A DNA stretch of 64,000 bases from assembly GCA_951406725.2 (NCBI GenBank), contig OX597814.1, forward strand, positions 55,862,001-55,926,000, given 5' to 3'. The position numbers were made by a program, and so were the translations under genes. This document shows positions 1 through 64,000 of this stretch, in pieces. This DNA is from Octopus vulgaris (lineage: Eukaryota). How positions within the stretch are numbered: the first letter of the stretch is position 1; each line of letters opens with the position of its first letter. Below the pieces are notes generated by a model, which was not told the origin of the DNA, searched no databases, and worked only from the letters and a program-made list of their open reading frames with translations.

Positions 1-170
1 TTTATATTATCAAAACAGAAAGACTGAAACAAAATAACACCCTAAAGGGTATTTTAACTTAAAAACTTATGACATTAGAAGAAAATATTAGAAAGTAAAT
101 GATTTTTACAATAGCTTTGGTTTGTGATTGAGTTTGATTGATGGAAACTGTTACAAGCCCATTGTGTATG

Positions 171-206
<36 letters not shown>

Positions 207-583
207 TACGTAGATATTGATTGATATTCCACAGGTTCACTTGGGCAAAATTGTGAAGGATCTTATATTCCTTGTCGACATTATGACTGGTCACATTGAA
301 CTTTTGAAGATATGTGAAATAAAAAAAAAACCATTACTTGAAACACAGCTAAGAATTCCTGCCTCAAGCATGTCTGCCATTCAAACCCATGGTAACATAT
401 AGACTGGATTGCCATATCAGTATGGGAAGAAGATTGCTTCCCAATCACATGGTTCTGGGTTTTGTACCACTGCATGGCACCTTGGGCAAGTCTATTTTAC
501 TATAGCCCTGGACTAACCAAGGCCCTTGTGAGTGGATTTGGTTGGGGGAAACTGAGAGAAGCCTATTGTGAGTGTGTATGTGC

Positions 584-647
<64 letters not shown>

Positions 648-664
648 CTATATATATATATATA

Positions 665-2158
665 TACTGAATTACAAAAGAAACATCACACTGTAAAAGA
701 TTATTTGTTTCACACATGATATTGAGATTATATATATTTTATCACATTTCTTGGTAATTTGACATCAGAAAGATGTCACTGACCCACAGTACCACTCTCT
801 TTTGAAAATACAAGGATTGCATGTAGGGTTCAAACTCGCCCACTTTTCATGAACATGGTAATGCTTGTGAATGTATCTTTATGAAAAACATCATGCACAT
901 GCACCCAAATTTACCAGCCTGTCATTCGTTTCCCAAATGCAGCAAGCATGCCAAGACTGACACGAAATCAGAGGGAGCGAGCCATTGAACATCTCCATGC
1001 TGGTCAATGTCCGTGGGTCATTGCTAATGATTTGAATTGCAATATTCAGACAGTTGAGTGGCTGAGGGAATGATACAATACCACAAACAGCATGGATGAT
1101 CATCCATGCAGTGACCAACCGAGGGTTACAATGGTATGTCAAGATCGCCACCAGCACCGGCAGCACTTGCAGGACTGATTCTGGAGGGCAACGGCATCAG
1201 CTAGGTAGACCATAGGGTCTCACCACAGACCCATTTGTGCAGAGACAGTTCACCGCCATCTGAGATATTTCAATTTGTCTTGTCAATGTTCAGCTATGGG
1301 TCCCACCCTCGCAGATCGTCGTTGATGGGCATGTCTGTAGTGGCCTCAAAAACGTCAGAACTGGTGATATCAGCAGTGGAGGACTGTAGTCTTCTCTGAC
1401 GAAAGTTGATATTGCATTTCTGTGGCAGATGGCAGAGCTAGGGTTTGGAGAAGAAGAGGTGAACGTCATGCTGATGGCTGTGGTGGAGAGACTCATGGGG
1501 AGGACAGAGCATCATGGTATGGGGCAGGATTGCACTCAACCAGAAACTTGGGACTGGTGGTCTTCTAAAACATTGACCAAGGCCAGGGCAATGGAGTAAC
1601 TGCTGCTTGCTGCATTGATCAAGTGTCATATTTTGCTCGTCATCAGAATCATGTGTTCCAATATGACAATGCCCATGCCCATACTGCCAGGTTGACAATA
1701 GACTTCCTCCAACAGCACAACATCCAGACACTGCCATGGCCTGCCCTAAGACCGGACTTGAACCCCATAGAGCACCTATGGGATGAAATTCAAATAAAGC
1801 TAAATGACATCTGCCCAAGGCTGACAACTGCAGCACAACTCACTGCAAGTTTTAAAAGTGTGTGGGCTGCTGGCACCATGGCCTTCATCAGTTGTTTGGT
1901 GCATTCAATGTACAGGAGATGCCTGGAGATAATCAACACTAATGGTGGTTACATGAGATATTGAGTTCATCTTTTTGGATCCAGGACACTCCATCATCAC
2001 ATGATACCATGTGACATCAAACATGATTCAGGAAATGATATTTTATAATTAGGAAAGAACGGTTTCTTAATTAGCACTCTTCAACCAATGCTAGCGCAGT
2101 CTGTAAATAAACCGGTTTCTATTTAGTATGTGCGTGATATTTCTTTTGTGGTTCAGTT
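665..2158 (+). mobile_element. Tc1-family DNA transposon (DD34E), full length, decayed
   Basis: Imperfect TIRs CTGAATTACAAAAGAAACATCAC (667-) and GTGATATTTCTTTTGTGGTTCAG (-2156), flanked by TA runs; internal transposase remnants. Confidence 0.9.
948..1964 (+). pseudogene. Tc1 transposase pseudogene, DD34E
   Basis: Starts MPRLTRNQRERAIEHLHAG (HTH-like). FSDES at ~1398, FQYDNAHAHT...PDLNPIEHLW with 34 residues between D and E. In-frame stops and frameshifts. Confidence 0.9.
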
Positions 2159-2479
2159 TATATATACATATACATGTATATATGTATATATATATATGTG
2201 TGTGTTTGTGCTTGTGTGTGTGTTTGTGCTTGTGTGTGTATGTGTGTGTGTGTGTATTTGTTTTTCATCCCCACAGTTGCTTAACAACTGGTGTTGGATT
2301 GCTTGCTTCTCTATATCTAAGTTGCTTGGCATAGGAAACCAATACATTAAGCAGCTGGCTTTAAAATAAATACTGGGTTGATTTGTTAAAAAAAAGTTCT
2401 TTAAGGCTGTGCCCCAGCATGGTTGCAGTCCAGTGACTGAAATGAGTAAAAGATAAGATAAATGAACATCTATTCTCAT

Positions 2480-2622
2480 GTTCTCTTATCTCTACCTACC
2501 AAATTCACTCACAAGGCTTTGGTTAGACCAGGGTTATAGTAAAAGACACTTGCCCAAGATGCTATGCAGTAGGACTGAACCCACAACCATGTGGCTAGAA
2601 AACAAACTTCCCACCACACAAT
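2480..2622 (-). mobile_element. SINE family A head fragment
   Basis: Reverse complement of the family A head (gacacttgcccaag...ggactgaacccacaaccatgtgg). Confidence 0.75.
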
Positions 2623-2779
2623 GACAAAAAAATTTTTTCACTCAAAATACAGATTTAATGTCAAGCAAGGTGACTAATAGATTAGAATTTTTTAATTGTT
2701 ATAATAATTACTGTAGCTTTCAATTCTCTCTAGAAAATGACATGTTAATCATTGTTATTCATTGATATTGTCCAGATGT

Positions 2780-2994
2780 AAGATAGTGGGTTGGCAAAAT
2801 GGTTAGCATGCTGTGCAAACTGCTTAGCAGTATTTCATCCATCTTTTTGTTCTGAGTTCAAATTCCACTGAAGTTGACTATGCTTTTCATTCTTTCAGGC
2901 TTGATCAAATAAATACCAGTTGAGCACTGGGGTCAATGTAGTTGACTTAACCCCTCCCCCAAATTTACTGGCCTTGTGACTAAATCTGAGACCA
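2780..2994 (+). mobile_element. tRNA-derived SINE family B (Nin/Deu-domain-like)
   Basis: B-box-like gagttcaaattcc, then gcttttcattctttcaggcttgatcaaataaataccag (Deu/Nin-like core). Candidate TSD atattgtcc on both sides. Confidence 0.8.
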
Positions 2995-4164
2995 ATATTG
3001 TCCTTGTATCTTTATGTTGGTATGAGTTGGGTAGTTCTGTAATACATTATCCTGCTGTGTGCTTCAGTGCTGTGAATTATTAGTTATTTTAGATTAGTGG
3101 TTAGGAACCATTTCAGTACTAGGGTCAAATTAGAAGCGACATGTCCTAAGTGCTGCACAGTGGAACTGAACCCAGAACCATATGGTTGTGAAACAAACCT
3201 TAATCATAAAACCATTGGTATGGCATTACTATTTCAGTCTCTGAGATTAGGCATTGTTTTTTCTTTAATGGGTTTTTAAATACTTTGTTAACAGAGAGCT
3301 TCAAATCTGAACATAGATAAAATATTGTCTACAGGTGAGGAGTTGCTTACGCTTGATATGGATTGCTGTCCATGTGAAGTATTAGTCTATAGAGGTCACT
3401 CTTTCGATATGCCATTCATTTAATCTTTGCAAGGATAAAAGGAGTGAGATGTATGAAAAATTTCTTCAGCTGACTTCTGCACTTTAAAGTATAAAATAAC
3501 CCAGTTATAAGGACTTTATTATAATTCATTGTTGAGGAAAACATCTGTGAAACATTTATGTTATTAGTTATAATATTAATAGAATTTTATTATAGATTCA
3601 GATAAAAAAAAAATAACTGAAAATAATGAGATTATTTAATTTGTACAAACATAGCTAAGAATTAATATGTTTATTAAAATTGATTCCCTTGACTATAACA
3701 TTGGCAATTTAGCATTTAACTCACAAGAATTAAGCTTTATTATCTGTTTAAAATGTGGAGTAAACAATTCTGCTTGAAACATAATATAGTGTTAACTTTG
3801 ATATTGAAATAAAATTAACTTCACAATATATTATACATGTCGTTAAATATAATTCTAGCATATTCTAAGTAAAGCAAAAAAGACCCTTTAATAATATCAT
3901 TTTTTTTCTATTGAAAACATATTTCTCTGAATGAATAGATAGACTAGATTAATGTATCACCAATCTGATAAGTTTCTGAGAATTGTGTATTATGAGAAGT
4001 TCTTTAATATTTGTATCTGTAGACCATCTTTGAAATGCCTTTTTTTTACTGACTCTCATTTATAAACATGGTGAACTACCAGATTATGAAGAACAAAATT
4101 GATCTTAGCTGATTTTAAACTTAGAAGACTCAGAACAAATACTACAAAGTATTTTGTCATCCCA

Positions 4165-4315
4165 CCACAAACTCCATTCCTTGTTGCAGTGTGATGACTT
4201 GTGTCCTCAGTGACTTTGAGAGCGATGCCAACAGAGCATAAGCTCTTGGTAGGGTTGCCTATGATGGACAGGTCAAAGGATAGAGACCAGTCTAATATTG
4301 GCCACCTCTTTCCAG
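4165..4315 (+). mobile_element. RTE-clade LINE 5' UTR-like fragment
   Basis: ccttgttgcagtgtgatgacttgtgtcctcagtgactttgagagcgatgcc...ggtagggttgcctatgatggacaggtcaaagg resembles BovB/Expander-type leaders. A related copy is at ~43385-43470. Confidence 0.5.
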
Positions 4316-5224
4316 AGGTAAAAATGAATTTGCATAGGATGTACACTCCTACCTAGGAAAATGCAAGGTTATGGAAAGTCAATGACAATTCAAAATCAAC
4401 AAGACATGAGAAAAGGCCTTAAGAAACAGGTTATAGTTGAGAACAGTGGAGAAAAGTTGTTGATGGCTTATAGGGAATGAAAGGCTTAATAAAAATATTG
4501 GTTTTCTCAACACTTTCATTATTCTGTCAAAAAAAAAAACTCCATGGGAAAATAACATAAATAGATCAGTGGTTCATATCCTGTATATTGCTTTCTGTTG
4601 TTAGAAAACCGAAGTAGTTAATTATTTGTATCCCAGCTGCAAATAGACATATATCGGACTACATTTCAATGCTCTTTGCAATGAGAAATACAATTCTATT
4701 GAGCTGCCATAAGCTTTATGTAGTTCTGGCTTCAGTTCCTCCCATAGTAGGCAACAAGGTAATGGCTTTCTATCTTAAATCCCTACATGAAGTTATATAT
4801 TTCATTGATGCCTAGTAACCCAATGTGTTTGGAGATATCACTTTTCTTCATTTTCTTTTCATTTCATTAGAATATGGTTGAAAGTGATTTTGCCTTTCAC
4901 TGATGTCAATAAAATAAATATTGTTAATATGCAGGGGCTGATTTAAGGAGTTGTATACCCTCCTCTTTGTTCCAAAGTGAGAATTAATTATTTCACTAAT
5001 AACAGTAATGATAATTTCTTAGATCAGGCTAGAAGTTATATTGACCAAGGTACTTGAATGGCATTTTACTTTATTGATCCTGGGAGGATGAAAGGTAAAG
5101 TTGACCTTGGCATGATTTAACTTTAGAATATAAAGAGCCAGAATAAATACAAGGCATTTTATCAACACTTTAACAATTTAGGAAAATACTCTAAACAGAT
5201 TGATAAGCCAGAATGAAACACCGG

Positions 5225-5295
5225 CCAGCAGGAAATTAAAGATAATATTAGAAGGGCTTATAATTGCAGCTCAAGTTCAATGCTCCCATGCTTGC
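5225..5295 (+). mobile_element. R4/Dong-like LINE ORF fragment
   Basis: Translates EGLIIAAQVQ, matching the EGxIIAAQDQ motif of this LINE group; only a short remnant. Confidence 0.45.
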
Positions 5296-5871
5296 TGCTA
5301 TTAAAAAAAAACAAAAAGATAAAAAAAGCCCCTGAAAATCCACTCCTCAAAAAAATAAATAAGAAATTCAAAGGGATTATATCAAGTATGTGGTGAATTT
5401 GATGAAACAATTGATTACATATGCACATAATTTTCTGTATTATCCATCTGTAAATTGATGTTTGAGGGGAAAACATGAACAGAAGAGAATATAAGAGGAC
5501 TAGGATTGGCAAAAAAGCTATTAGGAGTAGAAATTGCAGAATGAGACGTAATAAAGACGATAAGAAAGAAGAGATGAAGCATCATGTGAATTTGTATATG
5601 TGTGGATTGTTTGTATATATACACATAGCTTAGGACTAGCCAATGATCACTGTAAGAGTTGAAGAAGCAGACAGAAAAATGCATGTCTAAGATCTAATAG
5701 GAAATATATGTTAGCAACTGAACCTTTGCCAGATTCCTGTGGCTACCAGACTAGTTTACTGGTACCTTGCACAATACAGTATTAAATAAACTTGTATCAT
5801 TTATATTAATGTGCAGGTACCTGTATTTCATTTAATTATTTAAATTAATTTAATATTTGTTTAATTTAGAG

Positions 5872-6207
5872 CAGTAGTTCTCAACAATTTTTTATCAAAG
5901 GACCCGTTTAATTACTATTTTATGCTGGTGAACCCCCATGGCTATTCGATATTTAAAAAACTAGTCTTATAGATATTTCTTTTGAAATCCCTATTTAGTT
6001 TTTCACACAGTCTCTTGCATAATTTAGCAAGAAAATGCTGAAGTATGTTAAGCATTAGAGAAAGAAACTTGGCTGTTTCTAGCAATAAATACATCTGATG
6101 CAAAATTTTTCATGGACCCTTAATATAATACTGTTGATCCCCAAAAATACTATTTTGCTTTCATGAACCCCCAGAAATCTTATATGGACTCTTGTTGAGA
6201 ACCACTG
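5872..6207. mobile_element. hAT (Charlie-like) MITE
   Basis: TIRs CAGTAGTTCTCAAC / GTTGAGAACCACTG; 8-bp TSD ATTTAGAG (5864-5871) vs ATTTAGTG (6208-6215); no ORF. Confidence 0.85.
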
Positions 6208-6289
6208 ATTTAGTGTACTGACCATAGTTACCTCCCTTGATTTGGAAAGCCCAATGCTGTACATGTATGTTGAAACATATTATCACTAA

Positions 6290-6301
6290 GATATATATAT
6301 A

Positions 6302-6372
<71 letters not shown>
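6290..6372. repeat. (TA)n microsatellite
   Basis: Long near-perfect TA run. Confidence 0.98.
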
Positions 6373-6374
<2 letters not shown>

Positions 6375-6589
6375 TTAGAGGTTGAGCTCTGTCTTTAAAG
6401 ATCTCAAGAGATTAATTAGAGTTTTGTCTTTAGAGATTTATTATGTTCTATGATTAGAGACTGGTCTCTTTGTATTGTCTTATTCTACAATACTAGCAAT
6501 AAATCTGTTGATTTCTCTATTGGGCTTCCTTTAATTATAGTTGTAGCTCAAGATAAAACAGTTCTCTTTCTTTCATTCTAGAATTATTA

Positions 6590-6960
6590 TTATCATCATC
6601 ATCATCATTTAAAGTTCTTTCTCCATGCTGGCATAGATTGGGCAGTTTGACAAAGGCTGGTAAACTAGAGAGCTGTGTCAAGCTCTGTTGTCTGTTTTGG
6701 CATGGTTTCTATGGCTGGATGCCCTTCCTAACTCCAACCGCTTTACAGAATGTAATGGGTGCTTTTCTTGTGGCATCAGCACTGGTGGGTTCATCAAGTA
6801 ATTTGCAAGTCAAGACAAAATCCTCTGGCAGAGAGTAGTATTGAAGGAGGTGGTTTTGTGCCAGTTGATGAGAATTTAAAAGAATAATAGGATGTTAGAA
6901 ATAGGTGTCTTGCTGTAGAGACTGAAAGGGAATTATAGAGATGGAGAGTGGGAGAGATAA
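6590..6960 (-). mobile_element. Retroposon family C with (GAT)n tail
   Basis: catcatcat...ccatgctggcat...ggctggatgcccttcctaac. The same family recurs at ~8612, 18740, 23505, 25855, 29380, 30865, 40860, 47785 and 52625. Confidence 0.7.
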
Positions 6961-7099
6961 TGGTGGATGTATATCAGGATATACTCTCAAGGGGAATACT
7001 GGTGAAGTGATATAAAGGATTGGACTGGGTGAATGGGCATGGGAAACAATGGAAGTGAAACATATCAATCATCTCATATAACAACAGGGAAGCCTCTAT

Positions 7100-7445
7100 G
7101 TGATCATTTGATTTGCTAGAAAAAGCAGCCAAATCTCCCTCCAATCACATCCAACCAACTGCATAAATAAAAAGATACATTCAACAATGGAAGACCTGAG
7201 TATGAAAGAAGTTAGTGATTATGACTGAAATACTGTTGAACATTGGTCTTCTCAATCAGTAAATAACTTAAGCTTGAATATTGATATCAACAACTATAAC
7301 CATCATGAGCTTCCAAGCAATGGCTTGATCTACTAGAAATAGCAACCAAATGTACTTCAGATCATACCTTACCATCTTAAAGAAAAGAGTGATACATTGG
7401 ATAGGTCAAAATAATATATGAGATAGTCATGGTTGGAACAACAAC
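7100..7445 (-). mobile_element. Two tandem fragments of interspersed repeat family D
   Basis: ctagaaaaagcagccaaatctccc / ctagaaatagcaaccaaat motif. The family recurs at ~9130, 32070, 32495, 32885, 50770, 52310, 55395, 56010, 61110 and 63245. Confidence 0.65.
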
Positions 7446-7546
7446 AAAAGACAAGCCAAGTCAAGAAAGAGGTCCAGTACACTGTGCTGTTCTGGTACAC
7501 TGGAAAAAATATCTAGGCATACTCAAATGTCTAAAATACAATTTAA

Positions 7547-8183
7547 CCCTTTAGAATTCACATTGCTCTGTCAAATGTAATGCTTATTGATTCACATTGT
7601 TTTGTGAGAAATTTTCTCTGTGACAAAACACAGTGAATGACTTGTTTATTAGTCCAAATGTGCCACAAGCATATTTGAAATTGTAGTAACATTGCATTTA
7701 TACATTTCACTACTTAACGCTCCTACTTAGTAAGCTCCTACTGAGCTGCTGTGTAGTGTTATCAGCTCTCATATACTGACTGAAATACTATTAGAGAATC
7801 ACTCTCTTTCATCAGTTTGCAGTGCCCTCCACCTAGTGACTGTGACCAAATACTCTAAAATGCTGCATCTCACAGTCTAGAAAGCAGGTGCTGCAAACTG
7901 ATCTCGGTGAATTTACACTACTGTCCACAGCAAGAAAATTTCTCCATGACAAAACACAGTGAATGGCTTGTTTATTAATCCAAACATGCCCCAAGCATAT
8001 TTTAACTGGTAGTATCATTGCATTTGGTCAATTATTATCTTGTAGCTTTGAGATTTTAATGAAATGATTGTTTATTTTTCGAATGACATTGTAGGGTAAG
8101 TGTGAGAGGCCGAATCTGGCAAGGTTGAACATAAAACAGATAAAATATTTAGACAAGATGTGGCTGGTTTAATTGCTAAAGGG
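7547..8183. mobile_element. piggyBac-type MITE (family P1) carrying a ~425-bp insertion
   Basis: TTAA-CCCTTTAG...CTAAAGGG-TTAA ends. The uninterrupted copy at 39568-39787 shows that ~7605-8030 is an insertion. Confidence 0.8.
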
Positions 8184-8266
8184 TTAAGGTTTTAGAAAAT
8201 CCATAGTCACTGTTAAGTCTTCAAAAATGAGTTATTAATAAATTTGTTATACAAAAGTATGATTAA

Positions 8267-8491
8267 CTCTTTTAATACCAGCCAACATGAGACTGCCCCT
8301 AGCTCTATAATACAAACCTTCGGTTTAAAGTGATTTTTTTTTAAAACCTTCCATCAAAATTTCATGTTAATTTATTTCAAACACCAGATTAATAGTGATG
8401 AAGTTATTTTACAAAATTCTTCTTTACTTTATTTAAAAAATTAATTGAAAGAAAGAAAGCATATTTCAACAGAATTGTAGTTATAAAATGA
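8267..8491. mobile_element. piggyBac-type MITE (family P2), decayed
   Basis: TTAA at both ends. The body (ccttccatcaaaatttcatgttaattt...aacaccag) matches 60423-60623. Confidence 0.6.
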
Positions 8492-8939
8492 TTAATAAAT
8501 CAAGGCAAAAATAGTTTTTTTTATATACTCTCTAAATTTTAAAATTATAAAACATTTCTTTCTTTTAACTTACAAAATGTGCTGGTAATTTTTAACTTAC
8601 CACATGAAGACATCATCATCATCATTTTGATGTCCACTTTTTCATGCATGCATGGGTCATGGAATTTGTTGAGGTGGATTTTTTTACGGTTGAGTGCATT
8701 TGTTATCACCAACCCTTACCTGTTTTGAAGTAAGGTAATATTTCTTTATGATCAGGCATGTCTTCATGGAAGATTGGAAATGAAGGACACTGCTTGCATG
8801 ATGGTGATACTTGCTTGCAATTATTATGTGATGTCATGAAAGTAAGAAGACACACACATTCACACACATGTGCACACACACATTACATACATATATATAT
8901 ACATATATATATATGCACACACACACACATACATGCATG

Positions 8940-9105
8940 CATGAATGGTAAGCTTCTTTCAGTTTCTGCCAACCAAATCCACTCAAAAGGCTTTGATTGA
9001 TTCTGGGCTATAGTAGAAAATACTTGCTCAAAGTCCAACCCAATGGGACTGAACCAAAGCCATGTGATGGGGAAGCAAACTTCTTACCATACAGCCACAC
9101 CTGTG
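8940..9105 (-). mobile_element. SINE family A head
   Basis: Reverse-complement head ending cttcttaccatacagccacacctgtgc. Confidence 0.75.
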
Positions 9106-10380
9106 CTATGCCCATTATTTCTTTGCTTGATCTCCAGTGCACCTAGACATCAAAAAGACTAGGGGCCACTCCCCAGTTGTCTTAAAAAGAGAAGGGCTCA
9201 TTGAATAATGTAGCTTGAAGTACATCTGCACAAAAGATGGGATGGTCATAAGTGTGCTTGGTCAAGATCGAAAACAACAACCACTAAAGAAAATTAATTT
9301 TTTTTGTGATTGAAATATCGTTATATGATTAATTAAAAGCAAAAACAGTTTTGTTAGGAAATAGTGTTTACAAAATAGGAGGTGGTCATGATTTAAACAT
9401 CTTTGGTCATATGTTTGCATGGTCAGAGTTGAGGTAGAACTAAAACAGCAACAACAACAGATGAAAGTTACCATTGTATAATTAGGTTATTGCTATATGA
9501 TTAATTAAAAACATAAATTTATAAAGCAAAAGGTCAGTTTTGTAAAAGAAATGAACTTTATTCACTGATTTGATTGGAATATGTTACTAGTTCATATGTT
9601 AACGATTCTGGATAAACTCTAACCTGATAAGATTTTAATTTAGAATATAGAATGATTTTATTTCTGTGAATGGAGGCTCTCCCTAATGCCAAACACTTCA
9701 CTGTGTGTACCAGGTGCTTTTTTTCAAGGTACCATCACCAGTGAGTTGCTACTGAGCTTGCAAAACAAAGACCCCCTTCAACTGAGTGGGGATACAATCA
9801 AATGAGAGATTGCTTTTATGCAAGGAGCTATGGCAACTTGGGCAAGTGCCTTCTACTATACCTTGAGCCGACCAAATCCTTGTTAGTGGATTTGGTAGAC
9901 AGAAAGTGAAAGAAGCCCATTGTATGGGGTGGGGTTGAACTTTCACTGATGTATATTGTCAATAGATATATGCAATGGAGTGAAATTCAAAAATTGGGTG
10001 CTTTAGGAATGAGGTTCTTGAGATACATTGACCTAGCCTTGTCCCTCTGACATTAAAAAAAAAAAGCAATGGATCAGTGATCATCCCACAGGAAATTCAT
10101 AATAATGATGAAGTTATTTTACACAATTCTTCATTATTTTATTTCAAAAATGAATTGAAACAAAGGAAGCATATTTCAATAAAATTGTAGTAATGAAATG
10201 ATTGATAAAACAAGACAAGCAATAGTTTTCTATATATTCTCTAAATTTCAAAATTATAAGTTTTACAAATTAGTGTATAAAATAAAGAGACCATAAAAAC
10301 ATAAAGGTTTAAGTATACTCTGGCCAGATTAAAATTTAGAATATAAAGAAATATAATTATATACCACCAGATATCCTTTC

Positions 10381-10752
10381 TTTTTTTTTCACTTGTTTCA
10401 GTCATTGAACTGTGACCATGCTGGGGTCATAGCCTTGAAGGGCATTAATTGAACAGATCAATCCCAGTAATTATTTAAAGTTTGGTACTTATTCTGTTGG
10501 TGTTTTTGTTGAACTGCTTAGTAGATGCAAACAAACCAATGGCAGTTGTCCTGTGATGGGGTGAGGAGAACAAACACACACACACACATATGATGGGCTT
10601 CTATACAGTTTCCATCTCCTAAATTCCCTCACAAAGCATTGGTTGGCTTCAGGGTATAGTAGAAGGCTCTTGCCCAAGGTGCTGCACAGTGGGACTGAAC
10701 CTGAAATCATCTAGCTACAAAATAAGCTTCTTAACCATACAGCCATGCTCAT
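10381..10752 (-). mobile_element. SINE family A, full length
   Basis: Head, internal (CA)n and tail all present on the minus strand. Confidence 0.85.
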
Positions 10753-12061
10753 GACTATTTTTATCTGACTTTTCATCATTTCTGTCATCCATTGGCCCGC
10801 TGTATTTTATTCAAATGAAAAACACAATAGCTCCGACAGTTTTCAAACTTAGAATGTTGAAGCACGAAATTAAATATTTCATAATGCTTATCTCTATTTT
10901 TGTTGTTCTTCATCTAATTGTATTCATCAAGTTTGCAAAGTCAAATATTGGTGAACTTGTTCCTTTATTCTCATGGCATAGCTTAATACTTCATCAATGT
11001 GATTTGGTACAATTCCAAGATGTTGGAAGTTACATATCAATATATTTCCGCAGAGAGACATTATGTAGTTATTTGTGTAACTGAGTTAACACCTTACAAA
11101 TCTATATGATTATTTAATAGAGTCTTCATCCTACTTTCGTTTTCTTCATTTTTTTTTTTACACAATTAAAAATGTTTCACACATGAAAATGTACTCTCAC
11201 GACGAACTGAAACATTCACTTAACATACTATACACAGACATACATACATATACACAGAAGCATGCACTTAGTAACGTACATATAGACTCATAAAAATAAA
11301 CACCTGGAATGATGCAATCACATATTCACACAAATACATATAGAAATGCACACATACACATGTAAGTATAGAAATATACATACTTTGTATGTATATTTCT
11401 ATATACATACAAGTGCATATGCATCAAACTTAAAGACATATATTCACACACTGAACCACAATCCTAGAAATACACACATTTTTTAAAAAATGCATACATG
11501 AAGCAAACACATACCAATGTATGTGTGTGTGTGCTGAAATATACACAGAAAAATTTGTGTACAGAAAGACAAACACATAAATACAACTAAACAAGAATTC
11601 AGTCATACATATGCACACAAATGTTACTAATTTGATTTTAAATAAACCAGTGATATTTAGAGTAAAAATATGGCCATCCATGACTATAACTGTATAAATT
11701 TAAAATGGTAAATATGTTTTCCAAAATAAAATTGTATTTTTTGTAAGTGGAAATTTCCAGTGCTGGTTAAAACTTTGAGTCATCTTTTCTTTTTATTGGG
11801 TGGGGAGAGTAAACTTCTGGAAATATTTAGAAGAAATTATTGTGAAACAAAGGAAAATGAAGACATTAACTCCATACATTTTATATCCTTTCATATTTTC
11901 CTGTTGGTATATATTTAAGCACTTCTACGTCTGTCGAAAATTTTTGTGTAGGTTCATCTCTTTCTCTTTCCCCCTCTCTCATAAAAACACACACACACAC
12001 GGAGGCACAGATGTGTGCTCACACACACACGCATACATTACACACACACACATATATATTC

Positions 12062-12101
<40 letters not shown>

Positions 12102-12784
12102 CACACACATACGTATGTTCATACATACATACATAATACACAGATACATGCATTCATACATATATATATATATATATAAATACTGATAAGATCTAGCAAG
12201 ATTTAAAAATAGCCATTGTTTTTACACTGGTTTAAAGACCAGATCCACCCCTAGTGAAATGTCATTAATTTTCCAAAAACCTGAGTTGGCTGATATTAAT
12301 TGAATTATCTCTGTTGCTTGCTATTTTAAAATCTGTTAAATACCTGAGGGAGTTTTTGTCTTCTCATTGCAAGGAAAGTATCAGCAAGAACTGATATTTT
12401 TCTTAACTGATATTTTCCTTGCAATGATACTTTTCAACTCCCTTTATTACATATGGGAGATTTACCATCTATATTTACATACACATCATGCAGAATGCTT
12501 CCCCAAGGTATTTTCTTTCAGCTCTATACTGCTTTCAGTGTTCTTTTTGCATCTCATCTAAGGTTAGAAATTTGACTCCAGAGTGTTTGTGCTAAAACAT
12601 TGAAGCAGTTTATAAATACAAAACGGTCATACATTTCGTATCACAGAATTTACACTTTACATTAGCTGTGTATTGAGTCATTTATAGAACAGTGGCCTTT
12701 TTGATTATCCCATTGAGAATTATGCAGAATATATAGATACATTATGACAGCCACCAGTGAACTAAGGCAGCTTTGTATACAATG

Positions 12785-13200
12785 CTTTTTAATGTACCTG
12801 TGTTCTATTGTTGACCAAAATAGTGGACTGCAGTCTAGAAATCAGAATAAGATTTTGTGCAGGAAGATTAGCCTTGAAGTCACTCAAAATGATATGGAAA
12901 GACTACAGCTTCAGTGAAAAGTATCAAGCTGAAACTTCTGGTTTGGCCACTTGTGTTATATGTCAGTGAAGTGCAGACCCAAAGGGTGGCTGACACAATC
13001 CATTAAATGCTGTGGTTCAGTAAGGTGGCTCATAGAATGACTTGTTCAGTCACTGAAATATAAGAGTGGACCAAAATCTGGTGATGGTGGTCAGATGACA
13101 AAAACTTTAATATTTTGGCCTTATAATCAGAGGCTGGGTAAAATGCAGATGGATTTGTGGGCAAAGAGACAGCGATAGCATGTCAGAGTATATGGCTGTG
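12785..13200 (+). mobile_element. RTE-clade LINE ORF2 fragment (post-RT region)
   Basis: With frameshifts reads YLCSIV..CSLEIRIR...KMIWKD..IKLKL.VWPLVLYVSE, matching RTE YLGS..EI..RI..IWK..K.KL..P..LYG.E.WT. Confidence 0.65.
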
Positions 13201-13451
13201 ATGCAAAACTAGTCTGTGCTGTAGAGTGGTGATTGTATTTGAGATCTCAGACTACTGATCCTCATAAGCATGGGGACATTTATTCACACACATACACACA
13301 CACATGCTCACACACATGTTAATATACATATTTGTCTGTGTGTTGGTTTGCTTTGGCTTCTTGAATCTTGCGAGAGTTGTAAGGTTGCTGGAATGGCATT
13401 TAAAATAGGCAGAGTCCATTCTTCTCTTGTGTGATTATAGTTGATTTCTTC

Positions 13452-13454
<3 letters not shown>

Positions 13455-13496
<42 letters not shown>
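13455..13496. repeat. (GA)n microsatellite
   Basis: Direct reading. Confidence 0.98.
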
Positions 13497-13499
<3 letters not shown>

Positions 13500-13751
13500 G
13501 AGGGAATGATAGAAAGAAAAGGAAGAATCAATACCAGTACTGGATTGGTACTTTGTTTCTCCATTCCAAAAGGATGAAAGGCAAAGTTGACCTTGGCAAG
13601 ATTTGAGCTCAGTGTGAAGAGGGATGGTACAAATATGGCAAAGTATTCTATCCTGATGCCCTGACAAGTCTGTCAACCAATGTCTGTGTGTGTGTGTGTT
13701 TATGAATTTGTGTTGCAAGATTTCTGATGTGAAACAATGTGTTGAAACAGA

Positions 13752-14149
13752 TATTGTAGTATTTTGGGGTGGTTATTGTTTTTTTTTTTTGCTTTTTTTT
13801 TTGCCAAATAAACACACGCACTATATAGTCGTACTTCACCCATTTATTACTATTCTTATTTTAACTCGTATCCATTGTCCAGAAATCTTTTGTCACACAT
13901 CTGTGACCTCTTCAGCAACACTTTTCATCCTCATGTGTGCTCCTGCTCTGCTTAGTCCATTCTCTAAGCAAAGCAGGAGCACACATGAGGACAGAAAGTG
14001 TCACTGAAGAAGTCACAGATGTGTGACAAAAGATTTCCAGACAATGAGTTACAATAAGAACAGTAATAAATGGGTAAAGCACCACTATATAGTGCGTGTG
14101 TTTATTTGGCAGAAAAAAAAAAAAAAGACCACCCCGAAATACAACAATA
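13752..14149. repeat. ~400-bp foldback palindrome, each arm with a hammerhead-like motif
   Basis: Arms of ~200 bp meet at cttag-tccattct-ctaag (8-nt loop 13956-13963). CTGAAGA-stem II-AAAA-GATT-TC occurs at 14004-14037 (+) and 13882-13915 (-). Confidence 0.92.
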
Positions 14150-14642
14150 CAAACACAAACACACACACACACACACACGTAGATACATATATATACATAC
14201 ATACAGACTTTCTCTCTATCTCTAACACACACACACACACACAGAATTTTGTCTATTTAGAGACAAAGAATACAGAAACGTTCAATACTCTCTGGTATCA
14301 GAAGTGTGTGCAATCTACTGTATGTTCATCATATGATACATTGATAACTTGAATGATTTTTAAAGAGTACTCAGTAAGCTTCAAGAAGGTTGCCTAGTCT
14401 CTTATGTCAAGTGTCATTCATCTTGCATCAGGAGGGTTGCCTTAAAGTTCATTCCTACTCAATCTGCTAATGAATACAATCTATGATAAAAGGTCAATTG
14501 CCTGATACCTTAAAGTAAGTATATGTATTCCTCTTTAACATATGACAAGCATATAAATATAAGTATGTATGTATGAATGTATGTATGTATGTATGCATGT
14601 ATGTATGTAGTGTAGTGTAGTGCAGTACAGTGCAGTGCAATG

Positions 14643-14900
14643 CAGTGTAAAGCCAAAAGTTTTGCAATATTTTGGTAACTTATTTACTTTATTCGTCAAA
14701 CGTTACAGCAAAAATAGGCTCACATTCAAAGTAGAGGCTATTGTGTTGCACCATCAAAAGCCACCTTTCTGCCAGTTCTTTGAACCCACACTGCTATTAG
14801 TTCTTGTCCTCTGAGGTAAAGAATTCCTTCACTGAAACTTCTACTCCCACCTCTTCTTGGTTGATGAAGCATTATGAGACCAGGTAATAAGCCATAAGTG
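14643..14900 (-). mobile_element. Truncated mariner 3' end
   Basis: Minus strand reads FINQEEVGVEVSVKEFFTSEDKN**QCGFKELAERWLLMVQHNSLYFE (mariner C-terminus), followed by a TIR-like end near 14643. Confidence 0.7.
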
Positions 14901-14932
14901 TGTGTATGTGTGTATATATATACATATATATA

Positions 14933-15311
14933 TTGTAGTACTCCATTGGTTACAAGGAGGGTTCCAGTTGATCTGATCAACAGAACAGCCTGCTCATGAA
15001 ATTAACTTGCAAGTGGCTGAGCACTCCACAGACACATATACCCTTAATGTAGTTCTTGGAGAAATTCAGCGTGACACAGAATGTGACAAGGCTGGCCCTT
15101 TGAAATACAGATACAACAGAAACAGGAAGAAAGATTGAGAGAAAGTTGTGGTGAAAGAGTACAGCAGGGTTCGCCACCACCCCCTGGTGGAGCCTCGTGG
15201 AGCTTTAAGTGTTTCTGCTCAATAAACATTCACAACACCTGGTCTGGGAATTGAAACCGCGATTCTACAACCACGAGTCCGCTGCCCTAACCACTGGGCC
15301 ATTGTGCCTCC
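14933..15311 (-). mobile_element. tRNA-derived SINE (family E), well preserved
   Basis: Minus-strand head GGAGGCACAATGGCCCAGTGGTTAGGGCAGCGGAC (A box)...GGTTTCAATTCCC (B box); flanked by microsatellites. Related fragment at ~63830-63930. Confidence 0.8.
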
Positions 15312-15325
15312 GCACACACACACAC

Positions 15326-15361
<36 letters not shown>

Positions 15362-15520
15362 TTGTATATGTGTATATATATATATATATACACACACACA
15401 AACGCACACACACACACACATACACACCATACAAATAGATGTCATCATCATATTATGTCCATATTACTATTCGTGTGTGGTTTGAACAAATTTTGCTCTT
15501 CACAAAGTCATGGTACTTAC

Positions 15521-15825
15521 TAAAAATAAGCATTTTCTGTGTAATGTAAAGTTCTTATTTTTACTTTCTCTATGAGCTCATTGCATCTAATTTTCTTAGT
15601 GACCATCAGACCACTGAGAGAAGAACCCTGTAAAAAATGTTGGCATGCTCTTGACAGTTGAATGCCAGGTGTAAGCCTTTTTTTTTTTTGCTGTTGTCCC
15701 ACTAAGTTCTCAGTAGTTACTTGTCCAGGGTACCCTGTTAATTCTATAAATTGGTCCATCAGTTTAATGCTTCTGTTGTTATTCTTTTTAAAGATTCCCC
15801 ATTGCTCTTGTAGCAATGATACTAT
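15521..15825 (-). mobile_element. Decayed RTE/RTE-X-like LINE ORF2 fragment
   Basis: IFKKNNNRSIKL, KAYTW and LIEKVKIRTLHY align by eye to the IWKSNL.R.IKL, GAYTR and KIR.RRL.F.GH motifs. Confidence 0.45.
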
Positions 15826-15869
15826 GAGATATACATATACACACACATATATGTTTATATGTATACATA

Positions 15870-17127
15870 CAGAGGTTGGACAAAATAATGGAAACACCTA
15901 GCATCATAAGTTTGAAATAGCTATAAAACCATCAAAAGCTTGTTAATTTTAATGTTTTTTTTATTTATTACTAGTGTTGCTTAATATGTTTTGCTACAAT
16001 TGCTTTTCTTTTCAGATATCACCAGAAAAAGGTAATTCAAATTCATTAAAATGACAGATCTGTCAGACTTTCAAAGAGGTCAAATTGTTGGTGCTCGTAT
16101 GGCAGGTGCTAGCGTAATGAAAATAGCCAAAATGTTTGGTGTATCAAGAAGTACTGTCTTGAAAATAATGACAGCCTTTGAAAAAGAGGGAAAAACCTCA
16201 TCATTGAAACAAAACTTTTGAAGAAAACCAAAACTTTCAGATGGGGACCATCGAACTCTTACGCAAATTGTTAGAAAGAATCACAAAAGTACAGTTCACA
16301 AAATTACTGCAGAGCTTAATGACCTCCTCAAGAACCCAGTTTCCACAAAAACTGTTTGCCGGGAGCTGCACAAAGCTAGATTTCATGGGAGGGCTGCAAT
16401 CAGAAAACCACTACTTTCAAAAACAAACGTTGCAAAGTGTTTAGAGTGGAGTAAAAACCTACAGAATTGGTCCCTAGCACGGTGGAAGAATGTTAATTTC
16501 TTGGACGAGTCATCCTTTACCCTATTTCCGACTATCAGCTGAGTATACGTGTACAGACAATCAAAAGACGCATTTGACCCAGACTGCCTTCTTCCAACTG
16601 TTAAACATGGAGGATCTGTGACGATCTGGGGGGGGCTATATCTTGGAAATCCGGCGGCCCAATGGTTTCCCTTCATGGTAGAATTAATAGTCAAGTCTAT
16701 TTAAGCATTTTATCTGATCAAATTCATCCTATGGTTGCGGAACTGTTTCTGGAGGGAAATGCAATCCTTCAGGATGATAATGTACCGATTCACACAGCTA
16801 AAGTTGCTACTGAATGGCACGAGGAACATTTTAGTGGCGTTGATCATCTTATCTGGCCACCACAGCCCCCTGATCTCAATATTATTGAACATTTATGGTG
16901 CATTTTAGAAAAACAAGTAAGGAGTTATCCTCCATCATCACTACAAGAACTAGAGACTGTTTTAGCTGAAGAATGGACAAAAATTCCTTTGGAAACAATT
17001 CAAACTTTGTATGAGTCCATACCTCATAGAATTCAAGCTGTAATTACTGCCAAAGGTGGTCCTACCCCATATTCAAATAAATTTATTTGAAATTTTAATG
17101 TGTTTCCATTATTTTGTCCAACCCCTG
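15870..17127 (+). mobile_element. Tc1-like DNA transposon, DD36E (Incomer-type), full length 1258 bp
   Basis: 28-bp TIRs CAGAGGTTGGACAAAATAATGGAAACAC / CAGGGGTTGGACAAAATAATGGAAACAC (1 mismatch); TA TSD at 15868-9 and 17128-9. Confidence 0.95.
16051..17090 (+). pseudogene. DD36E transposase pseudogene
   Basis: MTDLSDFQRGQIVGARMAGAS...FLDES...QDDNVPIHT...PDLNIIEHLW with 36 residues between D and E. TGA stops at 16219 and 16540; frameshift in the G run near 16630. Confidence 0.93.
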
Positions 17128-17159
17128 TATATGCATATGCATGTAAATATATGTATATA

Positions 17160-17161
<2 letters not shown>

Positions 17162-17212
<51 letters not shown>

Positions 17213-17228
17213 ATGTGTGTGTGTGTGT
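17162..17228. repeat. (TG)n microsatellite
   Basis: Direct reading. Confidence 0.97.
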
Positions 17229-17759
17229 ATATGTAAATGTATATATATGTATGTATATATGTATGTAACTCTGCACACACACATCAAGATATTGACAATG
17301 ATACCACTTTACCAGTTGCTTAGGACATCTCACTTATGTATAAACATACAAACCTGTATTTTAATTGCTTTGTATACATTTCACAGCAAGATTAAACAGT
17401 ATATTTACTGAAAGTACATACTTTACGTTTCCACTTATCTTGAACCACTGCGTAGTACTCTTATTATCTAATATGTATGTATATGCTACCATAACCACCA
17501 ACACTACTGTCACCACCATCTCCTCCTCTCCCTGCTCATCCTCAACCTCCTCCTCATCATCATCATCATCATCATCATTATCATCATCCTCATGACCATC
17601 AGTAATTTACATTTACTCTGCTATGACAGCATATGTTGGTTGAGTTTTTGAAACTGTTTTACAGTCAAACACCTTCCCTGTTGCCCAGCAATTCAAATGC
17701 CTCTTATAACATATAGAGACATGGTGTTCCTGTTCTAAAACTTGATCACTTACAGTATA

Positions 17760-17803
<44 letters not shown>

Positions 17804-17827
17804 TATACATATGTAAGTATTCATGTG

Positions 17828-18210
17828 AAGTCACATGACTCAGTGGTTATAGTGTTGGACTTATAATTGTGAGGCTGTGAGTTCAATTCCTGAACTGGGC
17901 TGTCTGTTGTGTTTGTTCTTTGAAGATACTAGCAGTATTATCCTTGCAGACGAGAGAGACACTTTATTTCACAATGCTCCTGTTCAGTCAGTTGTAGAAA
18001 TCACTTATGACACCATGTGTGCCAAGCTGTATTAGCATTTGTCTTTCCCTTGGACAACATTGGTGGTGTGCAGAGGGAAGATTGATATGCATGGGCGACT
18101 GCTGGTCTTCCACAAAAAAACAACCTTGCCCAGACTTTTGCTTCAGAGGGGAACTTTCTATGTGCAATCCCATGGCCACTCATGACCAAAGGGGGCATTT
18201 AACCCTTTAT
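17828..18210 (+). mobile_element. tRNA-derived SINE with LINE-like tail
   Basis: A box tgactcagtggttatagtg, B box gagttcaattcc; 3' part ends gaccaaagggggcatttaacccttt. Confidence 0.6.
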
Positions 18211-19083
18211 GCTTCTGTACAGGAGTTGAAGATGGTGCCAATAGATGACCCATAACTATGAGTCATACAAGAAGGTAGTCTGAATGATGGCTCTGTATAC
18301 AATGATCTTGGTCTTTTTCTTCAGATGTTTATTATTCCAGACCCTTTTGTGCAACTTACTGAATGCACAGTTTGCCTTGGCCAGTCTATTTTGGCAGTTG
18401 ATGATATGGTGGTCTGTTCTTGTTACTGATCATGAAGTCTGGCCTCTCACTGTCTACCAAACATAAACCTCCTTTGAAAATACTCACAGGACTATCCTTG
18501 CAGACAAGAGAGAGAGGAGGAAAAACAGGGACACTACAATCAGCCTTTATCAGCCTACTTTCCCATGTGGTCTCTATGGTCATGCCTGTTTGTTACCAAA
18601 TTGGACTCTTTAGGCATCAGCAAGCTTATAGCAGATGTAGATGGCTCCCTCTGTAAAACTTCATTCACAAAGATAAGCCATGATGTATGTATGTACATGT
18701 ATATATGTGTATATATATATATGCATGTGTATATCATCATTATCATTATCATCGTCGTTTAACATCTACCTTTCATGCTGGCATGAGTTGGATGGTTTGA
18801 CTGAGGGCTGGTGAGCCAGAAGGCTGCACCAGGCCCCATATCTGATCTGGCGAAGTTTCTACACCTGGATGCCTTTCCTAACGTCAACCACTCCAAGAGA
18901 GTAGTGGGTGCTTTTACATGCCACTGGCATTAGGGCGAGTCAGGCAGTACTGGCATTGGCCATGCTCAAATGGTGCTTCATACATGCCACCTGTACAGGA
19001 GCTAGTCTGGCGGCAATGACAACGACCATGCTCGAAAAATATGGAACGCATCACAAATTTGCATATGTGTGTGTGTGTGTATG

Positions 19084-19549
19084 TTGGGTCATCCCATAAA
19101 TAATGCAATTTTTTATACATCTTTTAGTTTTCAAAATTAAGATAAACAAAGTTCTTTTTTAATCTAAAATATACTCTCTTTCATTTTCTACAATGCTCTA
19201 CCATTTATCTTGCAAGGCCCCTCTTCCAAAATTCACTTGTCTGTGATGTAAAATACTCCTCCAGTACTGTTTGGACCTCATCTAAAAAATTCATATTTTT
19301 TTCTGTCCAAATGAGTTTGAAGATTGCAGAATAAATGATATTCAGATGGGGCAATGTCCTGTGAATATGGTGGGTAGGGCATTGTTTTCCATTCAAACTT
19401 CACCAGCCTTTGGAATGTTATCTTCTCGTTGTATGTAGCTGAGCATTATCCTGGAGTTACTACCTGCTTTTATAGCAAGTAGTTTATTCCATCCCCCTAC
19501 AACTTTTAGGTCATGCATTTGAAAAAAACTGCATTATTTATGGGATGAC

Positions 19550-19553
<4 letters not shown>
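19084..19553 (-). mobile_element. Internally deleted mariner (470-bp non-autonomous derivative)
   Basis: ~30-bp TIRs TTGGGTCATCCCATAAATAATGCA at both ends. Minus strand retains QDNA and EWKTMPYPPYSQDIAPSEYHLF plus FWKRGL. Confidence 0.9.
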
Positions 19554-19591
<38 letters not shown>

Positions 19592-20684
19592 CATATATAT
19601 AAGTTCAGCAAAAATTTAGATTCAAATGAATATGGTACTTAATTTAGATGCACCAGAATTCTGTAAGGTGTTATCCATAAAAATCCGTGGGGTGATTATA
19701 ATCAAATATATGCATGTAAGTGTGCACACATGTGTGTGTGTTTGAATATGCATGTTCTTATGCATTTCTGCACATGCACAGACTGACAAGTAGACAGACT
19801 CCTTTTTCTCAGTTTAGCTACTTTTCTTAACCGACTTTGTATTTGAATGTACTAAATCCAATTATTTTCTGAAGAATTATGTCTCTTAAAATAAAAATAA
19901 AACAACAAACAAATTCTAAGCATTATTTAAATATAAAAAAACTCCCTTAACTTATAGGAGCTTAATAATAGCAACTTTCTACTTTTTTTATCATTCCTAA
20001 GAATATTTTATGGATTTATATTATTTTGTTTCAGATATTTTTTTGCACTTTAACATATGCTGCTCATACATATATTGGTAAGAGTAGCAAATGACTCTAA
20101 AATAGATGCTGCACTTAATTTACGGTTGGTTAGTTTGTACAATGCTCCAGCAATTTATGCAAATATTCAAATTACAAGAAGCATTTAACTCCTTCAAGCA
20201 TACCAAAGCAGATGTAGAAAGATATATATCAAAAGTCTAGAAGAATAATGTGAATAGATGAAAAATGTATAGAGAATGAGGTGAAGTAATGGTAGAAATT
20301 GCACGTAAAACTTGTGAAGAAGTAGTTTAGTTTAGATGTCAGAAGGTGGAGCCTTATTGATAAAACTGATACAGGATTAAGTTGTATGGAAAAATACTGA
20401 ATAAATAAACAAGTTCAAATCTTATCAGCACGGACAGATTGGTATTGAAATAATTATGACAATGACAATAAAGATGAAGATGATCTCGGACTTAGGAAGC
20501 AATAGATGTATACACGATTTATTTATCAGAGAAAGTTTGGAAATTCCCACAGGCTTTTCATGTCCTTCTGTGTTGGGTTATAAGAATATAATAATAACTG
20601 TTGTGGTTGCTGGATACTTTGTCTTAAGAAACTGATAATTGGAGAACAAACATAGAAGAGAAGAAGAAGGAAGACAACAAAACT

Positions 20685-20850
20685 CAGCACAAGTAATGCT
20701 CTGTGGTTAAGAAGCACTCTTTGCAGCCATGTGGTTTCAGGTTCAGTTCCAATGTACAGCACCTTTTTCAAGAGAATTGTCTTTCACTATAGCTCTGATC
20801 CTGTGAGTAAATTTGGTAGATACAAACTGCATAGAAGTTTGTTGTTTATA
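20685..20850 (+). mobile_element. SINE family A head
   Basis: tgtggttaagaagc...caggttcagttcc...gtgagtaaatttggtaga, ending in the TA tract that hosts the DD37D element. Confidence 0.7.
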
Positions 20851-20864
20851 CGTATATATATACA

Positions 20865-22151
20865 CAGGGTGCAATGATTAAATTGTTGCCATTTTATATG
20901 TTTAATTTCGTGCATGTGCATTGTTTGTTTTTGATTTTGTTGACTACATAGTATAGTAGGGTCAGTTGGGCCCTGCCTGTGAGAAAAACAGCACCATGAT
21001 GCAATTCACTCTCCCAGAAATTTGGAAACAATGTGTTGTACTGCTTTGCATTTGCACTGGAAGCTCCAATGCAAACATTACAGAGTGTTTGGGTGTCAAT
21101 CTGAGGACAGTGCAGAGAATTCAGAAAGAGTTGGATGAGTCTAATGGTGACTATGAAAGTACGGCAGCTCAGAAAACTCACTCTGATCATTCTAATTAAG
21201 AAAAGAACTTCTGAATTTGTTGGTGAGATCCAAACCATGATTGACAATGAGCCCTCGAAGTCAATCAGATCCATTTCCAGGGACATGGGATTGTCTGACT
21301 TTCTTATCAGGCAGATAGTTCAGGAAGACATTCAATATTCCTCGTACAAGATGAGAAAGGGTCAATTTTTATCCCAAGCCATTAAGGACATAAAGAAAGA
21401 CCATACTACAAAGCTTTTGAACAAACTCAAGCATCACCTCCAACAAAACATGCTTTGGTTTTTCTCAGACGAGAAAAATTTCTGCCAGGATCAGATGGTG
21501 AACACACAGAACAACCGTTGGCTTGCCATGTCCCCAAAACATGTACCAAAAGTGATAAAAATCAAACATCCAGTCAATATCTTAGTGTTTGGAGTAATCA
21601 CTAATGATAGTGATGTTATGTCTCCATTCATCTTCCCATGTGGCCTCAGACTCAACACAGAGGCCTACATCAAGTACCTGGAGGAGGTAGTGCTGCCCTG
21701 GGTCAAGAGGGTGGCTGCTGGAAGACCCTATGTCTGGCAACAGGACTCTGTACCATGCCACACAAGTAGGAGAACCCAGCCATGGCTGTCAGATAATTTC
21801 TGTAACCACATTACCCCTAACATCTGGCCACCTAACTCCCTAGACTGCAACCTTCTTGATTATTATGTGTGGGGTGCAATTGAGCAAGAGACCAACAAAA
21901 CTCCTTGTAATACCAAAGATGAACTGAAGGCAAGAGTTATGGTAGCATTCACCAACTTAAACAAGGAGACTGTCCAGAAGAGTTGCAGGAGATTCTGAAG
22001 TCATCTGGAGGCTGTGGTTCAAGTCATGGGGATTTTATTGAATAAATTTACTCTTTAGTATTTAATTTTGGTAAATATATCTATTAAAATGAAATGTCAG
22101 TGTTATTTTCATTTTTGTGTAATTCGATGACAATTTATTCACCACAACTTG
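20865..22151 (+). mobile_element. maT-family (DD37D) DNA transposon, full length, decayed
   Basis: Degenerate TIRs CAGGGTGCAATGATTAAATTGT / CAAGTTGTGGTGAATAAATTGT (rc) inside TA-rich flanks; transposase inside. Confidence 0.9.
20996..22045 (+). pseudogene. DD37D transposase pseudogene
   Basis: HTH-like start (LGVNLRTVQRI), frameshift near 21195, then FSDEK...QQDSVPCHT...WPPNSLDCNLLDYYVW with 37 residues between D and D. Premature TGA at 21996. Confidence 0.92.
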
Positions 22152-22199
22152 TATATATACACACATACATATACAAATATATATATAGGTAAAAAAAAG

Positions 22200-22428
22200 A
22201 TAGTTTCCTTCTTGAGTCATGCTGACTCATAAGGGCCGGTTTCACAGTTTCCATGGTGTATATATTTCCCACCTGGATGGGGTGCCAGACTATTGCAGGA
22301 TTACTCTTTTTTGCCTGTTGAATGGACTGGAGCAAGGTGAAATGAAGTGTTTTACTCAAGAACCAGTCCAGGAATTGAAGCCACAATCTTATGTTCAACA
22401 CCCTAACCACTAGGCCACTATGCTCTTC
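22200..22428 (-). mobile_element. tRNA-derived SINE (distinct family)
   Basis: Minus head tagtggcctagtggttagggtg...ggcttcaattcc, CORE-like cttgagtaaaacactt, then ctggcaccccatccagg...gaaaccgg. Confidence 0.65.
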
Positions 22429-23260
22429 AACAGAAAGGAACACAGAAATAAACAGGGAGAGAAAAGAAAAAGAAATCATGGTGATTTTATTCAATAAATT
22501 GAATAAAAAAATTGTGTGTGTCTTTCTGTGTATGTATGTATACTATATGTATATATATATGTCTATGTATGATATATTATTATATATAGAGAGAGCAAGA
22601 GGTACATGCTCACACATACAATGTGTCCAATTAATATAGTAACAAGATTAACATATACAGCAGGATTGATGGTAAGTGCTTTATTAGTACTATACTTATA
22701 TTGTCTCCAACTTGTACAAACAGTTGGGCATTTAAGGCTAATCTAACACTTGGAATAGAGTTAAGATATAACAAACATACTTCAAAATAAATGCTTACAA
22801 ACTAGCAATTTTAATTCAGCAACTTGTATTTGCTCTGTTGTTCTAACTTTTATGAATGACTGGGCGGGCGTTTAAGGTTAATCCATTATTCGGTACAGTT
22901 CCCAGCTCTGACTCACTTTAGATTAAATAAATTACAGTAACAAAATTAAATAGTGACAGCAAACAAGCAGACTAAATTCATTTTTGTCAGATGCTCTTAA
23001 CAGATTTGGCATTTAATTTTTCCATTTTGATATGTTAAACTCATCAAACAATAATCTATTGAACTAATTATTATTTTTCTCATTAATAAGTTTGGTTAAA
23101 TGAATCAAATTATTATTAGTATAGTACAATGAATATAATGTTAATTAATACCCCTTAAACTGAATTAGAATTTTGAAACAAATAAGGCACATTAAATTGT
23201 GTACATTTTCTACTTCAACATGCTGCTAAGTGAAACAATATATATATATATATATATATA

Positions 23261-23455
23261 TGTGACCTCGTGAAGACCACTTGCATTTTTTTTCCCTCTG
23301 TACTCCCACCTTGGGATCTTTCTTTCTCCTATGTTTCCGACGAAGAGCTCCGCTCGAAACGTCATATCCTCCTTCTTCCCTTCTTTCCTGAGCGCCCAAT
23401 AATACTTTATTTGTTCCACATCCTCACGTTGTTGTCATTTTGTTTTCTTGTTTGG

Positions 23456-23463
<8 letters not shown>
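23261..23463 (+). mobile_element. ~200-bp hammerhead-motif element inserted in (TA)n (Penelope pLTR/retrozyme-like)
   Basis: CCGACGA-A-GAGC-TCC-GCTC-GAAA-CG-TC at 23337-23363. Shares gctcgaaacgt and ttcctgagcg with 53678-53870; TA arrays on both sides. Confidence 0.7.
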
Positions 23464-23501
<38 letters not shown>

Positions 23502-24179
23502 CATTACATCGTCATCATCAACATCATTTAATGTCCACCTTCTATGCTAGCATGGGTGGAACAGTTTCACAAGAGCTGTCCAAGCAGAAGCCTGCACCAA
23601 ACTTCTGTGACTGTTCTGGCAGGATTTTTACAGCTGGAAGCCCTTCCTAATATCAACCACTTTACAGTGTGCACTGAGTGCTTTTAAGTGGCACCTGCAC
23701 TGACAGGGTCACCAAGTACTTGCAAGACAAAAAAAAAGAACTTTCAAGAGGAGAGGAGGCATTGGAGGAGGTGATCTTGTGTCAGATGATGAAAGGTTAT
23801 AGTGAGACAGAAACAGATGTCTTGCTGTAGAGGAAGTACAAGGTTACCTGGTTGGAGAGAGAGAGATCAGGAATGAAGACAGAAACAGGTACACTACCGC
23901 AAAAGAAATACATAGTTACCCTACCTGAGGGAAGTGGAGGAGAAGGAGAGAGAGAGAGAGAGAATGGAAGACAGCAGGATAGAGATGGTGGTAAAATGCC
24001 AGGTATACTCACAAGGGACAGGGGATCAGAATATAAATGAGATGGTTGAATAAAAGAAGAGAGAGATGTAGATGGTGGCAAGTGCCAGGGCATACTATTG
24101 AGTTTCGAATGCCATAATATTGTGAAGGAAGTGTGATTAAAGAGTGTGAGTAAGTGGCAAAAAACCTGGGTATATATAG

Positions 24180-24605
24180 AGTCAGGGAGCTACTGGATAG
24201 CAATGATACAAAGGAAAAGGGCCGTGAAGACAGGATTGGGGAGTGAGAGCTAGGCATAGTGTATGAAGGAGGAAATGTGAGAAAGAGAAGAGATGTGGAG
24301 ATGTAGTTTGGTTTGTTAGTGAAGGGTAAGGGAAAAGTTTCCTTGTTACGTGTGGGTGGAACACACAGGTCAGGGCTAGCAAATAGCAATAATACAGTGA
24401 GATAAGGCATGTGGGTAGAACACACAGGTCTGGGGCAAATGGAGAGCAATGATACAGTGGCACAGGGCCAAGAGGACAGGATTGAGGAGTGGGAGGTAAG
24501 CATAGTGCATGAAGTGGAAATGTGAGGAAGAGATGTAGTTTGGTTTGTTGTGGTAGAGTGTGTGAGAAGTTTTCTTGTTAAGTGTGGGCGAGACACACAG
24601 GACTT
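24180..24605. repeat. Degenerate purine-rich direct repeats
   Basis: agcaatgataca...acaggattg...gcatagtg...gagatgtagtttggtttgtt...acacacagg occurs at ~24180-24370 and ~24430-24605, with a short unit between. Confidence 0.8.
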
Positions 24606-24639
24606 CTAGAACTCAGTTTCACTGATGTGGATGGATTTT

Positions 24640-24687
<48 letters not shown>

Positions 24688-24696
24688 CAAAGTACA

Positions 24697-25022
24697 ATAT
24701 TGATAATAAGGAGAGTGAAGAATTTAAACGTTTAAACTTTATGTTTATTTCCAGTTAATTTTATTCATAATAATTGTCTGACACATGTTTTGATCACATT
24801 AACTGCATATTCTTGCATATTTATATGCAGTGATTTATGCATTATTACTTATATACCCTGAAAAGATTGTGCTAATAATACATAAATCGCTGCATATAGA
24901 TATGCAAACAATATGCAGTTAGTGTGATTGAAGCACGTGTCGGACAATTATTATGAATAAACTAACTGGAAGTAAACATAAAGTTTGAATGTTCAAATTC
25001 TTCACTCTCCTTTTATCAATAT
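24697..25022. repeat. ~325-bp foldback palindrome containing a hammerhead-like motif
   Basis: Arms 24697-24847 and 24873-25022 are reverse complements; 25-nt spacer contains CTGAAAA. Confidence 0.92.
24856..24943 (+). ncRNA. Decayed type I hammerhead-like motif with long stem II
   Basis: CC-CTGAAAA-GATTGTGCTAA...TTAGTGTGATT-GAAGC-ACGT-GTC-GG. The 11-bp stem II base pairs fully with G-U wobbles; core changes G8A and A15.1G. Confidence 0.6.
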
Positions 25023-25024
25023 CT

Positions 25025-25148
25025 AAAAAGAGAAAATAAGGATATACTACCTGATGTTACATGCTATCCCTCTGAAAACCTGTTGGTTGAAAGGTTTTCA
25101 GAGAGATAGCATGTAACATCAATTGGTATGTCCTTATTTTCTCTTTTT
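25025..25148. repeat. ~125-bp hairpin palindrome
   Basis: aaaaagagaaaataagga...ctgaaaacct / aggttttcag...tccttattttctcttttt with 10-nt loop. Confidence 0.92.
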
Positions 25149-25180
25149 CTCTTTTCTTTTCTTTTCTTTTTCTTTATTTT

Positions 25181-25302
25181 TCTGCTCTGATGAAGTTCCA
25201 CTAATTAAGTTGGTATAATTATTAACAGTGATAACTATTATTATTGTAATAATTAAGCCTGATTATGCCCAAAATAGCACAAACAGAAACAGTTGTTAGA
25301 TG
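25181..25302 (+). ncRNA. Type I hammerhead-like motif with ~90-nt AU-rich stem II
   Basis: CTGATGA (25187-93), internal hairpin taattattaacagtgataa/ttattattgtaataatta, GAAAC-AGTT-GTT (25286-97); stem I only 2 bp. Confidence 0.5.
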
Positions 25303-25382
25303 AGATATTGCCTTTTTCTGTAATCAATAAATAATAATTGATGTTTATCAGTTATCAGTTTTATTTCCATTTTCTTATTTTT

Positions 25383-25435
<53 letters not shown>

Positions 25436-26159
25436 AATTTCAGTCAAATTAATGCAAGTAGCTTTTTATTTTTTAAGTCTGGCACTTATTCTATCAATCT
25501 CTTTTGTTGAACTGCCTAGTTATGGGGACGTAAACACAGCAACATCAGTTGTCAAGCAATGGTAGTGGGGACAAACATGGACAGAAAGATACACACACAG
25601 ATAAATATATACATGTAAATATAATATGACAGGCTTCTTTCAGTTTCTGTCTACCAAATCCACTCACAAGTGGCATTGAATCTGGAACCATGTGATTGAG
25701 GTGTGTATGCATACAAATATGCACATACATACATATATAAATACATGCATACATACTTACCTACCAACCTACGTACCTACATACAAAAATACATACATAC
25801 ATACATACATACATACATACATACATACATACATACATACATACTTACATATCTAGCTGGCATTAGGAAAGACATTCAGGCATTGAAACCATACAGAGCA
25901 GACAGTAGAACTTGGTACAGTCCTCTGGTTTGTCAGCTCCTGTCAAACTACTCAACATATGGCAGCATGGAAAATAGATATTAAATAATTATGATTATGG
26001 TGATGAAGATGATGATGATGATGATGATGATGATATATAAGTGTCTTCAACTATAATCCCGAGCCATAGTGGAAGACAACACTTGCTCAAAGGGCCACAC
26101 AGGGGACTGAACCGCAAATCATGTCCCTGGAAAGCAAACTTCTTAATCACACGGTCATG

Positions 26160-26160
<1 letters not shown>

Positions 26161-26226
<66 letters not shown>

Positions 26227-26263
26227 TTCTCTCTATCTTTCTCTCTCTCTCTTTCTCTCCCCC

Positions 26264-26318
<55 letters not shown>

Positions 26319-26331
26319 TGTATGTATGTAT
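26161..26331. repeat. Compound (CT)n/(TA)n/(TATG)n microsatellite
   Basis: Direct reading. Confidence 0.97.
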
Positions 26332-28264
26332 ACTCACACTCACACATATTTTATTATATATATTATATATTTATACCCATTATACACTTGAACATATACA
26401 ACATTATGAAATTGAGTAAATCAAAATGTCTATAGCCATAAATTTCCACAATAAAGCTTACTATATTATGAAATTGACTTTTTTCTAATAATGATAAATC
26501 ATAGGGTACTTTACAAGTATATATTTTTTTTACAGAACTGCAAATATTTTTCCTATAATAACTTATGACTAAAATTATATTGCTCTGCATAGCTTTTTTT
26601 TATTATGATACCTCTGGGCTGTTTAATTTTTTCAAAAGTTCTTCTATACTATGTATGTATATGAAAAGTGGAAACATGATATAATTGAATGGATTGCTGG
26701 AGGATCAGCAATATTGAGATTGAATTATATTGTAGGCTTATAACACAGAAAACATAAATAAAATTCAATTATATGCATATTACATACATATTACAATTTT
26801 ACATAAATAGCATGAAATGGGGAAAAAAATCTATATAAATCATGCATGTATGTAAAAACAACCTTCCCATATTTCTTTGTGTTTTACTCTCTCTCTCTCT
26901 CTTTTCCTCTCACTCATTTTCCCTCTTTATACATATGTATGCACATACATATGTGTATATACACATGTGTATATACACATGTGCATGTACACACACACAC
27001 ATATATATACATATGTACATGTAATTTTGCATTCATATATCTATACACACATACACACAGATTCATGCAAGCATGCACAGAAATACATGTTTATATGTGT
27101 TTGTGTGTGTGTGTGCACACGTGTACATGTGTGTGTATGCATGCATGAGTGCATGTGTGTGTGTTATTTGGTTCCCTGTACATATTTCCAACAAATGTTG
27201 GTACCTTGTTGAAATCAATATTTTCATAAGATAGGAATTGGAACACCTGAGGTGCTTTTGGCAACCAGCTGGTAAGAGTTAAAATTTCACTTATCTGAAT
27301 TCAATATTTCTCATGCAACATAATTATTGTAGGATTCATGACATTTAGATTCTATAACCAATACTTAAGGAGATACCAGTGAAGAAGTTGTTGGCCTGGG
27401 GTATCTTTGACTGAGGAGACACAATAATGTCAAAACACCAGTGTCCCAATGTCCCCTAACTCCAATGACTCAAGTGTGTTATGAATGCACATTTGTCTGA
27501 AGAGAGAAGTTGTTCTCCAGTGATGAAATATGATAGTTATTAGCATATTCACATTTCTGCTGGAATGTATTAAGAATGATTATGTACATCATTTTAATTC
27601 TCAGTGTAATGACGATTTATTAATTTCAGTGATAAATATTTGAACATATGACACCTCAATATGGAATTTTTAGTGTCTAATTGTGTAATTGTGAAGAAAA
27701 TTTAATCAATACCAAGAGAAATTTGATCAAGAAATATTATGAGAGATATTTAACAATTCATGTATCTATCAGTAAAGCTATATTGGGTTCATATTCATAT
27801 GCATACACACACACACATGCACATAAAGTATGAATATTCTATATCTAGGTTTCCAAGTTGCCAAATTCCAATAACTAGACAAGTACTATTCATTTGCTCT
27901 GACCTCTATGTCTCTTTTTATATATTTTTAGGTGTAATCAGAATTAGGAAGATACTAACATAAGAATGTAGTGTCTGAAAATTATTTAAATAAATTATAC
28001 AATCAAATGGAAGAACAGAGGAAATTCAGAAATATCTATAAAATTTTTTTATAATTTGTCTGCTATTTGAATTTATGTTTGTTTAGCTACTTTAACTAGC
28101 TAAATAAAACTTAGATTAAATATTTATATAAAGTTCACAATATTGTATAATGTTTCTGCAAGGAAATTTTTCTCCTAACTTTAAGAATTGAAAACCTCAA
28201 GTGCTGAAATGATAACTATTAAACAGAGGTTGTGTATCTATTGTTTAATAGATATATCTTATCT

Positions 28265-28478
28265 AAGGCAGTGAGCTGGCAGAAACGATAGCACACCAGG
28301 TGAAATGCTTAGCAGTATTTCGTCTGTCTTTACATTCTGAGTTCAAATTCCACCGAGGTTGACTTTGCCTTTCATCCTTTCAGGGTCGATAAATCAAGTA
28401 CCAGTTGGGGTCGATCTAATCAATTAGCCCCCTTCCCTAAAATTTCCTGTCTTGTGCCAAGAGTAGAAAAGAAGAGAA
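28265..28478 (+). mobile_element. SINE family B, full length with TSD
   Basis: aaggcagtgagctggcagaa...gactttgcctttcatcctttcagggtcgataaa; 11-bp TSD atatcttatct (28254-64, 28479-89). Confidence 0.9.
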
Positions 28479-29610
28479 ATATCTTATCTGTAAAAATAAT
28501 AGTGAACCAGATTTGATACTTTACTGCAATTTAGTTTAGTACTAGTTACTATGTTCACATTTTACTTTGGTCAGTTTTGCCTGAACTTCTTCTGGTGTCA
28601 ATAAAGTAAACATAAGTAACATACTAAATTGATTCATTCCTATAAAATATCAGTCTTCAGAAATTTATGGTTTTCTTGTGGTGTACAATTTTTTTCTTTT
28701 TTTCATTTTTTCTTTTGTTCAATATATTTGGTATCCTAAAGATTGCTTGTCAAAGCATTCAAATACATAAAATTAGTTTATCTTGCAAGTTACATGTTTT
28801 TTTTTTCTGTATTGATAGTTTTTTGATTTAATTATTCTTTAAATATCAAGATGTTGATTGACTGAAACAAGACACAAAAATAATATCAAATATTCTGATT
28901 TAAACATCAGAAACCACAGAATATTGGAAGTTTGATATTCAGTGTTTTGTAACAAACAAGAGTTGTACTAAAATATTATTTCAATCAAGACATCTTACTT
29001 CTAAATTTTCAATTTAATTCTTCTGTTTAGTAAGTAATCTACTAGGTTATATGAGGCATACTTCGATAGATTGTACTCACTGTTGGATTTTTACAAAAAC
29101 TGGAAACCCTTTGTTAAAATATGACATAAGAAGGTCTCACAAAAATTGAAAATATCGAAATAAGTCTTTTTTTTATTTTAAGGCCCTTTGATTGTGAAGC
29201 CCTAATGTGTTGTTTGCTAAGCTTATGACTAAATTAGTCACTGGACATAATGGGTCAGTAATCCAAAGAGTCATCCTGAAGAGTCTTATGGCTTAGTTTT
29301 CAGATAGAAAAATCTAATGTATGTTAGCCTGGTTGAACCAGTTTTATTACAAGAAACACTTATAAGTGTGTTTTGTGACTCCTTGTCTTGACATTTTATA
29401 ATAATTGCAAACGTGAATCACAGATGTGCAAGTGGTGTCCTTTGTTTCCATTCTTCTATGTAAACATGTCTGGTCATAAGAATATATTACCTTACATGGG
29501 AAACAGGCAAGGGTTGGCAACAGGAAGGGTATCCAAGGTTAAAAAAATCTAACTCAGTGAATTCTGTCTGACCCATATGAGCAAGGAAAAGAGGAAATTA
29601 TGATGAAAAT

Positions 29611-29646
<36 letters not shown>

Positions 29647-30418
29647 CGCGCGTGTGCACATGTATGTGAGTGCATGTGTGTATAATATTGATATTCTACA
29701 GCTTGGCTTATTGCTGCCTGAGTGAAATGGTGATACGATGTTTACATTCTGTTGACATTATGGTTAGTTGCTTTCAAATTTTGAAATAAATTCCTTAGTT
29801 GAAAAAAGCAGATAAGGATTAATGACAAGAACATCTGGGTATAAAACACTATTTCGAATAAGTCACCACTAGCTTTTTCTATGCTATATAAAAGAAAACA
29901 TCAAAAAGCAACCAAAGATTCAATAGTTACGGTCTTTTACAAAATTATATATAATGCAAAGGAATTGGGATTTAAATCAGGGTAGATACATTATGGTTAA
30001 TGGCATCAAATGGTAAGAAACATTTAGAATCGGTTAGAATAACCAATTAAACTGCATATCCTATGATTAGTAAATTCTGAGTTCACTCCAATGGATTTCA
30101 TGTAGAATACAGGGTATACTATCAAAAATCCTATAAAGCTAAACGTAAACTATTTCCCATATGGATGGGTGAAGTGAATTCACCTGTATGAGAAACACCT
30201 TGAATAAAGCTGTATAGGATTATCAACTTTTAAATTTAAACATGCACCACAATTGATTTAATATAAATCAAGTAATTACACAAAACTATTATATCAAAGG
30301 ACCTCAATGCACTTATTCAGCACAGCAGAAACACATGTTGGAATGTAATATGAAGAAAATGCTTACTAATGAATAAATTTTGAAGATTTATAACTCTCCA
30401 TTCATCATTATTATGTTG

Positions 30419-30617
<199 letters not shown>

Positions 30618-31932
30618 GAGTATATATTTACCTTGTCAACAATTAACACGGAAAAAATAGATAAATAGTTACCAGGGTAGCAAAAATTGCATTGTTTATA
30701 CCATTTATTCTTTTGAAAAGTATAAGTGGAATTTTCGAAACATGTGTCGAAAGTAAAAATATTTGATTACACCTGCGTTAAACTCCATTTATTTATTCAT
30801 ATATATATTTATATATATATATATATATATACACATATATATATATACATATACATATACATATATCATCATCATCACCATCATCATTATATAATGTCCA
30901 CTTTCCCTGCTAGCATGGGTTGGACGATTTGACAGGAGTTGGCAAGCCAGTAGACTGTCAAACCATACAGTCCACTTTGGTATACTTTCTGCAGCTGGAT
31001 GCCCTTTCTAATACCAACGATTTTACAGAGTGCACTGGATGCTTGTTACATGGTACCAGCACCAAGTAACTTGCAAGAGTCACCAACTAACTTGCAAGAC
31101 AAGACCCCCTCAACTGAGGGGTGTAATATTGAGTGGGTAGCTTTGTGCAAGGTAACAAGAGGTTAGAGTATAATAAAAGGACAAAACAGGTGTCTTGCAG
31201 CTGAGATTTGTCTACATTAGTTGCAAAAAGAGAGAGGAGAAGAAGGAAAGAGGAAAAAGAGAGAGGATGATGAAGGAGATGTCTGAGTATACTTTGAAGT
31301 TAGGAGAAGAATAGAATTCAAGGGCCAAATTGAAGAAGTGATTAAAGAAAATGCTTGCTCTTTATACAGGGTTGAAGCATACACATATGGAAAATGCATG
31401 AATTTTGCTTCGTTGGTTTATATAAGATCAATGGCTTATATAAAGCAAGAATTTAACATTCTTTTTTAAATCTCTAAGACTAAACATGGGAATACATCAA
31501 CTGTTTTTTTTCTTTTGCTTCCAGTTATAAAAAGATTTATCATTGAGAGTTGAATATATCACTTTTTCACTTAAATTTAGCATATTTAGTAGATATTGTA
31601 AGGGAGGTGGTCAACATTTTCAGCCAACCATGATTGAATCATTGCCAAAATGTAATTTATCTTTCAAAACCTTATCTTTCTTTGTTGCGTCAAGTTCTAT
31701 AGTCGCATCTTATTGATTAAATGTTTTGATATGCGAATTCAGTATTGGGTTAATAGTCATAAATTAAGATAGATTATTAATATTTGGTGTGTATTGATTA
31801 TATTTATACATAGTGTGAATCAAGGTATTTTATGTTCTGGCTTTATATTTTAGTCTATAAGAAAACTCAATACCACTGAAAATTTTGGCTAAGTATTAAT
31901 TTTCATCACCGTTGTTGTCATGATTATTGGTG

Positions 31933-31969
<37 letters not shown>

Positions 31970-32122
31970 TATCATCATCATCATCATCTCTGCCCACCCT
32001 TACTGCCATTACCATTATTGTTATTGCCATTATCCACAAGCCATTGAGGGAATCTTTGCATGGCCACTCAACCTGTCTGAAATGGTAACTAAATCTTCCT
32101 CCTACCACAATGCTATCTTGAC

Positions 32123-32165
<43 letters not shown>

Positions 32166-33094
32166 GATATTCCTTGCTGAGAAAGTTTTGATCATAGGTC
32201 TCCTCAATCAGAGTAGACTTGGTCTAAACAACATCAGCAGCAGGACACCACCACCACCAACAACAACAACAGCAACATCATTATTGTGATTGTACCATCA
32301 GAGATACTACTGTTAGTCTTTAATTCTTTTTTCCTTCTGCTTAACATACTTATTGTGTACCTTTCTTCTACTCTTCTGTGATGTATAAACCTTCAAGGAC
32401 CAATTTAACTCCAGTTAACTTATGACTGTATCCATGGCAACAGCATTTAATTCATATTGACACAGTTCACCCCATTAATAATAGATTGTTTTTAGTTGTT
32501 TAGCTCTGATCAGTCAGACCCATGATCAAAAGGCATTCCAGCTGTTACCATTTCACCATCTTTACTTTGCAGATATAATGTAACTAGGATCACATTGTCT
32601 AATGTGTTCTTTATTTTTAAGATTGCAGGATAAAACTTGAAGAAAATCTGGCTGCTATTTCTTGTAGGCCAAGAGACAATGAGGAGACTATCTCTCAAAG
32701 GTTCAATGGATGGTAAGCCAAATTACAAGGTGCAAATCACAAATGTGTTACTCCAGATTTACCATATCTCAATCAAGTGGAATATCACACTGAGGTTTTT
32801 GACATGCATCATATGGGATGCAGTAGTTGTTGGGGCTTAATGCTTTTTGTTTACATCATACTATCCTGTGTGTTCCTGTATGTCTGTTGTTGTTGCTGCT
32901 CTTTAGCCCAAAGTCAGGCCTAATTGAATAAACCTATGATCAGAGACATGTCTGTCATAATCATCTTATCTTTTTCCTTTTCTTGATTAGGATAGCTAAC
33001 ACGACATCATTATCTAATGAGACCTTCCTTCTTTCCTTCTTTTCTTATGATAACAGGGTGTGATATAGAGGAGATTTGGTTGCTATTTCTTACA

Positions 33095-33350
33095 TGCTTA
33101 GCAGCAGTAAAGAAGCTCCCACATTGGCTTGACTTGAATATCTGTAGGTTCTGGTAGTGAGTACAGCAAAGGCTGATGTGGTGGACTTGGTATTGATCAT
33201 AGATATTGCTGACAAAGACTTAGTACTAATGATAAGAAAGTAGAATGGAAAACCTAATAGATGCTTCATTAGTTCAAACTCTTCCATAATCTTAGAGAAT
33301 ACAGCAAAGACCAGTTGATGCATTGTTCTTCTACATAACATGAAGTCACC
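33095..33350 (-). mobile_element. RTE-clade RT fragment
   Basis: Minus strand contains WELLY and decayed upstream RT motifs; same family as 41425-41640. Confidence 0.45.
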
Positions 33351-34399
33351 TGTGATTCATCAATATTATGATGGCTGGAAGCATATTACCTATTCATAAC
33401 ATATAACCACTAATTTATGTTTAATTTCTTGTAGTTTCATTTTCTTGTTGTCAAGGTAAATGTTTAATTGTTTGACAGACACCAGACTTTTTGGAATATT
33501 TCCTTATTTAATTGTGATTTCTTCTTATTAAATAGCTTTGCAAGTTCTGGAAACACATGGCTAGGCATTTAAATAAGTGAAACTAGACAAGCTGTCCATT
33601 TTCATTTTTGTAATTGTATCTCAATAATAGAAAAAACACTTTATAATACATTACTGTAAAATGCAATATATGTCAAATAAAAAACATTTGATGTCATTAG
33701 TATTACTTTAACACAAAGTTTGATTCCTAGAAATTAAATCTTTCTTTTACTACAATCAATTATTTAGCTTCATAAAGAGAACCCTTTTTCTTGAAATTGA
33801 TATTTCATTCATATTCCTTTTATGTAGAGACGAGGTTACCAACTCACAAGTACAAAATTTGAAACTGCTATGAGATTGTACTTTAAATATAGTTCACTGA
33901 CCTCCTAAACTCTATTATTACTTCTACTTTAGAAATGAATAGTTGAGACTGTGTGTAATACATTGGGATATTTAACTCTTTAACAACAAAATTAAATTTC
34001 AAGGCCATTTCAGTAATGATGTTAAATATCTCCCCAAACTAGAATTGGTATTTTCTAATAACTTATGTTGCCTCAGTAAATTTGACATATCTAGAATAAA
34101 AAAAGAAAAAACGAGTTTGAAAAATGATATTCCTTAACAAAAAATAGATGAGTATATAAAACTGCTTTCTGCTGTTAAGGGTAATGAGATTTTGAGTCAA
34201 TATATCTGACTACCACAGTAAAATGGTTAATGCAAATACTTATATCTATAGAATAATCCAATTCTATGCAAAAATAAATTAAAAAATTGCTTGACAGACT
34301 ATGTCCTTGTGTAGTCCATTTTGGTGGTAATACTGTAGCTAATACTTCATGTCATTTTGTCAATTTCCCTATTGATGATTCTTCTGTTAGTTCTATCCT

Positions 34400-35620
34400 A
34401 TATCACTGATAAAGCACATTATGATAAAAACTGTGGCTTAAAGACTATCTCTCATCTTCAGATTAGAACATACTTCAGCTTTGAGCAGCTGCTGATTTTA
34501 CAAAGCTTCAGTGACATGCATTCTCTGCTCCCAGTTCCTACATCTAGGTTGGTGTTGCTGCTACGTATTCAAACATATTCTAGACTGCATCCAAACGACA
34601 GTCATCTATTGATTGTCAGACTCACTGGCCAATATACTTAAGTTCTAGCTAGTAAATATGTCTCCTCACTCTTCTGTCTTTTCTTTTTACAATGGCTTCT
34701 GCTTAGAACTAGCTAGTTACTTTCTGACTTCGTCCAAACTCACCTAACACACTTCTCTCTCTTTTTCACATCACCAAGCTTAATCAGTTTCTCCAGAACA
34801 TCAACCCTCTGGAATTCTCTTCTTGCCTAAATTTTTCCAGCAGTCATTTACTTGCTGCTGTTCATTCTGAACATCAGTCACACAAGCTGGAACTCTCCTG
34901 CCCACTATTTTACAGTTGATTCTATGGGTTCTTTGTCAAATGTATCTCTGCTAACTTCATGCAATCTTACTACCCTCTATTTCTCAATAATGATGACTCA
35001 ATAAGCATTAATTCCAAAGAGAAAGTCTCTATGTTTGTTGTCAGTTTTGCACCCAGCTGCTCCCACTAAAACCCCTCCAATATCCATTCTCTCAGTATCC
35101 TCAGTCACTTCAAAATAAAATGTCCTGTGACCTTGTAGTGTTCCTTTTATCACTCTTAAACAATGCATTGCTGAGCTAACATCTATTCGCCCTAAACTCT
35201 TCAGTATTTATCTCTGTCAGCATCTACCTTGATCTTTAGAAACATGTAATAGTGTAACTTCTTCTTCTGAAGAGCAACTCTACTGACCTGTTCCTTTCAC
35301 ATCTAAAATTGAAGATGACAGAGACACTCATTAACAAGCACCTTCTCCAAAATCTTGAATCCTTTTTCCTCTTCAATTACAATAAAAGTATTGTATCCTA
35401 TAAAGCCATATCTATTTGAGTCCTATTTTCTTGTGTCATTTACTATTGTTCCTTTGCTCTTGAGAAATTTGGTGAAAATATTATTATTGTTCTTGCTATC
35501 AGCAAAGCATTTGATCATATCTGGCACAAAAATCTCTAACAGTTTGCTCTAGTCAACTACCTTACCCAGTCCTTCTTCCTTCTAGAATTCCCTCTCTTTC
35601 CAGGTTTTTCTTGTAGTCGT
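34400..35620 (+). mobile_element. CR1/L2-like LINE fragments
   Basis: RTSTLWNSL at ~34795-34825 (3' end motif); ITLKQCIAEL...KLF at ~35150; ISKAFDHIWH at ~35498-35528. Confidence 0.6.
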
Positions 35621-36400
35621 CAACTTGTAGGGGTTTAAGAAAAGCATCACTGCGTCAACTTCACCTGTCTTGAGGGTCTATGGACAGCAAGAATACAGCT
35701 CCTTCCTCCAGAGCAAAGTCTGTCTCAGAAGACCAACAAAAGTCATGGGTGCATATTCCTTCCTTCTAACTGAACTGTAAAACAATATATATTGCAAGTT
35801 TGTTAGTGTAGAGAGTACTATAATGCCAAGAGTAATGTTTGAATGATTCTCTAGTAAGTTTTCTTCAATTGATTTGTGATTAGTTAACACTGTGAATCAG
35901 ATGAGCCCCAACTGGTAGAAACAAGTTAACTCAATGAATGATCAGAAGTTTACATTTTTTCTCTCATTGATTTTTTTTACCCAGAGTTCAGTAAATACAA
36001 TGATGCATATTTAGTTGGCTTAAAAGTGATGAGTTCAACTACTAACATTGGGGACTGTTTTTTTTTTTTTATTTTGTCTCAGAAGGAGATTAGGATGTCA
36101 GACTAGAAATATTGAAGCACTACAGATATCAATAACACGAGAGTGTTTGGTGGATGAAAAATGAGGCATAAGAAAATCAGCTTGCCTACACAACTACCAT
36201 TCATATTTAGATTTTTTTTCTTATTATTTTGGTGGGGAATGTTAAGATTAAGAAATAACTTTGCCAAATAAAATAAAATAAATAAATTATTATCAGTCTT
36301 CAGTATCTGAAATAGCTTTGGCTTTTAGTTCTGAAATTCTGACATATTGATGCTATTTGTTAAGTAGGTTGTATCAAAATACTTGTAATTGTGATATATA

Positions 36401-37671
36401 TTGGGTTGGCATGTAAGTTCCCACTGGTTTTTTTAATTTTGGAATTTATTGGTTTTTAAGTTTTGGAATCTATTTTTTTCGAGAATTCTATTTTTGAATC
36501 ATTTTGGAATCTATTTTGTTTTTTTTTTTCTAGTTAATTTTAGTTAATTTTTGTTTATTTTCAGATCATTAAAATGGAAAGTCAAGTTAAGAAAAACGAG
36601 CATTTTCGACACCTTTTTGCTTTTAATCAAAGTTCTAAGGCTGCAAAAGCTGCTCACAGCATTTGTGCTGTGTATGGAGAGGGTGCCATAGCTGAAAGAA
36701 CTGCTCATAATTGGTATGCTAAGTTCAAAAATGGAAATTTTGACCTCAAAGACGCACCTCATTCTGGCCGTCCAGTTGAGTTTGATGAAGAGCGATAAAC
36801 CAACTTTTGCACAAAAATTCTCATCAAACAACAAGGGAACTAGCAGAGAAAATGGAATGTTCCCACACTGCTATAGAGAAGCATCTTCACTCATAGTATG
36901 GAGCATGGGTTCCGTATGCTTTAAGTGACAACAACAAAAATCAATGAGTCACAATCTCCACTGGTTTGCTTGCCAGTCACCGCTTAACTCATGGACACAA
37001 GCAACAATTTCTTTGCTGTATCATTGCTGGTGATGAAAAATGGTGAATGTACATCAATATGAAGCAGTGTAAGGGATGGCTTAGTCCTAGTAAATAAGCG
37101 ACACCGCACATGAAACAAGATCTTCATCCGTGTAAAACGATGTGTGTATGGTGAGACTGGGAAGGGCTTATCCATTATGAATTGCTTGAATGGAACCAAA
37201 TGGTCAACGTGGAACTCTATGTTCAACAGATGGAATAACTCAACATGAGAAAAGACCTAATCGTTAGCATGGAGTTCTACTGCTGCATGACAATGTCCGC
37301 CCTCATATTACCAATATGACCAAGGAAGCCATTCAAATGCATGGCTGGGAAGTGCTGCCACACACGCTGTACTCTCCTGATTTGGCACCAATGGATTTCA
37401 ATCTCTTTCGGTCTCTTTCAAATGCTATGTGCTGAGTTTTGTTCAATACTGTTGCAGAATTGAGAGAATGGTTGGATCAATTTTTCGAGTCAAAATCATT
37501 TGATTTCTACCAACGAGGTATTGAAAACCTTGTTGAATGTTGGGAAGAAGTTGTAAACAACAAGGATGAATACATTATTGATTGTTATTTTTTATTAAAC
37601 ATTTTTAAAAGATTTAAATTTTTAAAAAATTTAAATTTAAAAAAACGGTAGGAACTTAGTTGCCAACCCAA
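36401..37671 (+). mobile_element. mariner DNA transposon (DD34D), full length, decayed
   Basis: TIRs TTGGGTTGGCATGTAAGTTCC / TTGGGTTGGCAACTAAGTTCC (rc); TA TSD at 36399-400 and 37672-3. Confidence 0.95.
36574..37585 (+). pseudogene. mariner transposase pseudogene, DD34D
   Basis: MESQVKKNEHFRH...SGRPVEFDE, WVPYAL, GDEKW, HDNVRPH...YSPDLAPMDF with 34 residues between D and D; multiple stops, frameshifts and small deletions. Confidence 0.93.
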
Positions 37672-38149
37672 TATCTTAGGCATACAGAGTTTGCAATTTA
37701 CTCTTGATTCCAGGTTGAAAGCATTTAATCTCACTTAGAAACACATGAAGTTTCTGCACTTGATAAATGCATTATAAAACTAAGGTCTGCCCTGGGGTTG
37801 CTGGAACTCTGAACAAGCTGAAATTCACTACAAGTATAATTTTTTAAAAATTTTTACAAGGAGGAGAAAAGTAACTGTAGAAATAAACATACAATGTGTA
37901 ACTCAAAGTGAACAGTTTGAACACAGAATCAAAGTTTCAAATTGTTTCATTAATATAACTGGGAGAGAGAGACAGTCCATATCTATATTGTCATTAATGA
38001 TCTTAACATACTTTTGTTACAAATACTGAGTGGATGAGTGAGTCAGAGGGATGCATTGATCACCAGTAGATCTATCAGATTTTTTCTAATAGGTTAAAAT
38101 TTATGAATAAAAAGAAAAACCAAAAATATTGTAAAACATAAATGATCTT

Positions 38150-38760
38150 AATTAAAAACTTTTCCTTAATTTAAGATCTACAAATGTTTTTGTAGAACTT
38201 TCTATTCCTATCTTTTTCAGAATATTATCTTCTACTGACAAATTGCCAAAGAATTTAATCTGTCTAATGTCATATCTTTTTGGGTTTTAGCTTACTAAAG
38301 CTTCTTTCTCCTATAGCCCCAGTTATAGGCATTGTAAGCATTATTTTTAATGCATCTCATGGATTTAACATGACATCTTGTATTTTACTACAGTTGAAGA
38401 ATTGAAAGCTTTACATCTCCAAAATTGAATTTTTTGCAATATCTAGTTCAGTCAAAGAATTACATTCATTAATATCCTTATTTTGTTGATACCTTAACTT
38501 ATCCTCCAACCCTTGACATGCTAATCTCAGTTTATTTTTGTTTCACAAGTTTTTATTTTCATTAAAAAATTTTCTTGTGCTATTGAAACTGAAATTCTTC
38601 AACCCACTCAGATAAAGAATTAATAGGATTACATTGAATGCATGATTTATTAAAATCTTCTTTTTAAGTTATTTCTGTTTGAAAAATTAATGAACTCATA
38701 TTCTCACTATCATTTTTCTTTTCAACATATATTTTTTACTTATAAGAATGGGTTCTATAT
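38150..38760 (-). pseudogene. hAT transposase C-terminal (dimerisation domain) remnant
   Basis: Minus strand reads ALKIMLTMPITGAIGERSFSKLK (38285-38353) then MTLDRLNSLAI..VE, the hATC signature; upstream part heavily decayed. Confidence 0.75.
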
Positions 38761-38934
38761 CTAATTTTGGAGCTAAGTTATTTCCTTTGCCAGTGCTTGT
38801 AGTGCTTGTTCATGTTTATTTGCAGCACAATCAATTAAGTAATAAGAGATACTACCCATTAATGACAATCCCACCTATGCATTAATTTACCTTTGACTCC
38901 CATGCTCACTTCTGGATTATTTCAAAATAAGCTT

Positions 38935-39125
38935 AGGGTGGTGAGGTGACAGAATTGTTAGCACACTTGACAGGATGCTTACCAGCATTTTATTTGTCTT
39001 TATGATCTAAGTTCAAATCACACTGAGGTCAACTTTTCTTTTCAATTCTTTCTGGATTGATAAAATAAGTTTCAGCTAGCCAACCCTCTCCTACAAAATT
39101 TCAGGCCTTATGTCTATAATAGAAA
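38935..39125 (+). mobile_element. SINE family B
   Basis: Family B head and core; candidate TSD attattt..aaataagctt. Confidence 0.75.
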
Positions 39126-39567
39126 GAATTATATAGAATTATTTTTAAATAAGCTTGACTCTACTAAGAGAATTTTCACTTTTGCTTTTATTTCATTTTA
39201 TTTATGAATTTTACATTTTCCCCTTTGTATAGATACCCCCAAAAATGATATGGTGCCTTGGATGACTGCTTGAGTTGCTGATATCATCAGATGATCTAAG
39301 GCATTATGCTTAAACTCAATGAAAAGCAACAATGAGCTTCATGTCTTCATTATTTAATTATCATATTATTTTCAATTTTTAAAACAATTCTTTATTCATT
39401 CATTTTGCAATGCTAAGAGAGATTTGATTCTTTGGAAAACTTATGATTTTATATTAATTATTGCAAGTATTTTACAGTTAAATATCTCTCTGATTTAAAC
39501 CACTCAAATATGAAAGCCACTTAGCATCTATTTAAATGAGCCTGAACTAAATGAAATAGTATTTAAA

Positions 39568-39787
39568 CCCTTTAGCATTCAGATTACTCTGTCAAATGTA
39601 ATGCTTATTTATTCAGATTGCTTTGAATTAATCATGCATTATCTTGTGGCTTCAAGATTTCAATGAAATGATTGTCTATTTTTAGAATGACATTGTAGAG
39701 TAGATGTAGGAGGTCAGATGTGGCTGCTTTGAACATAAAACAAGCAGAATATTTAAGCCAGATACAGCTGGTTTAAATGCTAAATGG
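39568..39787. mobile_element. piggyBac-type MITE (family P1)
   Basis: CCCTTTAGCATT...AATGCTAAATGG-TTAA; same body as 7547-8183 and ~43465-43668. Confidence 0.8.
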
Positions 39788-39977
39788 TTAAACATAATTA
39801 TTGACTTCAACCAAAGGTACTTTATAATGACATTTAGCCAGACAACCTTTTTCCATAGAATTTCTATCAGTTTAGCTATAACCGATTCATAATTCTATCA
39901 GCTGTTAATTTAATCACTTGACTAGGAAGTCTATAAAAAATCTCATGTTGACCAAGAAAAAGTAATAAATTGGTGTT

Positions 39978-40295
39978 TGCAGAATCAGTAGAGTATTGGT
40001 TTTAAAATAATGCCTTGCAATATTTAGTTATATCAAGGTGGTGAACTGGCAAAATTGTTAACACGTCAGGCAAAATACTTTGTGGTATTTTGTTTGTCTT
40101 TATGTTCTGAGTTCAAATTCTGCTGAAGTCAACTTTGCCTTTCATTCTTTCAGGGTCGATAAAAGAAGTACCAGTTGAATACTGGGGTCAATGTAATCAA
40201 TTTAACCCCTCCCTGTAAATTGCTGACCTTGTGCCAAAATTTGAAACCAATATTTAGTTATGCCACTTTACATTTGAAGTTCAAATCTTACTGGG
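39978..40295 (+). repeat. 318-bp local duplication, copy 1 (SINE B plus flanks)
   Basis: Near-identical to 42650-42967, including non-SINE flanks and the atttagttat TSD. Confidence 0.93.
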
Positions 40296-41424
40296 GTTGA
40301 CTTTGCCTCTTGTTATTCTGGGAAAAGTGTTGGTGATAGTCAATATAATATGTCTGGTTTGCTTTAATTCTTTTAATATCAGCCTGCTTGAGGCTATCTC
40401 TAGTTCAGTTATAGAAGCCTTTCCATCTAATAGACTCATATCCAAATTAAAACTTTCCTTCATAATTTTATGTAAGCATTTTTATGTTCCAAACAATAGC
40501 TTAATTATTTACTCAATTTACTAATTACCATCAAATTCTTTGAATTTGCAAGTAATTTCATTATTGCAACATGGGGAAAGATAGAATGTGTTTACATTAC
40601 TGGTAATGATCTTGACATGTACTTATGATAAACAATGTTGAGGATGGCTGCCTGACAGAAAGTCTAAAGGTTTGTAAGCATAGCAAACAGCTGAATATTT
40701 GAAGTAGTTATTTTACTAAATCCTTTAAAATTCTTAGTTATTTTCCTAATTAAAATTTTCCTCTTCCCCTCCCCTCCTCCTCCTCATCATCATCACTACC
40801 AGCACCACCACTGCTGCCACTGCCACCACTACAACTGCTGCTGCTACTGCTACCACCACCACTACTATCATCATCATCATCATCATCATCGTCATCATTC
40901 TATATCTGCTTTTCATCACAGTTTGAATCAGTGCGTGTTCATAGTTCCTGCCTTCTTAGATGCCTTGCAGGACAGGAAGTTCATCACACTTGTCCATTTT
41001 TATTTTGGTATGAATCCAATGACAGAATGTACCTCCTAACATTAACCACTTTACAGAGAGTCCTAGATGAACTTTATCATGGAACCAGTACTAGAGAAGT
41101 TATTTAGTATGCAGGCAGGTATCCATCACTGCTCAGCTCTTACTCTACTTCCATTAAATTAAGGCTAAAGATAATCATTGAATTTAGGAATTAGAAAATT
41201 CCTACAGTATTTCAGTCAAAGGTACTTCTTAATAATATTTAGTGAAATGGCCTCCCCCACCCACACAGAAATCCTATTAATACAACTAAAACTGATCCAT
41301 AATTCTATTAGCTGTTAATTTAGTCACTGGACCAAGAAATCTATCAAAAATTTCATGTTAGCCAAGCAAAGTTAATAATTGATGCTTGCAGAACTCTGCA
41401 AACTCAATCAGCAGAATTTAAGGT

Positions 41425-41640
41425 CAGTTATCACTGGGAGCTCCTGCATGCTGGTAACTTAGCTTTAATAACAGAATCTTTAGAAGATTTGGAGCAGAAA
41501 TTCCAGAAATGGAAGTAAAAACTTAAAATACACTCAGCAAAAACAAATTTTTGTTGGAAGGAAGACAGGATCCTGATAGCTCTTGAAAAAAATTTGTGCT
41601 CCATATGCAGAAAAGGTATTGGGAGAAATCCTATATGGTT
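41425..41640 (+). mobile_element. RTE-clade reverse transcriptase fragment
   Basis: WELLHAGNLALITESLEDLEQKFQKWK (decayed WELLYADDL) followed by CSICRKGIGRN. Confidence 0.75.
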
Positions 41641-42649
41641 GGTAGAAATTCTACATGAGAATCTACTTCATTAAAAAAATATTGCCACAAAAGGTTTAAT
41701 CAACTGCTGTATCTTAAAGAAAATGTGGCCTTGTGTCCATGTTAGAAATCATTATGTTAGATAATATCTACAGAAGTGAATATTGCTTGACATTAAAGAA
41801 ATTAAGTGCTATTTCCAGAAGATATTTGCAATGCATCAATCAGTAGGATTATTTCTAATGATAGCCTTATTATTTTATTCTCATGGCCATTGGTACATTC
41901 CTATTTGTTGTATGTAATAAATGAAATCAAATTTAGGATTTCATTTATGATACTTAATAAATACTTAATCATATGTCTGACTATTTTAAATCTTTATATA
42001 ATAATTTGTCAACATTGCATGTATTATATTCTATGAAATGAAAGAAGCATGACAGAAAGTTAATTTGTCCTTTATTGGTTTAGACTGTCATAGCAACAAA
42101 TGTATTCTTCGTACTGGAGCAGAATCTAAGTTGTTGCTTATTTGCAGAAACTTCTGAATCTTCTTGTCAATGGGTTAACCATATGAAGTGAGGCATAGTG
42201 CTAATGTTCCATCTGCCAATTATCAAATAAACATTAATCTATCCTTAAGAAAGACTATGATAATGATTATAATAGTAATAATTCATTTTGATTATCATCA
42301 TCATTGTCGTTACCACCACCACAACACTCACCCCCACCCCAACCACCACCACCCAAATCGCCAACTGTTATCATTACAATCACTGTCATTGGCTTTGTTG
42401 TTTTTGTTGTTTGATAGTTCCTGTTTCTGCTCAAGTAGGATGGGTCTACATTATAGCATTTCCGTATTAATCTTAATACATCATCTTATCATTGCAGCTC
42501 AACAAATACTAGATTAGTGGTTGGTAGATTGCATTGTAGTGTGCACTAGTAAGGATTTACATATTACATATTAAATGGGTGTCCATATTAAATAGTCATT
42601 AAAATCTGTTTCATGTTTTTCCAGCAGTGGTAACTGAGTTATGGAGTTA

Positions 42650-42967
42650 TGCAGAATCAGTAGAGTATTGGTTTAAAAATAATGCCATGCAAAATTTAGT
42701 TATGTCAAGGTGGTGAACTGGCAAAATTGTTAACACGTCAGGCAAAATACTTTGTGGTATTTTGTTTGTCTTTATGTTCTGAGTTCAAATTCTGCTGAGG
42801 TCAACTTTGCCTTTCATCCTTTCAGGGTCGATAAAAGATGTACCAGTTGAATACTGGGGTCAATGTAATCAATTTAACCCCTGCCTGTAAATTGCTGGCC
42901 TTGTGCCAAAATTTGAAACCAATATTTAGTTATGTCACTTTACATTTGAAGTTCAAATCTTACTGGG
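42650..42967 (+). repeat. 318-bp local duplication, copy 2
   Basis: Near-identical to 39978-40295. Confidence 0.93.
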
Positions 42968-45871
42968 TTTCTATTATAGCAACCAGAAAGCAAGGAGCAT
43001 ATGCAAACAGGTTGAGAGCAGGCTATAGCAGAAAACAAGTCACATATGGGGGATATCTTGAATCACTAGTATGCCCCACTTTGATTCAAATAGATACAGA
43101 ATAATTCATGATACTGATGATGCAATAATCAGCTGGCTCTCAAATGTAAATTTAGAGATATGAGAAATACCTTATGAAACAACAACTAACTTAAAGTTGG
43201 TATTCAACACCTCTAATGATAGTGGCTACTTCAAACATAGTGGTTGCTATTTAAATGATATTTTATTTTATTGAATTCTGAAGAATGAATAATAAAGTTG
43301 ATCTCAGCAGGATTAGGACCGAGAACATAAAAGAAGACAACCAAAAATATCACAAAATATTTTGATTGGTTCCACTACAAAATCCACTCCTTGTTGTTGT
43401 GTGGTAGCTTGTGTTACTCAATGATCCTGAGTGTTAAGAAAGCAGAATACAAAATCCTGGCAGAGCTTCTGTCAAGTCTAATGTTTATTTATTTACATTG
43501 TTTCAGGTTAATCATGCATTACCTTATAGCTCCGAGATTCCAATAATGTGATTGTTTATTTTTAGAATAATATTGTAGGGTAGGTGTGAAAGGCCTGTTC
43601 TGGCCTATTTCAACATAAAATGGGTAGAATATTTGGGCCGGATATGGTCAGTTTAAATGCTAAAGGGTTGAAGTTCTCCCAAGACTGTTTCTATTTTTGC
43701 TCTTTCTGAGGTCAATAAAATATATCTCTTTGGCAAAAGAGACTGATAGCATAAATATCAGACTTAAATATATAAGTATTGGTTTTGATTTGTCTGAGTA
43801 AAACTCTTCAGGGTGGTGCCTGGGCATGGCTACAGTCCAGTGACTAAAACAAGCAAAAGTAAAATTGAAAGTAAACCACAAACCATCACTAGTTTCTCTG
43901 GATCCTTAAATGTAGAATAATTTATTTGATAAAGCAGTTGTTTCTGAAGATGGATGACTTTCCTACTTCTGACCACTCAGCCATGAAGTGGAGAGCTGTG
44001 TCTCTTTTTGTTCACTTGGGGAAAACTGATGCCAAGAGTACTATACAATGAAGGTAGTATGTTCAACCCCCTCCCTTATGACTATGTGGTCAGTAGTCCA
44101 GCAGCTTGACTCCACAGTAATTGTCCATCATATATGCGCATAAGAAATTAATATATCAAAGTGTGAAAATAATTTGTGAACACTCCAATATAAGCTGCTT
44201 ACCAATTGTTATTGAAGAATAAAAAGCTAATAGAATTTTGTCTGGACTTTATCTCAGTCACTGAATTTGGTGTGTTTAGTTTCTAATTATTTTGAAACAT
44301 CAAAACATCTTCTTTTCTTGTGTGACACTTAATGAGCAAATGCAGATTGAACAAATTGAAGTCTGAATAAACTGTGGGCTGAATATAAGGGGAATTCCTA
44401 AAATTAATCTCACTTCATTATATAACCGCCTGCTTAAACCTATCAGCAAATAAAGTGATTATAAGAAATTGAGGATGATAATGATATCATTGTCATTATA
44501 TCTTTGTTTCCATCTCAAACATTGTTCTAGGATTCACTTGACTTAAACAAGTGCATAAGAGAAACAACAGCTGCTCTCTGACCTTGTGTCTTTGCTGTAG
44601 TCATCACTGGAGCCTAAAACTCATGAGTCAACAAGAGAATCTCTATGCGATCACTTTACCTACTAGAAATATCAGTCAAACCTCCCTTAACTTTCACCAT
44701 ACTCATTATATAAAGATAGTATGCAGCAGATAATGTACTCTTACATTTTCCTAAAATTGTTTAACAGTATTGCGTTACCAAATACTTGGTATCTGGATTC
44801 ACTTGAGATACATTCCTGATAGAATGTGTTAATTTATCTCTTTGCTTTTCTTTCACTGTAATTAGGCCTTGGATTTGATTATTGTTAACTTATCCTATTG
44901 CAGGCAGCTGGAAATACGTAATCTTTTCATTTGAATAGTTGAAATGGACGGTATCAGCTTTGAAAAATCTGCTGTTACAATTTGGGGAAATATTTATATT
45001 TGTAGAATTACCTGATCCCACAAATAGTAAAATGCTAGTAAAAAATGTAATAAGTAAGACTACATAAACATGCTTATGATATTTGTTACTTCTTAAAAGT
45101 TTTAAGTTAAATTTAAAAAAAAATCTTTATATAGATTTCTATAAACAGTGAAAACAGGCAGGTTTTCAAAATGTATAACTTGGGTATGTATGTTTACAAA
45201 ATTTTGCCTGAGGTTTGTGTGGAGATAAACTTTTCTTTTTTTCAAAGTCGTTCTAGTTTTAATTCAGTGGTATAGAGTCAAACTGACCATGAAGTAGATG
45301 TGTAAATACATAATTTGATACCTAATGTGTAATAACCATTTACTACAAAGTAAAACAAATGGAACATAATTGCATCAGTGTGTATTTTAGAAGGATTATG
45401 ACTGACTTTACCGCTGTGTGATTCTTGCCTTTTTTTTTCATTCTGGTACTGAATAATAAGACGACATAAAATTTATCTTGAAAGATAATACAACTTGGAT
45501 TGCTGCCAAACGGAAGAAAGACTACAAAAATAAGTGTATGATATTTAACAACGACACAAATAACTTCTTTTATTTCTATCTAATAGAACAAGCAACACAA
45601 ATATGGTTTGTTTAACTATGCAACCTTTCACCTCTACTGCATCACCTGACATAGTTTAGCGTTAATTTATAGGTCTAAGGAGGAGAAGGAAAATGTATCT
45701 GCTGAATATATAATGTTTATAATACATACTTCCTAACAACTACATCACTTCATGTCATGTCTCGTGAATCAAAGAATTTAATCATGATAAAAATTAGCTA
45801 CATAGAATATAAACCTTGTTTACTGTGTTTCATATTTAACACATATTTAAAAATCTCCCTCCTTTTCTTTG

Positions 45872-46332
45872 CCATCATCATCATCATCATCACCATCACC
45901 ATCATCATCATTATCATCATCATCACTCTGCTACTGGCTCCCAAGCATCCACCCTACCCCAACAACAACTCAGTCATCATAGATATTATCATCAACGAAA
46001 GACTAACATGCTCATAACTACTCTAATCAGCATCATCATCATCATCATCATCAATAGCAGCAGCAACACCACCACTCCCATTACTGTTATTGCCTTTATC
46101 ATCATCGCTAATACCACTATTATTGCTAATCAACAACATCATCATTATTGTTGTTGCTGTTGTTGCCGTCATCATCATCATTATCATTATTTCTTCCACA
46201 ATGATTGCCAATCATCATCATCATTATGATTATCATTTACTACCAGTACAACTAACACAGAATCAGTCATAGCCACCATCACTGAACCATCATTATCATT
46301 ATATTACATAAATCCAACCACCACCACCACCC
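45872..46332. repeat. Extended mixed trinucleotide low-complexity tract (CAT/CAC/CAA/TGT)
   Basis: Direct reading; similar tracts at 17490-17595, 31915-32030 and 40770-40900. Confidence 0.9.
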
Positions 46333-46877
46333 TCTTTAATGTAGTGTAGGGAGTTAGTAAGGAATTCCTGCACTGAATATTGCAAAAAAAAAAAAAGATA
46401 AATAAAAATATTTAAAAAAAAAAACAACAAAAATGGTTTTCCAGACGAGTCTTCCTAGTAACAATTGTGGTGCAAATATTTTCATGCATCCAATATTTAA
46501 TCATGTCTAAATTCATCCAGTCATCTTTTTTCTTTGTCATCCTCTTAATATGTTATGTTTCATTCATTTCCCATGAAAAGCAGTGAGAAGAAACAAGAAA
46601 AAAATAGAAAAGAAAAATTTGAGAGAGAAAAGGCAGAGTACCTGTTTAAATGCTCTCTTATATTTTACTTACAACTTTTAGATTTTTATTCAAGGTTATA
46701 AAGTAAGTGCCAATGATATGCTGAGATCAATAAAATTGATTATACCCTGAGTCAAATTTATATAAGGGCCAATATGGGTCATGGCTGAGGAGCCCCTTTA
46801 ACTTAGATAAGCTCTGGAGTCAAAAACAGAAAAATATACTAACAGCAAACAAATAATTTGTAATTTTTATTTATTTA

Positions 46878-47246
46878 TCTTTTATTTGTTTCAGTCATTA
46901 GACTGTGGCCATGCTGGGGCACCACCTTGAAGAAATTTTAGTTGAATGAATTGAACCCAGTAATTAGTTTTTTGTCAAACTGCTAAGCTATACGAATGTA
47001 AACACACCAACACCAGTTGTTAAGTGGTGGTGGGGGACAAGCACAGACACAATGAAACACATACACATGTATATAAACGTATATAATGGGCTTCTTTCAG
47101 TTTCTGTCTACCAAATCCACTCACAAGGATTTAGTTGGTGCAAGGCTGCAGTAGAAGACCCTTGCCTAGGGTGTCATTTAGTGAGACTGAATCTTGAATC
47201 ATGTGGTTGGGAAGCATGCTTCTTATCACACAGCCATGCCTGTGCT
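46878..47246 (-). mobile_element. SINE family A, full length
   Basis: Tail, internal microsatellite and head on the minus strand. Confidence 0.85.
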
Positions 47247-47784
47247 TATATTATTAACTCAACTTTTTAATCCAAAAGAGTTTTTTAAAAATTATTGAGC
47301 CTTCTTTTGATTTATTGGACCATTTTAGAATTAAAAAGCCATTAAATTTAATTGACTCCCTCTGAATCAGCTGAGGCCTTTTTAAGTTTTGGGGCCTCTT
47401 CAAACTATATGGGGCCTCTAGATTTGATAGGACTCTCTTTATTATCTGATTATGTTTTGAATTAGCAAATACATCGTGGTATCCAAAATGTATTGGCTCA
47501 GGGACCCCACTAATCCAGCTCTGATTATACTCAGCCTTTTGTAGCGCTAGTGTTACACGGAAGTTAATTATAATTTTTCAGCTGCATTTTCACAACATGT
47601 ATAGAGAAGATAATGGCTGGAGGAACTTGAGGGAAAAAATTACTAAGGGAGAGAGATGCAGGCATAGCTGTGAGACTTGGAAGTTTATTTCTAAATTACA
47701 TGGCTTCAGGTTCAGTCCCACTGCTTGGGAAAACAGTCTTTCCTTTGTTGAAACAGATATTGATATATTTGTTATGTTTTAGCT

Positions 47785-48265
47785 AATCGAAATCAAATTC
47801 GATGACTGGCATCCATGCTAGTGGAGCACTAAGAGTACCATATGAGTGTGATTGTTGCCAGAGCAATAAACTGGCCGCCGTGCCGGTGGCATGTAAAAAG
47901 ACCATTTGAGCATGATCATTACCTGCGTTGCCTTACTGGCACTTGTGCTGGTGACACGTGAAAAAAAATTTGAGCAAGGTCATTGCCAGTACCACAGGAC
48001 TGGCTCATGTGCAGGTGGCACATAAAAAGCACCATTTGAGTGTGGCCGTTGCCAGTACTGCCTGACTGGCCCTCATGCCAGTGGCACATAAAAGCACCCA
48101 CTACACTCTCGGAGTGGTTGGCATTAGGAAGGGCATCCAGCTGTAGAAACTTGGCCAGATCAGATTGGCGTCTGGTGCAGCCATTTGCTTCGCCAGACCT
48201 CAGTCAAATCGTCCAACCCATGCTAGCATGGAAAGCAGACGTTACACGATAATGATGATGATGAC
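47785..48265 (+). mobile_element. Family C retroposon with internal ~70-bp tandem units and (GAT)n tail
   Basis: Repeated ggtggcacataaaaagcaccatttgag...ttgccagtac units; ends catggaaagcagacgttacacgataatgatgatgat. An inverted relative is at ~18740-19040. Confidence 0.8.
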
Positions 48266-48323
48266 TATGTACTTGGTCTTCACTTCAGCTTTATTATTAT
48301 TCTAATTTTACTGAGCTTTGTCT

Positions 48324-48354
48324 GAAATCTTTCGTCATCTGGTGACCTCTTCAG
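48324..48354 (-). ncRNA. Minimal hammerhead-like motif with intact core
   Basis: Minus strand CTGAAGA-G-GTCA-CCAGA-TGAC-GAAA-GATT-TC; same family as the 13.9-kb palindrome; stem I not evident. Confidence 0.6.
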
Positions 48355-48779
48355 TGTATCTCATCCTGTTCTGTTAAGATTTTAAATCGATCAGTAATGT
48401 AATAGAAGACAAATAATTAAATTTATTATATGCGAAACTGGTGCATTACTTTTGACCAAGTTTTATGTTAATCTTAGTTGAGTGGAATACATATATTATG
48501 TTATATCTTTTATATTTTACTTATTTCAGTCACTGAACTGCACCATGTTGGGGCAGCACCACGAAGGATTTAATCTAAAAAATTGATCCAAGTACTTATA
48601 TTTTAAGTCTGGTACTTATTCTAGTCTTTTTTTTTTTTGCTGAACAGCTGAGTTATGGGGATAACAAACGAACTTATTGTGTACAGTGCTCTGGTGCACA
48701 ACAATTCATGAGAAAAAGTAGCCAAAAGTGTATGAATAGTACATAGAATAATGCATGGGGAAGTGAACAGTGAATGAGT

Positions 48780-48925
48780 CATTTATAAAAAAAAAAGTGC
48801 ATATACTGTTCGTGAATTTCAGGAAGCATGGATGTTTTGAAGGATGTAGTGTCCCGACAACTAACAACTGGAGCAGATAGTTTATTCCACGCTTCAACAA
48901 TTCTGAGTGTAAAAAGCATGTCCAT
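48780..48925 (-). mobile_element. CR1-type LINE 3' end fragment inside a SINE A copy
   Basis: FTLRIVEAWNKLSAPVVSCRDTTSFK matches CR1 FT.RVV..WN.LP..VV......FK. SINE A tail at ~48510-48670 and head at ~49000-49162 flank it. Confidence 0.75.
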
Positions 48926-49516
48926 GAGTGTTAGACAATAATCACTCAAAGCCACACACAAACAAACATACACACACACAGATACATACAGACACATACA
49001 ACAATCTTCCACATAGTTTCTATTCACCAATTTCATTCAAAAGGTATTGGTTGGCCTGGGACTGTAGAAGATACTTGCCCAAGGTGATGTGCAGTGGGTC
49101 TGAACTCAAAACCATGTGACTGCAAAGCAAGCTTCTTAACCACATAGCCACACCTATGCCTGTAATATTCAAGTCAGTGGGGGGACTATAAGAACTTAAC
49201 AAGGCAGTTTTTTACATCATCAACCTATTAATCCCTACACCCAGCCAAATCACATGCCACTGCATTAGAAAGGAAGGAAAGGCATATTGGATAAGATAAT
49301 CCTTTATGCACTGACTTTTCTTGTAGTCTTTGATAGTTGAAGGAGTTGATAAACGTTTGAAAGTTCTTGTAATGACTGTACCCTCCTCAGCATTAAGCTT
49401 GGTCAAAAGAAATATTTCTACTTATTGAATAATAGCTTAAGTTATTTTGTTTCAATAAATACTACTATTTGTTCAAGTGGTGATGAACTTCAAATACTGC
49501 AAAAAAAAGAAAAATT

Positions 49517-50105
49517 GACAGGCATGGCTGCATAGTTATGAATCTCACTTTAAAACCATGCAGTCTTAAGTTCAGTCCTGTTTTATGGCACTTTGAGCAA
49601 GTGTCTTCTACAGTAACCAATGCCTTATTAGTGAATTTGGTAAAGAGAAAAGTGTGTAGAAGCCCTTCATATATATATAAGGTGAGCTGGCAGAATCATT
49701 AGCATGCTGGGCAAAATGCTTAGTGGCATTTTGTCTATCTTTATGTTTTCAGTTCAAATGCCATCGAGGTCAACTTTCCCATTCATCCTTTCAGGGTTGA
49801 TAAAATATGTACCCGTTGAGCACTGGGGTCAATTTAATTGCCTTAGCCCCTTCCCTGAAACTGCTGACCTTGTGCCAAAATTTGAAACCTGTATATATGT
49901 GTGTGTGTCTTTGTTATTTGTCCCCACCACTACTTGACAACTGGTTTATTTACATTTCAATAACTTAGTGGTTTGGCAAAATGGACTGGTAGAATAATAC
50001 CTGGCTTAAAAAATAAGTACTGAGATCAATTTGTTTGACTAAGCCCTTAAAGGCTGTACCCCAGCATGGTTGCAGTATAATAACTAAAATAAGTAAAATA
50101 TAAAA
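49517..50105 (+). mobile_element. SINE A with nested SINE B (49679-49889) in its TA tract
   Basis: A head, atatatata, complete B body to gaaacc, gtatatatgtgtg, then A tail. Confidence 0.85.
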
Positions 50106-53100
50106 GTTGACCTGTTTACTCCAACAACTAAGTTAATATGCAGATTTCTTTTTCTATTTCTTTCTTTTTTTTGTAAAGTTAGAATTTTGCTAAAACATCT
50201 GGATGTTCACAGTTGAACTACTTTTCCTCATTAATCTGTTTGATTTGGATTAGACATACTCTGTATCAATGGGTTTTCAAGTTCTTTTTCTTCTGCTATA
50301 GAGTCATACGCAGCAGTGCTGGCTTACTCCATGTGAAGAATATAGTGTAAAATGGTTGGAATACCATAAAAAAGATACCTGACATATATTATTTGTTATA
50401 AATCCCACAATGGTCAACTTTGCCGTCCACCCTTCTAGGGTTGATAAAATTAAGTATCAGTTAAGTACACTAGTTGATATAATTCACTGTTACCCCTTCC
50501 TAAATTTTTAACCTTGTACCTATGTAACAAACAAAATTCATTAAATTTAATATTACATTTTCAATGAGCTGGATACATTAAGCTCTTTCTAACAAGTAAC
50601 TCAATTCCAGGTACAATTTCAGAAAGTCATATTCACATTTGACTATGTTGCACAAAATTTGCTTTTGCTTATAAACATTGCTGTAAAACTTACACAGCCA
50701 TACAATTATTTTTGTGTGTAACCCTACAAGTATGCATAACTCAGCTTGAGAAACCCTACACTAAATGATAAAACAGCAGCCAACCCTCTTTCAAATCATA
50801 CCCTATTTTCCTACTTTCTTAAAAAAAGGAAATGACATACAGGTCGTTGTAATCTTATATGTACTAAAAAAATAATAAAGACAGTGATGGTCACAGGTAG
50901 AATGGCTGGTCACACGTCTTTCAAGACTGATCTAATAAATAACAACAAAAATGAGGAAAAAGTTAATGGCTCTAAGTAAATTCCGTGCTGTAATCAACTC
51001 CAGTACATTTTCCATTGACACATGAAGCAAAGTTAAATCGGGTAAGCAGAATAAAAATGAATACCAAAATTTATGAATGGGTCTCAAACTGATAACTATA
51101 TTGACCATTCTGTATGAGCATTCATTTGAGTGTCGCTATTATTTTTTGAAAACAGAAATCACAAGTAAATGAGTAAAGAGAGAATTCTGTATTATAATCG
51201 GTGGCTATAACTGTGCATGAGTTGTGTCATAGTGAGATACCAAATATATATATATAAAGGAAAACAGCCTTCATCATTTAGTGATGACAAATTAATTTTT
51301 TTGTCTATATTACTAAGGAACCTTATTTGTCTACATACGCCAAAGGCACGATAAATGCAATTTTAATTCCATCTAAGAAATACATTGTTGACAAACAATA
51401 ATGTTACTTTAAGCATATGTATATGAAATAAATAAGAAAATAATATATTTTAATCAACTATATTTTACTACACTTTTCGTCTTCCGTAAGTATTATTTGC
51501 CAATCAAAACCATTAACTTTCAGCTCCTTGGATACCGGAAGCTCTTTCTGATTACACTGCTCTAAAGTTTCTCGTGTTATTTTCTTCATGTTCTTACAAA
51601 ATAGGATATACGTGGCTATAAAGGTAGGGATGTTGCTCATCTTTCAAGCTATCGCTAACTCTTTAAAAATAGTTTCAGGTTAAAATAAAATGCTGTTTAT
51701 TTATACATCTCCCTGAAAGGTTCTTGAGACTGACACTTGCTTTGACGGTGGTAACGTGTATTTGTGTTGCGTGTGTATAAACATACATATAGACATGTGT
51801 ATGTAGGCACGCTGATAGTAGTGAGAGAATGTTTAATTGTTTTCGTTCTGAATAGCAGCAGATAGATTGTCGGAGATAATTAACACTATAAACAAAAAGA
51901 GCTCACCAACCCGTACACGAAATAAAGAGATATCTTTTTATTTTATTTTAATTATGAAATATCAGGCTTTGTTAAATACTACTGCTACTTCCCTCTGCAT
52001 CTCGTATGTGTTGATTATAAAAAATAAAAAAAACATTTCTTTCCCGCCCACTTTCAAAAAACATTCATTCATGATAAGGATAATTACTTTATAATATTAA
52101 TGATAAGTAATTTGATTATCTTTTGCATTATTAGGATTGGATCGGAATTTTTTTTGCCCCTTGTTTTCTTTTTTGGATATAGATTGCGTACGAACTATGA
52201 GAAGCTGTGACAGTTTTCAACTTCACTTAACCGAGTGTAGATTAACATTCCATTAGCTAAAAACTTACCAATCCGACTATACTAGTCCTAATGAAGAAAA
52301 TGTACGTTGCTTCACCGGCTAGAAATAGCAACAAAATCTTCCATTCACACCCTACATCATAAATAAATATATGTTAAACAAGGTTTTCCACCATAAACTA
52401 GACGGGATTATCATGGTTGCACATAGGTTCGCTTAAACAGTGTTTACCCGTGGCTAACACATGTAGTCTGTAATAGGTTGAAGCTGCTTGTAACAGAAAA
52501 CAGCGGTACTTCTATGTAGTTTTTTAAATTTTTATTTTTCTGTATTGTACATACACACCTACATACAACACACCTGTTTATACACACATACAGACATCAT
52601 ACATACATACATAAAGACAGATATACATCATCTTTTCAATATTCACTTTTCCTTGCTTGCATCGGTCATAGGTTGAGCTCGATTTTCTTCGGCCGGACAC
52701 CCTTCCTGTCGACCAACCCTTTCATGTTTCCAAGTCAGATATTTCTTCTCGTCCTTCGAATATATATGCATTTTTAAAGATATATATTTGTTGACGTTCT
52801 GCGAGTAGCCTTCAACATTTTTTTTTAATATGCAAAGGGTTTTTAACCCAATATTTACACATTATTTATAGCTTTATCTGCTTTGTGTTCCACCGTTCAA
52901 AAAAAAAAGTGTGTGTATGATTGTGACATACCTACACAAGTGTGTCCCGCTCTGCCGGCTTTGTTTCCTCATAACTTTTAGAAAAATGGATATTTTTAAA
53001 TGACATTTTCTACAAATATGGTTCAGATAGTGTAGATTACGATTATATCAGAATTTGTTGTGGAAAAGTTTTTCCGAGGGTGTGGAGAGGAATTTTGGAA

Positions 53101-53538
53101 AATTCGCACGAGCCAGCTTGTTTGCCAACACAGATCAACACTAACCTCTTTTGAGCCTATTTGATCAGTTAGTCGGCCCATGACTATAGTAGAAGACACT
53201 TGCCCAAGGTATCGCGCGGTGGGACTGAACCCGAGGCAGCATGGTTGAGAAACAAGCTTCTTGCCATGCAACTAAGCATGAGCCCATCCACCCACTCATA
53301 GATAGATACAACCCCTCCCCCATAAAGATAAAACAAGTAAACAATTGGTATCAAGTCAGATTATGACATTTATATATAAACATTGGCGCAACATGAGGGT
53401 AGAATTGAACGTTGCGAAAGATTAGACTACAAGATCAGTTGAGGAATGTTTATAATGGTTTTGCTAGTATTCCCCTGGAATACGGTAAGACCAAATTATT
53501 GCCATTAGGTGAAGCTGGATGAGAAGGTGTACAGATAG

Positions 53539-53634
53539 TCTCTTACAGCTGTTTCACGAATAGATGTGCAGGTAGTGCATTTCCATACAATCAATCGGTA
53601 ACTTACGTTATGGCAATCTATTCAGTCAGAGAAA
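53539..53634 (-). ncRNA. Decayed hammerhead-like motif with long stem II
   Basis: Minus TTTCT-CTGACT-GAATAGAT...ATCTATTC-GT-GAAAC-AGCT-GTA-AGAGA; 5-bp stem I, 8-bp stem II base, palindromic AGCT loop; 5' core non-canonical. Confidence 0.55.
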
Positions 53635-53677
53635 GGATGAGATAGGACATGCATACGTGTGTGTCTGTATGTATGTA

Positions 53678-53870
53678 GGGCCATGATAGATCGTTAGCCA
53701 CTACACACACTTTTTTCTCTCCTTGTTTTTTCTGCGTACCTTTCTGTAGAAGAGCGTAGGCTCGAAACGTAAAAGACTTTTTCTATTCCTGAGCGTTATA
53801 CTAATACATCTGTTTGTTTTGTACACCACCTGTCTTCGTCTTTTGTTTTGTTTTTTCGTTAACTTTCCCT
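53678..53870 (+). mobile_element. ~190-bp hammerhead-motif element in microsatellite flanks
   Basis: Homologous to 23261-23463; flanked by (TATG) and (TA) tracts. Confidence 0.7.
53740..53775 (+). ncRNA. Minimal type I hammerhead-like motif
   Basis: CTTT-CTGTAGA-A-GAGC-GTAG-GCTC-GAAA-CG-TA-AAAG: perfect 4-bp stems I and II, ACGU palindrome at helix III, predicted cut after 53771; A6U core change. Confidence 0.7.
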
Positions 53871-53962
53871 ATATATACATGAAAAATCGTGCGGGTGTTA
53901 ATCTGTAATTTTACCAAAAAGTCAAGGTAGAAAATGCTGAAATAATTTTATAAAAAACATTT

Positions 53963-53998
53963 CAGTACCGGTTTCGGTCATTGAGACTTTTTCAACTG
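53963..53998 (-). ncRNA. Minimal type I hammerhead-like motif, U3-A8 variant
   Basis: Minus CAG-TTGAAAA-A-GTC-TCAAT-GAC-C-GAAA-CCGG-TA-CTG: stem I CAG/CTG, palindromic CCGG loop, GUA cleavage triplet. Confidence 0.7.
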
Positions 53999-54228
53999 TA
54001 AGTATGGAAAGCAATTAAATTTTGTAAAAATTAAATGATAAGTATTATTTTAAAAGAATATTTCCATAGTATTCAAATACAAGATGCATTTTCCTTGTTT
54101 CTGCCTGTCTCTGTCTCTCTTGTTTACTCTGTATATATATTGGCACACACATTATCCAATACAATTATTGTTTAGTCATAAAGATATACATTACAGAAAA
54201 TTAAACGCCAAACGATATACTAGAACAA

Positions 54229-54230
<2 letters not shown>

Positions 54231-54301
<71 letters not shown>

Positions 54302-54376
54302 GTATTTGTATATATTGTTTATATACGTATCCTTCTATATATGTATAGTTTCTATGTATAACATGTATAGTATTTC

Positions 54377-54447
<71 letters not shown>

Positions 54448-54450
54448 ATA
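54231..54450. repeat. Compound (TG)n(GA)n and (TA)n microsatellites
   Basis: Direct reading. Confidence 0.97.
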
Positions 54451-56699
54451 AACACAAATATATATATACACATACACAAAACACATCCATGTGCTAATAT
54501 ACTCTCTCGCTCTCTCACACACACACTCTCTTTCTCTCTCCCCTCCTCTCACACACATAAACAGTTTCGAGGGGTAACCAATAAGTCGGTTAGTTGCCAG
54601 CTGTCTTATACGATGGTGACATTGAACATTTCCCAAGAAATACTGCTGTTTGCGTGATAACTTGATATACCATACTTCCTAAAGCACGAACACCAAGAGT
54701 TAATTTTGACTATCAACTGAAATTGGTTTCTTTGCAAATAGTTATAGCTTCTTTTTGAAATGTGTGTATGTCATGAACCTACCCATTTTTTTACTTATGT
54801 AAAAAAGAAAAAAAAACTTGTTAAAGCGTAATTCGAAATTATGTAGTTGACAACATATACGGGTGTGCCCATATAGTTGCACAAACCCCATAATTGCAGT
54901 CACTAACTAGGCCAACCTGCTAGATTGAGGAAGCAAAACCATCTTCGAATAAAACAAACATAAGCCACCAGTAGTTATATACAACACACACATACACATA
55001 TTGGATCAGGGCTGACCAGAGGCAAAACTGCGACAACAAACTCCTTGTCATGTTTTAATTTCTGTGGAGGATATCTGCTTTATACACGGGACTGGACTAG
55101 TTAGTAGATTGTGGTCAGACCTTCTTTAGTGCATATTAGTTCTTGCTAAAACTGAGGCGAATACCAACCACCGCGATCATCGTCATATAACACAAGCGGG
55201 TCTCAGTTTGCATTCTTACCATTTAAGTTTGAAGTTTTCTTTTCTGATGTAACCTGCTTTAACCATACCTACCTACTCATTTGATATATTCTAGCCGTAT
55301 CTTAATGCCCTCCATAATTCGTGTTTATTGTTGTTGAAGAAACTATGCATGTGTTTATTGTGAGCGTGTCTGATTTTGTGTACATATGTTGGCTCTGTTG
55401 TTAAACCCCCAAGTCAGTCGCATCACAAAAGACCTACTAGACTTGATCATCCCCTTCATTTTTCAAATGTTATATACCAAAGATCATATTGTGTAATGTG
55501 CTCCTTTTTTAAAAAAATTCAGAACGTAATTTGATAGCTATTTAGCTGGGATTTCTAATAGACGGTTCGTTGGCTTGTTGCTGTGCAAAAATGTTTATTC
55601 AGTTTTCATTTATAGCTGTCATTCTTTCTTAATCAGACTTAATTTTATAACTGTCATTCTTTCTTAATCAAATTTCCTGTTGCATAAAATCATTATCATC
55701 AGCTTGTTATTACCTTCGTAATTTAAAAGAAAAATTAATCACCTAAGTCAATTAATTACTTAGAATTGGATCTGGGAGAAGTTTAATTTCCCTTGTTTTC
55801 ATTTATTTTTATATCTATAACTTGAATCTACTTAAATATTATTAGTCATTAAAAGCATGAACCCTACCATGATTTCAGTTTTCTGATGCGCTAAATCCGA
55901 GGTCTATCAATAAGAAACTATTTTTCTTTCCCTTTTAATCTTTTTTACTTTCCACAACTTTATCGCCACCTTCTACTTTTTTGCTTACATTTTTTTTAGC
56001 AAATTGCTCCATAAGGTCAGTTTCGATAAAACAGATGTGTTACAATCAAAGCCATTCCATCCTTGACACCGTCTTTTTTTCTCAGACATTGCATCAAACA
56101 CTACATTATCTAGAGTGCTCTTTTTAAGATGTTAGATGTTGAGGGAAATTTGGCTGCTATTTCTGGAAGGTCGATCGATCGAACATGTAGAAGCTCTTTC
56201 ATTAGTTCGTTTTACAGTCATTTAGCAGAATTAGCAGTCAACAACTTAAGTGTTTCATTCTTTCAGTATAGGTGAAATAAATGTCATTAATGTAGGTAGA
56301 TTGAGAAGGTTGCCATTCTTTTCTAATTCCTGAATCTGGTATGTTCAGACCTAGGATATCAGAAATTGAATCGTTAAATATCTGATTGTTGATGAAATCC
56401 TAGAATCAACATTTGTCCCACATAAAAATAAAAAAAAATCAACAAAATCTTAACGCTCAGTCTTGATTTATTCTTGAATATAATATTAGCTCATCATAAC
56501 CATTATTGTCATCTATACCACCAAAATGGATGTGGTACAAATTTTGCAGCTTTTCACAATAGCTGTGACTAATGCCAAAGAGTGTTAAAGAATGCCAAGA
56601 CTTGCTTTATTGAAGATGTTCAAATGAGGATTGAGCAAGAAGAAGCTTGGTTCATGTGAATTTTGGGGAATAGCCAGTAAGATACATAATCATGTATCT

Positions 56700-56970
56700 T
56701 ACTGGCTATTCAAACAAATCAACCCCAGGAATTTTTTTTTAAGCCTGATTCTTATTCCATTGGGCTCTTTGGCTAAGTTATGGGGACATAAGCACATCAA
56801 CACCAGTTATACAATGGACTTCTTTTCAGTTTCTGTCTACCAAACTCACTCACAAGGCTTTGATTAGCCCGGGGCTATAGTAAAAGACATTTGCCCAAGG
56901 TGCCACGCAGTGGGACTGAACCCACAATCATGTGGGTGGGAAGCAAAATTCTTACCATACAGCCATGTCT
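56700..56970 (-). mobile_element. SINE family A
   Basis: Tail and head motifs on the minus strand. Confidence 0.8.
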
Positions 56971-57029
56971 CAAAAAGTGCTTTTGTAGCTCATATAAGAA
57001 GTCTGTAATTTACCCACTTCTTATGAACC

Positions 57030-57600
57030 TTGATCACCATTCCTCTTCATCTTAGTATAGGCCAATAAGCCTATTGAGCATCAAAACCAATCTGCTTGAA
57101 TCTATCAGTAATAAGCATGTTATTAATCACTTAAATGAAGTTTATTTCCTTGGTTTTCCATGTCATTGCTGATATACTTGTTGTCATCATCTTAGATGAT
57201 GCTCATGTTATTTTCAAAGTATTTAAGAAGGTATGGGCATAGAGGCATAGCATATTTTGTAGACTCTTTTTTTGCCATTAAATCCTTCCTCATGGGAAGA
57301 AGTTTGAAAGTTGCTGTCACTAGTCAGTCTGATATTTATATCAATTTGTTTTAAGAACCACACTCTTCCTGCTGTTTATCAATGATTTACCTGACAAAAG
57401 AATAACATCCTTTATTGACATATTGCCAATGATTTGGCACTTTACAATCTCACCTCTGAGAATATTAAGTACTTAGATTTAGCAGCAGATCTTTCCAGAG
57501 GCCTAACTGGTATAACGTAATGGAGAAACAAATGACTTAGTATATTTACTGCTTCCATGACCAGCCTAGAATATTTCTAGCACTATCATGAAATTCTTGA
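57030..57600 (+). mobile_element. CR1/L2-like RT fragment
   Basis: SYRPISLLS (~57054), KVFKKVW (~57217), TLFLLFINDLPD (~57360). Confidence 0.7.
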
Positions 57601-58810
57601 ACTTCTTTCTATTTTGATAGTTATTCATTTCTGTACCTGCTACAAGTTTCATACAAAAAGCATGTTACCTTAGAATGGCTCAATTGTAATATAAACCCTC
57701 TGTCTATTGTTTTCCAGCAGAATATGTTTTTAATCTCTTCAAATTCAGTGTTAATACTGGCAGTTTCCTTCATCATAATGTTTGCTTTATTTCTTTAATT
57801 ACCATTTCATTTTATTTACTCCTTTATTGCCATCTCAGTTACTATATTTTATTAATCAGTTTTATCACCATTTTATCATATTTCATTAAAATCTTTTGTC
57901 AGTTACTTTTAGTATTTTAAATATGCATGTGTATATAGAGAGAAGTTTTAGTATTAATACCACTCATCATTTTCCCAAAACTTTTTGTATAGAAGTGGCC
58001 TATGTTTTGCTTGAGATGCTTTTGAGTAAGGGAAAATAAAATTAATTTAAGCAATTATGCTTCTTCACAACTTACTTTGGCCTTATGTATAATAAAAGCA
58101 GAAATTAGTATTATTAAAATATCTTTTTTACACTGATTAGGTTTCAGTGTTAGAAACTAATGATTTTATCTCTATTGGGACAGTGAAAGGCAGAATAGGA
58201 AGAGTGTTGAAGAAATTTCCTTGTGATATTTTAGTTAGATTTCTTAAGTGCTTTCATCTTTTCAATGTTGATAAATAAGTAACAGCCTCATAAAAGTGTT
58301 GATTTAATGATAGCAGTAGAAATCAATTCTCTTCTTTTTTTTTCTTTATAGTTTTTGTTTCTTTGCCACAAAAGACACCAGGGAAAATATTACAAGATGG
58401 AGATATAATATAGTGAGAAAATGAAGTAAAATACAATATTCATACTTGAATTATTTATATGTACATGGCAGAATCTCCATGTTGTGTTTCATATTAAAAA
58501 CTGATGTACTTTTAGATGAAATATTTTGAATGCAATATTTTGACAGTATGACTATTTCTTGGCACATTCATTGAAGATGATATCTATGATGTGCATATTA
58601 GATGAAATAATATTTTTTGAAAGAAATATTTTGAAAAATATGGCTGTAGTTTCCTTGGTATCTTGAATGTAGAGGATTATTTAATACTATCATATCATAA
58701 GCCTTCAAAATTTATCTCACTGCTATTTTATGCAACAGCATGTTTGTTTTTAAAAATATTTCTAACAAGCTTTTTGACTTCTAATATATCTATATCTATC
58801 TGTCATCTAA

Positions 58811-58891
<81 letters not shown>

Positions 58892-58978
58892 GCATTACTA
58901 ATAACCAGTTTTTAGAACTTATACATATGCTTTAGAATAAAACTTTAGGTGAGTAGAGAATGTAATGTAAATTAATGA

Positions 58979-59143
58979 ATGACAAGGGAGCTGGAATTGT
59001 GTAATCAATTTGATTAGCTTACAGCTGTTTCTGCTATAAGAAGCAGTGTACTCAAAGCTGAGTTGGAGCCATTAATGGCTCTTACAGCTGAAAAAGCTGT
59101 AAACTAATGCAGTTGATTACAATAATTCCTGTTCTTTTGTCAT
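58979..59143. repeat. ~165-bp imperfect foldback with hammerhead 3' halves
   Basis: atgacaa...gtaatcaa...ttacagctgtttc and gaaaaagctgtaa...ttgattac...ttgtcat are inverted; GAAAC-AGCT-GTA on minus at 59020-59031. Confidence 0.8.
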
Positions 59144-60422
59144 CCAATAATATATATTCACATATGCACAAAAGTATGTTTAGATATCATTTTGTTTTAA
59201 AAGATACAATGTTAAGTTATGGTAATTTTAATATACTTGTAAGGGTGATGTTTGTCAGAATTTTTAGGGTATCAAACAAAATGTGCTGCAGTATTTAGCT
59301 ATATTGCTTTACATTCTGAGTTCCAATCCTGCTGAATTCAGCTTGGCATTTTGTTCAGTAAAATAATTACTAATAAAGTAACAAAGTAGATATAATTGAC
59401 TGTACTACCTTTCACAGTATGGTCAGTTTAGATAGCCAAAGCCTTACACTCACAGTGTCATTTTCATATTTTAGCATAAATCCTCCCAAAATGTTTTTTG
59501 TACTTCATTAGTCCTAGGTGGAGAATTAACAGATCTTATAAGATGTGCATAATCCTTAAATCAAAATTCTGAAATCCAAAACCTTCCAAAATTCAAATGT
59601 TTTTTTTTTTTAAATTAGAAAGGTACCTCTGTTTGAAAATTCAGTAAATGATTAGACAGTTCCTAGGTGATGTATAACTATTGCAGACCATTTATCTAGC
59701 CATAAGCTGTTAGGAGTGATGTTACCCGTCCTGGGTTGTGCTTGCCTAACCTATTAAGTTGCCACCAGTTTATTTTTAGAGGATATTGGATATGTGGTTA
59801 AGAAGTTCATTTTTCAATTTCAGCTGTGTGGTTTCTTGTTCGATCTCACTATACAACATCTTGGATACATGTCTTCTACTATTGCTCTAGGATGACCAAT
59901 GCTTTGTGAGTGGAATTAGTGGACAGAAACTGTACTGAAGCCCATTATGTGTGTGTGTGCATATGTGCACTTATGTTGACATTCTATGGCTTTGTCACTA
60001 TCTGAGTAGAAAGATGATATGATGTTTATATTCTTGTTACATTATGGCCAGTCACTCTGTACTTTCAAAGACCAGAGGAATAAAACATCCCTTACTTGAA
60101 AAATGGATGAGATTTCGAAACAAGGAAGGCATATTGTCTAAAATAACTCCTCATTCAACCTGCACTAACATTGAGTAATGCATATTAAATGAAGTAATGT
60201 ATGAAGCTTTTATAGCAACACCATCATGCATATCAGAAAGTCCTGTAGATATTACTAAGGTAAAAGTGAAAAAAAAAATGTAGAAGCATTTGTGTTTATT
60301 GATACCACAAAAAGTCGAGTTGTTGGGAAACTTCACAATGGTATAGTATGAAACTGGGAGTGTTGGAACTATGACTAGATAGAATCTTAAAACATGGGAC
60401 AACAAACTGGTTCTATGATTAA

Positions 60423-60623
60423 TCCTTTTGAAACTGTTGTTGGTTCTATCATACAAGCTCCATTTTAAGATGATCTAATTTAAAATCTTCCATCAACATT
60501 TCATGTTAATTTATGTTTCAAACACCAGCTTGATAATGACAAAGTTATTTTAAAGTCTTTATTTTCTAAAAATTAATTGAGGCAAAAACAGTGTATTTCA
60601 AAAGAAATATAGGAACAAAAGTG
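60423..60623. mobile_element. piggyBac-type MITE (family P2)
   Basis: TTAA flanks; body matches 8267-8491. Confidence 0.6.
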
Positions 60624-62499
60624 TTAAATGATGAACAGAAGTTAATAAAATTTAGGAAAACATCATATATAACATTTTGTAGATGCAAAATCCACCCCCT
60701 GCCATCTAAAAAAATTGCCAAGCATTTTTGATAAATGTTTCTCAATTCATACCTTGACTATGGCAGAAGTGAATCAAAAGACCCAATCGTTTATGATTTG
60801 CCCGTTAATAGCAAAAATTCTTATATTCACAGTTGCAAATGAAAAAAACTGATCGATGTTGGACTACAGAAGAAAAGATCATTGATTAATCATATCTTAT
60901 CATTACTATATCTCTCTGTCAAAAAGGTATCACAAACATACTTAATTCTCACAGTCAATAGACATTATGGGGAGTATTTCTTCTCTAATTAAGTATATTT
61001 TGTGAGCTTCAATGGAACCACAGGAAGCAAGAAGAATCTATTGTGTGTTCTGTCTTGAATCATTAGTCAGTATTATGGTATTATGGGTTGATGTTGGTAC
61101 TTAACTATAACGTTGTGGTTGTCGTTTAACCCCAGATCAAGTTTTAGCAGATCTTTGAACTGTCCATCGCATCTTTTTTGTATATACCGACAACCTAGGA
61201 TCATTTTATCTAATGCATCTATTTTCTTTAATGTAGTATGATGTGATTTTAAGAAGATTTGGCTGCTATTTCTTGCAGGTTGAGTTACTATGTGGAGATT
61301 CCCTTATTGGTTCATAGTATTATAGTATTAAGATATGAACCTTAGCTTTAGTTTTGGGGGGTTTAGCTTTGGTTACATGGTGTTAAGGTCTGCTTCTTAG
61401 CTCTGGTTTCATCATGTTTAAGCTTGCTGTTCAACTTTGGTTTGACATCAAGTGGATAAAAATATTCCTTCTTGATAGGAAACACATTTATGACACATCT
61501 TTAAGCAGGTAACATTCCAAAATTGATTTAGTACATAGTCACAACAGCTAGGTGAGGCAATGTAGAATAAAAAAAAGCAACAATAAAAACCCAGAAAAAG
61601 TCTGCAGCAGATTCTGCACATGTGACCTTTTATTATTTACGATTTAATTTGAGGAAAAGAACTCATAACCTTTTCAAACAAGTGAGGTGATGTGTTTGTA
61701 GTTTAGTTTGTTTGATTATCCACAGGAAAGACATGCACAGGAAGGTTAGTTCCAAAGGACTGTTGTTCATGGAATAAAGGATTTAGTAAAAGCCTAAGTG
61801 TAACTTTGGATAGTAGTAGGAAGTGAGACCCACTTCCCACCCCCACTTAATATTGAAGGTTAGTTATGATATGAAAGAGAGATCCAAAGCTTTTATATAT
61901 TTTTTGAGTATTCTATAGTTCAAAGTTCAAATTGGATTGGAACCGACTTGTCTTGCATCACCCTAAGGTCACTAAAATGGATTCAGGATAACCAAATAAT
62001 TGAGAAGCTTGCTTTGCAGTCATGAAGTGTGGGGTTCAATTTCACCATGTGGCATTTTGAATAATCTCTTTTAATAGTGGTGGATAGCAGAAATATTAGA
62101 ATGCTTGACAAAATTTCATGTCAGAATATTCTTAGTGCTACATGTGTGAGAAGTGTGATAATTTATGACAGGGAAATATAGATAATAAGTAATGAGCAGT
62201 GGAGAAGACAGGGAAGAATGGAAACTAGAATGGTCTGGTTGGATGAGTGGTGGAGTATTGCTGTGAGAGGGAGAGGGAGAGAGAGAGAGAGAGAGAGAAT
62301 AAATGAATGCAGAGAATGATGAGAATACAGCCAGTGATGGATGTTATGAAGAGATGTGGAATGGGAAGGCCTGGCTGGTTTATGTGCTGAGGCAGGATCA
62401 AAATGACTGGGCAAGAAGAAATGATGGAAATGATGTGGAAGGACATAGAGAAAGACTGAGAAAGATATGGCTAAAGGTGAAGATGAAGGCAAAGAGATT

Positions 62500-62710
62500 G
62501 ATGGTGAGCCGGTAGAATCATTAGCACGGCAGTCAAAATGCTTATCAGCATTTTGTCTGTTTTTATGTTCTGAGTTCAAATTCCACCATGATTGATTTTG
62601 CCTTTCATCCTTTCAGGGTGGATAAAATAAATACCATTTGAGCACTGGGTTGATATAATTGATTTATCCCCTCTCTCGAAATTGCTGGCTTTGTGCTGAA
62701 ATTTGAAACT
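62500..62710 (+). mobile_element. SINE family B
   Basis: ggtgagccggtagaatcattagc...tttgcctttcatcctttcagggtggataaaa...tttgaaact. Confidence 0.8.
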
Positions 62711-63358
62711 GATATTGAGTATAGGGTAAAATGGAAAAGACTGTCATGAGGCCTACAGGCCTAATGCTGCTCTAGTATAAAAATGGCCTTAAAAGGCTAT
62801 AAGTTGCCTATAATGTTGCCTATATGTTCTGAGTTCAAATCCGATCAAGATTAATCTTTTGTTCTTCTGGGGCCAGTAAAATAAGTTCCAGCAATGTATT
62901 GGAATTATTTTAATCAAATAAACCCATCCTTCCTTCAGAGATGTGGAATCATTGTGCCAGTGTTAGACATTAATATTAAATTTGATATTTAACTTTGGTA
63001 CATATAAAAATTTGTGCTTCTTGTTTGATAAATATTTGAAAATAATTTCATTTAAATTGAAAATTTCTGAAAGTTTGTTGCAAATATTTGATATATCGAT
63101 TGCATTTAATAAAATCAGACAAAATGACAACAAAATCAGAAATAAAAAATACAACACAGACACACACATTTCAAATATTTATAAATTTGAATTTTGAGGA
63201 TTCCAGACTCATAAGATACCACTTTGTACACAACAGTAAGTTTCTGGATGTTGTTTAGCTCAAGCTAGCACTAACTGAAGATGTTCCAGTTGTAACCATC
63301 ATATTTTTTTTAAAGATGGCAGGGTTTGGTTGTAAATTTCATTGCTATTCCTAGCAGG

Positions 63359-63559
63359 TTAATTGAACATAGACCTGCTTTCACATTCTGTCATTGAGGT
63401 ATTAGCACCTTGAGCTATTCTTGCCAGCATCTCAAACTTTGGATATTTAACCTTTACTTGTGCAAAGCATTTCAAAAGTTTATCTTTAATACCCATTCTT
63501 GTTTTCAGACTTTTAATTAGCCCTTGTTTCATATGTTCTGAGTAACATAACGCTTTCAT
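63359..63559 (-). pseudogene. Possible hAT transposase dimerisation-domain remnant
   Basis: YPKFEMLARIAQGANTSMTECES resembles YP.L..LA.......S...CER.FS; short and degenerate. Confidence 0.35.
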
Positions 63560-64000
63560 TTCATAAGTTCCAAGTTACTCTGGAGGTTGAAAAAAAAATT
63601 GGAATTGTGTATCATATATGATGTATGGGCTTCAGGGAAATAATCTTGTGGACAGGCAAAAGGTTAAATTTGTTGTAAACACCATAGATGATATAATATT
63701 ATCGTCCAATTAACTGAATTAATTATTGCATTTAATATGTTAGTGAAGTCTTGGAAAGTGTCTTCACATTTTGGAAGGTGACTTGTCAGTGAAATTGAAT
63801 TGACAAAAATGGTAGAAACTTATCTGATGGATTGCACCTATAATTCAAAGGTCCAGCCTTGTTCCATAGTGCATCACAGTAATTTAGCTTGAGAATTGCA
63901 TTAAGGGTGCATTTGAACAATGGAATGCTGTATCCTGAAATCAATGGAAGGTCCATTGTCTCAGCAGAATATCAGTTTTGGTTAAGTTTGTGAGTGGTTA

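Follow-up and report, generated by a model that had tools for sequence, protein, structure and literature searches.

Two abutting, decayed copies of hammerhead-bearing repeat families with a long stem II in Octopus vulgaris, probably Penelope-type insertions

The inspection of a 64,000-nt stretch of Octopus vulgaris DNA (hereafter, the window; 29–42% GC, zero N, microsatellite-rich) raised the question of how two inverted repeats came to lie side by side with hammerhead ribozyme motifs, and whether the ribozyme had any part in the inversions. A sequence-only reading had described three abutting structures, two foldbacks and a hammerhead with a long stem II, and had proposed that the inversions arose by fold-back template switching at that stem during reverse transcription. 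A better explanation is that two high-copy families, each with a type I hammerhead whose stem II is long, have left one decayed copy apiece here, side by side. We consider it probable that these families are the non-coding 3′ ends of Penelope-type elements (PLEs), or retrozymes riding on them, each copy likely consisting of two 5′-truncated cDNAs joined head to head.

The anatomy could be read directly (Table 1). The palindrome at 24697–25022 (foldback 1) was confirmed, its arms being 90% identical in an ungapped alignment (133 of 148 aligned positions) and differing by 14 transitions and one transversion; its fold had a z-score of -35, and none of 100 shuffles was as stable. The hairpin at 25025–25148 (hairpin 2) was likewise recovered, with 57-nt arms that are 91% identical (52/57) and a z-score of -16 (0 of 200 shuffles as stable). 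The CTGATGA at 25187, the segment GAAACAGTTGTT ending at 25297, and the CTGAAAA at both 24858 and 25072 were all found as described. The stretch had been said to be bounded by (GA)n and (TA)n; both microsatellites are indeed present, but the left boundary lies 11–15 nt further out (24682/6). The inverted arm of foldback 1 stops within the 5′ strand of stem II, at family position 24873; of the ribozyme it contains only the 3′ half. The direct arm starts at 24846–24849, with a possible 2-nt TA microhomology at 24846–24847, and the spacer runs without a break into the right arm. Just left of the locus, positions 24181–24601 contain a diverged direct duplication with a period of about 245 nt (75%).

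Table 1. Features of the stretch between the two flanking microsatellites (window positions).
Feature	Position	Strand	Remarks and evidence
(GA)22 microsatellite, left target flank	24642..24685	.	last AGAG also fits the family-1 tail
Family-1 3′ tail remnant, 11–15 nt, left arm only	24682..24696	-	contig loose ends
Element 1 inverted arm, 5′-truncated family-1 copy	24697..24847	-	arm alignment, fold, contigs
Element 1 direct arm (spacer plus right arm)	24846..25022	+	ends at the family's likely short end
Type I hammerhead 1, decayed	24858..24941	+	motif scan, fold, family letters
Element 2 inverted arm, 57 nt, stops at pyrimidine tract	25025..25081	-	
Element 2 direct copy: hairpin loop, right arm, pyrimidine tract, hammerhead 3, 3′ part	25082..25385	+	contigs
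Element 2 pyrimidine tract	25137..25183		within the direct copy
Type I hammerhead 3, decayed	25187..25297	+	CTGATGA, GAAAC, loop AGTT (family AGCT), GTT triplet
(TA)24 microsatellite, right target flank	25386..25433	.	

Public contigs were aligned at 80% likeness, in four runs on 24687–25385 (477–602 pieces aligned per run) and in a single run on 24846–25385 (490 pieces). The matches listed for the four runs comprised 15 of 65 joints, 12 of 21 rows with letters between the joined pieces, 24 of 647 loose ends and 40 of 226 variants; those for the single run comprised 11 joints, 6 of 127 loose ends and 40 of 88 variants. The summed depth was tens to hundreds of times that of a contig identical to the locus, which marks a repeat and is no copy number. 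The related contigs form two high-copy families: foldback 1 belongs to family 1, and the right arm of hairpin 2 together with hammerhead 3 belongs to family 2. In both, depth climbs towards the 3′ end (from 588 to 6411 in family 1, and from about 100–240 to 450–960 in family 2), as expected from 5′ truncation. BLAST detected no further copy of either family in the 64-kb window. The two families as they stand could not be aligned, 442 of 500 shuffles scoring as well. With the family letters restored, the bases of the two stems II look alike by eye, each being a CGCG-rich helix (24865–24929 and 25195–25284).

The view of three separate structures fails because at least nine contig pieces from the four runs continue from the right arm of hairpin 2 into the third motif, extending from 25082–25115 to 25267–25385 (for example 25082–25267, 25089–25304 and 25115–25385); the arm and the motif are parts of one family-2 copy, and the locus holds two copies, one of each family. 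Since one of these pieces begins at 25082, the hairpin 2 loop also belongs to the direct copy. At least six more contigs join the end of the left arm (25023–25030) to 25205–25319 on the other strand; we take these for sense copies with a closer match to the left arm, their direction being deduced. The rest of the element 2 left arm was not found in the 6 kb to the left, where 3 of 30 shuffles gave matches as good.

A loose scan of the window found four pairs of hammerhead core strands, two of them at this locus, with core strands 65 and 92 nt apart. In hammerhead 1 the core strand (24858–24864) is decayed at G8 (G8>A), stem II (24865–24875/24919–24929) closes a 43-nt branched insert with a hairpin of its own, and the GAAGC at 24930–24934 (A15.1>G) is followed by the palindromic ACGT; the predicted cut falls after 24941. 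All 11 stem-II positions pair, a result reached in none of 40 shuffles of the window, with a descriptor that had been relaxed to fit this motif. Single-arm folds were no better than those of shuffled sequences (z-scores of -1.3 and -0.4). In the family letters, the core is intact: CTGAAGA, GAAAC and GTC are present in type I order. In each of the four runs the loose ends behind 24846/24847 had CTGAAGA-GATCG in antisense, the letter at 24933 was A in 74 contigs, and C was found at 24929 and 24925 in most of the depth. Given these family-1 majority letters, the CTGAAAA and GAAGC of the window represent private decay at G8 and A15.1, and the earlier suggestion that the stem had decayed at CpG sites agrees with the same majority letters. 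A15.1 is not known to vary. The window copy of hammerhead 1 is likely to be dead. G8C abolishes cleavage in PAc (PMC11167929). According to the predicted fold, a read-through transcript would bury the 3′ half of hammerhead 1 in a long hairpin.

The pairing of stem II holds for the family-1 hammerhead, and the long stem II is a trait of family 1 that is older than the inversion in foldback 1. Two variants, C at 24873 (28–33% of the loose ends listed) and G at 24921 (19–35% of the depth), would, if linked, fit a compensatory change from T-A to C-G. In other family-1 copies, the loose ends upstream of 24846 include a small, perfect hairpin that lies about 15 nt before the spacer.

In hammerhead 3, stem II (about 25195–25205/25273–25284) surrounds a long inner hairpin. 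Only 6 of the 11 stem-II positions pair, which shuffles reach about seven times per window; the window copy is at chance level, and the case for this hammerhead would come from the family letters. With the family-2 letters put in (25204T, 25279G, 25281G and 25293C), most of stem II is regained and the loop becomes the palindromic AGCT. The fold of the region had a z-score of -1.1 overall and of -3.1 for the stem II domain. Stem II is flanked by an A on either side in the window copy, and mismatches at this place occur in three of six Hydra rows from PMC8557442 File S2. Both ribozymes of the locus are predicted to be dead. Upstream of the family-2 ribozyme, a TTTTCAG (25095–25101) and a long pyrimidine tract (25137–25186) resemble the features of a splice acceptor; in the Penelope of Drosophila virilis, an intron ends at helix I.

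The two ends of foldback 1 are unequal. Family 1 has a tail of at least 37 nt beyond ATCAATAT, seen in the loose ends before 24689 (15–24 contigs per run, agreement 0.73–0.80), while the contigs behind 25012 agree up to ATCAATAT and then mix (agreement 0.53–0.64). This suggests that the family may have both a short and a long end, the short one being read from mixed 30-letter consensus lines. In the window, the right arm stops at the short end and the left arm keeps 11–15 nt of the tail. Two cDNAs started from two cut ends fit this better than a fold-back copy does, since the extra tail lies on the arm that lacks the spacer, in agreement with PAc: in vitro, PAc Poseidon cuts and extends both strands, with two reverse transcription start sites bounding the tail (PMC11167929), and two start sites plus extension of both strands would give unequal ends like those seen here. 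The unequal ends of foldback 1 favour double priming, as judged on this copy alone.

We infer the following route, in which the enzyme, the double priming and the order of events are all proposed. A Penelope endonuclease/reverse transcriptase would cut both strands within a microsatellite; each cut end would prime one cDNA, at one of the two start sites of the RNA (short end and tail end); and the two truncated cDNAs would be joined where each stops, often near the 3′ edge of the ribozyme and not, as a rule, in stem II. For element 2, our preferred guess is that priming by the (GA)n target took place internally, on the pyrimidine tract, and gave the short left arm, and that element 1 landed later at the join. 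About as possible is that a deletion removed the rest of that arm; loss of sequence at this junction might also explain why the right arm of foldback 1 has no tail. The missing remainder of the element 2 left arm, which needs an extra event, counts against this explanation.

The same elements might instead have acquired their second arm when the first cDNA, or an antisense RNA, folded back and primed itself at any microhomology, with one end trimmed later. Self-priming has been put forward for Penelope palindromes (PMC3846280, Discussion) and PMC8557442 explains the tail by endonuclease resolution, which suits self-priming with trimming; the 2-nt TA overlap in foldback 1 fits fold-back as well as it fits end joining, and the short left arm of hairpin 2 could be an unfinished copy. 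However, the left arm of foldback 1 would be the copy under self-priming, yet it holds family tail that the right arm lacks, which disfavours fold-back copying unless one end was trimmed, and the right arm stops at what is likely the family's short end. We regard self-priming as unlikely.

The sequence-only reading had gone further, placing the fold-back of the reverse transcriptase, and hence the centres of the inversions, at the long stem II. The tail on the left arm alone disfavours fold-back template switching there too, later trimming of one end being the way in which it could be reconciled, and the positions of the inversions point elsewhere. Among the three inversions in the window only one touches stem II, that of foldback 1, whose inverted arm ends in it. 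Hairpin 2 turns about 95–105 nt upstream of its ribozyme core, and the palindrome at 13752–14149 turns about 55 nt upstream of the core and inverts despite having a short stem II. Each arm of this palindrome (398 bp, head to head, lying in (TG)n/(CA)n) contains a complete hammerhead with a short stem (CTGAAGA, 6-bp stem II), and the left arm is seemingly about 55 nt longer than the right, in a tail-like manner. The parallel drawn between the two hairpins, on the grounds that the second also turns just after CTGAAAA, does not hold: this motif is in sense orientation and unpaired in foldback 1, and antisense and paired in hairpin 2, where it (25072–25078) is the antisense of the family TTTTCAG about 100 nt upstream of the ribozyme. 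With 17 CTGAAAA per 64 kb, one within 20 nt of a given centre has a chance of about 1%, for a motif that was chosen post hoc and is antisense there.

The junctions of other family copies were then mapped relative to the ribozyme, as had been proposed. Eleven family-1 junctions were read by hand from single contigs among the matches listed; the strand of seven of these rows was deduced from the letters between the joined pieces, and two rows had no direction. Two joints with unknown letters between (24746/24984 and 24846/24963) were left out, as were eight rows joining left and right arms on opposite strands (arm switching), four one-arm skips and the family-2 joins. Only one of the 11 has both ends in stem II: the junction 24811/24910, present in three runs and located in the loop of that stem. 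A further two have a single end in stem II, and the left-out row 24846/24963 may end in or before stem II. In total, 4 of the 22 ends fall in stem II versus 9.9 expected if uniform (P = 0.009, under a null that ignores the 3′ bias), and the ends are scattered over 24860–24986. On this evidence, together with the antisense CTGAAAA of hairpin 2, an origin of the inversions at stem II appears very unlikely.

Where the ends do gather is around the predicted cut site. Eight of the 22 ends lie within 24936–24948 (2.0 expected, P = 0.0004, for a range chosen post hoc); when only 24930–24990 was counted, 3.6 of 17 ends were expected at the cut site (P = 0.016). No depth step was found at the cut (3309 at 24941 and 3361 at 24942). 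With a uniform null, a post hoc range and no depth step, this excess of junction ends is a hint. Three of the eight ends lie 3–4 nt upstream of the cut, a position more in keeping with stalling at the 3′ edge of the ribozyme than with run-off from a cleaved RNA.

Could the structures be MITEs or foldback DNA transposons with a chance likeness to hammerheads? They do have long inverted arms; remnants of Tc1-type transposases lie in the window (16222–17090 and 1569–1964, with matches to HTH_Tnp_Tc3_2 and DDE_3); and no Rfam hammerhead is recognised here, the 64-kb window giving no match at the gathering threshold and the 43 sub-threshold matches in 24500–25500 being mostly microRNA hairpins. However, the fixed terminal inverted repeats and constant structure of such transposons are not seen: the ends are unequal, the centres vary among copies, and the family sequence continues past both arms and centre. 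Depth is biased towards the 3′ end, and once the family letters are put back, the core, stem II and the palindrome in the loop of stem III reappear. This origin is thus extremely unlikely, and the earlier view of the repeats as retro-inserted, hammerhead-bearing sequences with a long stem II held up. Other identities were considered and rejected. A microRNA reading was discarded, as was a permuted hammerhead, since both motifs have the standard order CTGA, GAAA and cut site. A metagenome scan for the long-stem-II core returned 16 loci (stems of 5–9 bp, GC content 0.44–0.69), none with GT(A/C/T) four letters after GAAAC, and these were taken as chance matches. Elsewhere in the window, 21105–21998 looks mariner-like by eye, with no Pfam match; 58960–59163 is an older foldback (73%) with three small central hairpins, one of them round CTGAAAAAG, in which no hammerhead was recognised; and short near-perfect hairpins occur at 56668–56711 (44 nt, 4-nt loop), 12364–12427 and 11351–11421.

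Least credible of all is an assembly or amplification artefact: palindromes beside microsatellites are prone to misassembly and no contig among the matches listed spans the whole stretch, but a library artefact is excluded by the decay of the arms (10% differences, nearly all transitions), and contigs from two studies, of which at most one can be the source of the assembly, match 24687–24842 and, across the junction of foldback and hairpin, 24983–25136 with zero differences.

The assignment to the Penelope class is argued from the insertion anatomy. PLE insertions have been described in which an inverted copy is 5′-truncated and one end bears a tail (PMC8557442, PMC3846280), and both 5′ truncation with an adjacent inverted copy and microsatellite flanks were found here. 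The locus is like the insertions of endonuclease-bearing PLEs with pLTRs (PMC8557442, PMC3846280) in its head-to-head arms, 5′ truncation, one-arm tail, microsatellite flanks and hammerhead near the 3′ end. It differs in that the inverted arm of element 2 falls short of the 3′ end, in that the families are known here without a linked open reading frame, and in the tail, which is 30–40 nt in those PLEs versus the 11–15 nt kept in one arm in the window. No target-site duplication could be read at the locus. Among the 47 open frames of at least 100 amino acids in the window, six of which were scanned with profiles, none was recognised as encoding a reverse transcriptase plus GIY-YIG. Three short family motifs were absent from the PMC8557442 supplement, where line breaks could hide a match.

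The ribozymes resemble the minimal hammerheads of metazoan PLEs (PMC4209133) in their type I order, short stem III with a palindromic loop, short stem I, G10.1-C11.1 pair (family 1), opposite-strand pairs and mostly solitary, decayed copies; in that study, paired minimal hammerheads on opposite strands lie 100–700 bp apart. The difference lies in helix II, of 7–8 bp in PMC4209133 versus about 11 bp here, closing structured inserts of 43 nt and about 67 nt. Loop 2 spans 4–9 nt in six Hydra rows of PMC8557442 File S2. With helices of 7–8 bp and small loops as the published norm, the long stem II is, as had been noted, atypical for minimal hammerheads. The families also share with the non-LTR retrozymes of animals (PMC7229834; bioRxiv 10.64898/2026.07.22.740005) a non-coding, high-copy nature, a type I hammerhead and a proposed dependence on Penelope; retrozymes consist of tandem units, each with a hammerhead, and form circular RNA. 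No tandem unit was found in the window, and the contig loose ends, of 30 letters, are too short to close one. In the open-access literature, bioRxiv supplements aside, we found no report of a 65–92-nt stem II in Penelope hammerheads, and nothing on the position of junctions relative to the ribozyme. The head-to-head, 5′-truncated layout of Penelope type is thus already known, and the long branched stem II is the only feature not found described.

The locus itself is ordinary decayed retroelement debris, two Penelope-type insertions side by side, and the interest that remains is in the long branched stem II and the weak clustering of junction ends around the cut site. The route by which Penelope elements insert head to head is debated in print between self-priming, endonuclease trimming and double priming. 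PAc inserts without the need of ribozyme cleavage, and no reads ending at the cut site were found in that study (PMC11167929). If the excess of junctions at the cut site were true genome-wide, it would be an indirect sign of ribozyme folding or cutting in vivo, a sign not seen in the PAc study. Hammerheads with a stem II of 65–92 nt would escape descriptors with short loops, and their counts may be underestimated. As a tentative proposal, which we consider unlikely, Octopus would have Penelope-mobilised hammerheads with a long branched stem II and a shared CGCG base helix, perhaps a protein-binding site, in two otherwise unalignable families; their cDNAs would stop preferentially at the cut site, and the junctions would record self-cleavage or folding in the animal.

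Follow-up and report, generated by a model that had tools for sequence, protein, structure and literature searches.

The closest described relatives of the locus reported here are the minimal hammerheads of Penelope-like elements (PLEs), which follow the type I order, have a helix I of 3-5 bp and a palindromic helix III that needs a dimer, may carry an extra nucleotide after A9, and occur as dispersed copies, mostly single truncated pieces, some of them 100-700 bp apart on opposite strands (PMC4209133). These ribozymes do not cut as monomers and show low cutting as dimers (PMC4209133). Their carriers insert at microsatellites, with a bias toward TA, and beside earlier copies (PMC8557442; PMC6765202). 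A second comparison is offered by the animal non-LTR retrozymes, short non-coding hammerhead-bearing repeats that are probably mobilised by PLEs (PMC7229834; bioRxiv 10.64898/2026.07.22.740005). How far may a hammerhead depart from its consensus? Mismatches in the core or at 10.1-11.1 are criteria for rejection in PMC3088659, and changes to CUGA give low activity (PMC9901934); A6C, as well as an insertion after A6, leaves activity low yet detectable (PMC3088659), and a natural A6C hammerhead is slow but active and is improved by Mn2+ (PMC3088659, PMC7151607).

The locus under study lies in an AT-rich stretch of octopus DNA of 64,000 nt (the window), which is rich in microsatellites and SINE-like repeats. 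Three hammerhead-like motifs, M1, M2 and M3, stand close together in it:

53539-53634, minus strand: M1, a hammerhead-like motif; stem I 53630-53634 with 53539-53543, CUGAC at 53629-53625, G12 at 53555, cut expected after 53544
Stem II region of M1, minus strand: helix of 8 bp between 53616-53623 and 53558-53565, enclosing a branched loop of 50 nt
53740-53775, plus strand: M2, a minimal hammerhead; stem I CUUU/AAAG, stem II GAGC/GCUC, ACGU palindrome, cut expected after 53771
53960-54001, minus strand: M3, a minimal hammerhead; stem I CAG/CUG, mismatch A53988.C53976 and then GUC/GAC, ACCGGU palindrome, cut expected after 53966

In our judgement the cluster probably records three independent insertions by Penelope-type machinery that are now inert at the locus. 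The locus is likely to be ordinary retroelement debris with motifs that are likely inert, and the cluster is a further instance of an already known kind; its own weight is small, in that it illustrates the accumulation at microsatellites of retroelement ends that bear hammerheads.

The architecture shared with the PLE hammerheads is readily seen. As the original prediction had it, three GAAA-palindrome-UA halves stand at the predicted sites (53544 and 53966 on the minus strand, 53771 on the plus strand), and all three motifs run in type I order (stem I, core, stem II, GAAA, stem III, UH, stem I) with a palindromic helix III (M1 ACAGCUGU, M2 ACGU, M3 ACCGGU) and a helix I of 3-5 bp. Stem I, which had been described as intact, is indeed paired next to the core in each motif but is short: 5 bp in M1 (one of them G.U), 4 bp in M2, and 3 bp followed by a mismatch and 2 bp in M3. 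Three hammerhead motifs are present, then, but not three intact ribozymes; a strict type I descriptor has no site in the 64,000-nt window. The standard core (C3U4G5A6N7G8A9 or the U3-A8 form, with G12A13A14, A15.1-U16.1 and H17) is found in M3 only, by way of U3-A8, and is absent from M1 and M2, and only M2 has a paired 10.1-11.1 beside the core, this position being A.C in M3 and, in M1, paired in no register that also has G8/A9. When one deviation and a loop II of up to 12 nt are allowed, the window holds two sites, M2 and M3; these are its sole near-matches, so that their promotion to best candidates in the window holds in a relative sense, each being flawed. A loop II of up to 90 nt raises the number to six sites, against a mean of 3.5 over 12 shuffles, and M1 is still not one of them.

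Could motifs of this kind be chance look-alikes in AT-rich repeat DNA? The Rfam hammerhead models give no match, either at the gathering score or at E values up to 10, apart from microsatellite hairpin noise, and a relaxed descriptor finds about one match per window by chance (mean 0.82 per shuffled window, 400 shuffles). Rfam hammerhead models fit minimal forms poorly. Against chance, of 400 shuffled windows 4 have two relaxed matches within 460 bp, none of 5000 shuffles of the stretch itself does, and 20000 shuffles of the 500-nt stretch produced three 3' halves 5 times, all with descriptors that were fixed after the motifs had been seen. Moreover, a diverged sister of M2 elsewhere in the window (described below) has the same layout, with A6 and another stem II loop, and the core of M3 is a published variant (PMC4209133). 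A chance origin is, in our estimation, scarcely credible.

The motifs belong to longer repeat copies:

53380-53640, minus strand: carrier of M1, an old low-copy repeat; borders approximate, paralogue depth at 53516-53590
53678-53869, plus strand: carrier of M2, a copy of ~190 bp of a very abundant repeat family, with a TA-run end
53880-54100, minus strand: carrier of M3, a copy of ~220 bp of a medium-copy repeat family; right border approximate (depth 53888-54104, pieces 53916-54095)
53371-53378: TA run bordering the M1 carrier on its left; extra TA is present here in paralogues
53650-53677: degenerate GT/ATGT microsatellite between the M1 and M2 elements
53870-53877: TA run that the M2 and M3 elements, lying tail to tail, have in common at their 3' ends

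We placed contigs from four DNA-type runs (four studies) on 53330-54230 at 80% likeness, and they form three separate depth blocks, one per family. These separate depth profiles in the four runs, together with the lack of any blast match among the three, bear out the earlier assignment of the motifs to unrelated families. Summed depth divided by single-copy depth, which gives an order of magnitude and not a copy number, is ~27000-98000 for M2, ~2300-4400 for M3 and 17-72 for M1; contigs drop rare variants, and the depth is dominated by abundant short contigs. For a genome of 2.8 Gb, a size derived from a figure of 19 Mb = 0.68% (PMC13282606), these ratios lead one to expect 0.6-2.2 M2 copies per 64 kb, and the window has two (at 53678 and at 22418-22465), and therefore no excess. 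The M2 element is bounded by a depth step at 53671-53701 and by loose ends, some at 53680 (in 127 contigs, with an agreement of 0.4) and others at 53849 that lead to CCC and then T/TA. The three single non-coding copies from three families would likely be truncated pLTR-type pieces, and a Penelope-like enzyme would be their carrier. The link to PLEs is one of architecture, because there is no RT or GIY-YIG remnant beside the pieces (0 of 141 ORFs); the locus differs from the published PLE hammerheads in this respect, no PLE reading frame having been seen at it, and in the flaws of its M1 and M3 copies. Elsewhere in the window lie what we take to be broken remnants of Tc1/mariner-type transposases (1569-1964, 16208-17090, 20960-21998 and 36544-37651).

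With the same carrier, a different source element can be considered: the pieces might be monomers or fragments of non-LTR retrozymes and not ends of coding PLEs. Retrozyme monomers would look like these PLE-type pieces. The lengths of ~190-260 bp without an ORF fit this origin, as does the 2-bp helix III of M1 and M3, which resembles that of invertebrate retrozyme hammerheads (PMC7229834), and retrozymes, which originate from PLE pLTRs, do also exist as solo monomers (bioRxiv 10.64898/2026.07.22.740005). However, there are no head-to-tail repeats at 53250-54250, where neither a tandem unit nor copies of one element in partial tandem or inverted arrangement were found; helix I, at 3-5 bp, shows no sign of the canonical 6-bp stem and its loop-loop contacts, so that the locus is unlike the described retrozymes in array, helix I and tertiary contacts alike; and M2 has the minimal ACGU form with an extra A. 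We regard a retrozyme source as unlikely.

Returning to debris of Penelope-type insertion, each motif departs from a working design in its own way. M1 has the 3' half GAAAC AGCU GUA, with its AGCU loop, but G8 and A9 are out of register, and no register combines G8/A9 with a paired 10.1-11.1. From its sequence, M1 appears to be ~4 nt short at the junction of core and stem II relative to the published consensus. At 11.2 its family has U in 85-89% of contig depth and the M1 copy itself has G. The 8-bp helix forms with pair probabilities of 0.80-0.98 in isolation and 0.00 with 220 nt of context. Paralogues scarcely cover the 5' half (including 53609-53639); their joints link 53340-53378 and 53430-53460 to 53522 onward, and a single opposite-strand joint is seen in one contig each in three of the four runs. 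We considered an 8-bp direct repeat flanking M1 (53517-53524 and 53635-53642) as a target duplication and dropped it, because paralogue matches run past the repeat. A re-wired (non-circularly permuted) reading of M1 was also set aside, there being no second core string nearby. At 59020-59100, two neighbouring AGCT-centred palindromes resemble the 3' half of M1; the upstream core string is absent there.

In M3 the core is complete and reads U3 U4 G5 A6 A7 A8 A9, the known U3-A8 variant, and the 3' half is GAAA CCGG UA; against the descriptor it has no core mismatch and one closing mismatch, the A.C of stem II. The same core letters, followed by A, occur in Cercyon PLEs and in Schistosoma mansoni families 3 and 4 (PMC4209133; the variant also in PMC3088659), and S. 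mansoni family 4 has the same eight letters as M3 (PMC4209133). Unlike these hammerheads, M3 has a shorter stem II, a CCGG-centred palindrome, and a core-adjacent pair that is A-U in its family or A.C in the copy at this locus. U3 is the norm of the M3 family, because every A>G change in each of the four runs is accounted for. At 53976 (11.1), U makes up 68-92% of the family's contig depth and provides the A-U pair, and the M3 copy has C; since the same C is common to 8-32% of the family depth, the closing mismatch may be a trait of a subfamily. An alternative register, with a G10.1-C11.1 pair and one extra letter before G12, is possible; an extra A before G12 is found in 1 of the 56 published representatives (PMC4209133). 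Whether M3 has an unpaired nucleotide between A9 and 10.1 depends on the register. The loss of ~4 nt at the core and stem II of M1 and the A.C closing pair of M3 would lower or abolish activity. Against inertness, M3 retains all of its core letters, and, on its sequence, it might cut as an engineered dimer.

M2 raises a different question. Its core is C3 U4 G5 U6 A7 G8 A9 followed by an unpaired A, its 10.1-11.1 pair is G-C, and its 3' half is GAAA CG UA; it has U at position 6, where the 56 representatives in PMC4209133, found with a descriptor that required A6, all have A. The canonical A at 53747 accounts for less than 10% of contig depth in three of the four runs, judged from the best 40 of 54 difference rows; for run X2 the rows listed cover all T>A, T>G, A>G, A>T and C changes, as checked against the totals by kind, for X3 there is one T>A row beyond those listed, and per run one such T>C row could be 53747. 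The family does vary at N7 (A>U in 14-43%) and at H17 (A>U in 2-22%), and the M2 copy agrees with the family majority at every listed core position. We therefore view U6 as a trait of the M2 family and not as decay of the copy at 53740-53775, because both the family depth and a paralogue at 22418-22465 show it.

That paralogue, the only one in the window, lies on the opposite (minus) strand and terminates before GAAA; it is a truncated, CpG-decayed copy with the core CUGUUGA (U6, U7), interrupted in loop II by another repeat. At 23263-23465, on the plus strand, there is a diverged sister of ~200 bp with the core CCGACGA (A6 but C4) and a broken stem I. The sister has (TA)n on both sides, the same stem II arms, ACGU palindrome and downstream motif as M2, an unpaired nucleotide after A9 as in M2, and a different stem II loop, and it has kept eight CpGs although it lies outside the CpG-retaining island described below.

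The nearest described counterpart of U6 is the A6C hammerhead of phage Bcep176 (PMC3088659, PMC7151607), likewise a natural change at position 6 with low activity expected; it differs in having C and not U, and in being a single phage ribozyme with assayed activity, as against tens of thousands of predicted copies of an animal repeat. In the literature searched we found no natural, family-wide A6U hammerhead, and the two papers listed with the term A6U concern other RNAs by their titles; variants at position 6 may be covered by Luense et al. 2017, who treat small variants of PLE hammerheads. Exact and near-exact family patterns had no match in viral, prokaryote-genome or metagenome contigs. 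A degenerate U6 pattern had seven matches in metagenomes, six of them without stems and chance-like. A U6 hammerhead-like motif on an animal-like metagenome contig (L005, 2867-2894, plus strand; 37% GC, no long ORF) is probably decayed, and we rejected it as support for a conserved U6: it is a single copy, has a stem II mismatch and shows no blast match to the window.

What if the U6 family is active? A doubtful but coherent proposal is that the M2-family hammerhead, with its near-invariant A6 changed to U, retains cutting in the dimeric form, at a slow rate or with an altered preference for metal ions, its stems and other core letters being under selection as N7 and H17 drift. If so, the accepted hammerhead core in animals widens, in a single genome tens of thousands of copies escape searches based on CUGANGA, and there is a natural test of whether Penelope-type elements need ribozyme cutting at all. 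The M2 copy, with its family-majority core free of CpG decay, would then be a direct test substrate.

For the locus, the corresponding reading is that M2 (with U6) and M3 (with U3-A8 and a tolerated mismatch) are working variant ribozymes that cut slowly by pairing in trans with RNA of their families. The family-majority core of M2, in which U6 is normal while N7 and H17 vary, is consistent with this, as is the slow but real activity of the natural A6C form (PMC3088659, PMC7151607). Family contigs with differing flanks lose their match at the motif edges, 53739 and 53780-53781, and two joints fall on the cut site of M2, one contig at 53771 and one at 53772 (2 of the 15 joints listed, 49 in all). 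Yet no pile-up of family ends is seen at the M2 cut site among the matches listed (best 24 of 1573 loose-end rows), and a consistent depth step across it was not found in the four runs; the M2 homodimer helix has just 4 bp, at -1.7 kcal/mol; even canonical minimal hammerheads are weak as dimers (PMC4209133); and a fixed mutation can also be amplified by a dead master copy. We consider it distinctly unlikely that M2 and M3 work as such variants here.

Inertness, the favoured reading, follows from the design of the motifs and their surroundings: M1, M2 and M3 are likely inert because their design is non-standard and no partner copy is nearby. No partner of the same family was found in cis at the locus for any of the three. 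Helix III would need a second, identical copy, and even then published experience predicts weak cutting. The homodimer helix III is calculated at -11.1 kcal/mol for M1 and -8.3 kcal/mol for M3. The three palindromes are incapable of cross-pairing, and M2 is alone on the plus strand; an M1-M3 heterodimer was rejected, at -2.7 kcal/mol and without terminal A15.1-U16.1 pairs. A partner in trans could in principle come from the abundant RNAs of the M2 family. Stems I and II of M2 fold within 0.2 kcal/mol of the minimum in isolation, and the pair probability of stem I is 0.03-0.25 in isolation and 0.00 in a context of 200-220 nt for all three motifs, values that count as weak evidence, folding programs being poor on hammerhead junctions and dimers. 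The residual activity once proposed for the motifs is thus unlikely in place, because minimal hammerheads are inactive as monomers and weak as dimers in the published PLE data (PMC4209133) and no partner in cis was found. As engineered homodimers, we would expect M3 to be more active than M2, and M2 more active than M1.

How did three families come to lie together? The pieces would have been inserted one after another, at microsatellite runs of TA or GT. Of the seven element ends examined, five have a TA run no more than 3 nt away, as do 2.3% of random positions; the 5' ends of the M2 and M3 elements are not at TA runs and adjoin GT- and CT-type repeats. Five hammerhead-bearing fragments were found in the window, three of them within 430 bp, an arrangement reached in 260 of 200000 uniform draws in a post hoc calculation. 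An insertion hotspot, as had been proposed, is supported insofar as the fragments are more clustered than uniform placement would make them, but the remaining two also lie close, ~900 bp apart, and outside the island. Targeting of microsatellites and of earlier copies accounts for the clustering without the island, because the element ends adjoin TA runs and the other two fragments cluster outside it.

The island itself had been correctly recognised, with a CpG o/e of 0.72 (51001-56000) against 0.19 (1-50000):

51001-56500: CpG-retaining island; ten of eleven 500-nt bins have an o/e of 0.59-0.92, a microsatellite bin has 0.35, and the flanks have 0.0-0.25

Without the elements its o/e is 0.69. 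It is likely an unmethylated gap between CpG-depleted domains, and it may, as a candidate, be a gene start, because many octopus genes, a large class, carry methylation in their bodies but lack it at their starts (PMC9476566). Could the host, then, retain the cluster as a means of cleaving promoter-proximal transcripts of both strands? The motifs lie in mid-island, in octopus the gene starts of this large class are unmethylated (PMC9476566), and the segment 53330-53707, which includes M1, does not differ between contigs of two runs labelled as different organisms; this identity, between two close samples, includes the flanks and therefore reflects recent common descent and not selection. Against host retention, all three motifs are off the working design, M1 and M3 being also off their own family majority, there is no partner in cis, and no gene was identified by splice-signal exons or Pfam. 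Pfam matched none of the 141 ORFs of at least 36 aa at 48.5-59.5 kb (low-complexity ORFs removed first), and a search for exons by their splice signals yielded 24 candidates across the window, with none at 46-57 kb and no convincing one near the island. We hold such a role to be highly improbable. Nor has low CpG decay safeguarded the motifs: their flaws are present regardless, two of them at CpG-forming letters. Departures from the family majority that form CpGs are found at 53557 (M1), 53976 (M3) and 53735 (M2 flank), and they are to be expected because new CpGs are not eroded in the island; U6 is not a CpG site.

Two observations on the island stand apart from the hammerheads. At its left edge there are a consensus-like splice donor (51480-51492, plus strand) and a 61-aa open frame (51461-51643, minus strand) with no Pfam match, features that possibly represent a first exon. 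Within it, at 53169-53270, lies a SINE-like copy with 5 CpGs in 102 nt, compared with 0-2 in its 11 other blast matches in the window, and this copy is a clean internal marker of the methylation boundary.
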